Source: Lama glama (lineage: Eukaryota). From it: a stretch of 64,000 nt of DNA. Positions 1 through 64,000 of this stretch are shown here, one piece after another (within the stretch, counting starts at the first letter, position 1; each line of letters begins with the position of its first letter). Both the position numbers and the translations under genes were made by a program. The stretch covers positions 2,542,001 through 2,606,000 of the forward strand of contig CM052851.1 of NCBI GenBank assembly GCA_028534125.1. Reading direction: 5' to 3'. Below the pieces are notes generated by a model. It was not told the origin of the DNA. It did no database searches and saw nothing but the letters and a program-made list of their open reading frames with translations.

Positions 1-1249
1 CAGCGCTCCACGATTTCTTGACAGAGCACAGGCTGGGTACAAGCCGCACCCTAATTTTAGCTCCCAGCACATTTGGGCTGGGACGAAAGCTGAGAAGCAC
101 AGGTCACGGGGGTGCTATGATTTGAAGTAATTCCCTCACCTCCTGGCGTCTTGCAACTTGCCACAGGCTCTGAGAATCCATGCCACCCGCAGAGATTCCT
201 AGCCGGGGCCGGTGGGGCTGCAGCCAGCCCCGCCTGGTGCTGGTGAGGCCGGGCAGGGCTGCCCGTGAGGGCCGCTGGAGGCTACCCAGCACCAGCCCCC
301 GGAAGCGCCCTACGCCCCCTGCCGGCTGCTGCCACCATCACCCGCCCTTTAGCAGAATCCGCGGGATCTGTGAGCACACTGTGAGGTGATGTCCTGTGTC
401 TTTTGGGGAAAGCATGGCGGTGCACGTCGCCTCTCCAGCCACGTGCAGAGGCTGCTGTGTGCCGCAGGCTCTCACGTTCCTTGTGGGGAATCGTGACTCA
501 GAGTCCCCGTCGTGCCCCACGCCACCCCCAGCAGCAAGCGCTGGGCCCCAGCACGGACTGGAGTGCTGGGGCGATGGGGTGGGTCCCAGGACCCTTGAGT
601 CACCCGCTAGTGGTGCTGGGAAGAACAGGCACGGGGATGCCCAGGGCTCTGGGCACAGGCAGACAGACAGACAGACGTGGCTGTGCTGGAGTCCCAGCTC
701 TGCCACCCTTTACTGAGTGGGATTTTGTAAGCTCCTTGAAACTGTGATTGGAGAAGGCAGGAAGCGGGCGCCTCACTGTAGTGTCGTTTTGAATGAAATG
801 ATGCGTTAAGTGAGGGTGGAGACACACCATGCAGAGGCGGGGAGGTGGGCGAAGCGGGTCAGGCGGAGGGCAGTGTCTCTGCACACACAGCTAGTCTGTG
901 TTTCTTTTTCGCCTTTTGAGAATGACACGGAAATAAAGGATTTTTCCCTCTCTTCCTAACCCTACAAGTCGCAAAGGGGCTGTGAGGACCTGGAGAGCTG
1001 CCCCCTCGTGGGAAACTGGCGCTTGACTCTGGCTCCGGGTGCTGTGCACGGGCGCGGGCTGGGTGCCACCGATCCTCTAGCTGTGCAGGGCGCCCAGATG
1101 CAAAGCTTTGTATGCAAAATCGCTCACCCTGTGTATGTTAGTGATCTATTAAAGGAAAACTGATTTGGCCTCAGAGTACCTATCAGCAGACTCCCGTAAA
1201 GATATTGGCGTAGATCCTGACACGAATAATACTGTAATTTTTAAAGTAT

Positions 1250-1410
1250 TCATCTACCCACCCACCATCTATCCATCTATTACTCTGTCCTCTCACCCAC
1301 TCACCCATTCATCCATCTTCCCACCCATCCATCCATTCATCCACCCACCCACTCCCATAGCTCTTCCAACCACCCCTTCATGCACACACCCATATGCCAT
1401 TCATCCATCC
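1250..1410. repeat. Degenerate (CCAT/CCAC)n simple repeat running into an assembly gap
   Basis: CATCCATCCATTCATCCACCCACCC… up to the N run. Confidence 0.85.
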
Positions 1411-1600
1411 NNNNNNNNNNNNNNNNNNNNNNNNNNNNNNNNNNNNNNNNNNNNNNNNNNNNNNNNNNNNNNNNNNNNNNNNNNNNNNNNNNNNNNNNNN
1501 NNNNNNNNNNNNNNNNNNNNNNNNNNNNNNNNNNNNNNNNNNNNNNNNNNNNNNNNNNNNNNNNNNNNNNNNNNNNNNNNNNNNNNNNNNNNNNNNNNNN
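1411..1600. other. Assembly gap
   Basis: N run. Confidence 1.
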
Positions 1601-3165
1601 GCTTGTAGCCAGTCTGCCCAGCCCTACGCTCAGTGCTGAGGCTGCGCTCTGCACACAGAAAGCGGCTCTCCTGCCTTCAAGGGCAGCCGGTTTATCTTCA
1701 CCCCCGTCTCCTATGAGGTTGAGGACCAAGATTTAACCCAGGAGTTCCTGCCCTCCTGTCTTCTTACCGCTGGGTGCACGCCCAGGTTGTGCCATAACAA
1801 GTCCTGAGTTTTGTGCCGGCCGGGGCTGGGCTGGGCTGAGCTGCGGCTCCTGCCTGTTCTCCCCTTGTCTTCCCAGCCAGCCTTCGACATGATCCACAGA
1901 CGTGATTTCCAAGATCTCCAGTTGCTGAAATGTCTGTGGTGATCAGAACCTTCTGTTCGTCCTGCCAGTCAGTTGCTGTGACACACGTGTGGCACTGCTT
2001 GGCCCCTTCGAGGGGACAGAAAGAGAAGCCAGCAGGAGAAGGGTGCTCAGTCCCACTGGGCTGTGCGTCCTTAGGGCTGTCCTAGGGCGGGTCCCGTCCT
2101 GGTTTTTGTAGGCGCACCAGGTGAAGGGGCAGCGGGGACCCAGGTGGTGGGCGCATTCTGCTCCTATGGGTTCTGAGTACTGGGACCACCTCCCAGGACG
2201 GGATGGCACAGGGCTTGGGACTCACATCCTCACAGCTTCCCATGAGGGTCAGCGAACACGAAGTGGCCGGAAGCGCGCCTGACCCATCACGGTGCTTGCC
2301 ATTTGTTACCATCCTCAGTACCACGACTGTCAGCGCTGCTCTGGGGTGGCCCCCAGCCGGGGGAGGGCAGGGCTCGCTCGCACAGGGTGGTGGTGCTGGT
2401 GGGTGAGGCTCTCCCCTTGTCCGGGGACCTGTGGAGGGTGGGGTGCTGGGCAGGGGGGCGAGGTCGGGAGCCCCTCCCGGCAGTGGGAGCTGCGGACGAT
2501 TTCCAAAGCAGTGCTCTGGCTGGAGCTGCATTTGGTGGGGGCGGGGGTTCGATCTGGACTCCGGTGGATCAGGAAGGAAGAGGCTGCCTGGAGCCCGAAG
2601 GTTGTTGCAGTTGCGGGGAGGAGAAGACCTGAGCCGGGGGCGCGGGGCCCAGCAGGGAGGGCCCGCCGGTCCTCCGCGCTCCTCCACCCGCAGCGTCCGG
2701 AAGCCTGGCTCACGTCTCAGCCGCTAAGACGTCCGTCCCCTGGGCTCGGGGTACCTTGTTTGCTTCCTCCAAGCTCTTTCGTCATGTGACCAAATTGGCT
2801 TAGGGAGGAGGGAGCAGGGCAGGCGGTTTTAATTATCGCTCATAATGAAGCCGGTGACAAGCACGCGCGCCTGCTGTGCAGACAGCCTGGGCCACGGGGA
2901 CACCTGTCGGCGTCCTTTCTCTGTGACAGGTCACCAGAAGCGTCCAGGTTTCTAGGACAACGGGACGAGGCCCTGGACCACCTCGCTCCGTGGGTGACAA
3001 TTAGAACTTCCAGGGCCGGGTTTCTGAGAGTCGTGGGTGAAGCGCTCTTCTGACCTCTGCAGAAATGTACTTGAGCGCGGCCCGGGCCACGGCCCCTCCC
3101 CGGCGGTGGGGAGACCAGAGTCCCGTCCCGGCTCAGGATGGGCCGTCCGGGGGGCCAGGGCCTTC

Positions 3166-3878
3166 TGTTGCTGAAACCCGGCCTCTGTACACCAATCGCT
3201 GAATTAACACTCAGACAGTTTTGGGTGAGACAGAAAAGACAAGTTTATTTCTTCGCCAGACAAAGCGGGTCACAGTGTCGGCTAGTGACTTCAAGACTCT
3301 GCGTCTCCTTGGGGAGGAGTGGTGGGGAGTTTTCTAGCAGAGGTCCAGGGAACAGTGCTTCTGATAATGATCCAAGCGTACACGGGGATGTGGTCGTTTT
3401 GCGACAGTCACGCTGGTGTCAAGGAAGTCTGGTGATGGGGTCTCCAGTTCCTGTGGGTACCAGACCACGTCCTGCTCCTCCCGCGGGCTGGGGCCGGGGT
3501 TTGCCTCCTATTCCGTGAGTTAACAAACCACATCTCTTCACATCCCTGTGCCTGGAACAAAGGCTGCTCAGGGAGGAGGGGGGCCCGTGGGCTTGTGTTC
3601 CAAGGAAGAGAAAAGTATGTGCAGTTTAAAATCAAGCTGATGTGCGCTTTGGCGTGAGGGAAGCCGTCTTAGGTGACGGCTGTGTTACCAGTGACAGATG
3701 CTGTGTGGTGACCAGTGCCCCCCACCCCGCCCGTTAATCCATTCCTCCTGTTTGGTGGGGGTTTTAGCATCTGAAAAACTCGTGAGGTACTATTCTAAGC
3801 CCTTCAGAGAGGAGCTGCAGCAGAGGACGCGGGGAGGGGTCTGTCCGGGGAAGACCCATAGGGTCCCGCCCACTGGCA
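3166..3878 (-). mobile_element. ERV1-type solo LTR (family unassigned; related to copies at 42550 and 43559)
   Basis: TG…CA ends; 4-bp TSD CTTC/CTTT; TTTATT (antisense polyA signal) near 3245; right portion resembles the 42.5-44 kb LTRs. Confidence 0.65.
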
Positions 3879-4502
3879 CTTTGCTTCGTAAGACCTACTC
3901 CCCACTGAGAACAGAGAGGGCTTCCTCAGCTGGACGTTCTGCGTTGCCAGCAGGTGGCTGAGCCTTCCCCAGTGCGAGTCTGTGGACTCTCCTCCATTCA
4001 CGCCTCCCGCAGCCCCCCTTCCAGAAGGGCCTCTGCTGGCTTGTCCCTAAACAGGGACTGAGGTTTGCCCCCTCCCTCTCCGGCTCTGACCGGCCAGCTT
4101 GGACCACACCCTTGAAGGCTGGACTGGGACCCTCGAGTGAGATCCTTGCTCTGTGTCTGCCGGGGGCTCGTTTGGGCAGCACCGATGGCCCCCAGTCCAA
4201 GGCGCCATGCCTCTCGGGGCCATGAGCTGGTCACCGCTTTGGGTGGACTCGCTGACGGATGACAGTGTTACCTCAGCATCCTTGGGGGTGGTAACTGTCC
4301 TTCTGGTAATTGACAAAGGACCTCGGCGACTTGAAATAATTTTGGTCTTTATCAAAAACGTATTTATTTGGCTTTTCTTCATTGGGAGGTAATAGTTGGT
4401 CTTCACAGAAATTACACAAATACGTGTTCTTCTGAAAGTCGCCCGCATCCCCATCCCGCTGAGGTAATCGCTGTCAGCGTCAAGGCAGCGCCTTCAGGGG
4501 GT

Positions 4503-4937
4503 TTTGCTGGGTGAATGGTGTCAGCCCCTACCCCGAACTTCACGCCCACCCAGGACCTCCGAATGTAACCGTATTTGGAAATAAGGGTTTTGCCAACTTA
4601 ATTAGTTCAGTTAAATTAGGTCGCACCGAATTAAGATGGGCCCTGACCCGCCGGCCGGCATCTTTATAAGAGAAAGGAGAGGGGGCTTCAGGTCCAGAGA
4701 CCCATGGACACGCACACAGAAGACGGAGGTGGAGGCTGGAGAGACGCGGTGACAAGCCAAGGGACGCGGGAGCTCCCGGAAGCTGGGAGAGGCAGGAGGC
4801 CCCTCCCTGGGGCCCCAGAGGGGGCCGGGCCCAAGCGGCACCTTCATTGTGGGCTTCGGGCCTCCAGAACCGCGAGAGACCACATTCCTGCTCTCCAGAG
4901 CCGCCCGGTTTCCCGCACCCCCAGGACGCTGATTCGG
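4503..4937 (+). mobile_element. MLT1 (MaLR) solo LTR
   Basis: GAATGTAACCGTATTTGGAAATAAGG…CTTTATAAGAG…CAAGCCAAGG…GAAGCTGGGAGAGGCA…GCCTCCAGAACCGCGAGA. Confidence 0.82.
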
Positions 4938-6249
4938 AGGTCACGCCCATACTTTAGTTTTACCTCCTCCCCAACTGGGAGTCCACACAGACGCCCAGAA
5001 GTCCTCCCACGCGCAGCAAACTCCAAGGTGACACCTGCTGTTTGGATGAGACATCTGCCTTTGTGGTGTCCCTCAGGAGTCGGTTACTGCCGGCGCTCCC
5101 AGGCCCCGGGCACCAGCTTTGCTTCTCATCAGCTCCTTACGCGGGGAGTGTTCCTTGGGGGCCCTGGAAGGTTCTGGGGCTCCCACGCTCCTGGAGGTGA
5201 AGCTCCAAGCATCAGGCCTGTGGGAGGCACTGAGACCCGTGTCCAGCCCCACCCAGCTCTGCAGGGCCCTGCCGGACCGGCCAAGGCTCCCTCCCTCCAC
5301 GCAGACCCACGCCAGGCGCTGGAGGGGCTGCAGCCTGGCTCCCCGGGACACGGCCCCTCGAGCGTGCCTGAGCCCGGCCCCCCACCGCCTCCCACATCGC
5401 TGGGCCAGGGACCCTCCGCTTCATCTTGTTGACAGTGATCTGGAGACTCAGTGGCTCTCAAAGCCCTGCCAGGGCGACTGCCTCCCTGACTCCACGAGGG
5501 CCCTTCTCAAGGCTCCCTTGTCCTGGTTGTGGTTCTCAAGGAAAACACGGCCCCCCAGAGACCTGGACTGCTTGGAGTGTGGTCCTGTCACACTGCCGTC
5601 CTCGAGGGGGACAGCCTCTCCGTCCCCCTGCCCTCCCGCAGTCCTCCCGCCCCTGCCCTGCCTCCCACAGGGCGACCCCCTTTACCTTCCCTGCACCGTG
5701 TTCTGGGGAAGCACCTTCTAAATGTTGTTGGAGCAGTGGGACAACCGGCCACGTGCTCTAGCACAGAGAGGTGTTTTGTGTCTGAATTGGAGCCTGTCTC
5801 GTCCCTTGGACCCCATAGGTCTCCCCTGCTGTCAGCAAACCCCACGGATGCCTATTTCCCCGTGTGCAGAATGGCCTGTGGGGTCTGGCTTTTAAATGGA
5901 GCTACATTTTGTTTTATTACAGAGTGTGTAGGAACTGGAACATGTTGCTTGGTAGAATTCCATGGGTCAGTGTTTTTTTTATTGATCGATCACATTTCAT
6001 TATAATTACCTGTTTATGCGTCTGTCTCCCCACCAGACTCTGGGGACCACGGGGCTCTGACCCTTGGACCCACTCAGATACATCTGGAGAGCTGAACCTC
6101 ACCCTCTGGTGCAACTGGCCCCGAAGCCCTAAACGACTCTGCTGCTCCTCTCTCGGGTGTGAGAAAGTCGGTGTTGCCAGCCCCAGTAGCCACGGGGAGA
6201 TTTGGCTATGAGTGACAAGTTGATTACAAATTTTTTAAAAGTTTGTCTT

Positions 6250-6585
6250 TCCAGTTAAAGTTCAGCTGGGTGTTCTAGCCCTAGGACAGTGTTCCCTGGT
6301 ATCTGAGACCCAGTTCATTCTGTCTCATTACTCCACCATGTGTGGACTTCATTCCCAGTGCTCCTCATAGGCCAAGGTGGCTGCTTCAGCTCCACCCAAC
6401 ACATCGTCATTCTAATCAGCCAGAAATAAAAAGGAGTAGGAGCCAGGCATGTCCCCACCCTGTAAGGGCACTTCATTTGCATCTCATTGGCTAGGACCTT
6501 ACCACATGGCTCTCTTCTAGAAGGGAAATGCCATTTTATTTCTGGGTGACCAGGTGATCAGCTGAAGGGCCAGTTTCTGTTACAG
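6250..6585 (-). mobile_element. Old MLT1 (J/K-like) LTR fragment
   Basis: CCAAGGTGGCTGCTTCAGCTCCA…CACATC…ATCTCATTGGCTAGGAC…CACATGG. Confidence 0.55.
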
Positions 6586-7524
6586 AAGATGAGAGGATAG
6601 AAAAAGGGACAGGCAGGAGCCCAGGCCATGCCAGCCCTTTCTTTTGCCTTTATTGAGGAAGAGATCTTTCCCAGAGGAAAGTGTGTCCTTTCCCTGTGAG
6701 GCTCTGGGATTTGGATCTGAGGGTTGGGGAGAAAGGAGCTGGTGGAATGGAAACTCTGGAGATCTGGGCATTATGAAGAGAGTCCGGGAATCCTCCTCGG
6801 GAGCTATTGGTCCCTTGCGGGCTGGCTGCTGCCCTCCTCCCGCAGCCCCTCGGAGAGCCACGCCCACGTCTGTGGGTCACTTCAGGGCACAGACACTGGC
6901 TTGAGCGTGGGCAGCGGCAGTGTGCTCACTTTATGGGTGGAGAGTGTGCTCGGGCGGGGGACCCCTGCCCAGAGACACGCTGAGGGGCTGGCCTTGCAGG
7001 GCCTCCTCCTCTAAACTCCCCCAGTCTCGGCAGCTGGCATGGGTCCTTCTGGGCAATGCCATCCACGCTACCCACTGGCAGCCGCAGTTACAGTTAGTTA
7101 CCCCAGGACAAGGGGGGGACGAGCTTGGAGCCCAGAACATGCAGGGCTGCCGACTCCACCAGGAGCGGTGAGGACACACATTTCTTAGCAGAGACAGTTT
7201 CCACGCTGGGCTCCTTCAGAGGCTCTGGGCACCGCCTGGGCAAGTAGGAGGGAGAGATGGAAACCACCCACACCTGCCCCCAGCGAATGCAGGCTTCTCA
7301 TTCAGGGAAAACTCAGTGAAACCCTCCGCCCCTCCCTGCTCCTCTTAGCCAGGAGGCCGGGATGGGGCTCGGAGCCGACATCGCCAGGGCTAAGTCCCAG
7401 GTGGAGCTGTGTGACCATGGGCACGTTGCTGGACCTCTCTGCGCTTGTCTGGCCATCTGAATATCAGCCTCCTGCCCGACACTGTTGTGAAGATCCAGGG
7501 AGATGAGGAAGGATACGCAGGGTG

Positions 7525-7810
7525 AAGCAGTCACAGAAGGACAAATCCGGCACGAGTCCAATCGTATGAGGACCTCAAGTCATCAGCTCATGGGAACAGA
7601 AAGTAGATGGTGGGGTCAGGGCTGGGGAGGGGGTTGGGGGTTAGTGTTTGACGGGGACAGAGGTTCAGTTTGGGGAGATGGAGAGGTTCTGGGCACGGTG
7701 AGGGGGTGGCTGCGCGGCAGCGTGAGTGTGCTCGTGCCTCTGAGCCGCGCCCTGAAGGAGGGCTGAAGTGGTATATTGTATATTGTGTGTGTTTTTCCAC
7801 AATTAAAAAT
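7525..7810 (+). mobile_element. L1MB-like 3' end
   Basis: CAGTCACAGAAGGACAAAT…ACAGAAAGTAGATGGTGG…AGAGGTTCAGTTTGGGGAGATG…CACAATTAAAAA. Confidence 0.8.
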
Positions 7811-10164
7811 AGCTTTCTTAGCAGGGAGGTAAGGTAGTAAAACATTTACCCCGATCATCAGACAGAAGGCTCGAAGAAAGGCAGCTGTCAGTGGATTTGA
7901 CTTGAGCTTCTGTTGGCGTATTTTTGCCTTGCTTTCCTCTGATCGCATCAACGCCGGAATAAGAACACCCAAAGGGAGAAGTGAGCCAGGAATAGCTGGA
8001 GGGCGTGTCCGCGCGTTCAGTCCCCCCTCCGGCTCCCACGGTTCCCATTTGCTGGAGGGGAGCCAAGGCCTGGAGGCGAGGTTGCCCGCCCAGGGCTGCG
8101 CCCCGGTGGGACGCAGGGGTCCGCCCAGGCCAGGCCCCCACCTCCTTGGCAGGCCTGCCTCCACCCTCAGCCTGGATGGAGAGATCGGCCTCACGGTCCC
8201 TGCCCAAGCCCGTCTGTCGCCGTGGTGGGCGTGCCGTTCCAAGCGCGCTGGGCCCAGGCTGTTGACAGCGCTGACCGTCACCAGGCTCACCCCAGCCAGC
8301 CGTCCATGTTCATAGGTCAGGCCCCCGAGGTGGGTCACCGACTCAGAAGGCTGGAGTGTCCCTGTGGCTCTGGTGCCCGGAGTCAAGTCCCAGCTTGATT
8401 CCTGGTGGTCTTGAAAGGGACTGGGGCTCGCTCCTGGGACAAGCCAGGGGTTCCGATTCCGATCATGAGCTCAGTCGTGCTCTGGGGGGCACTTTGGGGG
8501 GCCCATGTCACCATGACACCAGGCCTGCGCCCTGATCGCGTGTGCAGAGTCCTGGGTTCTGGGGAGTCCCAGGCTGCCCCGCACAACACAGGTCTGGGGT
8601 CGAATTCTGCTGGAAACACTGCCCGCTTCATCCCGCTATTGGACCCGCGGGATGCACTTTAGGACGTTAAAGGCCCTGGTGGGTCCTGCGGCCAAGCTGC
8701 CCCCTAACTTTGACGTGGTGTTTTCCAAACTCGACTGTGGCACCTCTGTTACACAGTCTGCCTCCAGGGTCCCCAGGGTCCCATGGAACTCGCTTTGGGA
8801 AAGCCACACTGAGTCAACACCAGGGGCCGTGTGACTGCTGAGCCCGGTGGGGACCCCGGGGTGAGCTCGGATACCCACGTTCCCCTGCAGGGATGCTCAG
8901 AGAGGGAGCAGCTGTCATTCAGCCCCCGGCCCACAAGTTGCCGACAGCTCCCAGCAGATCCCGTTATCCACACTGTAAGGCACGTCCTGATAAAACAGGG
9001 ACTAGTCTCCGGCACTTAGAATCAGGAGCCTGTGTGTGGAAATCCAGGGTGCTGGCTGCTTTTTCAGGAAGTTGTCAGACAACTGCCATAGCTGAGACCT
9101 GGGGAGGAGTGGCCATCCTGGGAGGGCTCCCCACTCCTGCTCCGTGGGCTGTGAGTTGAGGACCAGTGGACCTCATGCTCTTCTCAGTAGCCAGCCCCAC
9201 CCCAGGCCCCACCGGACCTCCCAGCACCGCAAGGAAGCCACACCCCACACTGGCCAGCACCCCCCAGCAGTCCTGGGGCCCCCAGTGGCCCCTGGGCATG
9301 ATCTCCGAGTCCCGCCCCCAACTTTGGTCCACACTGTCCATGGTGTCCCATTTTGAAGCCAGATAACAAGGTTTCAAGGGGTCCAGTGGGTGGGGTACCC
9401 CTCCCCCAGGCAGAGCCGAGGCGATTCGTTTATCTGAAGACCTGGGTGGGGGCTGTGCAGGTGGCTTAGCTGCTCCGTTTGTGAACCTGGGCTGAATTAA
9501 CTGGGGGTTGAGCATGGGGTCGGAGTACTTGGCAGAGGGGGCCCTGGCAGTGGGTAGGGGCTGCTACCCCGTGCAGAGGGGTGCTCGGGCAGGACTTGGT
9601 GCCGGGCCCCCTTTCCAGAGGAACTTAAAGGTAACTTACGACGCCTCGGTCAGGTAGGGCAGTGATCTGGCCACCAGGCATCCCCCACTGCGTGTCTAAC
9701 AGCGACAGCGACTCTGGGGTGGTCGGCCATGCTTCCTGGCGTTGCATTTGCACTTAAAAACACAGAGTGGGGGGACAAGGCTGAGTCTGGGGTCCCATCG
9801 TCAAAGTGGTGCTGCCGGAGGTGAGGACATCCTGTGCCCAGCCAGCAGGAGGGCGGCCTCCCTAAAGCAGAGGCCTGTGCCCGGTCTCTCCGAGGCCCTC
9901 ACAGGAGCCCGCCTGGGGTGGGGCCTCCTCCGGTGTCCGCATCTGTCACCTATTAAACACAGGGCTCAGCTGTCTCGTTCCAGGCCCTGCCGGCCCAGCT
10001 GAGGTCACGCCCCTCCTCAGAGCAGAGAAGGAGGCTCAGCCCCGTGGCTCGGTGGTGGGGTCCGCACCGCAGGCCCCGTGTTTGGGTCATCCCATTTAGT
10101 GTCCCTGGTGCCCGCTGGGGGCAGGTCCTCTAGGCACCAGAGGGTGTGCAGGGCCTCAGCTGGC

Positions 10165-10360
10165 ATCCCAGCTGTGTGGCCTTGGGCAGGGAACTGAACC
10201 TCTCTGAGCTGAGGTTGCCTCCCTGGCATCATGGGATAACGCCACTCCACATTGCGTTGGTGCTGAGATCAGGCAGGGCTGGGACCTCGTCCGCAGCGGG
10301 ACAGTGTAACCCATGTCACTGTCATTGTTGTTATTAATTCACAGATGGGCAGCCCGAGGC
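10165..10360. mobile_element. MIR fragments
   Basis: AGCTGTGTGGCCTTGGGCAGG…AACCTCTCTGAGC; ACAGATGGGCAGCCCGAGGC. Confidence 0.55.
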
Positions 10361-11299
10361 AAAGAGGGTTCAGACATCGTGCCAGGAAGCCCACCGAAGG
10401 GCAGTGTGTTCATTTTCTGCCCAGATATGTAGGTCCCTCCCCAACTGCGCCACCGCCTTGAAGGCACGTGCCAGACCCCCTAGTTCCCGCCCTCTGCCTC
10501 CTCACCTTTCCAAAAGACATGCAACCTACTTCCAGCCTCAGGGTTGCTCCGAACCCAGGCGGCATCTGGGGCCCCTGATCGCGGTCCTCGGCCGCCTTTT
10601 CTAAACCCCACCCCCGAGAGAGACTGGGCAGGTCTGTGCGTCTCCTGCCCCGCTGCGCGCAGCTTACAGTCTAATGGCAGGGAGTGTGGAGTCGAGTGCT
10701 GGCAGTTAAGTCCAGCATGACCTCGCCCCGTGTCTGTTTTCAGCCCGTGCTGCGAACACGCTGGGAATTCAGTGTCCTTTCCTCCTTTGTTCTGTCGCTA
10801 TTTCGCATCTCTCTGTAATTATGGGAAACGTGTCTTCATTCAGTGAGGGCCACCTGTTTGAATCCTAATGCCGTTGGGCGCCCCTCTCCCCTTCATCACA
10901 TGCATCCTAGTTCTGCTGGGACCTCAGTCCATCAGGTCGCCCCGACTCCTGCCTCGGATCTCAGGGACGGGTGTCAGCTCAGTCTGCGTCGTGGCTGAGA
11001 AGCCAACTCCTTGGAAGTTTATGGAGCCCAACAGGAGAGACATCCTGGACTCACTGGGACACCCCGAGGGGCTGCGGTTCTCCCCGCCTGCTGCTCTGCT
11101 GGACGGAGAAGCCATGTGCCTTTGGCGCGCCGCTCGGAGTGGCATCGTGTCCCTGCTGAAAACCCGCCCGGGTGAGCGCGCGTTAGCGAGCGGGTCTCTC
11201 GCTCCTCCAAGTGTGCTGTCGTCTAGTCGAGACACATCTCCTCTATTTCTCACCCCCGGACACGAAGTTGTTTCCTTGTAAGAGAAAAATTTAGTTCCA

Positions 11300-11500
11300 G
11301 TTGCCTGGTCACATAAATTGGTGCAACTCTCTGGGGACAGCAGTTTGCCAAAAGTGTGTCCAAAGCCATAGAAACACTCAGATGTCTTTCTCGACCTGGT
11401 GATTCTGCTCTTAGAAATACAACCTGAGGCAGTGACTCCAAAGAGGAAAGATGCTACACATGTGAAGATGTTCTCGGCAGCATTAGTTATAAAAGTGAGG
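11300..11500 (+). mobile_element. Old L1M fragment hosting the SINE pair
   Basis: TAAATTGGTGCAAC…CAGTTTG…ATTCTGCTCTTAGAAAT…AAGATGTTC…GCAGCATTAGTTATAA. Confidence 0.6.
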
Positions 11501-11502
11501 CA

Positions 11503-11633
11503 GGGAGGGTGCAGCTCAGTGGTAGACTGCATGCCCAGCACGCATGAGGGCCTAGGTTCAATCCCCGGTCCCTCCATATTAATTAATCTATTAATAAACC
11601 AGATTACCTCCACCACCACCTCTCCTCAAAAAA
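11503..11633 (+). mobile_element. Vic-1-type (camelid) tRNA-Ala-derived SINE, copy 1
   Basis: GGGAGGGTGCAGCTCAGTGGTAGA (A box), GGTTCAATCC (B box, 11555-11564), AT-rich tail with ATTACCTCC motif and A-run. Confidence 0.85.
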
Positions 11634-11650
11634 GAGAGAGAAGACATTTT

Positions 11651-11812
11651 GGGGAGGTTATAGCCCAGGGGTAGAGCATATGCTTAGCATGCACAAGGTC
11701 CTGGGTTCAATCCCCAGCACCTCTATAAAATAACTAACTAACTAAATAAAACTAATTACCTCCCCCACAAAAGCAAACACACAAAAAACACCACAAGCAA
11801 AATAAATAAAAC
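11651..11812 (+). mobile_element. Vic-1-type tRNA-Ala-derived SINE, copy 2 (tandem to copy 1)
   Basis: GGGGAGGTTATAGCCCAGGGGTAGAG…TGCTTAGCATGCA (Ala AGC anticodon arm), B box 11704-11713, CTAATTACCTCCCCC, A-rich tail; possible degenerate TSD AAGACATTTT / AAACACTTTT. Confidence 0.88.
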
Positions 11813-14199
11813 ACTTTTTAAAAAAAGAATATAAATATAAAGGGGAAATCCGAGAACCATCCGGGCCTGACTCTCAGGGGTTTGTTGCATAAGATTGGAC
11901 GTGCTCACTCCACAGACACTCTGTGATGTGGAGCAAGATGACCCAGAGTGCTCGGAGGGACGGTGGGTAAATGCGTCAAAGGGCAGCAGGCAGGACCAAG
12001 CCCACCTCCTCCGCTTGTCCCAGTGGGTCTGAATCCTAGGGAGTGGGCACGTCTGTGCCTCATTGGAAGACACGCAGAGCATTTTAAACCACATTCTTCT
12101 GGGGGACGTGGCTCCAGTGGGCTAGCCTCGGAGTCTGAGGAGAGAGACCGTCACCCCCCTAAGGTGGAAAGATGTGTGACAGTTTCAAGTAGAAACAGAG
12201 CAGCCCGGTGGTAACTGAACAGCTGGAGTTCTGTGGCAGGGAGCGAGTGCTCTGCTGACCCCATTAGGAAAGTGGGGCACTTGCTGGATTTTTTTAAGCG
12301 GAGTATTAATGAGCTGAACTGATACCGTGGAGGACGGGTCAGCCAGGACAATGGTGCTGGAGGTTCTTTCTGTCCCAAGATGCGGAGGAAGGCCAGCCGT
12401 GCTGGGTGTGCAGTAGACACTGGAAGGCTCAGGGTTCCTTCCCCAGTCCAGGCAAAAGGGTGCAAAGACTTCGGGGTCCCTCCCAAGGAAGGCTGAAGGG
12501 TCTTTGGGGGAAGGATTCGCTGAGGCTGAATCTCCCAGCCGAGGAGGAAGACGATGATACAGACATTCATCCAAAGAGATGGCGTTCAGGGATCTGAAGG
12601 CTAACCAGGGAAACGTGTGAACTCCCCTGGTTCCCAGGCCAGGGCCTGAAGGATGATCGATGCTCAGGGGAACGTGGCAGGGAGGGACATTGCCATCTCT
12701 TGGGCCTCTGGGCAGCAGGAGCCCTGCTGACCCCTGAGCCTCATGGCGAAGCTTCCTTCAGCTTTGGGACAGGGTTTGGCTTCTCTGGGCTTGAAATGAG
12801 CCCTTGGCTGCCAGGAGGTGCCTTTGAATCCTGGGCTTTGCTCACCAATGCGTGCAGAGGCGTCCACACACACCTGAGAGCCCTGGGGGTGCAGGGCTGC
12901 AGACCCCTCCCCACCTCCCACCTCTTCAGCTGAAGGGGCCTTGGAAAGACTGTGTGCAAAGGACGGCACCAGAGCCCCACCTCCAGGCTCAGAGAGGTCA
13001 TGCAGCCTGTCCGCGGTTGCACAGCTAAAGGCCAGCACCCATCAGACAGGGACTGGTGGACGGCAGGCCCTGCAGTGACCGCCGTGGCTCACCTTTGACC
13101 ACCTGGGCATTGCCCACGGTGTCTCTGAAAGGCCTGGGAGCTGCCCCGGGCTGCCTCGAAGGGGAAGGGGCTTCGTCCCCCAGGATGGCTGCTACCCAGC
13201 TTGTGTGTTGGCCCCAAGTCCAGCAAAGGCAAAGCTATCTTCTGATTTTGAAAAAAGGAATGAGTATTTAAGTATTTCCAGACATCACAAGATGTTGGTT
13301 GTGTCCAGGTGCTTTGTGAGTCCCCGAGGGCTACACCAGCAGCGGTGGCCCTGGCAGGCAGCGGGATCCCCCCGTCAGAGAGACAAACCAGGCCCTACCT
13401 GTCCTGCAGGAGCCCCGCATGAATGGGTGGGGGGCACGCGGACAGTGGGGTGACGGCGCCCCGCCAGGAAAAGGGCTGTGATTGCAGGAGGACCAGGCGA
13501 GACAGCGGTGGGGGGTCCCCGCGGGCTGGGGGATGCTGTAGGGTGGGGTGGGCTCCAGGGACAGCGCTCTGCACGGGCAGGTGTGTCGGCTGCACACCTC
13601 GGACTACGTAGGAGAGAGCACCAAGAAACAGGCAGGTCCTCGTCATGCAGGAGCTGTCTTGCCACATGAGTGAGGACAGGCGGAGGGGCCAGCGACATGA
13701 CGGCGCTGGTGCAAGCCCCCAGGTCAGAGTGAGGGGCTACAGCTTTGCCGCCGGGGCTCGTGTTAGGGGAACGGCCCTCAGGGCCCTCACTCTGCTCACC
13801 CTGGAGGGCTCCCAGGAGGCGGCCGCCACCCACACCTCTTCGCTTCACTGCCCGAGGCTGCTGCCCACTGGCCTGTTCTCTCCAGTCTGTGGTTCCCTCC
13901 TTCCTGCCCTCCTGCCCTGCTGGTTGGGCTCTCCCTGGATTTGGGGTTTTCCCGATGGTGGCGCCTGATTGAAGTATGCTGCCAATTCGGCCGTGGAAGA
14001 AATTCATTTGAAGGTGAAATCAGTCACTGAGGCTCAGTCAGTTCCCAAAAGACAAACCTGTGTTAGGACCCGCTGACGAGGCACTGAACCGAGGCGGGAC
14101 CCACGCGGTGCTCATTCGGTGCTTTGCAGTGCTGTCGAGAGCACTTTATTTTCCGGGCATCCTCACACCTGGACCAGTTTCAATCCACTGACATCTCTG

Positions 14200-14345
14200 C
14201 ATCTCTCTTCTTCTAAGGGCGCTAATCCCATTCTGGGGGCCCCACTCTCATGACCTAATCACCTCCCAGAGGTCCCAGTTCCTATTCCCATCTCACTGGG
14301 GGTCAGGGCTTCAGCATATGAATTTGGGGGAAAACAAACATTCCG
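14200..14345 (-). mobile_element. MLT1A/MST-like LTR fragment
   Basis: CTAATCCCATT…CTCATGACCTAATCACCTCCCA…CATATGAATTTGGGGG. Confidence 0.75.
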
Positions 14346-17300
14346 CACATGGTCATACTCGGACCATCTCAGGGGCTGCCTTTCAGCAGAGCGTCCTCTG
14401 GCTGCAGCAGTTCTCCCTGTGTGGTCCTGGTGCCCGCAGTCCAGTCCCACGTGCCCAGGCCCGGAAGGCTTCCGGAGGAGGTGTCTGTGCCTGACCTCGG
14501 GGGCTGAGGGCAAGTCTGTGGGGCGGCTGGGCGGAGAGGGCACTGGTGACGTATCTTGGCACCCAGAGCCTCCGTTTCGCCTGGGTGAAGGCCAGGTATC
14601 CTCGGTCACCGGGCTCTCAGGGGGCCCCCAGGGGGCTCTCCCTTCCCCACTCCGCCCGGTCAGAGCATTTGCCCGGCGCGCAGTGTCTGTGGGGGACTCC
14701 ATGGCAAAGGCAGGGAGGCAGAGGAGAGTCTGCGATGCTTCCGGAATGCACCTTGGAGATCCTCACTTTCTGGGGGTCAGGCCCGGTCCCACCCCCCAAA
14801 GCCACCCCCCCCCACCTCGACCTCGGTCTTAGCCCTAAAGCACTGTGTCTGGGCAGAGCGCAGCCCCTGCCAGATCCCCGACCCCGGCTGCCGTCACCTC
14901 GGAGCCTGGCCACCCTGGGGGGGGACCTCCACCCTGGCAGGTGCAGAAACTCTGTTTTCGGCACCCCTTTCCCGATTATCCAGGGGCCTCAATGAATCCT
15001 CCTGGAGCAGAGCTTCCCTCAGTGGCCCCAGCTGATGGGACCATTACAAACGCTGCCGACACCTACAGCTTTGTTCAAAGATAACCCCGCATTGTTGCTG
15101 AGACGCTTTTTTATATCTTCTGTTATTTATAAAAGTATGATTCATTTAACAATGAGTGTGAGATGGAGAGACGTTGCCTACAAATATTTAAATTGCAGTC
15201 ATCTGCAGCTACGCGGAAAGGAAGGAAGGGCTGCTCTTCTGGTCAGGTGGGAAGAGAGCAGGAAGGACCTGGGTCTCAGCCCACAGCCACCCGGGACCCC
15301 CTGCCTCCTTGCTCCCTGCTTGGCCAAGCCAGCTGAGCTCTTCGCACACCCAGTTTCCTTCCCAGCAGTTAGTTTTCACCTCCATGGGAGAAAGTGAAGG
15401 GTGTGGCTGGTGGGCCACTGAGACTCTCTGGAGTTTTGTCTCCTCCTCTCAGTTCCCCCTGGGCCTCCTGTCTGGTGAAAGGCCACAGCCGCCTCCACAA
15501 GTTTGTATTAAGGCAGAAATAGACTCCGGCCTCCCCTGCTCATCCCGCCTCGTCTCCACAGGAGGTGGGGCCTGAGTCAGTCCCCAGGCCACTTGGAAGG
15601 AGAAGGGAATCAGTCACCATCTGGGGTTTAGGGGCCTCGGAGACACTCACACCCGATCCCCAGCCCTGTCAGCTCCTCAGCCAGGGTCTCAGTGGCTTCT
15701 TGAAGAGCTCATTCTGGCTGTTGATGCCTGAAAGGAAGGTCCTGAAATGTTTTGGTGGCTCTTGGTGGGCCAAGGGGGCCAGAGCCAGGCCTGGGCGCTG
15801 AGCAGGCCCACGCCCACTGGCTCTGTTGCTTTGTTCTTCCTGAATCAGGGCCTTGGATGTGCGTCCTGTTGCCTGGAGCCCCGGCAGCAGCTGAGGCTGC
15901 AGGAATGAGCCCCAGCTCCCCCCGCCTCCCGCCCTGAGTCCTGCCCGCCTGGAGGGAGCTCTGCAGACACAGCGAGGACTCTGGCCTGACCAATGTCCAA
16001 TGCGCCTGCCTGTGGGGCCTGGGCAAGGTCGGCCCGGAGCGCTGGAGGGCAGGCCTCTCTGGAGCCCAGGGCCAGCAGCGCAGCTCAGCCTCCGCGGGGT
16101 GGGTAGGGCCCTGGGAGGGAGTTGGAGTGGAGGCAGGACAGGGCAGAGGAGTGAGGCGACTTTAGTCCAAGGGGGAGACCAACTTGGTGAGCCTGGAAAA
16201 GGGCCTTGGGACACTCAGAACAACATAGAAGCTGGACTTGCCACCTCCCGTCTGCAGGTTGATATGGGACCTGCCTGGACACTGGACTGGCCTTCAAGAA
16301 GCTTGAAGTCCCTTGGAACTGGGAAATGCCATAGGGTGGCCTGCTGGCAGGGATCAGCCAGGGAGACTTCCTGGAGGAGGCGACACCCAGAGATAATAAA
16401 CGCAGATGAGATCAGGTGCATTCAGGGTGGTGTGACTGTAGACGAGATAATGTAAACACACTCTGGGGTTACAGACTTGGGGCAGAGGAGGGGCAGGGGA
16501 GTTTACTTGCTGTTCACTCACAGGGTTTTTTTTAAGCTAAACACATTTACTTAGCAGTCACTGGCAACCTGAATGTCCAGGCCTTGTTACAAGTCTTCCT
16601 GACTTGATCTTCACCTCCTACATGGCGGCGCCATTCACATCCCCGTTGGCGGGAAGAGGAAATGAGGCACAGAGAAACGTCGCGATTTTCCTGGGGCCAC
16701 AGAGCTGGGGAGTGGAGGGCACGGCTTGACCCAGAAAGTCTGCCCCCAACCCCTTTGTGCTTCAAACACGAGCTCAGGGGATCCTATAGCCAACCCTGGG
16801 GACGCGCTGGCTCATTCTCACCTTACAGATGGGGAAGCCGAGGGCCGGGGGTGCCAGCCCAGCCCACGGCCACGGCCACGAGGGCGGGAGACACAGAGCC
16901 AGCCCCTAAATCAGATGCTGGGCCCCGCCCCCGCCATCTGGCTCCTTCCCCGCCGGCCGGCGTGGCGACCACAGCGAGGGAGGGTGGGCTGGTCATGGAC
17001 ACGGAGCGGGCGGTGTTCCTAAGACCCGCCGGCTCGGCAGACTCTCCGCAGGCGTGTTTATAACACCTGGCGCGTCTTCCCCGCCAGGACTTCAGAGCGA
17101 CTTGAAATGTTCTGATGTGCGAAGAGCCTTTTTTATACGAGAAGTGAAATTATTTTCAGCCTGTTGTCAGGCAGTTGTCAAAAGACGCGGCAAATGAAGG
17201 CTTAGACAGTGAGGGTTTGGGAGGCGGGTCGGAGCAAGGGGTCCTGTGGGGCTGGGGCCGGGTAGGAGGGCGGGACCAGCTCAGGAATCATTTGTGATTT

Positions 17301-20300
17301 ATGTGTTACTTCTTACCGAGGGCCTGGCACTGGACTTAGGCGGGGTGGGGCCAAGGTGATGGCCAGAGAGCCAGGCCAGGAAGCTGACACGTTGTTCTGG
17401 GGTGGCCCTCTTCCTTCCTGGAAGCGGTCTGATTTGGGGGCCCCTGCCTAATCCTTCCTTCTGCCTTTTTGTCTTTCAAACAGCCCCCAACTCAGAAGAT
17501 GCTCACTGATCCTTTGGGGTGAGTGAGTAGGGGATGGGTGAGCAGGTGGACAGATGCATCATGTAGCAGCCTAGTCCCCCTCCCGGCCACCTGCCACTTG
17601 CCACCTGCCTCACCCCAGCCCAGCTCCAACCCAGAATTCTACCCCCCCATCTCCCCCTCATTTGAAATGAAGTCCATTTGAAATCAAACCTCGTCAGCAG
17701 GAATGTGACCAGCTTGTGATCACTTCGCATGCTCCATGAAGGACCCGTGTAGGAACAGAGGGTCTAGGAGCTGACGGAAGGAAATCTTGGCCATCTTTGG
17801 GCATCTGGGCTCTGACACCTTCACACCTACTCTCTTTGTTGGGATGAAGTCAGTGCTTTCAGTGCCTCTGCTTCCCCTTCCAAAGTAGTAGGTGGCAGGT
17901 GGGGGCGTGTTGTCTGTGTGACAGGAAAGGAGACTTGTGCACGTGGGCGCAGAGCCAGCATCCAAAGCCTGCATGTAACTGGAGAACCACTGTGCACAGG
18001 TAGTGAGCTCCCTGTTGCTGGAAGTATTCAAGGAGAGCCTGCCTGCTAGTGGCAGGGAGACTTTAAATGGGTGAGGTGGGTGGGGTCAGGAATGGCCCAC
18101 CTCCCTTCCCACCGCCACCCCAGCAGGCTTTCCGTGGGGCAGCGCCTAGTCCAGGACTGGGCACACAGTAGGTCTGCATGTGAATCTAAGCTATCGTTCC
18201 TAATCTTGGTGAATTTTTTACTCAGATTCTTGGAAGTGCTGATTAGAAAAGCTGTCTGCTTATTAGAAGAATTGCAGGTGTCTGAAAGAGGAGTCCTTCA
18301 CCTAAGGGGTGTTTCCTGAGGTTCCTCAAATCCTATTATGTCCAAAGTCAGCTCCTTTGCCCCACCGCCCCTCACACAGCCTAGGAGGGAGACCGAGATC
18401 TTCTCCGTCCTGATCACTGCTTGTCCCCTGGGCCCTCACAGCCCGGGGCCACACGTGTGATGGGTCGTGGAACTGAGGGATGGGGTGGGCTGGAGAGCTG
18501 GGCTGCCCCTCTGCCCCAGGCTGGACAGCCTGTTTCCTGGTTACAGGGTCTGCCTCAGACAGGCTCCCTTCTCGGGGGGTGGGGATGGGCAGCCGGGGCA
18601 CCGTCGTTTCCAGACTCCGCTCCTGCTTGTGAGCAGATGCACTGAGAAACAGGCACTCTGTGTGCCAGTGACGGGGCGACAGGGCTGGGAGCTGGGGGCT
18701 GTCCTGCTGGGGCCACGTGTAAATGCTGTTTGGGCATCTCTGGTTCTGCTCCCAGCACCCGGGTGAGGGCTCCGTCTGGTGTCTCCCTCCTCCTGGAATC
18801 AGCAAAGATGAGGGATTTCCACAGTGGCGCCCAGTGAAGCTGCTTCTTCCCCACGCCTTCCACCCAAGGTCAAGGGCAGGGGAGCCCACCAGGGCAGCGC
18901 ACCTCTGGCCTTTGGCGAGGTTGCCGCCCATCAACCCCGGAGCACAGGCACTCTGCTCCTCTGCCAACAGAAAGGCGGCAGCGCTAAGGCGAAGATTGGC
19001 GCAGGGACTTGGCGCAGGCTGAGGCTTGAGCTTTGGGGCGGTGGCGATCGCAGGCAGATGGAGGGAGGGCTGAGCATCACAGCGCCCCCCAACCCCCAGA
19101 GGATTCCCCGGGCTGGGGAGGTCCCTTGGGTCACCGTCCCTGTGGCATCCTGCCCTTGATGCGGTGGGCAGTCAAGCCTGTGGCCAGCACACCTCGGACA
19201 AACTGGACACCCACGTTGAAGGCCCCTGGTGAGTGTACCCGGGGACACAGCTGCAGGCTCCTCAGGTGGGGACAGCTGTGTCCTGTTGGTGACACTTTCT
19301 GCATCCAAGGGAGAAGCTTCTGGAAGCAGTTCAGCTCCGCACCCCTGTCCAAGGATGTCCAGCTCTACCAGTGCCACCTCTGTCTCCCAGGGACGTGAGC
19401 TGTGCAGAGCATGGTCGTGGGGGTCTTTGATGATAGCAAACACCAGCAGACAGACACCTCCTGGGGCAGGTCTCAGAAGTGGCCGGGGCTCCGGCACGGC
19501 GGGCGAGCGTAGCCCAGGGCGGAGTCTGAATGCAGCTCCAAGCTGTGTGATGGGGCGCCTTTGGAGTTAAAGGAGGATGAGGCTTAAATGCTCAGCGGGT
19601 ACGGGGCACCCAGTCTTCATCCTCACTCTCCTGGAGAGGCCGTTCGGCAAGGCGTCCTGCCAACCCGGGCGTCCCGTGCTGTGATGGCTGCCCTTTTTGC
19701 TGACACAGAGCGTGTCGACCACATGGATTTCAACTTACAGACTCCCGTTGCTTTTCCCTGTCTCATCCCATCTTTCTTTCTCTCTCTCTCTCGCTCTCTT
19801 TTTTTCCCCCAAATTTCGGAAGCAGTTATCTTAGCAACCGAAAAAACACACACTTAATCACAGCCCTGCAGCAGATGCGGCGGGTGGCAGAACTCGCTCC
19901 CGAGAATGCTCTGTTTAGTTCTCGGGCAGCCCTGGCTCCTGGGGTAGAAATAACCCGTTCCACCTGCCGCAGGGCTCACCTGCGTAGCCGAACTTTCTCC
20001 CTGTCGCCTCTCTCGTGCCTCCCGGACTTCTGTAAGAAATATGCAGAGTGGCTCGGAAGTCATTCATTTTTATCAGCTGCCTGGAATTAGGGCGAGCCTC
20101 TGCTGGGCTGCCACTTAATTGCTTTATCTCTCTTTTGTTTGGGAAAAAAAAAGGTGGGGGGTGGAAATCCTGTGTTCTCCAGGGTAATTACCTCCGTGGG
20201 GGGGGGAGCCGGAGAATTAACGGGCACTTGTGTCTGTGATTCTTGCCAGCGGAAATCTGGGTCGTGTTCAGAAATTTCTGAATGCTGGCTGACGGCCGCC

Positions 20301-20439
20301 CAGTTATCGAGGTCCAGCGTGAAGCTTCTCTGGAACTGGGCTGTTTTATCTCCTCGACTGGCTCATCACATCTGCTCCCGGACCAGCGGCATTAAAGAAA
20401 ACTTGGCTTTTCTCTTTAAAAATTAAAACTAGAGAAGCA

Positions 20440-20894
20440 CAGGGTGTGCCACGTAGCCCCCTGGGGCGCGTTTGAGCAGAAGTGGCCGGAGCCCTGGTGT
20501 CCTTGGCTCAGCGGGGCTCGGGCTCACCGCGCCTCCCGCGTTTCCCGGCGATGCTCGCCGACCCTCCTCCCCGGCGCACTGAACACAAAAGCAGAGCAGC
20601 GCTGCTCACATGACGGGCGCGGGGAGCGGCGGCCGCGGGCTTTGAGAGCAGCCCCGTCTGTGCACAGTCGGTTCCCAGCTGACAGGCAGACTATGGGGTG
20701 GGCCCTGGCACCAGTGTGCCGGGTCTGGCCTGCCCAGCGATGCTCCGAGGCACGCAGCGCCCAGACGCCCGCCGCTGCTGCTGCTCCCCGGGTCCAAGCC
20801 ACTCCAGCGCCCAGGGGCTGGGCAGCGCCCCTCTCCTTCCTCCCATCTGAGAAGGTTATATAATGGGCGGACGGCTGCCAAAGTCAGAGGGAAA
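20440..20894 (+). promoter_or_regulatory. SHANK2: CpG-rich intragenic promoter / 5' UTR of the ProSAP1A isoform
   Basis: CpG-dense, repeat-free sequence directly upstream of an ATG-initiated first exon; TATATAA at 20857-20863; GC box GGGCGG at 20865-20870. Confidence 0.7.
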
Positions 20895-20931
20895 ATGAAG
20901 TCTTTGTTAAATGCCTTCACCAAGAAGGAAG
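20895..20931 (+). CDS. SHANK2: SHANK2 alternative first coding exon (ProSAP1A/Shank2A N-terminus MKSLLNAFTKKE + phase-1 G); 5' end of exon not determinable
   Basis: ATG at 20895 gives MKSLLNAFTKKE, matching the recalled N-terminus of human/rat Shank2. Donor G|GTAAGG at 20932. G joins TG at 25375 to give Val (…KKE-V-PFRE…). Confidence 0.95.
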
Positions 20932-23249
20932 GTAAGGAGAAGGCTTTTGGGCGCGTGGAGCTCGGGAAGCAGCAGTTTCTTGCTGATTCTCCAGGCGGGG
21001 GAGGGGCGGGGGGACTCCGGTTCTTCTTAAAACTGCTGGCTGTTCCTTCCCTTCGTGGAAGGGAATACCGCTCCTGGTGTCTGATAGGGCTTTGTTGTAG
21101 CTGGTCTGGAATTTTAGCCCACCTGAAGGTGCCTTTCCCACCCCTCCAAGTCCCCATCCCTTGCAGAATTGTGAGATGTGCACTGTGGTGACTTGCCGGA
21201 GGGCAGGTTGGGAACTAAGTCCTATGGAGAACAATGGAAGTTTGACTCCAGTCTGGCGGCTCCCTGGAGCTCCAGGGTGTTTGCTAAGGAGTCAGGAGGG
21301 TCAGGACCCTGCCGGCTGCCCTGGCCAGGTGGACACTTTCAGAACCACCACGTGGCTTTCCTTGGCCAGCCTCTGGGCTGCAGTTTCAGGGAGCGGTTGG
21401 GAAATGCAGCGTGGCAGACTTGGAAAGTGCACCCGCTTTTTGTCATTCCCTTGTGTGATTTTCATTGTGGAGAAGGAACGTAGAAATCAATGCATGTAAG
21501 ACAGCTAAGAAAACATCCCACCCACCTGGAGTTTGCAGATTGCCTGAGAGAAGGAGACGGTTGGGTGGAATATTAATCATTTGCAGACTGGAAGAGTTAT
21601 TTCTAATTCTTTTCACACACACACAAAAAATCCCAACATTTTCCACGGATGGTTCCGGTTAGTTTGCCAGAGAGCTCTTGTTTTGTGAAATCAGAAGGTT
21701 TATGAAGACGCTCCTTTAGAGAAATTGGGAAGGTACTTCCCGGCCCAAGCCATGAAACAAACATGGAAGAAATTTCTGATTAAATTGCACAGGAAGCTAA
21801 TTTCATGTGAGTCTTGGTAATTAAGCGAGATCATTTTCATTGGAATGTTCACCCTAATGTCACCTATGTGATTCCTCTTGAGTAACTGGCTGCATCCTCA
21901 GGGCAGAATGCATTTGAAAAAGTCCCAGCTCTTTTATTTCTTCATCTTGCGTAAGTTCCTCTAGGTCTCAGAACGACCTCTTAAGCCTGGGTCTCAGGAA
22001 TTTATATAAAGCAGCCTTTGTCTGTGCTCGCGTCCTTATAGTATTAACCCACATTCACCTCCTGGGACTTCGCTGTTGGGAATCCGTGCACAGCACGGAT
22101 GTGTTAGTCGGGAGTATGGTGTCCTGTTCATTCAGCGCCAGCTCTGTTCGTCTGCAGACTTCTCTTCCTTTGCGAGCCTGTCTCAGCCACTGGCAGGACT
22201 CCCCCCACCCCACATTCCATCACTTTCTATCGGAGGGGTCAGTACCTTACCCAGTCACACTGGGCAGAAATACAGGATGGACTGTGTGCTCAGGGAAGCT
22301 GGGAGGCTCTGCATGAGCTCACACCGTGGAGCGCGGGCGTTTACGTGTCTCAGAGCGTCCCCGTCGAGCTAGGGTGTCCCCCTCCCCACGGTGAGCATGC
22401 ACCCTGGCCTCTCCTCGGGTCGGGGGTGGTGAGGGTGCCCCAGGAAGCTAAGGGGATCCCCTCCGAGCGTCTGCTCGAGGTGCTGGCTTCCTCCCCGGGC
22501 TGTGGGCCTGCAGCGGACAGTCTCCGTGAGTGGAAGGGAAGGAGCATCGCTCTCGGAGACCCGGAACCACTGTCCTCTGCGAGGTCTCCCAATCCACACT
22601 CTTCTGTCAGGCAGGGATCAGGGCAGCCCAAGGCCCCAGCCGCCACTGTGAACCTCGGTGATGAGCCCTCAGTGATCCCGGAAGTCTTTTGGCCTCTGAT
22701 GCCGACAGAGGGAGACACTGACGTGGTTCTCCCTGGTGACCGGCAAACACAAACCTGGGGCTTTTCCCCAAAAGGAGATTTTTCTGATAGGTGGGGTAAG
22801 ACCTAGGGTGATTCCCCAGGGACCGAGCCCTGGCGAAGGCAGCCTCTTGGGCCCCGGAGATGGAGGTCCGCCGAGCACGCCCCTCCCGTTCCCTGTTTTC
22901 CTCCTGGCGAGGCTGGCATGGAAGAGTCCTCGGCTCTGAGGAATTCGGAGTGGGTGCAGGTCCCAGCTGAGGGCCCCGGCTGTGGAATACTGCATCTCGC
23001 TCCCATGGGAAGGCTTCAGAGGAAGCAGACTGGCAGGAGAACGCTGTGGGAAAGAGCGTGACCTCCCGATGGGTCGCTTCCAGATTCTCAGCACTGTACG
23101 AGCCAGGGCGTGAATTACGAGTGCGCCTCCCCAGGAAGCCTCGTGCCATTTCTGAGCGGCTTCTGCGGATTGGCTGTGTCTCTGCCTGCCCAGGATTGCC
23201 CTGCATCCTGGGGGGCAGCAAAGGGTGCACTGGGTCACAGCTGTCTCGG

Positions 23250-23928
23250 TGGAGCTCTGCCAGCACCTCCTCTCTCACAGTGAGCTCTGCCAGCATCACC
23301 TCTTCCCTAGTGTGTGCTACCAACACCATCTCTCCTCAGTGAGCTCTGCCAGCACCACCTCTGTCTCCGTGAGCTCTGCCAGCACCACCTCTGTCCCCCG
23401 TGAACTCTGCCAGCACCATCACTGTCCCCCATGAGCTCTGCCAGCACCACCTCTGTCCCCCATGAGCTCTGCCAGCTTCACCTCTGTCCCCCATGAGCTC
23501 TGCCAGCATCACCTCTGTCCCTCTGAGCTCTGCCAGCACCACCTCTGTCCCCGTGAGCTCTGCCAGCACCACCACTGTCCCCCGTGAGCTCTGCCAGCAC
23601 CACCACTGTCCCCCACGAGCTCTGCCAGCACCACCTCTGTCCCCGTGAGCTCTGCCAGCATCACCTCTGTCCCCCTGAGCTCTGCCAGCACCACCTCTGT
23701 CCCCCTGAGCTCTGCCAGCACCACCTCTGTCCCTGTGAGCTCTGCCAGACTACCTCTGTCCCCGTGAGCTCTGCCAGCACCACCACTGTCCCTCATGAGC
23801 TCTGCCAGCACCACCATTGTCCCCCGTGAGCTCTGCCAGCACCACCACTGTCCCCCGTGAGCTCTGCCAGCAGCACCTCTGTCCCTGTGAGCTCCGCCAG
23901 CGCCACCTCTGTCTCCGTGAGCTCTGCC
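23250..23928. repeat. Minisatellite/VNTR, ~22 copies + partial of a 29-31 bp unit (GAGCTCTGCCAGCACCACCTCTGTCCCCCGT)
   Basis: Units start at 23252, 23282, ~23312 (degenerate), 23341, 23371, 23402 … 23889, 23919; head-to-tail with no spacers. Confidence 0.97.
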
Positions 23929-24595
23929 CTCTGATGTGGGCGTGGCTGGCAGCAGGGTGTTGGTGTGCCCAGGCTGTGTGTGGGATGCAGCTGTTCTTGG
24001 GTTCCATGATGAACTTTACCACCTCTGACCTTGGGCAGCCGGGCTGGTGGGTTGACCAGGACTCTGTCCTGAACTGTTGGTAGCTTCTCCTCTGAGACGC
24101 TGGCTGTCCCACTTCCAGATCAGCATTCCTGGAGGCATGAGTTTCCTGTTGCTCTGCAGTCCAGTTTGTGGGCCAGCAGCCCTGGCCTCAGGCAGCGCAG
24201 TCTTGAGCTGGGTGCGGCTTCGGTCCAAAGTGGGCGGGATGGGACGCCGCCCGTGGCATTGAGCTCAAAGGAGGCCATGTCCTTTGCTGCCAGGAGTCAT
24301 TGGCCTGTCCCTTCCCCTGCAGCCTGAAGGCTTACTTTTCTTCAGCTGCCTTTTCTTGGAAAGGACACTTTCTATTTCTGGTTCCAGCTCTCGGAGAAAC
24401 CCGAGGCAGCTGCAGCGTGGATCCCGGCCCTCGTGGCCCCTGTGGGCAGTGTCCTCATTCCGGGTCCCTGGGCGTACTGATCGCACAGAGGGAGGGCCTT
24501 GCCTCTGGTCTAGAACCTCCTGTCTCCCGCTGCCGGTCCCGGTGTGTTGGGTGGAGAAAGGAGCAGGCTTAGGGTCGGGACAGTAAAGTTGAGGG

Positions 24596-24975
24596 GTGTG
24601 TTACAGCTCTGCCTGCTGTAACAATGTCCCACAGAGGGGACGGCTTAAACCACAGGCATTTACTGTCTCCCATCCTGGGGGCTGGAATCCAAGGTCCAGG
24701 CGTGGACAGGGCTGGCTCCTCCCGGGGCCTCTCTCCTCGGCGTGGAGACAGCCGCCTTCCCCCTGTGTCCTCACGTGGTGTCCCTCTGCGTGTGTCTGTG
24801 TCCTGATCTCCTCTTCTTACAAGGACCCCAGTCCTGTGGGACTAGGGCCCACCCTAGTGATTAATGTTAACTTAATCCCCTCTTAAAAGATCTCCTTTCC
24901 AAATTCAGCCCCACCTGAGGTCCCAGGGGTTAGGACTGCAGTGTAGGAATTGAGGGGGACACAGTTCAGCCCATG
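24596..24975 (-). mobile_element. MLT1A/B-like solo LTR
   Basis: GCTGTAACAA…GGCTTAAAC…GTGTCTGTGTCCTGATCTCCTCTTCTTACAAGGAC…GGGGACACAGTTCAGCCCA. Confidence 0.85.
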
Positions 24976-25374
24976 TTCAGGGGCTCCGTGCAGGTCGTGG
25001 TGAGGAGGGACCCTGTGGCTGCCTCAGTGTCTCAACTGCGTTGTGAGACAGGGCAGCCCATCCTTACACGGTCCCTGCCTGGGCCGCTACAGGCGTGGGC
25101 GCTGCCTGGATGGAAGTCGGACCCCGCGTCTCTTCCATCTCCAATGCTGGCTTGAGCCTCCGTGGCACGGAGAGCTTCTCTGTCCCCACCTGTCTCCGCT
25201 TCTGTGTCGGGGTGAGTTCTGCACGCAGCGGGGTCCCGCGGGGCTCAGCACAGAACTCAGTGTCCGTGTCCTTGGAGTGCTTGCGGGGCTTGGCACACAC
25301 AGGCCCAGACCCCTGCCCTCGATGGCAGGGACCTGCATTCACTCACCCACCTCTCCTGTTCTCTCCGACCCCAG

Positions 25375-25690
25375 TGCCCTTCCGAGAGGCCCCGGCGTAC
25401 TCCAACCGTAGGCGGCGGCCCCCCAGCACGCTGGCCGCCCCCCGGGTCCTGCTGCGCTCCAACAGTGACAACAACCTCACCGCCAGCGCACCCGACTGGG
25501 CCGCCTGCTCCGCCGCCGCCCACCGCAGCCTCTCGCCCCAGCTGCTGCAGCAGGTGCCCGGCAGACCCGACGGGGCCCTGAAGACCATCGCGAGCTACAC
25601 CCCCGGGCCCCGCAGCCGCTCCCCGTCACTCAACAGGCTGGGCGGCGCCAGTGAGGATGGCAAGAGGCCCCAGCAGCCCTGGCATGTCGG
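25375..25690 (+). CDS. SHANK2: SHANK2 internal exon, 316 nt (VPFREAPAYSNRRRRPP…GKRPQQPWHVG), linker before SH3
   Basis: Pyrimidine tract + CCCCAG acceptor (AG 25373-25374); donor GG|GTAAGG at 25691; translation matches recalled SHANK2; phase 1 in, phase 2 out. Confidence 0.97.
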
Positions 25691-27529
25691 GTAAGGAGCG
25701 GCCGGCGGGCGGGCTCCTGTGGGGACCACGGAGAGGAAGACCTCGGGACACCAGGGACCCTGGTTTCTGGGACTTGGCACGTGACCAGAGCTTGAGCAGG
25801 ACACCTGTTTTATTCCAATCAGGACGTTGAGAACACTTGCAAACCAGAGTCCTGCCCACTGCCCCGCCTCGCCTCAGACAGCCTCCTGGAGCAGTGGGCA
25901 CGCAGCCGCTGCTCAGGGCAGGTGTGGGGGGCCCAGCTGGGCTCCTGGGGTGGCCTGGGGCGGCCGCTGGTGTTTGGGGCCCGCTTCCTTTCCTTGTGCA
26001 CTGGCTTCTGGGTCTTAAAAGCAAAGTGTGGATAGGGAACTCAGGGCACCAGCTTGTCCTGGGGGGGAGAGTTCCTCCAGAGCCGCGTCATGCGAATGCG
26101 CCTTAGCCAAGGTGATGGTCACGTGCACAGCTGAGTCTCCGAGGGGCCGCGTGTGGGCACTGGAACCCGACAGATGCCCCCAGCCATGGCAACAGCCCTG
26201 GCTGGTCCCACTGTGTCCACACACGAGGCAGGTGCAGGGAGGGCATCTCGGCAAACTCCGAAGCAGCCCAGGGGGTGGGAACCCCATTCTTGTCCCTTTT
26301 GGAGACAGGGCAGACTGAGTGTGGACCCCTCGGGCGTCTGACTCAGGCTCTGGGCCCTCCCCACACCCCCCGTCTCCCACCAGAGATGGGAGCTGTACCC
26401 GCAGCTCCCAGACAGGCTCTCCCACTTCTCCTGTGGCTTTCAGGGTTTTTCAGGCCAGGATGAGACTTCCTGGGGAGGGGTGGGGTTGGGATCGTTGCCT
26501 GGGCCTCGGGGGGCCGGGTTCAGGGCTGATTGGAGCAGACAACGCAGCAACCGTCTCTGTCACCGCTGGTCCCCCCTCTGCGATCTCACATGCGCCCAGG
26601 AGCTGCTCCGTTCCCCAGTGTCTCTGGGAGGCTGGCCCTGCGTGCTCCCATCTCACAGTTGAGAAGACTGAGGCCTGTGGTGTGGCTGGGGCCGGACCCT
26701 GGTCCCTGCGTCTGCGACATGGTGGTCATGGGGCTTGTGCTTCTCGAACTCTGTCCTCACCCGCGGTGGCCCAGAGTGAGCCAGCACTCCTGTGAGTCCC
26801 GGCTGGCACGGTGTATGGGGTGACGGCACTCTGCAGGGGACCTGGTTCCCTGTCCCCCCTTGCTTTGTTCCCTTGGGCTCGCTGTGCCAGCCTGCGGTGA
26901 GTGTGGCTGGCCGGGGTCGTTCCTGACGCCCTGCCCCCAGCTCAGAGAGGGGAGGGTGGGGCGGGGGCTCAGGCTGGGGCAAGGGGTCAGTGCTTCACGT
27001 GGCCCTGGAAGAGGGCCACGTGTGCGCCTGTGAGCAGCAGGCCAGGTGTCCGGGCTGCAGCCTTGAGGTCGTGGGGAGAGTGTGCCGTGGGAACCCCAGT
27101 CCCTGGCCGCGGCCGGGCCCCCTCGCTGCCCTGCCGCCCCAGGCCCGCGTCCGTGCTTGAGCCCGCCGAGGCTGCCCCTCCGCCCCAGCAGCTCGTTCTC
27201 AGACCACGAGAACCCGTGCTTGTCTCTGGTCTAGATTCTCGCTCGGAGTCGCCCCAAGGGAGAAGCCCCAGGTGCCAGCGAGCAGCTTAAAGCTAAATTA
27301 AAGGGTCCCCTGAGGCCTCAAGTTCCACTTCACACCGTTAGCTAGAATTAGGGCTGTACGTTTAAACAGAGTGTGTCCCCTCCCTCGGGTGTGGAATCTA
27401 GTAAGATACCCAAGGCAGGGTGGCCGGGGACTTGCAAAAGCTGCAGACAAACCATTGCTGGTGAAGAGACAGAGCACCTGGCACACTGCGGGGACCGCCG
27501 TGTCTGACTGTCCCTGTTGTCCCGCGCCG

Positions 27530-27675
27530 GGCTGTGTGCTGTCTGCGTGGTGCACGTGTGTGTGCGTGTGTGCGTACATGGACTTGTGTGTACCTCCGTG
27601 TGTGTGCGTGCACTCGTGTATCCCTGTGTGCATGTGTGTGTGCGCATGTGTGGCGCGTGCACACACGTGCGTGTG
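27530..27675. repeat. Degenerate (TG/CG/CA)n alternating purine-pyrimidine tract
   Basis: GTGCACGTGTGTGTGCGTGTGTGCGTAC…TGCATGTGTGTGTGCGCATGTG. Confidence 0.85.
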
Positions 27676-28749
27676 AGGCAGGCACAGCGCCCAGCCTGTC
27701 TTGAGTGCTTGCGACCAGGGCTTCCTAGGCACGTGCTCTGGACCCCACGTGGGCCAATCACTCGACACTTTGTGCCTCATCTCTGGTGACTATGAAACAA
27801 GGATCATAAGAAACCCGCTCCTGGGGTTGCCCGCAGGGCTGGAGGGGTGAAGTCATGGCAGTGCCTTGCTCAGTCCACAGCAGCCTATAGACGGAGCCCA
27901 GGTCTGCGTCCACCCCGAGGCCGGGTGCCTGGCCAGGCCCGTTCCATGTTCCCCAGGCTGCGGTTTGCCTGGGACTGAGGGGTTGGTTGCCCTGGATGCG
28001 AGACTTCCAGTGCTGGCACCTGCCCAGCCAGCACCCACCCTGTCCGGGGGCCCCCGACTGTCAGCCCCGCCTTCTCTGCTGTTTCCCCACCTCCTTCCCT
28101 CCACACCCGTCCAGGCCCGCCCATCCCACGTCCGTCTGCTCAGGATCCCGCTCCCTTGTCAGGGACAGTAGCTGCGCCAAGACAGGAGCCCTGTGGGCTG
28201 CTGGGGTCCTTCCCCCAAGACTGCTCCTCTGTCCTAACGGGGACCTGCCAGGCGCACTGACTGCCCCAGCACACCAGGATAACGGTGGCATTTAAGCCAC
28301 ATGCAGGCCGTCTGCTTCCTGGCCAGGGGACCGCGCCTGGCCTTTCATACCCGCAAGCAGGCATGGAAGGGACCCTACACCTCAGGCCGTGACAGGAGGC
28401 AGGGTGCCTGCACTCAGGGCCCCATCGCCCAGCCCCCAGGCCTTCTGGGGGCTCAGGGAGGTGGCTGAACTCTCCATCCCGTCTCTGTCTGCACAGCTCA
28501 GAGCCCAGCCTCTTCCTGGGACAGATGGGGACACCTCCAGGGGGGACACTGCCGCCAGCCTCAGAGTGGCCCAGGGCGCTTCCAGAGCCCTTTCCGGTTA
28601 TCAGGGAGCCCGCAGGGGTGACGATGCTCCGCAGTAATGGAGGGGGAGCCCCGTGTTGTGCACACCCTCTGTCGGTGGATCCTGTCTCCGTGGGTAGCCA
28701 CCCCTACGGCCCATCGCCCAAGCGGACCCTGTGCCACATGGCCCATTGC

Positions 28750-28890
28750 ATCCAACTCTGCCTCCTACCTGCTGTGTGACTTCAGGCAAGTCACTTGACT
28801 GCTCTGTGCCTCCGCTTTCTCATATGTTAAAAGGAACCAATAGGTTTGTGATGAGGTTGAAGTGGAATTAGTGCACCTCGTGTGCTGAGA
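28750..28890 (+). mobile_element. MIR
   Basis: GCTGTGTGACTTCAGGCAAGTCACTTGACTGCTCTGTGCCTC…TTTCTCAT…AAAAGG. Confidence 0.7.
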
Positions 28891-29160
28891 CCCGTGTCTC
28901 GCTCACAGGAAGTTCCGCAGGTGTGTTGGCTAGTGGTCACCACCGTCAAGGACGTCTTGAAAGACCCTCTGGCCACTGTGGGGCAGGCAGGGGAGGGTGT
29001 CGGGTGCCACCCTCTGTGCTGCGGGCAGGGTCATCAGTAACCAGCTGGCCTTCGTGCAGGCAGAAGAAGTCGGGGGTCCAGAGAGGCTGGGAACCCATGT
29101 GCCTGCAGCCCCTCCCCCGGTGCCCTGCTGCAGGTGGAGGCCTCTCACACACCTGCCTGA

Positions 29161-29176
29161 GACGCCCTCTAGTGGC
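29161..29176 (-). promoter_or_regulatory. Candidate CTCF site
   Basis: Reverse complement reads GCCACTAGAGGGCGTC. Confidence 0.55.
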
Positions 29177-32137
29177 GCCCACTGGCATGGCTGGTCCGTG
29201 TCCCCGAGAATCAGCCCAAGAAGGGGTTTTGTGGGGAACACTGGCCCCACTGCCCACCACCCACGTCTGGAGAGGAGTGAGGGCCGTCCTGGGACCCCTC
29301 CCAGCTACCCTGGGGGCTGACTGATTCTCATCAGGTTCAGAACAGCTCTTGACGTATTTTTTGCAAAGCTCTGGCAGCTGGTCCCTAAGGCTGCCCTGGC
29401 CTCGCCAGCAGCAGGGAGCTGGGGGCCACCTCTCATCAAAGGGGCAGGGGCTGAGCTGGGCAGGCTCAGGTAAGGTGGGGGCAGGTGGGTCCAGGTTCCA
29501 GTGCAGGGACTGGGCCATCCCAGGAGGTCCAGCTTGTACCCATGGCCCCGCTGGGGGAGGGTGACACCAGCACCGTGGGCCCGAGTAGCAGCTGTACCTC
29601 CCCGGGCACCTCGGGAAGGAACGTTCCCCGGGAAGCAAGCCCCCCGCAGCCCAGAGCATAGAACCTTGAGGTGGAGCCGCGGACTCCAGAGTCCCAGCCC
29701 CGGCCCCTACCTGTGCAGGCGGAGCAAGGGCTCCCGAAGGTTCTGGGCTGATGGGAATCGGCCCCTCCCTGCACACCCCTTCCAAGGGATGCACCCCCAT
29801 CTGGCCAGGCTCCAGGATGAAGGGGCCCCATGGTCTCACATCTGTCCATCTCCACAAGCCCTCGCCCCACCTCCTGGGGATGCACGGGCCAGAACGCCCA
29901 AAGCTATGCTCCCCTCATGGCAAAGGGACCTGGTTTCTTCTGTGAGAACCCCAGTGCTGCCCCTCCCTCTCCTGACCCAGAAAGGGGGAGGGGGAGAGGC
30001 CCCAGCTGGCGGGGCAGGGGCGGAACCGGCCGTCTCCAGACCACCCTGCCTGCTGCCCGGCCCAGGGTGCTAACGGCATGTCACCTGGATGGCAGGAGTA
30101 GGGGATCCCTGAGGAGCCGGCCCCCGGGTCTATGCTGGGCCCCTGGTGGGGAGACGGGGCCAGGTGCAGGGGTCACCCTGGGGGAGCAGGTGCGCCCTGC
30201 CTGCTGAGGAATCCAGTCCAGGCATCACACAGGCCACCCTCACCTGTCACTTTCTCTGCTTCTGCACTGGGGGACATTCGGGGTTTTCTCTGCTCCGTGT
30301 TGGGTGCTCAGCCTGCAGGGGTGAATGCCCCAGGAGTGAGGGCAGAAAGCCTGTCAGCTCCAGGGGCGATGTAGTTGAGGACAAGAGCCCCCCAGAGTCA
30401 GAGCTCACACAAGTCAGGGTTCGGACCTCGGTGGGAGAGACGAGGGGGGTCCGTGGAGGAGGGGGCTCCCGAGGTGGAGAAAGGGGCGACCCAGGTGTTA
30501 GGAGGAGGCAAGGGGCCCCCTGTGACTGGGGCGCCCCGTGAGATGCTAGAGAAAGGAGGTGCATTCAGTACTTTTCCCCATTCCTCGAGAGCATTTGGTA
30601 CCCACACCCCGCCGCCTGGAGCCAGTGGGGACCTTGGGTTTGCAAACAGGCAGAACCCAAGGCCGGTGCCTGGGGACATCATGGAGCGTGTCTGGGTAGC
30701 TGGACATTCCTCAGATCACTGTGGATCCCCCTTCCCTGGAGTTCACAAAAGCCCCACTGCACACTGGTTGTCCCCCCAGTGTCACCATGGCCAGTGGGAT
30801 GGGACAGCTGATGGCGGTCACCCTTGTAGCACCCCCTGAGGACCTCAGGGAATGGTGTGGAGTGCGGGATGCCGGCCCCTGCACAACAGAGGCAGGCACA
30901 GCCCAGAAGCCCAGGAGGGGGCCAAGCGCGCAGGGTCTGTGCGGGCTGAGGGCGCCTGCATTTCTTCGTGGCCTGAAGGCAGAGGTGGAGACGGTGCTGG
31001 TGATGCTGGGGTGACGTGGGGTCTGAGCTTTTACGCTTCAGACACAACTGTCAGCAGCACTCAGGGTTTGGGACCTCTGTGGTGGGGCCAGAGTCCCCAG
31101 CGGGCAACTCCCCAGCAGCTGCCTTCCGCTCCTCCTGTGGAGCCCGGAACAGGTCCCCTACCTGCGGCGATGCTGCCTCTTCGTGCTCTAATTCTCCTGC
31201 CGCTCTGCGCATCCGCCCGGGCTCCCCACGGGGCCGCCTGCCCCCAGCCTTCGTCAGCCCCAGCCTGGCCCTCACACCACAGCCAGGGTGACCCAGTGCC
31301 CCTCCAGCCCCGTCCCCAGTCTGTAGTGTCACATTTGCCCCCAAACATCCCTGCCGAGCCTTTCCCGCAGCCCCCGCCCTCTCCCTGAGCCGCCTCATCC
31401 TCTGTGCTGCCCCATTGGACACGCAGAGAAGCGTCTTGTCAACTGGTACTTCTCCCCAGTGAGGGCCCAGTCTGCCTCAAGTCCATGGGTGTCTGCAGAC
31501 CCACAAAACACTTGGCCAGTGAATGAGTGACCGGATGTGTGAGGGACTGACAAAGGAACAAAAGGACGAAGTTACAGGTGCAAAAGTGAGTGGGCACACG
31601 ATATTCTAGAATTTTCCCGGCAAACCTGTTTGACACCTAAACATAAGAACGCCTTCCTTGCAGAAAGCTCAGAGCTCCCTCCGTGGGCTCCCAGACCACG
31701 ACATCTGTAGTATGAAAGGAGAACCAGGGTTGGGGACCCCGCCCTTCATGGTCACAACGTGAGCAGGCCCCCTCCTGAGACTCAGGTGTGGCCCCCGATT
31801 CAGGAATCTGCCCCAAGTATTGTTAATATTCCTCTTCCCCATGGCCAGGCACCCTCTGGGGAGACACCAGGTGTGCGTGAAGGCTTTTCTTGTGTTTCTG
31901 GCCAGGAGGCTCTGGGACGTGACCCCTAAACCCTTGTGCAGGTTTGTCCATGTCTGTGTATTTTTTCTAAAGACGCCGCCACAGGAGGAGAGCTCAGTGT
32001 GACTCCTTGAGATTGTTGAAAGAGCGTGCTTTTTCCCTTCCCAGAAGGAGTTGTCGGGACTGGTCACCCACCACCCATCACGGTGACGCAGGAGTGTCGT
32101 TATGGAAGATGACTGCGCGTGTCCCTGTGGACGTACA

Positions 32138-32180
32138 CCTCTCTCTCTCTCACACACACGCGCGCGCACACATGTGTGCG
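32138..32180. repeat. Compound microsatellite (CT)n(CA)n(CG)n
   Basis: CTCTCTCTCTCTCACACACACGCGCGCGCACACATGTGTGCG. Confidence 0.85.
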
Positions 32181-32476
32181 CTCACGTCCCCGTCCTGGGC
32201 CCAGTTCGGGTATAGGTATCCATGCTCACCGTCAGGTGTGGAAGTTGGCCCAGAAACACACGCTTTTTGCCAAACGGTCACACGAATCAGGAAAAGATCA
32301 AAGCCCCACGTGCGAGGGGCTCCGGGGCCGCGGGGAGCGAGCTGCCTGCATGGTGGTAGCTGAGCTTCTGCCAGAAGGTTCTGGTGGTTCCCTCACCCAG
32401 ACTGGCCGGTGCTCACGTGAAGCTGACAGAACGGCAGAGACCTGGGGCCTGCCTCCACTGCTGCCTGCACGGAGGT

Positions 32477-33025
32477 CTTTTTTTTTTTTCTCTTAAGTGT
32501 TAGGTGCATGTGAAATGTACCATCTTAGCCATTTTTAACGCACAGCTCAGTGTCATGAACTACACCCACATTGTTGTGTAACCGTTGCCTCAATCCGGCT
32601 CCAAAACTTCACCTTCCCAAACTGGAACTCTGTCCCCATTAAACACTCACTCCCCAGCCCCCTCCCCTGGCCCCTGGCCCCCACCATCCTATTCATGAAT
32701 TTGACTACACCAGGTACCTGCTCTAAGTGGAATCAGTCATTGTCTGTCCTTCTGTGACCAGCTTCCTTCACTGAGCATATTGCCTTCTGGTTTTATCCAT
32801 GCTGTAGCCTGGGACAGAATATCCTTCCTTTTCAGGGCTGAGTAATATTCCGTTGTACAGCTGGGCCAAATTTTGTGTATCTGTTCATCCATTGGTGGAC
32901 ACTTGGGTTGTTTCCATCTTTTGAGAATGATGCTGCTGTGCACATGAGTGTGCAGGTATCTGTTTGAGACCCTGATTTCGCTACTTTTAGGTGTATATCC
33001 AGAGGTGGAATGACTGGGATTACCT
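32477..33025 (-). mobile_element. L1MA/MB-like 3' end
   Basis: Poly-T, then ACCATCTTAGCCATTTTT…GGAACTCTGTCCCCATTAAACA…TTCCTTTTCAGGGCTGAGTAATATTCC…TGGACACTTGGGTTGTTTCCA. Confidence 0.85.
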
Positions 33026-33212
33026 GAGTCTTTAAACCACAAATACTGCCCCAGGGCCCTTTCATGGCTCCAGCCCCATCGAGAATTGGGAGCTCCAGTG
33101 TGACTACTCGCTGCTCCCGTTTGTTAGGAATGGGCTGGCGGTGGGTCTGGAGTGTGCCCTGCTCTGCCTCGGGTTGTAACCTCCCCCCTCTCTGTCCCCC
33201 CACTTGCTACAG

Positions 33213-33382
33213 GCCGGCTTTCCCGCCAGGTGCCAACAAAGACACGCTCTCCGCCTTTGAGTGTCCAGGGCCCAGACGGAAGCTGTACAGTGCAGTGCCC
33301 GGGCGGCTCTTTGTCGTCGTCAAGCCATACCAACCCCAGGTCGACGGCGAGATACCCCTTCACCGTGGCGACAGGGTCAAAG
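33213..33382 (+). CDS. SHANK2: SHANK2 internal exon, 170 nt (PAFPPGANKD…KLYSAVPGRLFVVVKPYQPQVDGEIPLHRGDRVK), N-terminal half of SH3
   Basis: Acceptor CTACAG (AG 33211-33212) after a C/T tract; donor AAG|GTTAGT at 33383; Shank signature RKLYSAVPGR; phases fit both neighbours. Confidence 0.97.
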
Positions 33383-34229
33383 GTTAGTGTCCACTCTGCA
33401 TCTGGGGCAGCATCAGGCCAGAGGTGACCTCCGTTGGGGTGTCATTGTGTGAGGCATTGCTTCAGTGGGAACATGGAGTCCTGGGAGGGCGGAGTGGGGA
33501 CCAGTGTGATGCTCGCGGCCACGGCATCCCTGACATCCATTAGGAAGGGTGGTACACACCCATCAGGGATGAGCGTCCACTGCAGAAAGTGCCAGGGAGG
33601 GGCAGGCGACCGCTGAGCCCCTTTCCGCCTGGAGATCCTCCCAGGACCTCAAAGGGAGATGGTGCTGGGCCGGGGTCCAGCACGGGTTGGAGCCGGACCC
33701 ATCTTGGGAGTCAAGGAGGTGTGTCCGGGGAGATGCTTCAGCCTGGGAGCCTGCAACATTCCAAGGAAGGGGGTCCACCAGGTTAGAGGGGAGGATTCCC
33801 AAAGCAGAGTCCTGGGAAACGTGGGTGGGAAAGCGTTTAGGGCCCCCGTGAACACCAGGAGTTAGACTTTGCTCCCAGGGTACTAGGGAGCCAGCGATGG
33901 TTTCTGAGCAGGGAGATGAGGCATGCGAGGCCCCGAGGGATGATGAATGTATTGAAGGCCTGTGCAGGAGGTTGGCTGTAGCTGTCCTGGAGGCCTGCGG
34001 TGCTGGAGGCCGCAGAAGCAAGAGGGAGAGGTGGCCGGTGTGGGCCGCGGGCCACATGGAGGCAGCTGAGCTCCCTGCTTAGAAAGGGGTAGAAAGACCC
34101 CTTAGGGGTCAGTCGGCCAGGTTCAAACCCCGCCTTCCCCTTGGTCACCGTTTGACCCTGAGCTTGTCATGAACTACTTCCTCCTCCGTGCTGTGCGCTG
34201 ATCCGGCCAGCATCACCTGGGTCTCACAA

Positions 34230-34720
34230 CTTTCCGCTGACAGCTGGCGCCCCGCGCTCTCTCTGGGCTCCTTCTGGTAGTCCAGCTGCACGTAATTTGA
34301 CCATCTGGCGGCACCACGAGTCCCGGGGGCTCTGTCCCTTTCATCCCCAGCATTTGTTTTCCACCTCGGGTCAGTTCCGTGGGTCTGTTTTCAAGTTTGC
34401 TTTCTCTTCCCTTTGAAATGTCCCTGTCACAGTAAGTCCACCTTGTGAATTTCTTAATTTTGCAAATTTTAAACTCTAGGCCTTCCACACGTTTGTTTGT
34501 GTTTTTTTTTTTGTGGCGTTTCTATTTGTCAAGACTTTCCATCGCTCTGTGGAGGTTTTCCGTGTTTGGAAGCACGTGCTATGTGATGACATCATGGATG
34601 GCTGTGGGCATCGCTCTGAAACCCCCGTCTGTGGTCACACTGTCACAGTCACGCTGGGGTCGGCCTCGCTCAGTCTTCCTGTCTCTGGAGAGCAGGCCCC
34701 ATCCCCTTGGGCCTTCACGT
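34230..34720 (-). mobile_element. Ancient L1 ORF1-region fragment
   Basis: Minus-strand translation (…DISKGRESKLENRPTELT…) resembles the ORF1p coiled coil; T-rich plus strand. Confidence 0.5.
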
Positions 34721-36429
34721 GTCCGAAAGCCTGCCGCGTCCTGGACGTTGGGGGCAGTGTCTTGGAGACCCTGGCTTCAGTGCATTCTCTCTCTCGGGGG
34801 GCTGCTTGGGTGCCAGCGCTGGGCCGGCTCAGGTCTCCCACGTGAGCTGGGCTGCTTTGCGTCTGTTCAGAGATAGGAGACACGGATGTGCCTACCCCCC
34901 TCTGGCTCTTTCCCTGTGGGGACTCCCCCAGGCTCTTTGGGGTGTACGGTTTCATCTTCCTGGTTCTTCAGGCCACTGAACACAGCGCCGGTCCACTGCC
35001 AGTCCTGCTGTGCGGACCGCGGTTAGGCCAGGCTCCAAGTGGTAGGGAGGGGCCTCCCCTGTAGAGCTCCCCTCCCGTCTCCCCCAGACAAGCACGCGCC
35101 CCCCACCGACCCACACCTCTGTCCACGTGCCAGTGTCCTCTCCCATCGTACTCAGGGTTCATAGCTGCCTTCTGGGACGTGGTCCCGCGGGGTCTCCAGG
35201 CGTCGCCCCTCTAAGTGGTGTCCCTGATGGCCCTTATGTTGTTTAATGAAGTATTTTGCTTAACTTTAAATTATAAACATTCAGATTACAAATACAAACA
35301 TTCGCACGACCTGCCAGCTTGAGTTTTAATTCCAGACGCGTCATGGGGTGGACTTCTCCCTCGATGCCGAGTAATTCCAGTTGACCCCACAGCTGGCGCA
35401 GGACGGCCGCCTGGCCATCCGTGCACAGGACCCCGCCTTTGCCGACGGGCTGGCTGGCGGCCAGGGAGGTGCCTGGCCGCGGCTCCATCCCAGGGCTCCT
35501 GTGGGGCCCAGAAGGAGGGCACCTGAAACATCCTTGCTGCGCCCGTGGCCGTCCCTGGACTAGAGCCTCTCGACCGTGACGCCATCCCAGAGGGCTGCTC
35601 CTGTGTCTCTCTCACTCCCCGCGGCGCGCGGGCCGGGGGGGTGGGCGTCGAAAGTGCCGGGGGGTGCCCACTCCCGGCAGAGCTGGTGGGCTAGCCGGGG
35701 GCACAGGGGCCAGAGACGCCCAGGCCTTGGGGACCTTCCTGCAGCTCTCCCAGGAGGCCGGTCCGCCCTGGCCAGGAGCCCACTGCCTTCCTCCCAGACA
35801 GAATGCGGAGGGGCAGGCGTGGGCAGTGTGGCCAGGCCAGGAGCACCGCCTCTGGGAGCAGCCACCGTTCCCACTAGCTGGGGAGGGCGGCCTGCCAGGA
35901 CTTGCTCCGCTTAGGAGCTAGTGCCTGATGACCGCTGGGTGGTGATGCTAAAAACTCCCGTCCCTTCCTGGTGGGTCAGCCTCTGAATCCGCAGAGTCGG
36001 CTGCTTGGGGGGCCGGGTGGGGTCTTGCTGGTGGCCCGTGTGAAGACAGAACGTCTGCATGCACCCCACACACCTCGAGCCCCCCAAGAAGCACCACGTC
36101 TCCCTGTCCAGCCCGGCTCTTAAACCACTGAGCCCACAGCCCTGGGCTTTGATTCCACACAGGTACAGCCCACTGTGACCCCAGACCCACGCGGGGCTTC
36201 GGGCTGGGCCGGTAAGAGCCCGGGGAGCCTTCCCGGTGGCCCCAGGCTGGTCACTTCCTGTCTGGGGCCTCATGTCCCTGTCCACACACCGGGGGTGGGA
36301 ACAGAGGAGGAGGTACAGGTGGAGGCGTGTCCACAGGCACCTGCTGTCCGCCAGGCGGACGGCTGGGATGTCACGTGTTTCTCCGCATAAACCTCATACC
36401 AGCTGTGGGCCGGAGGCTTCAGGGCCCGC

Positions 36430-36812
36430 TGTCTGAGTCAGCTCGGGTGGCTGGCACAGCGTTCCCCAGACCGGGCAGTTTAAAGCACAAGGTTTATCAC
36501 CTCCTAGTCCTGGAGGCTGGAATCTGAGGGCCAGGCGTGGGTGGGGCCGGCTCCTCCCGGGGCCTCTCTGCTCGGCGTGGAGACGGCCGTCTTCTCCCCG
36601 GTCCTCACGTGGTCATCCCTCTGCGTGTGTCTGTGTCCTGATCTCCTCTTGTAAGGACAGCAGGCCTGTGGGATTAGGGCCACCCCAGTGGCCTCATAAT
36701 TTACCCTGATCACTCTTTAAAGACCCTGCCTGTTTCCAAATACAGCCCTACCTGAGGTGCTGGGGGTCAGGGCTTCAGCACGGAAGTACTAGGGACACAG
36801 TTCCGCCCACAA
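36430..36812 (-). mobile_element. MLT1A/B-like solo LTR
   Basis: Colinear with and highly similar to 24596-24975. Confidence 0.85.
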
Positions 36813-37664
36813 CCCCTGTCGTGTGCAGCGTGGTAACTCAGGTGGAGTCTCCCAGCGTCCCACAGCTGACTTCCGGGGGACAGGGGTTCCGATCCAGTTT
36901 GTCTGGATGGCGAGCCCGTGCTGGCCCACCCCAGCCCTCTTTGTCCCTCTTAGTGGCTTGCCCTGCAGCCCGCATGGCGCCAGCACCACTTGGCTGTGCC
37001 CAGGGCTGTGGTCTTTATGCCCCTTGGGGAGACCAGATGTACTCACGGTCTCTGCCATCAGCATCTGTGTGGGCACTTGGTGGTCAGCCGTCCTGCAAGT
37101 AGGGGTACCATGCCCTCAGCTCCCCAGTGTTGGGTGTCCGGTGCCCCCAAAGCAGTGCTGGGGGTCAGGTGAGGGAGGAGGGGCCAGGACCCAGCTATGA
37201 AGTGGCACCACACGTCCTGGCTTAGGTGCCCAGAGAGTGGCACACCAACTTGGGTTCCTGGGGAGTGGGGCATAACCTCCTGGCTGAATGGCCCCCATTT
37301 CCAGAAGAGGGCTCAGTGGTGAGGGATCAGCTATGAGCCATTGGCCGCCTGTGTCACAGGAGCGGGGGGATGGTGCCTCTGCTGGGGGAGGGGTCCTGGA
37401 TGGGGCAGTGACAGCATCCACCACACTGGCCACGAGTGCCAAGTCACGCTGCCCCGCACGGCCAGCACTCGAGATTCCAAGTATGAGGCATTTCAGGGCT
37501 CACTCTGATGCTCCCAGCTTCTGCCAACTTGCCCTGTGGGAGCCAGTGGCCTAGGAGCACTGAGTAGCCTGCAGGTCAGGCTTGCACAAGGAAGAATCCT
37601 GAAGTGAGGAAGGGCTTTCTCCATGTTAACACTCAGACAGGCAGCCGAGTTGCTCGGTTATGAC

Positions 37665-37717
37665 TGTGAGTGTGTGAATGTGTGTGTGTGAGTGTGTGTG
37701 TGTGTGTGTGTGCGTGT
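37665..37717. repeat. (TG)n microsatellite
   Basis: TGTGAGTGTGTGAATGTGTGTGTGTGAGTGTGTG…TGCGTGT. Confidence 0.92.
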
Positions 37718-39511
37718 CCCTGTACTGCATCCCAGTTGACAGACAGGGGACCTTGCCCCTAGGTCACTGGAACCAGCCCAGCGTGAAGGGTTCCTGAGCT
37801 GGGCGACTCCTTTCACCGCGTCTCCCTGCTTTCATGTATTGACCTCTCTGCTCTCAAGCTAGCTGTGAACGGCCTTTCTTCGTATCTGTGGTCTCGTAAT
37901 AACAGCACAGTGCCCAGGAGTGTGTACTTGGCGTAGATTAAATGCGGATTAGAACATGGTGTCCCTGACGGGGGTGATGGGCGGAGCTCCACACTGTAAG
38001 GTTAACGTGCCTCTTCCACACGCGGCGAGCCGACAAGTGTCTTCCTGCTCTGACAAGTGGGGAAACTGAGGCAGGAGATTAAAGAAGCTTCCCAAGTGTC
38101 TCCCTGAGCAGTTCCTCCTCCCCTGGACCCCCTAAGACAGCAGACCAGCCTGCCCAGAGCCTCCAGGAAGAAAAGGTGCCCCTTCACTGGGCATTGGCCC
38201 GGACGGCACACAGGCCGGTCCCTGCCCCCACCCCCCTGCAGTCCAGGGCAGCACCCCGAGGTGGCCCGCCCAGATCCAGGTTCCCCTGGGAAGCTGCGAC
38301 GTACGTCCGGGTCAGCTGGGCTGCACTGAGTATGAGGGACCAGCATCGATCTTTGGAGGAAACGCCTTGAGCAGGCTCAGTGGTACTGGTCAGCAGGGGG
38401 TCTCCTGTAGGCATTTCTCCCCACGAGCAGGCAAAGACTTGTACAGCTGATGGTTTCTGTGCGGTTGGCCTTCAGAACTCATGAGTCCAGGTGTCCTTTA
38501 TCTGGCCTTTGAGGTTGAGATGAGGGGTGGGGGGAGGCACTTGCGTGCCTGTGATCTGTGCGGTTCTGGCGCCTTGGGTCCTGGGTAACTTATAGGGGGT
38601 TAGGATGTGCCGAGATTATATTGACTCCAGCCCAGCACCAAGAGCCTAAGAGGCAAAGACCCTCCCCACCTCACTGCCGTGAACTTGGCCCGTATCTGTC
38701 CCAGTGCTGCCCGGGGAGCCTTGGGTCCTGGTGTCTTGGGTTTGCATTGCTCACCCTGGGTCAAGTTTAAAAATAATACCCTTCATCGTCCCAGTGGGCG
38801 TTTGCAAGGCCCCTGTGCCCCGAGTGCAGAGCCCAGGCAGGGGACCCCAGTGCCTTCTGCCCGCCGGGCAGCTGTGTCTTCGTGTTTTCCCGGGCAGAGG
38901 GCCCCTGGGGACAGGCCCTGCGCCTTCTCTGTAAGGCAACTGGTCTGCCCCTGGAGGCCAGGGCACCAACACAGTTTGTGGGTTCTTCCTTAATAAAGCC
39001 ACCCCAAGGCCAAGTGCCCGTGCCCGCCTCGGCCACGTGGCGTCTTAGAACCGCTAGTCTGCCTCTCCATCTGGGCCCCCCCCCGGCTTGGAATGGGCAG
39101 ACACGGCCTCATGGTTCCTTCTCCCCTGTGGGGTGGCCCGTTCCCCCACTTTGACACCTGAAAAAAGAGTGTGGGGACTTGGAGTTCCCATTCTTCTGTC
39201 TCAGCTGGGACCCTAGAGACAGGGCACGGTGGCCCCCTGCCATGCGGCATAAGATACAAGGACCCCAGGGCGCCCTGCACTAGTGTCCCCTCCCCAGGCC
39301 TGACGGGCAGAGGGCACCTGGGGGCTGCAGAGGCTTGGCACTGACCCCTCCCAGGACCCTTTGCCAGGCCCCTTGTCCACAGCTAAAGGAGGCGTGGTCA
39401 GCGGGCAAGTGGACCAGAGTTGCTGCTCTGTGGGCCGGGCTACCAGCCGCTCCTCCTGTGCAGCCCCTCCAAGCCCTGCCCACTAACCCCTCCCTCTTTC
39501 CTTGCCTCTAG

Positions 39512-39625
39512 TTCTGAGCATCGGCGAAGGGGGCTTCTGGGAAGGCAGCGCCCGAGGCCACATCGGATGGTTCCCGGCTGAGTGCGTGGAGGAAGTCCAG
39601 TGTAAGCCAAAGGACAGCCAGGCAG
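39512..39625 (+). CDS. SHANK2: SHANK2 internal exon, 114 nt (VLSIGEGGFWEGSARGHIGWFPAECVEEVQCKPKDSQA), C-terminal half of SH3
   Basis: Branch point CACTAAC 39481-39487, pyrimidine tract, CTAG acceptor (AG 39510-39511); donor CAG|GTAAGG at 39626; SH3 motifs GFWEG and GWFP. Confidence 0.97.
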
Positions 39626-41669
39626 GTAAGGCGGTGCCGCTCCGGCCCCCACCCGTTTCTCCACCTCTCTCGGGCCTGGGGTCCGCGTTGTGGTGGCAGC
39701 AGGTGCGTTGTTCCCGAGAAAGGCTGAGTTTCAGAACGAGGACCTCTCTGATCATTAGAGCGGTTGATGCAGCCCCACTGGGCTTTGTCCAAACCAGAAA
39801 TCGGCTGCAAGATACTGTGAAAGCTTTTAGTTAAAAAGCTGCTCGATGCACGTGCCAGAGAACTTGGGTGGTGCATTCTAGCCCGCGGAAAAGGGCTTTG
39901 GGGGTTGATTAAATGCCTGAAACGGCTTTATCGATCTCTCCTACCGATGCCATGAACAGGTGGCTTCGCTTCTCCCAGCCGGCCCCTGCCGTGCCCTAAG
40001 GACTCCGCTCTCTGATGTCTCAGTGAGAAAGTGCTCAAAAGAGCGCTGCAGGTGCGAAGGTAATTCGTTCCAGCATCTCTCAGAACTCCCAGATGCAGCC
40101 CTCGCCGACACCCATTCCGAAAGTGATTGCCAAAAGCTTTACCTGATTACAGTGTTAAGAGGAAACCACTCATATGAAACGGTATTGAGAAAAAATACGA
40201 GGGCTGGGGAAAAGCGAAGCACTGGGGTCTTGTGAGCACCCGGTCCATGTGCGTGCCCCTGGGTCCTGGTGGAAAGAGTCCCGGGCGCTGGGTGCGCGTG
40301 TCAGAAGTGGCCACGCTCGCTCTGCGGCCAACGGCTCTGCTGTGTCCTCGTGTGGTCCAGGGAGGCCTGTCCCGTTCAGGTTCCCAGCCTAGATGCACCA
40401 AGGAGCCCCCTGCGCGTGGCCAGGGCTGCCTGGGCCGGCGCGGCCGGGCAGTGAGGTGTTCTGGAGACACAAGCCCCCCAGGGCACAAGGTCTCCCCAGC
40501 GCTGTCTGGTGTGCAGCGCCTTCATCACAGAGGCTCAGCGGAGAAAGTTCCAAGGGCACGTCCATCTGTGCTACGCTTCCTGTGGTCCTGCTCAGGTTCA
40601 AACCTGAGGGGAACCATAACCTTTGCCGAATGGTGAGGGTGTCGAGGTAAGAGATGTCCCGAATGTAACCTTGAAATACCGGATGTGCTTGGCGCAGGGA
40701 GGTGGCTGGCTGGGTCAGTGGGTGGGAGCGTGTTTCCTGGGTGCAGTGACGGTCGCCCGGGAGGATTGGGGCGGTTCAGGCCCACTGACCCCTGGCCCAC
40801 ACCCGGGCTCTCCTGCGGGCAGCCTGCCCAGCCGCTCTGGCCTGTGAGGGGCAAGGCCGTGGCCGGTGAAATTGACTTGCCTTCCCAGGTTGCTGGGTGC
40901 CCGCCCCTCTGTCTCCTTCCCTCCTGACGGGGAGGGAATCCAGCTCCCCCTCCCAGTACAGAGTTCAGAGCCACTGGCTCCCCGCCCGCACTCTTCCATT
41001 GGAAAGACTCTGGCACGTCGGTGCCCAGCGCTGCTGGTGATTTCATGCCTGGACGGGGCAGCCCAGAGTGGCCGCATGTGAGGGCCGTTTGGGCCTTCCT
41101 GCCCCCTGCATCCTCCAGAAATGACTGGCTTCCTGGGTTGGGGGGCAGGAAAAGGCAGGGCAGCTGGGCGCCCCCTCCTCCCTCTCCTGCTGGGGGTGCT
41201 CCCCCCCACCTGCCTGCATCACCCTCTCGCCTGGGTGTCGGGGGCTGGTTTCCCTGCCCACTGGCAGCACCCTCACAGGGGTGGGGGGGACACAGTGCAG
41301 TTTGTCCAGCTGATGTGTCTCTGGAAAGGGCCTCCCCAGGGCAGTCACTTGTGTGTGTCTATCATAGAGAAGCTGTCAGATGACGGGGAGATTTTTGGAA
41401 GGGCATTTTTGCTCCTGCAAACTGAGGCAGGGATCCTTGGTGAAGCCCATTCTCCACCAGGCTGATGCCTGGCATGGGGTTCAACACTCCTGGGGCTCCG
41501 GCCGGTGCCGGGGGACTTGAGAATGTGGAAGCAGATCTTGGTCTCCAGGCAACTGTGCTGACCTGGCATGGAGGCAGCCCCCGCGTTCGAGCACCTCCTG
41601 GCCCTGGGCATCTTGCAGGGACCCGTGCTGGAGACGGAGCAACCGTTACCATTAAAGATATCAGAAGCT

Positions 41670-42135
41670 GGAAAAAAAGGCCACAAATTTGGTGGCTTCA
41701 AATATCACCAGTGTATTATTTTGTGGTTCTGGAGGCTGGAAGTCTGGGGAGGGTCTCATCATGGTGTCAGCTGGGCAGTGTTCCCTAACAGAACCCTAGG
41801 AGGCAAGCCACTCCTTGGTTATGGCTTTTCCAGGTTCTAGAGGCCACAGCCTTCTCTGGCTGGTGGACCCCCTCTGTCCTTCAAGCCAGCAGCCCTGGGC
41901 TGGGTCTTCTCAAGCTTCGCGTCTCTGACCCTCTCCTCTGCCTCCTCCTCCACTTTTTAGGACTCGTGTAATCAGATTGGCTCCACCTGGATAACCCCGG
42001 TCGGGCTAAACGGATTAGACAGTTTAATTCCCCTTTGCCTTGTAAGGTCCTGTACTCGCAGGTCCTGGGGATTCGGACACGGGCATCTCTGGGGGACCGT
42101 CGGACGTAGGTGTCTAGGGGGAACTGTCTTCTGTC
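41670..42135 (-). mobile_element. MLT1C/D-like LTR
   Basis: CCACAAATTTGGTGGCTT…GTTCTGGAGGCTGGAAGTC…CTTTTCCAGGTTCTAGAGGC…GGGGATTCGGACACGGGCATCT. Confidence 0.75.
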
Positions 42136-42549
42136 TGCTAATGATGGCAAATATGAATAGCATGCTTCTGCTAATGACGTGGGCTGTTGGGCAGAGGCAG
42201 GCACCCCGGTAACTGGGGGCGCAGTTGGGCGGAGGGAGAGAACAGCACAGAGGAGGTGGAATCTGAGCTGGATTTGAGGGTGGGGGGAGTCCAGAGCCCT
42301 TCCTGCTGAGTTCTGTCTGCCTTGGGCTTTCCACGGCTGTGACGCAGCGTTGGCTTTTACAGAGGAACGATTTATGTGCAGTGAGAAAGGCTCAGGGTGT
42401 GGGGCTGCTTCAGTGCATTTGGGCAAACGTGTACACCTGGGTCTCCAACTGCAGTTAGGATGCAAAACAGGCTTATCAGCCCAGAAAGGTCTCTCAGGCT
42501 GCTTTCCAGCCCCGCACACCCCAACCAGAGGCAACCGGAGTTCTGATTC

Positions 42550-43172
42550 TGTTCCTGAACCAAACCTGGGTTCGCTCGCCCGAGCCAATCTACTACCACT
42601 GGGTTGGGGTGAAGGAAGGTACGAAGTTTACTGCAAGGTGCCCGGCGTGGGACGAAGCGAGGAGAATGCGCAGCTCGCGATCAGAAGACCTGAACTCCTT
42701 GAAAGCCAGGAAGGGCTTTTTAAGACAGCGCGCGCGAGAGGGTCACGGGGTGCGTGGACGCCTGTGCGCAGTTCTCTGGCTGGCTGGCGGTGAGGCGGCA
42801 GGGTGAGGTTTCAGGACCCTCAGTCATCAACCTTCTGCTTCCATCCGGCCTGGGGCAGCATGCAGTTAACATCCTCCACCTGGTGGGGGTTCAGTTTCTG
42901 CAAAACAGCTCAAGGACGCGGCTCGGCACATCATCTCCGACCCTTGAGGAGGACCTGAAGGTCTGTTGTGACTCTGTCTGATGGCTGAACTATTATTATT
43001 TTGCATTGCTTGACTATGTCCTTTGGTTTTGCGTTTCTCTGATTAAATTTGCTCTTTGGAACTTGGGGAAGGCCCAGGAGGCTAAAGCTTTTCTACAAAT
43101 CAGAGACGCGAGAGGTGGGGGCAGGAGAGTGTCTGTCTCTGGGAAGGCCCCGCGGGGCCCTGCGCGGTTTCC
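42550..43172 (-). mobile_element. ERV1-type solo LTR
   Basis: TG start, approximate 4-bp TSD ATTC/GTTC; extensive similarity to 43559-44042 (CATCAACC…, CAGTTA…CCACCTGG, TGAGGAGGA, GCTAAACTAT/GCTGAACTAT, GGGAAGGCCCC). Confidence 0.75.
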
Positions 43173-43289
43173 GTTCACCACCAGAGATCAGGCCAGCCTG
43201 TTGCGGGGTTTCAGAGAGCTGGGACCTACAGCACGCGCCCCGGAGCCCGGCGCCTTTCATGGAACTGAACGCTGGTGCAGGTGTGTGCG

Positions 43290-44470
43290 CTTCTGCTGGG
43301 AAGCGCGTGCCGTCGTGCATTTGTGCCCCGGTACGGCTCTCCGTGCTCCTGGTGGTGCGTGTTTGGGTTGCTTCGCAGTCTGGACTCGTGATCGAAGCTG
43401 CTGTGAACGTTTTTGTACCAGTCTCTGACCAGGCGTGTTTTCCTTTCTCTTGGGGGAGCACCTGGGTGTAGCTGGGCTGGGTCGCCAGGTAGGGTTGTGC
43501 TCCACTTTGTACGAAGCTGCCAAACGGTTCTCCACACTGCTGTGCCGTCCCGTGCTCCTGTTACCAAACCGGACTCAGGTCTGTTTCAGGGACGGGGCGA
43601 GGGAAGGGGGGCGTGGGGGCGTGGTCAGCTCGTGGACCTTCTTCTGATTGGCTGGTGGAGAGGGCCTCGGAGTCAGCATCACCAGCCCGCTGGTTCCAGG
43701 CGGTCTGGGGTCCCCGTGCTGGTGGGCAGCACACAGTTAGCTTCTCCCACCTGGCGGGGCTCAGTAGCTGCAAAACCGCTCCAAGGACGCGGCTCAGGTA
43801 TTATCTGCAGCCCCTGAGGAGGAGCTAACGGTCCTTGACTTTATTTGGTGGCTAAACTATGATTATTTTGTCTTGCTGGACTGTTTTCCTTTCTTTTTGC
43901 ATTTTCTCGCTTCTATGATTAAATGTGCTCTTGGAACTTGGGGAGCCTGGGAGACCGAAGTTTTTCTACAGACAAGAGGCAGGCGGAGGACACTGGGGGT
44001 GGTCTGTCCTGGGAAGGCCCCATGGGGTCCCGCTCGGTGACACTCCCGCTGGGTGGGTGTGGTCATTCCAGTGGCCCCACTTCCTCCACGGCTTTAGGTG
44101 ACACGAGTCTGCTGCATTCCAGCCGTCCTGGTGGGTCTGGCTTGCCTCTCTCTGGTGACGTGTTGTTAAACACCCCCCGGCTTACTCTCCGCATGTGCGG
44201 CTTCTCTTGACGAGCGCTGGCCCGAGCCTCTTGTCCGGTTTAACTGGGCCGGTTACCTGTGCAGGAGCCCTCCGCGTGCTCTGTTCGTCAGTCCGTGGTC
44301 AGACGCACGCTGCACACATTTCCCCCAGTCTGTGACTGCCTCTTCTTTTTCTGTGTCCTTTAACAGGTAGAAAGTTTTAAAGACAATTTTAAATGAAGTC
44401 CAGTTTCTCCGTTGTTTCTTTCACAACTAGCACTCTTTTCTCGTGCCTGTGTTTTTGCCGTTGGAAACTT
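43290..44470 (-). mobile_element. Old L1M 3' fragment, GC-shifted, interrupted by the LTR at 43559-44042
   Basis: Resembles antisense L1M 3' region (TTTGGGTTG…GCTGCTGTGAAC…TTTCTCTTGGG…GCTGGGTC…GCTGCCAAAC…TTCTCCA). Confidence 0.7.
43559..44042 (-). mobile_element. ERV1-type solo LTR, internally deleted, inserted into an L1
   Basis: TGTTACC…GTGACA with exact 4-bp TSD CTCC (43555-43558 / 44043-44046); L1 sequence continues on both sides. Confidence 0.8.
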
Positions 44471-44877
44471 GCTGGGTATGTGTGGAATCCAGGAGACGGA
44501 CGGTGCGAGGCGTTTTTAAACGTTCCGCGCAGCAAGCGCCTTCCGCACAGAGCTAGCTGGTTTGAGCCTTCGGGTTCTTTCCCTCCGTGTAGAGCCACTT
44601 CTTTTTCACGCTGGAGAACTCCCTTTTATTCTTGTAGTTTTATACGAGGAGGTCAACACTGCATTTAAGAACCCGTTGTTCTCAATTGATTTATACAGAG
44701 TTTAAATCCTTAAATTGCACGTCAGTGGCCTGTGACTCCAAGTTGTGTTCATCAGTCTCCTTCCAGTCTGAAGGAAATGATCACGTGATTTTTTAAATTC
44801 CACACACGCCACAGCCCAGGGACATAACGTTTAGTCTGAAGTCCTGCACTTGTAGGAGAATTAAGACTAGCTGGTGT

Positions 44878-44978
44878 GGGGGCGGGTGGAGTCAGTGGCA
44901 GAGCCTGCCTGGCGTGCCCGACCTCCATTAACACAAACAAGTAAATAAACCAATTACCACCCCCCACCCAAAAAAAAG
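44878..44978 (+). mobile_element. Degenerate Vic-1-type SINE with B-box region deleted
   Basis: GGGGGCGGGTGGAGTCAGTGGCAGAG head, AAATAAACCAATTACCACCCCCC + A-run tail; degenerate TSD AAGACTAGCTGGTGT / AAGAAGAGCTGGCAT. Confidence 0.7.
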
Positions 44979-46784
44979 AAGAGCTGGCATCAAACTGGCC
45001 CGAAACCCAAGTGCGTTCCTGGCTCCAGATGCCTGTCGTAAATGTGCACGTCCACACTGAGGCATGGAAATAAACCAGGGTGCGTACATCATGCAAAACC
45101 TTCTCACAGCAGAGTCAACATAGCGTTAACATGTTACCAGGTTCCAACCATATTACAGTGTTCTGTCCAGTTCGCTTTCAAAATGTCTGATTCACCGAAT
45201 TAAATGCAGATAATAACCTCATTACATTTTTCCCGCTTCTCAAAATGGTGATGGAATTAATGGTGGAATTAACTTTTAAAACGTCAAAGGGTAGCATCGC
45301 TTTCCTAGTATGTATTTTAATACGTTTTTTTATATGTATTTAGCACCACTTCTATACGCTGTGCAGGGAACATTTAGCTGGTGTATCTCACTCATGTGCA
45401 CTCTGGCTCAGATATAATTCGAGATGGAGAAGGCTGCTCAGGGCCCTTCAGGCCTGTGGGTAGGACCAACCCCTTTCCTGTCGCCCAGGGAAAACATGAG
45501 CGGCAGTGGTCACCCAGAGCAGACTGGGCCGGTGGCCAGGCCACTGGCTGGTTCGTGGGTGCAAGCTCGGCTCGGTTCCACGAAGTGTTTGGTAGCTGTT
45601 TCTTTTCAAGGGAAGCACTCGCTCCTCTTACCCTTGGTTCTAGTTTCTTGGGACCGTGTGCGTCTCTAGCAGGCTTCCCTGCGTGGGCCAGGCACGAACT
45701 TCAGGCGTGACTCCTGCGTGGAGTCTCCTCCAGCCTGTGGAGTCAGCAGGGCAGGAAGCCCGGTGACTGACCCCCAAGCACCCACGTCTCAGGGGCTGTG
45801 AAACATGTAGCTGTCTGTGCTCTGGTCCACACCCGCGTCCAGGCGGCCTCCCTCCCGCGGGCCCCGGGGGGATCCAGGATCCAAGCACCACTGACTGATG
45901 CTCACGCACGTCCGCCTGGGCGCTGGGGAGGCCGGGCAGGTGCAGGCTCCTCTCAGGTCCGCCGGCTCCCTGTGCACAGGCGATGCCGCGGCTCTGTGTG
46001 GGTTCCTTCCCCCGGGAAGGGCGTGAAGGCTCCGGGTGTGACGCGTGTGCAGGGTCCGGGAGGAGCAGGGTTGCAGGATTTTTTGTTTCTGTGCAGGAGA
46101 GACAGGTGTGCCCCTATCTACAAAGACTCCCCTCTTTGCTTGTATCAGCCCAGAGAACTGACAGCAAGGTGCCACGTGTGACCACGGCATCGTGTGCATG
46201 GAGGGTGGCGTTTCAGGGGACATTGCCACTTAATTGTGAGCACACCCCTCCCCCTGCTCCTAGCATCCAGGCTCTCTGAGGACAGGGACAACACCCCACT
46301 CTCTGCCATCCACCTGCTTGTGGGGAGGAGGCCACATGGAGTTGCCCTGGTCCAGGAGCCCAGGGGGCCAGCTCCAGTCTGCCCATAAAGCTCCCTGCCC
46401 GTGTGCTGTGTATTAGGTGCGATGTATTGTGCCAGCTGCTGTAACAAGGAAGCCCACCTCTTCGGTGGCTTAATGCAGCCCCTGTCTCTTTTCCACCGGG
46501 TGGGTTCTCCTGGTCAGAAGACAAGCCGCTTTTCTCCATGGTGTGACTGAGGGGTCCCGGGCCCCTCCAGTCCATGGCAGGGCCATTCTCAAGGGCCTTA
46601 ATGCCCTCTGCCTCCAGCCGGCAGGTACAAGAAGGTGTGGAGAGATCCCACCCACCTGAGAGGGGCCCCGGCTGGGCAGGGACACACGCCGCTGCCTCCT
46701 GTGTCCTATGGGACTTGGGTGCCACAGGCGCATGGTGCTCAGCCACACTGCCCCGGCCAGGAGCCATCGCCCAGCCACTGGCCA

Positions 46785-47170
46785 GCAGGGGTTCTCTAGA
46801 GAGACAGGACCAGTGGGATACAGATACCAATACACATATATAGTAGGAGATTCATTTTAAGGAATTGGCTCACATGATTGTGGGGCTGGCACATCTGAAA
46901 TCCACAGGGTGGGCTGGCCAGCCGGACACAGCCAGGTGCTCATGCTGCTGTACTGAGGAAGCCTTGGTGTTGCTCGTGTTAGTGCCCGCAGCTGATTGGA
47001 GGAGGCTCGCCCATGTTATCAAGGAAAATCTTTACTTAAAGATAACTGATTGTAGATCCTATTAACCACGTCTGCTGAACACCTTCACAAGGATGCCCAG
47101 ACCAGAGCATGCCCGGGTGGCGGGTGCTGTAGCCTGGCCGGGCTGACGCACAAAATTGACCGTCGCCATG
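46785..47170 (-). mobile_element. MLT2 (ERVL) LTR
   Basis: GGGTTCTCTAGAGAGACAG…TTTAAGGAATTGGCTCACATGATTGTGGGGCTGG…AACTGATTGTAGA…TGACGCACAAAATTGACC. Confidence 0.8.
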
Positions 47171-48765
47171 ACAGCCGCACACTGTGGATAGGGGGATGCA
47201 GCTCCTGCCTGTGCCCTGCAGGGACCTCAGCCTTCGGAGGCCCAGCTGCTGGATCGCATGGGGACCTGGTCCTTTCTCCCAGAGTCCCACAGGTTGAACT
47301 GAATAAGGGGCGTGCCCAGTGAGGGCTCTCAAATAGGGACAGAGATAAACATGTTTTCAGAGTCATTGCTTGGAGCCTGTAGTGAGTCGGTTTATGAGAA
47401 ACAAAGGACCGTGCATGCAGCTTCTCGTGATCCAGCTCACATGTAAACAGAAACTCTGACACCAGGGCTCCCCGTTCATCCCGTAAAGTGACAAGGCAAG
47501 TTGCTCCCAAACAAATCGTATTCTAGTTGCTGAAACAAAGGACCTGACCTACGAGCGGTGTCCGCTTAGGCCCAGACGAGAAGATGCCTGGTGAATAACC
47601 ACGCCCATCCCCGGCCCCAACCTCCCAAGGCAGCCGGAATCTGGTCCCGGAGGCAGAGGTCGGTCATCCCTCGGGTGCAGGGCACCACGGTCTTGACCCG
47701 CCTGCCTCTGGAAGCGGGCCCTGGTTGGTTCTGGGGCGCCAGGCGCCTCGAGCCTGTAGGGGGTCAGGGGGCTCAAGCAGCTTCCGCAGCCCCCAGGGGA
47801 GTGACTGCCCCTCCCGCCTACACTAAGGCGGCTGCAGAGGACCGGCCCGCCCCAGGCTCCACGAGGCCAGCCTGCAGCCAGAGCCGTGGTGGCGGGGAGG
47901 CTGATGGGACAGGCGGCAGTGGCTCCGGCCCGTTGCGCTTGGCGCTGAGGAGGTGCTGTGGTCCCCGTGCCCACTGTGCAGCCCTGCTTCCCTCTGGGCT
48001 GTGGTACAGGCCTCTGCTCTGGGTCCTTCTCCACGTGGCGATGGGACACTAGCCCATCGAGGGCCCCCCTGCCGACGGGGAGACCCCTGCTCTTTGAGCC
48101 CCACTCAGAAGCCAGTCGGTCCCCGAAGTGAACGGTGTGTTCAAGTGTTTGTTCCCTTGCTCCCAGCCAGCAGAATACAGCTCATCTTTGATTTCAGCTG
48201 CTGTGACCCATTGGGGACAATGCCCAAGGCCACTGTTGGCCTCACTTCAGCACAGCACGCCCCGTGTGACCCGGACCCAGGTGACCCTGCCCCCGCAGGG
48301 CATGACGTAGAACCCCGAGTCTCCTGGAGGTGCCCTGGGTGTGGCGGGCTGTTCTGAGCCCCACGCTGGGGCCCCCCTTTACACCACTGCAGGCCCCAGG
48401 CCTGCCCCGGGTTCACCCCAGAACTGTCAGCTGCCGTCTTTGGGTCTCCTCAGGTTTGAGGAGCAGAATCCTGAGCGGACATGGGGCGCAGCAGCCCTGG
48501 CCCAAGGCCTCCCAGGAGACTGTCCTGGCCCGGAAGCCCCCCCTACAGCAGCATGCCTGGAGGCCTCCTGCGCCCTCCCTGGCACCTGTCAGGACCGCAG
48601 CCCGGGTCCACCCCGAGGGCTGCATGGGGATCTGGTCTGGGCCGGGCAGAGGCATCCTTCCTCCCTGGGCAGCTCACCTCAGGCTGGTCCCCGGCAGCCC
48701 CAGGCTTGTGTCCTCCTAAACCCAGACCCAGCGGAGGATGGGGAGGGGAGAGAGAAGGGCTGTTT

Positions 48766-48942
48766 GTAATTGAAGTGCAGTTGATTTGCCGTGTTGTGCT
48801 GTTTCTGGCGTTCAGCATAGTGATTCAGTTATACGTATGAATACACACATATTCCTTTTTGTATTCTTTTCCATTATAGGCCATGACAAGGTGTTGAATA
48901 TAGTTCCCTGTGCTGTACAGTAGGACCTTGTTTTTTATTTCA
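48766..48942 (-). mobile_element. 5'-truncated cetartiodactyl-type L1 3' end with TSD
   Basis: TTGAAGTGCAGTTGATT…ATAGTGATTCAGTTATA…GAATATAGTTCCCTGTGCTGTACAGTAGGACCTTG; 13-bp TSD AGAAGGGCT(G/C)TTT at 48753-48765 and 48943-48955. Confidence 0.85.
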
Positions 48943-50119
48943 AGAAGGGCTCTTTTCTGCCTGTCCCAGGACTGGACCTGACCAGCCGGACTTGGGTCGT
49001 GTGTAGGTCCCCCACCCCGGAACCAGTCGCTGTGGCCGGGGGATGGACGTGCTGGTGTGAGTGCCGGGCCTGGGCAGGGCTGCGGGAGGAGGGCATGCCA
49101 AGGACAGCCGGGTGCTTGAGCAGCGAAGGACGGGACAGCTGGGCCCCTGCAGGCTGCAGCCATGGCCACCCCTTTGGCTGGGCAGCCAGAGCGTCTGGGC
49201 TCTTTGACCAGGACAGGAGGCCACTGCCGTGACCCGCCTCTTCCCTGAGACAGGGCAGGGGTGGGTGCTGTCCCCACGTCTCCGGGCAGCTCTGCTCGGA
49301 GCACCGGGGCTCTCGTGGCCCCGCTGTTAAACAGACGCTCCGCTAGTCACGGGGCGAGCAGGCCCTGGGCAAGCCTTCACAGTGGGCGTGGTCGCTTCCG
49401 AAATAGACTGTTTTTGTTATCTTTAGAACATTTAAAAATACAGGCAAATGACTCTGTTAGTCCAACTAGAATCTCAAATATTAATGAGCAACAAAAGAGC
49501 CGGCTTCCAGAGGAGTCACTAGCTGTTCCCTAACGGAACATAAAACAGACACGCAGACTCGTTGTCCTGGCTGCTGATGAATGTGTTTTGTTAAACAACC
49601 GTGGCGGAGTCATGCAGCCTCCCTCCCCCACCCCGACTTCTTTCTTTTACGCCATTTTATTAAAATACACTTGGAGCCTCGCCGCCTTGGTGTGTGCACC
49701 GTTGTCTCCAAGCAGCTGCTCCCGGTTTTAAATACCAGTTTCCACACTCGGGCTCACCCCCAAAATAGAGTTCTGCCAGGTCTGTCTGTCGTTTTGGGTT
49801 CCGACGGGAGGATTTAGGCCTTGGCGTCGCTCTGGGATGTGGGCCCTCTCCTCTCCCCGCTCCCAGTAGCCACGGTGTCCTGCCCCGGTTACCATGGCAA
49901 CCTGGTGATGCTGGTCGCAGCCCTGCCCTCTCCCCCTCCTGGTGCTACAAGATGTGGTGCCACAGCTCTGCCCGCTGCACCTTGCACAGTGGTGGTCTCT
50001 GTGGGCCAGGGCTTTGGAGGGAGGGGAGCAGGAGTCACTCAGACTCTCCTGGGGGTTGGGGGAGGCCAGGGGCTGTGCTTACCCAACCCTGGGCCACCTG
50101 TGTGGATGGCGGTGGGCAG

Positions 50120-50485
50120 GAAAGGGCTGCCGTAACGAGATGCTGCAGACTGGGGGTCTTGAAGGATGGGTGTTTATCACTTGGGGTTCTGGAAGCTGGA
50201 CTCTGAGACCCAGGTGTCGGGAGGGTTGGTTCCTCCCAGCCTCTCTCCTTGGCGAGTAGGCAGCTGTCTTCTCCCCATGTCCTCACGTGGCCTTGACTGT
50301 GGCTGGCGCATTCCCCGTGTCTCCCCCTTTTCTTATAAGGACACCAGTTCTGCTGGATGAGGGTCCACTCTTGTGACCTCATTTGACTTGCATTACCTCC
50401 CTAAAGACTCTCTTTCCAAATGCCTACATATTGGGGGTGGGGGCTTCAATATATGAATCTGGGGGACCCAGTTCGGTCTGTAATG
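50120..50485 (-). mobile_element. MLT1A/B-like solo LTR
   Basis: GGCTGCCGTAAC…TTCTTATAAGGACACCAGT…TGACCTCATTT…CTTCAATATATGAAT. Confidence 0.8.
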
Positions 50486-50971
50486 GTGGCAAAGACTGAT
50501 GGTCATGAGCCGTGCTCTGCTCCACGTGGGACTTTCTGCTGACACCTTCCCCTCCCCCACTTCCTGCTACGCAGCCACATCCCCAGTGGGGCCATTCTGT
50601 CGTCCGAATTGAGGGCAGCCACTCGCTTTCTGTCCCAAGACCATTACCTGGCCAGGCTACACGCTGACCCGCCAGCGTCTGGAAGCCTCTCGGACTCAGC
50701 CCCAGGGCCGTCCTTTCCTCTGGAGCAGGTTTAATCGGTGCACTTGGCGCAAGCCAAGGGGATCGCAGGAGACGGCCTGTAAGTTAGTTTGTAAATACGG
50801 TTTGTAAGGTGAATTGACCAAGGTGTGTTGCCGTCCTGAGGGCAAAGAACCAGAAGGATACAGCTTCTTCACACTAGTGTCCCCTGTATTGGGTGTGGTC
50901 CCTGAAATGGAGCAGGTGCTGAGAAAGTACTTCCAGGATGGACAGGTGGGTGGGTGTGTAAGTAGGTGAGT

Positions 50972-51128
50972 NNNNNNNNNNNNNNNNNNNNNNNNNNNNN
51001 NNNNNNNNNNNNNNNNNNNNNNNNNNNNNNNNNNNNNNNNNNNNNNNNNNNNNNNNNNNNNNNNNNNNNNNNNNNNNNNNNNNNNNNNNNNNNNNNNNNN
51101 NNNNNNNNNNNNNNNNNNNNNNNNNNNN
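50972..51128. other. Assembly gap (preceded by GGAT/GGGT-type repeat start)
   Basis: N run. Confidence 1.
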
Positions 51129-52289
51129 GGTGTCGATGTGCGTTCTCCCTCTCATATACAACTCACCACCATTCCAGTCTTAGAGCCTCTCCCACTTTAA
51201 TCCTCTCCAACACCACTGCATGAGATTTCTTTAAAACTGTGGAGTTTGTGGACAGCAGAGGAGGCAGTGGGGTACTATGAGGCCTAAGAAAACACCAGCA
51301 TCGTGGGCATCCCAGGCCAGGGACTCTTTGGGTCTGGCTCCTGGAAATTGTGTGACTCAGATGCACAGTGGCCCCAGTGCCTGCCTGCCTGCTGTGCCCC
51401 CTACCCCACAATACGAGGAGTGGGACTCCCCTCCCCCTGCAGAGCTGGAGGAGTGGTGCCGCGGCTTGGGCATCCCACTCGGCAATTGGCTGCCCATCCC
51501 CCTTGGGCTCTTGGGGGCCCGGAAGATGGGTGTTGCCCTGCCCAGCGGGAGGTGGAATGAGTGAGCTACTCCCAACGTGTGGAGGTGGCCCCGACCTGCC
51601 ACCTGCCACACTAGTGAGGACGGACCTGCAGCCTCTCCCTGGCACCTGGGCACCCAGTTTGGGGACGGTTAACCAGGCCAGGAGCCCCCATTTAGCTGGG
51701 GCCCGTTCAGGAGCCAAGGACGGCCGCCCGGAGTGAGCCGTGGCTCATTTTGGAGAACAAAAATCATCATATGGTGCTCTGTTATTGAGTTAAGATGTTG
51801 CTTTTGGCTCCTCTGAAATAGACGATAGGAAACAGATCCAGGGATGATGAATAAACATTGGCTTATGGGGCTGCACGCTGGGAAAGATGAAACCTCACGC
51901 TGGCAGATTAAATTTAAGACATGCACATGTAAAGTGGGTATGTAAGGGCCAGCCTCCTGCGCCAGCAAGCCGTGCGGCCGAGGAGAGCACCTGGCAGGGC
52001 GCACCGTGTCCCTCGTCGCCAGCCAGTCGGGCTCTGTGGGCTTGAGGGCACCAGGAGGAGGAGCCCGGGTTCCTCGGGGCAGGAAGTGGTGGCTTAGGCA
52101 CCGTCCACAGACACGCGTCAAGCGTCAACGCTCGTCCTCAGCAGATGCAGCTTCCAGAAGCTGCAAAGTGGGCCATCAAGCGAGGCTGGAAGATCAGGGC
52201 CGGACAGGCAGCCCTCTCCTGCCTCGCTTTACTTCCCTCTGCGATCTGAAGGGCTTCAGGTGTGGCATCCACCTTTCTGTCCCCTTACA

Positions 52290-53095
52290 CTGAGATAGGC
52301 TTGTCATCCAGGAAGATTTACCCGTTTGAAGTGTAGACTTAAGCGGGTTTTAGACTATTCACAAGATTGTGCAAACATCACCACTGTCAAATTCCAGAAC
52401 TTTTCCACCACCCCAGAAAGAGACCTGTGCCATTAGCCGTCACTCCCCACCCCCGCCACCTCTCCCAGCCCCTAGACAGCCGCTGATCTACTTCGTGTCG
52501 CCGTGGATCTGCGCATCCTGGACACCTCATATGAACAGAAGACCACAGCATGTGGTCTTTGGTGACCGGCCCACTTTAGCGTAATATTTCACAGTTCATC
52601 CGTGCTGTGCATAGCGCATGTCAATGTCATTTCTTCTTCAGGCTGAATAACATTTCCTTGTAAATAGAGACAGTGTTTTGTTTATCCGTTCATCAGTTGA
52701 TGGACAGTTTCTACTTCGGCTTTTGCACCTGGTTCTGCTGCGAATATTTGTGCACAAGTTTTTGTTTGTATGCTTGTGTTCTCTTCTTTGGGGCACACAC
52801 TTAGGAGCAGAGTTGCTGGGTCACGTGGTAACTCTGTGTTTCACCTTTTGAGGAAATGTCAGGCTGTTTTCCATTTTCCGTTCCCACCAGCAGTGTAGGA
52901 GAGAGCAGATTTCTCCACGTTCTTTGCAACACCTGTTTTCTGGGGCTTTGATAATAGCCATCCTGGGGGGTGTGAGGTGGTGTCTCACTGTGGCTTTAAT
53001 TTGCGTTTTCCTGATGACCCGGGATGTTGGGCATCTTTTCATGTGCTTACTGGCCACGTGTGTATAACCTTTGGAGAGGCGTTCACTTTTTAAAT
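52290..53095 (-). mobile_element. L1MB-like 3' end
   Basis: TTCACAAGATTGTGCAAACATCACCAC…GGCTGAATAA…TTCCCACCAGCAGTGT…TAGCCATCCT…CATCTTTTCATGTGCTTA. Confidence 0.85.
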
Positions 53096-56000
53096 TACCC
53101 GTCATGTCTGGTCCTGCAGGGAGTTTGGAAAATACAGAAAGGAATAAAGAAAATAAAAAGCATCCACAGTCCTGCCCCACGGTGATAATCCCCTCCCAGG
53201 TCTCGGTCCTGCTTGGAGTGTAAATGCAGAGCAAGGAGAACTGAAGGCATCTGTTTAAACTGTGGATCCTACTTACTTTCCTTCCCAAGTAACAAAGGAC
53301 ATCGTGTCATGGGTTGAAAATATTCTTCCAGAACACCATTTCCAGTGGCTCTGCAGGCTGTCGTGGCTGGGCCACGGATGCTCCACGTCCGTCAGCGATG
53401 TCATTGTTGTGACATTGACACGACACTGGCCCTCCTGCCCTTCTGTCTTGTGACTCCGCACTTGTCCCTATGTTTTGCTATTGCAAGTAGAACTTCCACG
53501 AGCAGCCTTTCGATTTAAAAGCTCCGTGTCCATCTCCTCGGGGTGCTTCTTCAGTCAACTTGCCCCAGGTCCTTTGCACAGCACAGAGCCACCTCTTTTC
53601 TGTTTTCAGCCCTAGAACTGTGCTGACTTCCAGGACTGAAGTCTGGCTGCCTCCATCGGGGGTTCTAGATGGTCCTCTCCTCTGCAGCTCCCTAAAAACA
53701 GGACCTGCCCACAGCCCTCGGGGCAGGGAACCTGGGGACATGCAATACACTTTTTCTCCGGTCACCAGGGATTGGCTTCATGGTCCAGCGACACCCGCTG
53801 TTGCATGGGGCCCGCACTTCTTTAAAGCTCTGAAGTCGCCGTTCTGGAATTCTTGATCATTTGTAAGCAAGGTTCTCCGCCCCCTGTTTCATTTTGCACT
53901 GAGTCCTGAAACTTCAAAGCGGCTCTGCCGACTTGGAGGTGCCGCCCCGGGGCTCCACCTTGTGCTAGAAGGCAGGCATTTGTACTCAATACTTCTAAGA
54001 ACATTGTCGTCTTTAAACAAAGGTGCTTTGTTTTGAAAGCTCCAGGGCTTCCTAATTCCTGATGGCACAGACTGGGTTGCATTGGGAATTTTGCCTGCAG
54101 CTCAGCTGGGAGCTGGGATTCGGCCCCAGAAGTATGCATTACGGATCCATCCTCCAACCCTGGAGGACAGGGCTCTAAACTCCGGCAGCAGCCGTGCAGA
54201 CCTGCACCACAGGCCTCCAGCAGAGGTGGCCGTGGAGTGGCTTCCTCTCCCCACCAAGGCTGCAGAAGCCCGACGGGCCTCCGGTGCCCCCCTGCGGCGG
54301 GAGCCCCTGCCTCCGGGTTGTTTAGATTACAGATTTGTTTTAGAAATAATGCCAAAGGCAGCCGGATCCCCCCGGAGTGTGGTCCAACTCGGCACAGCTG
54401 TTAACCGTGGCGGATGTGCCCCAGCGGCCCCTGCTTATTTAGCCAAGATGCAAATGTGTCCTTCACCGGAATCCAGAAGGTTCTAACTGTGCACTCCGTG
54501 AGTGTGCAGAGGAGCTGCCCCGGGCTTCTCCGTGGGGCCCGGCGTTCCCTGGGCTGAGCACCTTCCTTGGTCAGGTGTCTGGGGCCTGTGGCCACGGAGC
54601 GCTCCAGCCTCCGTGTCCCTGACCAGTGCCCTCTGCCTGCGGGCAGCCACGTCCCTCCCCCCTTCCTCTCAGGACCAGTGGAGGGGCCTGCAAGCCTGTT
54701 AACCCTCGGAGCACAGTGTGGGGAGGAGGGACTGAGCTCGGAGCAGGGAGGACTCTGCGGGAGCCTTTTTCAAGGTGGGGGGCCGCCTTCCCGTGAAGTC
54801 CGGGTCACTTTCCCCATCAGCCCAGTGCTTCTCATTTGCTGGAGGTTCTCCCAGTGTCTCCTACAGGACAGAGGGATCCCACCCAGAGCCCATGTTACAC
54901 ATGGAGACCCTGGGGGTGGAATGACTTCCTGGCAGTCACGCTGGGACCCGGGTTCACTGGCCTTCTGTGCACAGCGACATCCATCCAGACGGGTCTTTCG
55001 GGGCCAGCGGAGGCCTCAGAGATGATGTAGCCGCCAGCTGACTTCCGCAGGGCCTGACCATGACTTTGACAGGCTGTGAAAGTTCCCGCCCCAGCGATTG
55101 GTCAGCAGACACGTAAGGAGAGCCAGGCTGTCGTGGTGTCAGCAGTCGCCCCTGAGGGCCCCCCGAGCCTGCATTGCGTGTCCTTTAATTTTGTTACTGG
55201 AACCAGGACTGGGCTGGTGGCTCCGTTTCCAAGAAGGACATCCAGGGAAGAGAGGAGAGATGACCAAGGTCTGAGTCCCGCATCCAGGAGACTAGAGCTT
55301 TCTCTGCCCTGGACCAGAGATCGATCTGACCCGGACTCCTGGCCGGAAGGATTCTCCCCTTCCCCTACTGCGGGCTGCCCAGCAGAGGAGGGGGCTCGGG
55401 GTACGTCCCCAGCTGCTGGGACAGGCCATCCAGAGGTCACCCCCTCACCATGGTCCCCTCCAGGCCTGCGGCGGGTGGGAGGTGCCTCCAGCCTCCCGGG
55501 TCTGCGGCCCCCGTGCGTGTTGGCGCCTTTCCCACTGGCAGAGTCAGAGCACTGGGCGGTGGTGGGGGGTCACAGAGCTCCCTGAGGGTCAGAGAAGAGC
55601 TGCATGCACTCATGCACACGGGCACACGTGCTCGCGCGCACATGCGCACCGCAGCTCCGTGTGCTCCTTCGGAAGCTCAGGTAAATGAGCGGCTCCCATC
55701 GCTTCGGGGCCGCACTCTGTCCTCGAGCCCCGGCTCGGAGACAGCCCAGGGGGGCCTGGCCGACTTCTTGTTCCTGAAGCTCCCGCTTTGCTCGTGGATG
55801 CTCCTAGAAGGAGTCTCACTGCCGGCGTGACCGCATCGTTTGTCATCCAAACGGGGACACTCCCGAGGGCCAGGGAGGGCAGCTGGCATCCCCAGCCGGC
55901 GGCCGAGGGAACCAGGGCTGTCCTACTTACGGGAGCAGCAGGTGTGAGGACGTGCCTCCTCCGTTCCGGGAAACCGGAGCCAGAGCATGCGGGCCGGTCA

Positions 56001-58089
56001 CTCACTCGTTCATTCATTCGCCCTGACACCCTCTCAGTGGCAGACGCCTAGGGTGTGGGGACTGGGTCCCGGGGAGCCCTCCCCTGGCTTGCAGAGGAGA
56101 AGAGGGACCACTTACCAGCATGAACAGAGCCCCGTGGGACGACCCCGATGCTGACAGCCAGCCGCTCGAGAGACTTCGGGGCGCCCATGTCAGAGCGGCT
56201 TCTGGGAAAGGCGGGGCCGCTGCTTTGCCTCCCCGACACTCCAGGCGCTCGGCACCCTCTCCTCCAACACTGGGGACCTGCCTGCAGACACTCGGCAGTG
56301 TTGCGATGAGTCCGGGTTCTGGGGCCTTGCTCAGCTGAGGGGGGCCAGGTCTATCACGTTTGGACTCGTGTCCACTGACCCTTTGTGCCTGAGGGTGACA
56401 CTAGTGACACTCCCATCCTCAGGGTCTGTTGGCCGGGCGCTCCCCGCAGGGGCAGAGCTGCTTGGGTGTCCGTGGCTCTGCTCTAGCGTGGCTGAGGTTA
56501 TCTGCCCTCTGCTCAATCCCCCACCTGCAGACGATTGTTGTGGCCACTGCGCTGGGCCTGGGGAGAACTCAGATGCCCGTAAAAGCACCCGGCATCTCCT
56601 CCTGGAGCAGGCGGCCCCAGTTCATTGCTGCACGACGGTCAGGGTCCAACCGCAAGGTGGCCTCCCAGGTCCAGAGTGACCTGCTGAGAGCGGGGTGCCC
56701 ACTGCATCCCGCTGTGAGGTCCAGCCTCGTGCTGCATGTGGGGAAAGGCACCTGGAGCCACAGGGATGGGAGAATCAGGGCCAGCCAGCCGGGGCTGGGC
56801 AGCCACCCTGTGGCCGGGTTTGCCCCGCGGGCAGTAAGGAGCGTGAAGCTTTCTCCTCAAGGCCCAGCTTGGGGACCCAGTGCCCCGGGCTCTGCCCCTC
56901 TGCGCATGCTCTTCCTCCTGGCCAACTCTGCTTCTCCGTCAAGCGTGGTCCAGGGGCTGCCTCCTCCTGGAAGCTCTCCCTGCCTCTCCTCAGCACCCGC
57001 TGGAGGAACACACTGCGCTGCATTTGGTTGTCTGCTCTTTGCGGTCAGCGAGCCCCGCATGGAGGGCCAGGTACAGGCACTCGGTGATAAGAGTGGCGAG
57101 TGAAAGAGGCCCAGGGGGCAGGGGGAGCCCGCCCCCACCCCCGCCTCAGCGGCTCAAATGCCACTCCTACCGCCTCCGCCGCCGCCGCCTCCCCCTCCCC
57201 CTCCCCCTCCCGTCCGAGCTGCCCCCTTTCTCCTGAGCCCTGCTCTCCGCCCAGGAAGCTGCCCCTTTGCTTTGTTTGTTGAGTCAATCAGGAGCGCAAT
57301 GTGGTGTCCGCCAACTCCTGAAATGCTAGGGGCCTCTCTCCTGCAGAGAACAGCCCCTCCCCTGGAGCAGGCTTCTGAGAAGGGCCTGTTCTGGGACCCA
57401 GGGGCCTGTCCCCCTCCTGCCTGCACCCCCCCGGGGAGCCCCAAAGCTCTGCCCACACATTCTGTTCCCCTGCTGTTCCTGGCTCCAGTGTGTGTCCCAC
57501 TCAGCTCGCGCCTTCCCAGCCTCCGATCTCAGATCAGACACCGTGGCGAGGGCCCACCCCAGCCTCCTCTTTGTGGCATGAAACTCCTTGGCTTGGTGAG
57601 AGTCTATCTGTTCCCGCTGTGTCCCCCATGGGACAGCAGGCCCTTATCCGCCTCTCTCGCTGTTCTATCACTGGTTTGGGGTCTGATGCAGAGCCTGGGC
57701 TGGGTCAACACCAGCTCCCTGAGTGACTCCACCGATTAGGCGTGGCCCCTGCGCTTACAGATGGGCAAGGAGCTCACTGCCACCCGAAGCTCCACCCATC
57801 GTCCCTTCTGATGCCGCAACGGCCCCAGATGTGTGACCATGTCTGTTTTACAAGGCAGGAAGCCAGGGCTCCCGGAAGCGCCGCATCTTTCTTGGGACCA
57901 CCCAGCCAGCACGTGGCCGCACTGGGGCTGAGCCGGGCTCGTGTGTCTCGTTTCCACCGCTGGACACCGCGTCTCCGCCCCGGGCCCTGCAGCATCAACA
58001 GGAGAGACCCGGACGGCCCGAGGCAGTGACCCGAGGGAGTAGGGGCTCGGGAGGAGGCAGTGGTGGCCAAGGGGAGAATGTTCTGGAAT

Positions 58090-58650
58090 CTTTTTTTTTT
58101 AGGATTTGTTGAAGTGAAACTCACATAATGTAAAATTAAACACTTTAAATCGAACAGTTCAGTGGCATTTAGATACCCACCCATTTGTGCAACGCTCACC
58201 ACCATCTAATTCGAGAAGCTTTTCATCGCCCCGCTAATCTGCTTTCTGCCTCTAGAGCTTTCCTTCTTCTGTGCGTTCGTGTCAGCGGCGCCGTGTAGCA
58301 GGCGGTCCTTTGAGCGTGTTTCTTTTCACGTAGCGTAATGTTTTTAACGTTCATCTGTGTTGTAGAGTGCACCAGTGCTTCACTCCTTTTGAGGCCCAGC
58401 AGCATCCCATTGCATGTATTTGCCGCGTTTCGCTCATCCGTCCATCCGTTCATCGATGAACGTTCTGGTTGCTTCTACTCTGGGCTGTCGTGAGCAAGGC
58501 TGCTGTGTATGAACATGTATGTAAAAGCATCTGGTTGAGCCCCACTTCCCAGTTCTTTGGAGTAACCCACCTCGGAGGGGGATTGCTGGATCGTAGGGTA
58601 ATTCTGTGTTTCACTTTTCGAGGACCTGCCAGACTTTTCCACACTCTGGA
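58090..58650 (-). mobile_element. L1MB-like 3' end
   Basis: Poly-T, CTCACATAATGTAAAATTAA…CAGTTCAGTGGCATTTAG…GATTGCTGGATCGTAGGGTAATTCTGTGTTT…CTGCCAGAC. Confidence 0.82.
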
Positions 58651-59022
58651 CTCTTGACCCTGCAGACTGAGGCCCGTGTGGCCACAGCTTACACAAGGGG
58701 CCTCCTGAGCTGGGGCAGGAGCGTGGACTGGAAGTCCCAGCATCCCCGAGGCCGGCACGTGACTCACGCAGCCCCGCTCCCAGGCGGACACGTGCTGGAA
58801 CACGTCCCCGCATCCGTGTCCCGTCCCCCGACTGAGCACTGCTCCCTAGGGCAGGGACGGACCGCCCCCATGACTCCCGCCGGCACGCAGTAGGCCCACC
58901 ACAAACGCCTGCCACGTCGGAGCTCGCAGCACGGACCGCAGTTTGAGAGAGCTCATTATTTTCTCATGAGTGTTAACCAGCCCGAAACAGATTTAGAATT
59001 CAGTGTGGTTAAAAAATCATCA

Positions 59023-59178
59023 NNNNNNNNNNNNNNNNNNNNNNNNNNNNNNNNNNNNNNNNNNNNNNNNNNNNNNNNNNNNNNNNNNNNNNNNNNNNNN
59101 NNNNNNNNNNNNNNNNNNNNNNNNNNNNNNNNNNNNNNNNNNNNNNNNNNNNNNNNNNNNNNNNNNNNNNNNNNNNNN
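59023..59178. other. Assembly gap
   Basis: N run. Confidence 1.
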
Positions 59179-59529
59179 CAGGTACATTTGAGTAAGTGTG
59201 GAGCATCCCCTGCCTGTGGGAGCAGCACGGGCCCGGCTGCCCCAGATGCTCCCTAGGCACTTATTTCCACGTGCAGGCGCTGTGGTCTGATTAAACCCTT
59301 GACGGACACCCATCTGAGAGAGAGTGATTGCTTGGGAGTCAGAACTATTGTAGTGATTTAAAGCAGGGCCTGGAGATGTGTAAGGGAGACTTTACTGGAG
59401 AACTTTCATAAATAGGATGCTTTGAATGCTTTGTAAAAATCCAGACATTCGTGTCTTGAGAGAAGAGACCTCCCTCACCCTCGGCTGGGGCATCAAGACC
59501 GCTGCCCCAAGTGACAGGAGAACGCAAAC

Positions 59530-59900
59530 CACAGCTTACATGAGGCAGAGGTTTGTTTCTCTGTCATGTTAGAGGAGACGGAAGAAGATGGTCCAGCGCT
59601 GGAGTGAGGGCTCCAGGCTCATGAGGACCTAAGCTTTTCCTTTTTTGCTGCTCCGTCATTCTTAACAGGCTGCCTCGTGGTTCCGGGTGGCTGCTTAGAC
59701 TCCACCCATCACATCCATGTTCCAGCAGAGGGAAGGAGAAGAAACAAAACCACACTCCCTCATTTTAAGGACATGTGAAGTGCCCACTATTCTTCCAACT
59801 ATTGGCCATAACAGAACCTCAAGGAAGGCTGAGAGCTGTAGCCTTGATCCCAAACAACCTGCTATTGAGGAAAAAGTGGAGAATTGGTGTTGGGGTAGGC
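59530..59900 (-). mobile_element. Old MLT1 (J/K-like) LTR fragment
   Basis: GGTGGCTGCTTAGACTCCACCCATCACATCCATGTTCCAG…ATTGGCCA…AAGGAAGGCTGAGA; parallels 6250-6585. Confidence 0.55.
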
Positions 59901-60309
59901 AGCTGGCCACTTTGCCATAGTACATCCTAAGGAACAGCCTTCTTCCCATTTCCACGGTGCGTACTTCATCTGGATAGCCTCTCCCTCCACCTCCACCGCC
60001 ACCACCCCATCCTCATCCAGAGCAGCTGGGGATGTGAGGCACAGGACATCGTCTGAGTAAAGGTTTGGAATGCTTTAAGCAAGGAAACAAAATTTATTTC
60101 ACACAAGGGAAACTGAAGCTTGGAGAGTGGAAGGGTCTTGCCTGAGATGACTTAGTGCCTGCACACTTGTGTCAGCCACCCTGGGGTTCCTGGCTGGGAG
60201 TCCCAAAGTCCCGTCAGCCCCATTCTCACCTTCTTCTGAAATCCTGGACCTCTTCCTAGGTCAGAACCTGTGTCCTGAAGCAAGGAATATTACCTCTCAT
60301 CTCCGTCAG

Positions 60310-60720
60310 ACCTCTTGGTTACAAATGATAAAAATCTAGCTCAACCTGACTGAGGCCAGAAAGGGAGTTTAATGACTTTAAAGTTCAGGCATAAGAGCTT
60401 CAGGTGTGGCTGGATCCAGGTGCTCAGAGAGCATCAGGATGCTCTCTTTCCATCTCTTCTCTGTGGTGTCCTCTGCATGAATTTTGCTCTCTGGAAGGCT
60501 CTCCCCAGACCACGTGGAGATAGCCACCAGCAGCACCAGGTTAAGCTTCAACTATTTTAGCCGTCATGGGAAGAAGAGGGTGCCTCTTTCCCAGTCATAA
60601 AATGAGAAGATTCAGGACTGAGTCTCGATGAACTGTTGTAAATCATGTGACCAAGGGAGTAGGATGGACCCGTTGACCATACCAGGATCCCCTGCCCATC
60701 CTCCGAGGGGACAGGTCACA
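60310..60720 (-). mobile_element. Old MLT1 (K/L-like) LTR fragment
   Basis: TTGGTTACAAATGA…AGCTTCAGGTGTGGCTGGATCCAGG. Confidence 0.5.
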
Positions 60721-61759
60721 GCATATACCCCGAACTTGGGCCAAGTGTGTTTCCCCAGAAGCAGGAAATGGACACTGGCAGGCCGAGCACACCCTCCCTT
60801 CTAGCCCTGCTCCTGCAGCCGATTCCTGCGAATGGCGAGCTGAGGGAAGGAAACTTTTACTTGTGGGTCACACAGTCCCAATTAGCTCCATGCAGTTTAA
60901 TGTGGTGATACCATTTCATGCCAGCCAGCATTTAACTTTAATATGTTCATCACTTTTAAAAAGCAGTTTAATAATGTGGGTGATGTGAAGCCACACCCAT
61001 CTGGGGAGGGTAGCAGGGGGCTCAGACAGCCGAGCATCCCTTCTGAGTTAGCGTGTTTTTGCTGGTCCCTCAGGCTGACTCGGGTCCCCGGCCATGCCCA
61101 GGCCTCTCTGGCCTCACTGGGTGTGATTCTGGTGGGAAACACACAGTCCTGTCCTAGTGCCTCCTTCCGAGTCCTCTATCACAGGAAGCCCTCGTGCATC
61201 AGGCGGGGTGGCCTGTGTGACCCGGCAGGCGGAACTGTCACAGCCAGGCGTGCCGCGCTGTCCGGTCACTCGGAGCTCTGTGTGCATCGCTGGTGTGGAT
61301 CTCGCTGACCTGAAAGCACATGCTGTCCCCCCACGCGGCTGACCGCTGGGGCGCAGCACGGGAGCCGTGGGTGGGGCACGGGACCACACTGAGCCCGACA
61401 TGTCCTGAGTGGCCCCCGGGCGCCGGGAGGTACGTGGAGCCGTAAGAACATCTGATTTCTTCTGCACCGGCTGGGACCAGGGCGAGCACTGTCCCCACAT
61501 CCTCAGGACAGTCTGTCCAGATCCCTGGGCTCCAGGTCTCCCTGACCTTCTCTGCCTCTGTTTCCCCCTCAGCACCACATGGACAACAAGTCTTCTCACA
61601 CAGTCTAGTCCCGAGGATGATTAAACAACCCAGCAGTTAAAATGCTCTTATGGCTTCGGCACATAATAGGTGCTCAGTAAACTGTGTCCCTTAGGATTTA
61701 TTGTTTTGGTGGCAGTTGTAGCTCAGGCCCGCCCTCGAAGGTCACTGGTTTCTCGGTAT

Positions 61760-61860
61760 TCTCTGCATGAAGAGACGGGGCTCAAAGAGGTTAAGTGACT
61801 TGCTCCAGGTCACACAGCCAGTGAGCGGTGGGCGGAGGCGGAGCTTGCGTCCAGAGCCCG
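61760..61860 (-). mobile_element. MIR
   Basis: GGCTCAAAGAGGTTAAGTGACTTGCTCCAGGTCACACAGC. Confidence 0.7.
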
Positions 61861-63004
61861 TAGGGAGTTCCCACTTTACCTCGGGTCCTGCTCCCTGGCA
61901 GAGTGGAGGGGACGCTGGGGGTCAGGAGGGAAGTGTTACAGCCCTGTTTTCTGCAGCATCCTTTGGAGCTGGGACATTACGTGCCCCAGGGCCTCACACT
62001 GATCTAGCCGGGGTGTCCCATTACCTGGGGGACCGTGTCTAGCTGGGCCTCACCATGGTGGCAGGTGGCCTAGCCATGGGCTGTGACTTCAGAAAGGTGC
62101 TTCTGTCTCCTTCTGAGCCCCTCAAGCAAGGCCACCGCTGGTCTTCCCTTCCTTCCTCCTTCGGGGCAGAGTGGGGACATGTTTCAGGTGGCCACTGTGG
62201 TCAGCCAGGGCAACCTCGACTCTGCGCCCCCCCCAGCCTCCCCAGGTGAGTGTGGCTGACCTTGAGGGCCCGGGGCCACCTGCCCCCAGGGGAGACAGAG
62301 TCCCAGGCCATCCAGGATGGCACGCGCTGAGAAGCCATGCCCTCTGCTACCAGGGGCCTTTGCGCCTCCACGGTGGGCCGCCTGCCCTGTCCTGCAGAGC
62401 CTGCTTCTGGACCAGACCGGGGCGCCTGGGGTGGGCCCCCCAGCGCCTGTGCAGAGCCGCTCGCGCTTGAGCACAGCTGCCCTGATTTCCCGACCCTCGG
62501 CTCGCCCGGGGGCCCTGACCCTAGTGCCGCTCAGAGGACCGCCCGCTCAGTCCTGCCCTCGGGAGACGGCGATGCCCGTGGGCCTGGTCTCCCCTTGGCT
62601 TCAAAACAGCCCTGGTCTGGGCCGTGTCTGGGACTCTGCAGCGCTTTGGTAACTAACAGGCCGCCTGGGTTTCACTTTGTTGGAGTTTTGCTCTACTCTG
62701 TCCGCTGCGAGATGCAAGATTCACAAGCCGGTGAGGGCAGACGTGGGAGGGAAGCCAGCGGTTCTCAGAGTCCCCGGGGAGGAGGTTCTGACTGGGGCGG
62801 CCTGGGCGGGGGCCAGGGGTTTTCCAGACGCGCTCCCTGGCCGGCCGCAGCTGCCGTGTTGTCCCCGGGGAACCTGTCAGGAGTGCCAGTGCTCGGTCTC
62901 TGCCCCGGACTGGGGGACTCCGTGTTTCTAGGAACCTTGCGGGGATCCGGGTGCAGCTGGAGTCTGAGAACCTGGCTTTACAAAGTCAAGGGCCGCCTAG
63001 GAAG

Positions 63005-63190
63005 GTGTCGCTGCTCACAGTGCAGTCCACATTCCACAGCATCGGCATGGTGCCTGAGAACCTGCTAGAAATGCAGAGGCCCAGACCCCCCAGGCCCCAC
63101 TGAAGGAGGGCCCGCTGTTGACAGAGTCCCAGTGTCTGCACGTGGTGAAGCTGGAGGGGGCGCTGCGTTCAGAGTGTTTGAGCATCTTCT
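63005..63190. mobile_element. MER5A-like hAT MITE remnant
   Basis: CAGCATCGGCAT…CTGCTAGAAATGCAGA…AGGCCCCAC…AGTGTTTGAG. Confidence 0.5.
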
Positions 63191-63665
63191 CTGGAATGGG
63201 AGGGGGGCACTGTGAGCCCAGGGAGGCCCGCCACCTGCGCAGCCTCCGTTTCCTGCTGACTCTGCTCACCCTTCTCAGAGCCCCGCTCGCCCCACCCCGA
63301 CCCGTCCAGGTGAGACCCCTCGTGTGCTCCCGGGGCGCCTCACAGCCCACCTGACTGCCCCCACGAGCTCACCCGGGGACAGAAGGACACCCCAAGTTGG
63401 CCAGGTCAGCACGTACGCCAGTGCAGGCGGGGAGTCTGGTTTTTCAAGGCCCGGTAACCTGAAGCCGCTTTGTAATGTGGAAATGACATCTAGTTTCCAA
63501 GCAGAGGAGCACATGCAAAGGCTGTCCTAGCGCAGGCCCGCCTCCAGCATCCTCCCGGCACCCCCAGGAAGCCTCCCTGGTAGAGGAGCCCCCGGCACAC
63601 CCTCCCACTTACGAGTTTATTGCTGGACCTTTTGGGAAGTGGTTCGGGCCCTGTGTTCCCTGCCT

Positions 63666-63684
63666 TGGCCACTAGATGGCAGCC
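63666..63684 (+). promoter_or_regulatory. Candidate CTCF site
   Basis: TGGCCACTAGATGGCAGCC fits the core consensus CC(A/G)(C/G)(C/T)AG(A/G)(G/T)GGC(A/G)(C/G) at every position. Confidence 0.7.
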
Positions 63685-64000
63685 ACAGGGCGCAGAAGCC
63701 ACTGAGAGGGGTGCCTGGTCCCGCCGCCAGTGGGAGCCCTGGGGAGAAGGCCCTCCAGGGAATCGGCACCCATCCCTCCATCCGTCTGCCAGGAAGCCTA
63801 GCAGCAGCCGGTCTTCAAGGCTGATGTGCCAGGTGGAGCCTGCTTGACCCTGTCGACCGAGTCGAGGGCCTGCAGTCACCTCGTGGCCTCTGCAGGGCCA
63901 GGCTGGGGCTGGGGACCCACCAGGAGGGCTCACAGTGTGTCCTGGAGGCTAGCGGGAGGATGGACGGTCCCAGCTCAGTGGAGAGAGACAGAGGGCCGCG

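What the first reader, a model, noticed from the sequence alone, without database searches (positions are those of the whole stretch)
20693..20898. Stop/start uORF relay leading into the ProSAP1A start codon
Seen: ATG 20693 (A at -3, G at +4) opens a 56-aa uORF (MGWALAP…SEKVI) ending TAA at 20861-20863. The last A of that stop begins a second strong-context ATG (TAATG, 20863; A at -3, G at +4). This 11-aa uORF (MGGRLPKSEGK) ends TGA at 20896-20898, overlapping the SHANK2 ATG (ATGA). Further ATGs at 20610 and 20740 open short uORFs. Known: TAATG and ATGA overlaps are the geometry of termination-reinitiation, overlapping uORFs repress main-ORF translation, and the Shank1 5' UTR is uORF-regulated. 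Inference: if transcription starts upstream of 20863, this is a translational gate on a dosage-sensitive synaptic scaffold.
Basis: partly seen in the sequence, partly recalled or inferred. Interest (0 to 1): 0.7.

Follow-up and report, generated by a model that had tools for sequence, protein, structure and literature searches.

The report
Old uORF brake before SHANK2A start
The short reading frames in front of the SHANK2A start codon are real and the longest one is shared with chimpanzee; together they likely act as a brake on how much of this synaptic scaffold protein is made, much as shown for Shank1, rather than as the ribosome relay first proposed.

Summary
All coordinates are right. ATG 20895 is the SHANK2A/ProSAP1A start. 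The two-step chain alone is weak evidence: P=0.03-0.10 in shuffles, though 0 of 58 control leaders have it. The new result is conservation. The 56-aa uORF has a chimpanzee counterpart with the same ATG, context, frame and stop position, annotated on a SHANK2 transcript reaching about 260 nt upstream. In an unnamed counterpart the ATG is kept but the TAATG stop is gone. A mouse transcript of SHANK2A size has a ~391-nt leader. So the uATGs probably lie in mRNA, but the exact relay is not universal, and no TURBS motif is present. Most likely this is a leaky-scanning brake of the Shank1 kind. Still open: the TSS (TAATG is also the tail of a TATATAA box), conservation of ATG 20863, and translation; the mouse Ribo-seq tables I could read call no uORF on that transcript. 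No earlier scan note on SHANK2 was found.

The parts
20450..20850 (.). CpG-island-like stretch: intragenic SHANK2A promoter and probable 5' leader
   Evidence: GC about 0.7, CpG o/e 0.7-0.94 in 200-nt windows starting at 20450-20600; the Shank2a promoter is placed in intron 10 by PMC6060255
20610..20645 (+). uORF b, 11 aa, weak context; its ATG appears kept in P0123 (starts MTGAG)
20693..20863 (+). uORF1, 56 aa, strong context; counterparts in chimpanzee (P0121, 69% identity, same stop position) and in an unnamed source (P0123, 64%, stop lost)
20740..20850 (+). uORF c, 36 aa, weak context, nested in uORF1, same frame as uORF2
20826..20854 (+). pyrimidine tract followed by GAG/AAG; possible weak splice acceptor (untested)
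20857..20863 (+). TATATAA: TATA-like element whose last three letters are the uORF1 stop; Inr-like BBCABW with its A 29 nt downstream (20886)
20863..20898 (+). uORF2, 11 aa, strong context, out of frame; its TGA overlaps the main ATG
20895..20931 (+). coding part of SHANK2A exon 1b (12 codons + 1 nt), GT donor at 20932
   Evidence: 18 of 120 listed homologues begin with this peptide and none is extended
25375..25691 (+). next SHANK2 exon (shared with SHANK2E), AG acceptor at 25373-74; 3' end approximate

Best explanation
This is the first exon of the SHANK2A (ProSAP1A) isoform, with five upstream ATGs in a GC-rich stretch that is likely a 260-390-nt 5' leader, where they would act as a leaky-scanning brake on SHANK2A translation. 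Shown: the ORF geometry, the identity of the main start, and counterparts of uORF1 in two other sources. Inferred mechanism: most scanning ribosomes start at strong ATG 20693. Because its stop overlaps ATG 20863, they cannot use that ATG, and a minority would reinitiate 31 nt further on at the main ATG. Ribosomes that leak past 20693 are caught by strong ATG 20863 and terminate on the main ATG without making SHANK2A. The overlaps work as bypass and exclusion, as in Shank1, not as a hand-over from stop to start. Under assumed scanning parameters both ATGs are net repressors, 20863 the stronger. A later TSS would drop uORF1 or both and so release the brake.
For: Geometry. Main start and splice. 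P0121, named 'SHANK2 isoform 7, partial [Pan troglodytes]', aligns over all 56 residues (E 2.9e-10). It has Asn-Met-Gly at the start, hence A at -3 and G at +4, ends at the same KVI, and begins near window 20635, so an annotated transcript spans both uATG positions. Keeping ATG, context, open frame and stop at that divergence happens in 11-17% of substitution-only simulations. P0123 keeps the Met of uORF1 and of uORF b. Mouse ENSMUST00000105900.9 has its 1472-aa ORF starting at nt 392 (PMC13396407 supplement row). Five uATGs and three overlaps are rare among controls: 1 of 26 CpG-like control leaders has 5 or more uATGs and 0 of 26 has 2 or more overlaps. Shank1 precedent. Toy model: long-leader output about 6% of a uATG-free leader; removing 20863 raises it about 2.7-fold and removing 20693 about 2-fold (assumed parameters).
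Against: No TSS or ribosome data for this species; laid RNA runs were uninformative. In the readable mouse hippocampal RibORF tables, ENSMUST00000105900 appears once, as the canonical ORF only. The five Shank2 uORF rows are CTG starts on the Shank2B-sized transcript; the uORF and extension tables are cut, the overlapping-uORF table probably is too, and three tables were unreadable. SHANK2 is absent from 6 supplementary files of PMC10032668. The mouse 43-aa ATG uORF (PMC11088998) has no isoform given and fits 41- and 44-aa uORFs of the SHANK2B leader as well. A peptide search finds only counterparts with an intact frame, so the two hits are a biased sample. 69% peptide identity is what unconstrained DNA gives at 0.16-0.2 substitutions per site. 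Conservation of ATG 20863 is untested. TATATAA plus an Inr-like motif could start transcripts at about 20886, downstream of every uATG. That the mouse transcript is Shank2A is inferred from size; whether its leader is one colinear exon is not shown.
Confidence: 0.55

Rival explanations
1. Promoter reading: TAATG is the tail of a TATA box and the main TSS lies at about 20886 or close upstream, so most SHANK2A mRNAs carry no uATG or only ATG 20863; long leaders are minor species.
For: TATATAA at 20857, one of 6 TATAWAW on the + strand and 13th of 126,880 sites by a recalled TATA matrix; Inr-like A at +29. Upstream ATG density (10-14 per kb) equals the window background (10 per kb), with no depletion. 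A human SHANK2A probe at nt 36-111 of ENST00000656230.1 (PMC11449796) leaves room for a short annotated leader.
Against: It does not match TATAWAWR; an Inr match in that range arises by chance about 9% of the time. The CpG island lies upstream. The chimpanzee transcript model reaches about 20635 and the mouse leader is about 391 nt. With a TSS at 20886 only about 11 nt of the 76-nt isoform-specific probe would lie in exon 1b (inference).
Confidence: 0.18
2. Tolerated coincidence: the leader is transcribed, but the overlaps and most uATGs are by-products of a conserved GC-rich promoter/UTR and have little effect on protein output.
For: Two-step chain P about 0.10 in trinucleotide shuffles. ATGA is forced by Met-Lys. 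The frames differ in P0123. Neutral retention probability is not small and the search is biased. uORF translation is not generally anti-correlated with main-ORF translation in human brain (bioRxiv 10.1101/2021.10.22.465170, passage).
Against: Two strong-context uATGs in a scanned leader should cut output (toy model). Control CpG-like leaders average 0.9 uATG (24 in 26). Both SHANK2 internal leaders show excess overlaps.
Confidence: 0.2
3. One reading: ribosomes terminate at TAA, restart at the overlapping ATG 20863, terminate at TGA and restart at the overlapping SHANK2A ATG (coupled termination-reinitiation).
For: Both junctions have the UAAUG/AUGA geometry of viral coupling. 0 of 58 control leaders have such a chain into the main ATG. 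The SHANK2B leader has a longer chain.
Against: No TGGGA in 20400-20900 (motif recalled). Fold z = -0.41. The review says viral coupling needs an upstream RNA element and that overlapping uORF and main ORF are mutually exclusive. Shank1 uses bypass. The TAA is lost in P0123.
Confidence: 0.07

Closest known systems
Human Shank1 5' UTR: uORF0 (ACG) / uORF3 (PMC3922875, passages seen)
   Same: GC-rich leader of about 400 nt (inferred here); an upstream uORF whose stop overlaps the AUG of a second uORF (UGAUG there, UAAUG here); the second uORF overlaps the main start.
   Different: The first uORF starts at ACG in Shank1 and is required for main-ORF translation; here it starts at a strong ATG and the toy model makes it net repressive. 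Shank1 uORF3 ends downstream of AUG+1 and switches isoforms; here uORF2 ends on the main ATG itself. Shank1 was tested in reporters; this leader was not.
ATF4/GCN4-type delayed reinitiation (PMC10275272, passages; ATF4 details recalled)
   Same: An upstream uORF followed by an inhibitory uORF overlapping the main ORF.
   Different: ATF4 has a very short first uORF and a long spacer before the inhibitory uORF, which makes it sensitive to ternary complex. Here uORF1 has 56 codons and no spacer, so the bypass would be constitutive.
Calicivirus / influenza B TURBS termination-reinitiation (PMC10275272)
   Same: UAAUG and AUGA stop/start overlaps.
   Different: No TURBS motif 1 and no unusual fold; short uORFs rather than a long ORF; a cap-scanned leader.
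DLGAP1 uORF switched by alternative TSS (bioRxiv 10.1101/2021.10.22.465170, passage)
   Same: Postsynaptic scaffold gene in which TSS choice could include or exclude a repressive uORF.
   Different: TSS switching is shown there and only hypothesised here.

Membership tests
TURBS-type termination-reinitiation | stop and restart codons within about 20 nt, often overlapping | tested here: met
TURBS-type termination-reinitiation | motif complementary to 18S rRNA upstream of the overlap (UGGGA core, recalled) | tested here: not met
   0 TGGGA in 20400-20900
TURBS-type termination-reinitiation | structured element presenting the motif | tested here: inconclusive
   20503-20866 folds no better than shuffles, z -0.41
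TURBS-type termination-reinitiation | downstream ORF depends on termination at the overlap | not testable with these tools
   needs reporters
Shank1-type bypass leader | first uORF stop overlaps the start of a second, inhibitory uORF | tested here: met
Shank1-type bypass leader | second uORF out of frame and overlapping the main start | tested here: met
   (4-nt overlap only)
Shank1-type bypass leader | uORFs lie inside the mRNA (long GC-rich leader) | tested here: inconclusive
   supported by annotations in chimpanzee and mouse; reads uninformative
Shank1-type bypass leader | first uORF raises main-ORF translation | not testable with these tools
   toy model predicts the opposite; needs reporters
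Conserved-peptide uORF | peptide conserved beyond what DNA identity explains | tested here: inconclusive
   69% and 64% identity match unconstrained DNA at 0.16-0.2 substitutions per site; no DNA of the counterparts for dN/dS; C-terminus differs in P0123
TATA/Inr core promoter | TATAWAWR about 30 nt before an initiator | tested here: inconclusive
   TATAWAW met, eighth base not a purine, Inr-like A at +29 with about 9% chance
TATA/Inr core promoter | sharp TSS at the initiator | not testable with these tools
   needs CAGE; annotated long leaders argue against exclusive use

The most novel reading that the evidence does not exclude
Stop-over-start shielding is a shared design of SHANK leaders: Shank1 (published), SHANK2A (3 of 5 uORF stops overlap an ATG) and SHANK2B (a four-uORF chain). 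In SHANK2A one element, TATATAATG, serves at once as TATA box, uORF1 stop and uORF2 start, so that TSS choice switches this dosage-sensitive autism gene between a braked and an unbraked mRNA.
Probability: 0.15. Interest if true: 0.75.

Novelty: new member of a known kind. Interest (0 to 1): 0.47.

Why it matters
SHANK2 is dosage-sensitive in neurons (PMC6060255 passage), and SHANK2A is a main brain isoform (PMC3276563; PMC11449796 finds SHANK2B more abundant). A uORF brake on SHANK2A would give a class of non-coding variants to interpret and a target for uORF-blocking approaches in haploinsufficiency. I found no paper describing it. SHANK2 + uORF gave 1 review listing, not read. SHANK2 + ribosome profiling + upstream open reading + brain gave 0. 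Shank2 + upstream AUG gave 0. Shank2 + TATA box gave 6 unrelated listings. Subscription papers are mostly not searched. The kind of control is well known, so the surprise is moderate.

Tried and rejected
RNA evidence for the TSS: 24 runs were listed and 4 were laid on 20000-20866. One contig covered 20000-20081 and nothing else did; this is no test, and the TSS stays open. Orthologous DNA from metagenomes: 21 of 21 matches to an 18-nt pattern were chance, matching at most 26 nt. N-terminal extension: the main frame is open from 20646 to the main ATG, but no relatives were found and 0 of 18 SHANK2A-type proteins are extended; rejected. Word-indexed search for uORF1 found nothing, whereas the full HMMER search did. 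Its third hit, P0122, is a repeat protein matching 20 residues and was dropped as chance. ESM Atlas gave no usable hit. The sigma-70 scan is irrelevant to a mammal. Supplements that might settle primers, leader length or human brain uORFs could not be seen: PMC11449796, PMC3276563 and PMC8639352; the published Duffy et al. 2022 is not held; PMC10591829 files hold no Shank2 but total only 18,534 characters. My early TATA-only reading (45-55%) was lowered. The toy model crashed on its third scenario, the 9-nt leader, which has no uATG anyway. Control leaders: 32 of 90 loci were dropped (short, no in-frame ATG, too little upstream DNA, N, duplicates); starts were assigned crudely as the first in-frame ATG, and some are probably intronic.

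Full report
Observation. Every coordinate in the finding is correct. ATG 20693 opens 56 codons to TAA 20861-63, ATG 20863 opens 11 codons to TGA 20896-98, and ATG 20895 follows. Both uATGs have A at -3 and G at +4. A fifth ATG at 20551 opens 20 codons whose TGA overlaps ATG 20610, so 3 of 5 uORF stops in the 392 nt upstream overlap an ATG.

Gene context. ATG 20895, a GT donor at 20932 and an AG acceptor at 25373-74 give the SHANK2A N-terminus joined to the next exon. Of 453 homologues of that exon, 120 were listed; 18 begin with the same 12-residue peptide (Thr or Ser at one position) and none is extended. The best hit is a camel protein at 95%. Passages of PMC3276563 and PMC6060255 place a separate SHANK2A promoter and start exon in intron 10. 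A CpG-island-like stretch covers about 20450-20850.

Chance. Overlaps are common in raw DNA: 57 of 637 and 114 of 725 ATG-ORFs on the two strands. The TGA in ATGA follows from Met-Lys. A two-step chain into the main ATG arose in 2.5% of 10,000 dinucleotide shuffles, and any two-step chain in 9.7% of 5,000 trinucleotide shuffles; three overlaps arose in 0.2-1.9%. Among 58 usable of 90 control loci from this genome (Forkhead, HLH and BTB_2 genes, crude starts), 12 of 126 uORF stops overlapped an ATG and none had a two-step chain into the main ATG. Of the 26 CpG-like controls, none had two overlaps and one had five uATGs. The leader is thus somewhat unusual, but the pattern was picked after the fact and alone proves little.

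Is it in the mRNA? No direct evidence was obtained; the laid runs were uninformative. For a short leader: TAATG is the tail of TATATAA at 20857, with an Inr-like motif 29 nt on (about 9% by chance), and ATG density upstream equals background. For a long leader: a mouse transcript with a 1472-aa ORF, the size of SHANK2A, starts its ORF at nt 392 (supplement row of PMC13396407), and a chimpanzee SHANK2 transcript model reaches about window 20635. A human isoform-specific probe at nt 36-111 (PMC11449796 passage) fits poorly with a 9-nt leader (inference). I judge a long leader more likely, with mixed starts possible.

Conservation. A full HMMER search with uORF1 gave 3 hits among 1.84 billion proteins; one is a repeat protein and was dropped. 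P0121 is named 'SHANK2 isoform 7, partial [Pan troglodytes]'. It aligns over all 56 residues at 69%, has Asn-Met-Gly at the start (A at -3, G at +4) and ends at the same KVI. That such models are projected from human annotation is recalled; the annotation shows a transcript model, not translation. P0123, from an unnamed Logan contig, begins with the counterpart of uORF b and contains the uORF1 Met. It has no stop after KAI and runs 11 residues further to a point matching the main start; there the TAATG stop is gone and one uORF probably ends on the ATGA (inference from protein only). Substitution-only simulation shows that 69% peptide identity needs no coding constraint. It also shows that keeping ATG, context, open frame and stop has probability 0.11-0.17. 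This is modest support, weakened because a peptide search finds only intact frames. ATG 20863 could not be tested. A metagenome scan gave 21 chance matches of 21.

Translation data. A mouse neuron ORF-RATER table lists one Shank2 ATG uORF of 43 aa, rating 0.72, without isoform (PMC11088998 supplement row; methods passages). In mouse hippocampal RibORF tables the SHANK2A-sized transcript appears only as canonical ORF, and all five Shank2 uORF rows are CTG starts on the transcript with its ATG at 531. Those tables are partly cut and three were unreadable. I located the SHANK2B leader in this genome. It holds 41- and 44-aa ATG uORFs and a 160-codon frame matching the mouse calls, so the published Shank2 uORFs may all belong to SHANK2B. 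It also has its own stop/start chain. SHANK2 was absent from the supplements of PMC10032668 and from the main text of the human brain preprint. Passages of PMC12953806 and PMC11328446 gave no TSS position.

Mechanism. Viral coupling needs a TURBS element, and a short overlapping uORF excludes the main ORF (PMC10275272 passages). No TGGGA and no unusual fold were found. In Shank1 the same geometry works by bypassing the overlapped AUG and reinitiating downstream (PMC3922875, 12 of 15 passages). Applied here: ribosomes on uORF1 skip ATG 20863 and have 31 nt to reinitiate, while ribosomes on uORF2 are lost. A toy model with assumed parameter ranges gives about 6% output for a long leader and 25% for a 74-nt leader, with both ATGs repressive. 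It illustrates direction only.

Verdict. The feature is real and partly conserved. It is most likely a uORF brake of a known kind, not described for SHANK2A in the searches made (listings only unless cited above). Brake 0.55, coincidence 0.20, promoter-only 0.18, relay 0.07. Earlier scan notes hold nothing on SHANK2; note e1-8579916 on SETD5, an ATGA-overlap uORF reported as not shared with humans, was a caution and was not checked. Interest 0.47.

Noticed in passing
L026:9031-9569 (G000:C36, SHANK2B/ProSAP1 leader; main ATG L026:9567): Chain of ATG uORFs: -536 (44 aa) ends TGATG on -402 (41 aa), whose TGA directly precedes ATG -276 (33 aa), which ends ATGA on -178 (55 aa, stop at -13). 2 of 4 stops overlap and 3 of 4 overlap or abut (trinucleotide-shuffle P 0.047 and 0.004).
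   Followed up: partly
L026, -493 to -11 relative to the SHANK2B ATG: A 160-codon out-of-frame ORF spans the SHANK2B leader. Mouse Ribo-seq calls a CTG uORF at nt 44-509 (155 codons) before the ATG at 531 in the same relative frame.
   Followed up: partly
window 20551-20645: Third stop/start overlap (ATGA at 20610-13) upstream of the reported chain.
   Followed up: yes
window 20826-20854: Pyrimidine tract then GAG/AAG: a possible acceptor that would make exon 1b an internal exon of 77-80 nt (frameshifting in SHANK2E) containing only ATG 20863.
   Followed up: no
window 20646-20894: The main reading frame is open for 83 codons upstream of the start; no sign that an extension is used.
   Followed up: yes
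P0121: A public chimpanzee 'SHANK2 isoform 7, partial' protein is the uORF1 frame, not SHANK2 coding sequence; a second accession (PNJ38955.1, species not shown) holds the identical 73 residues.
   Followed up: partly
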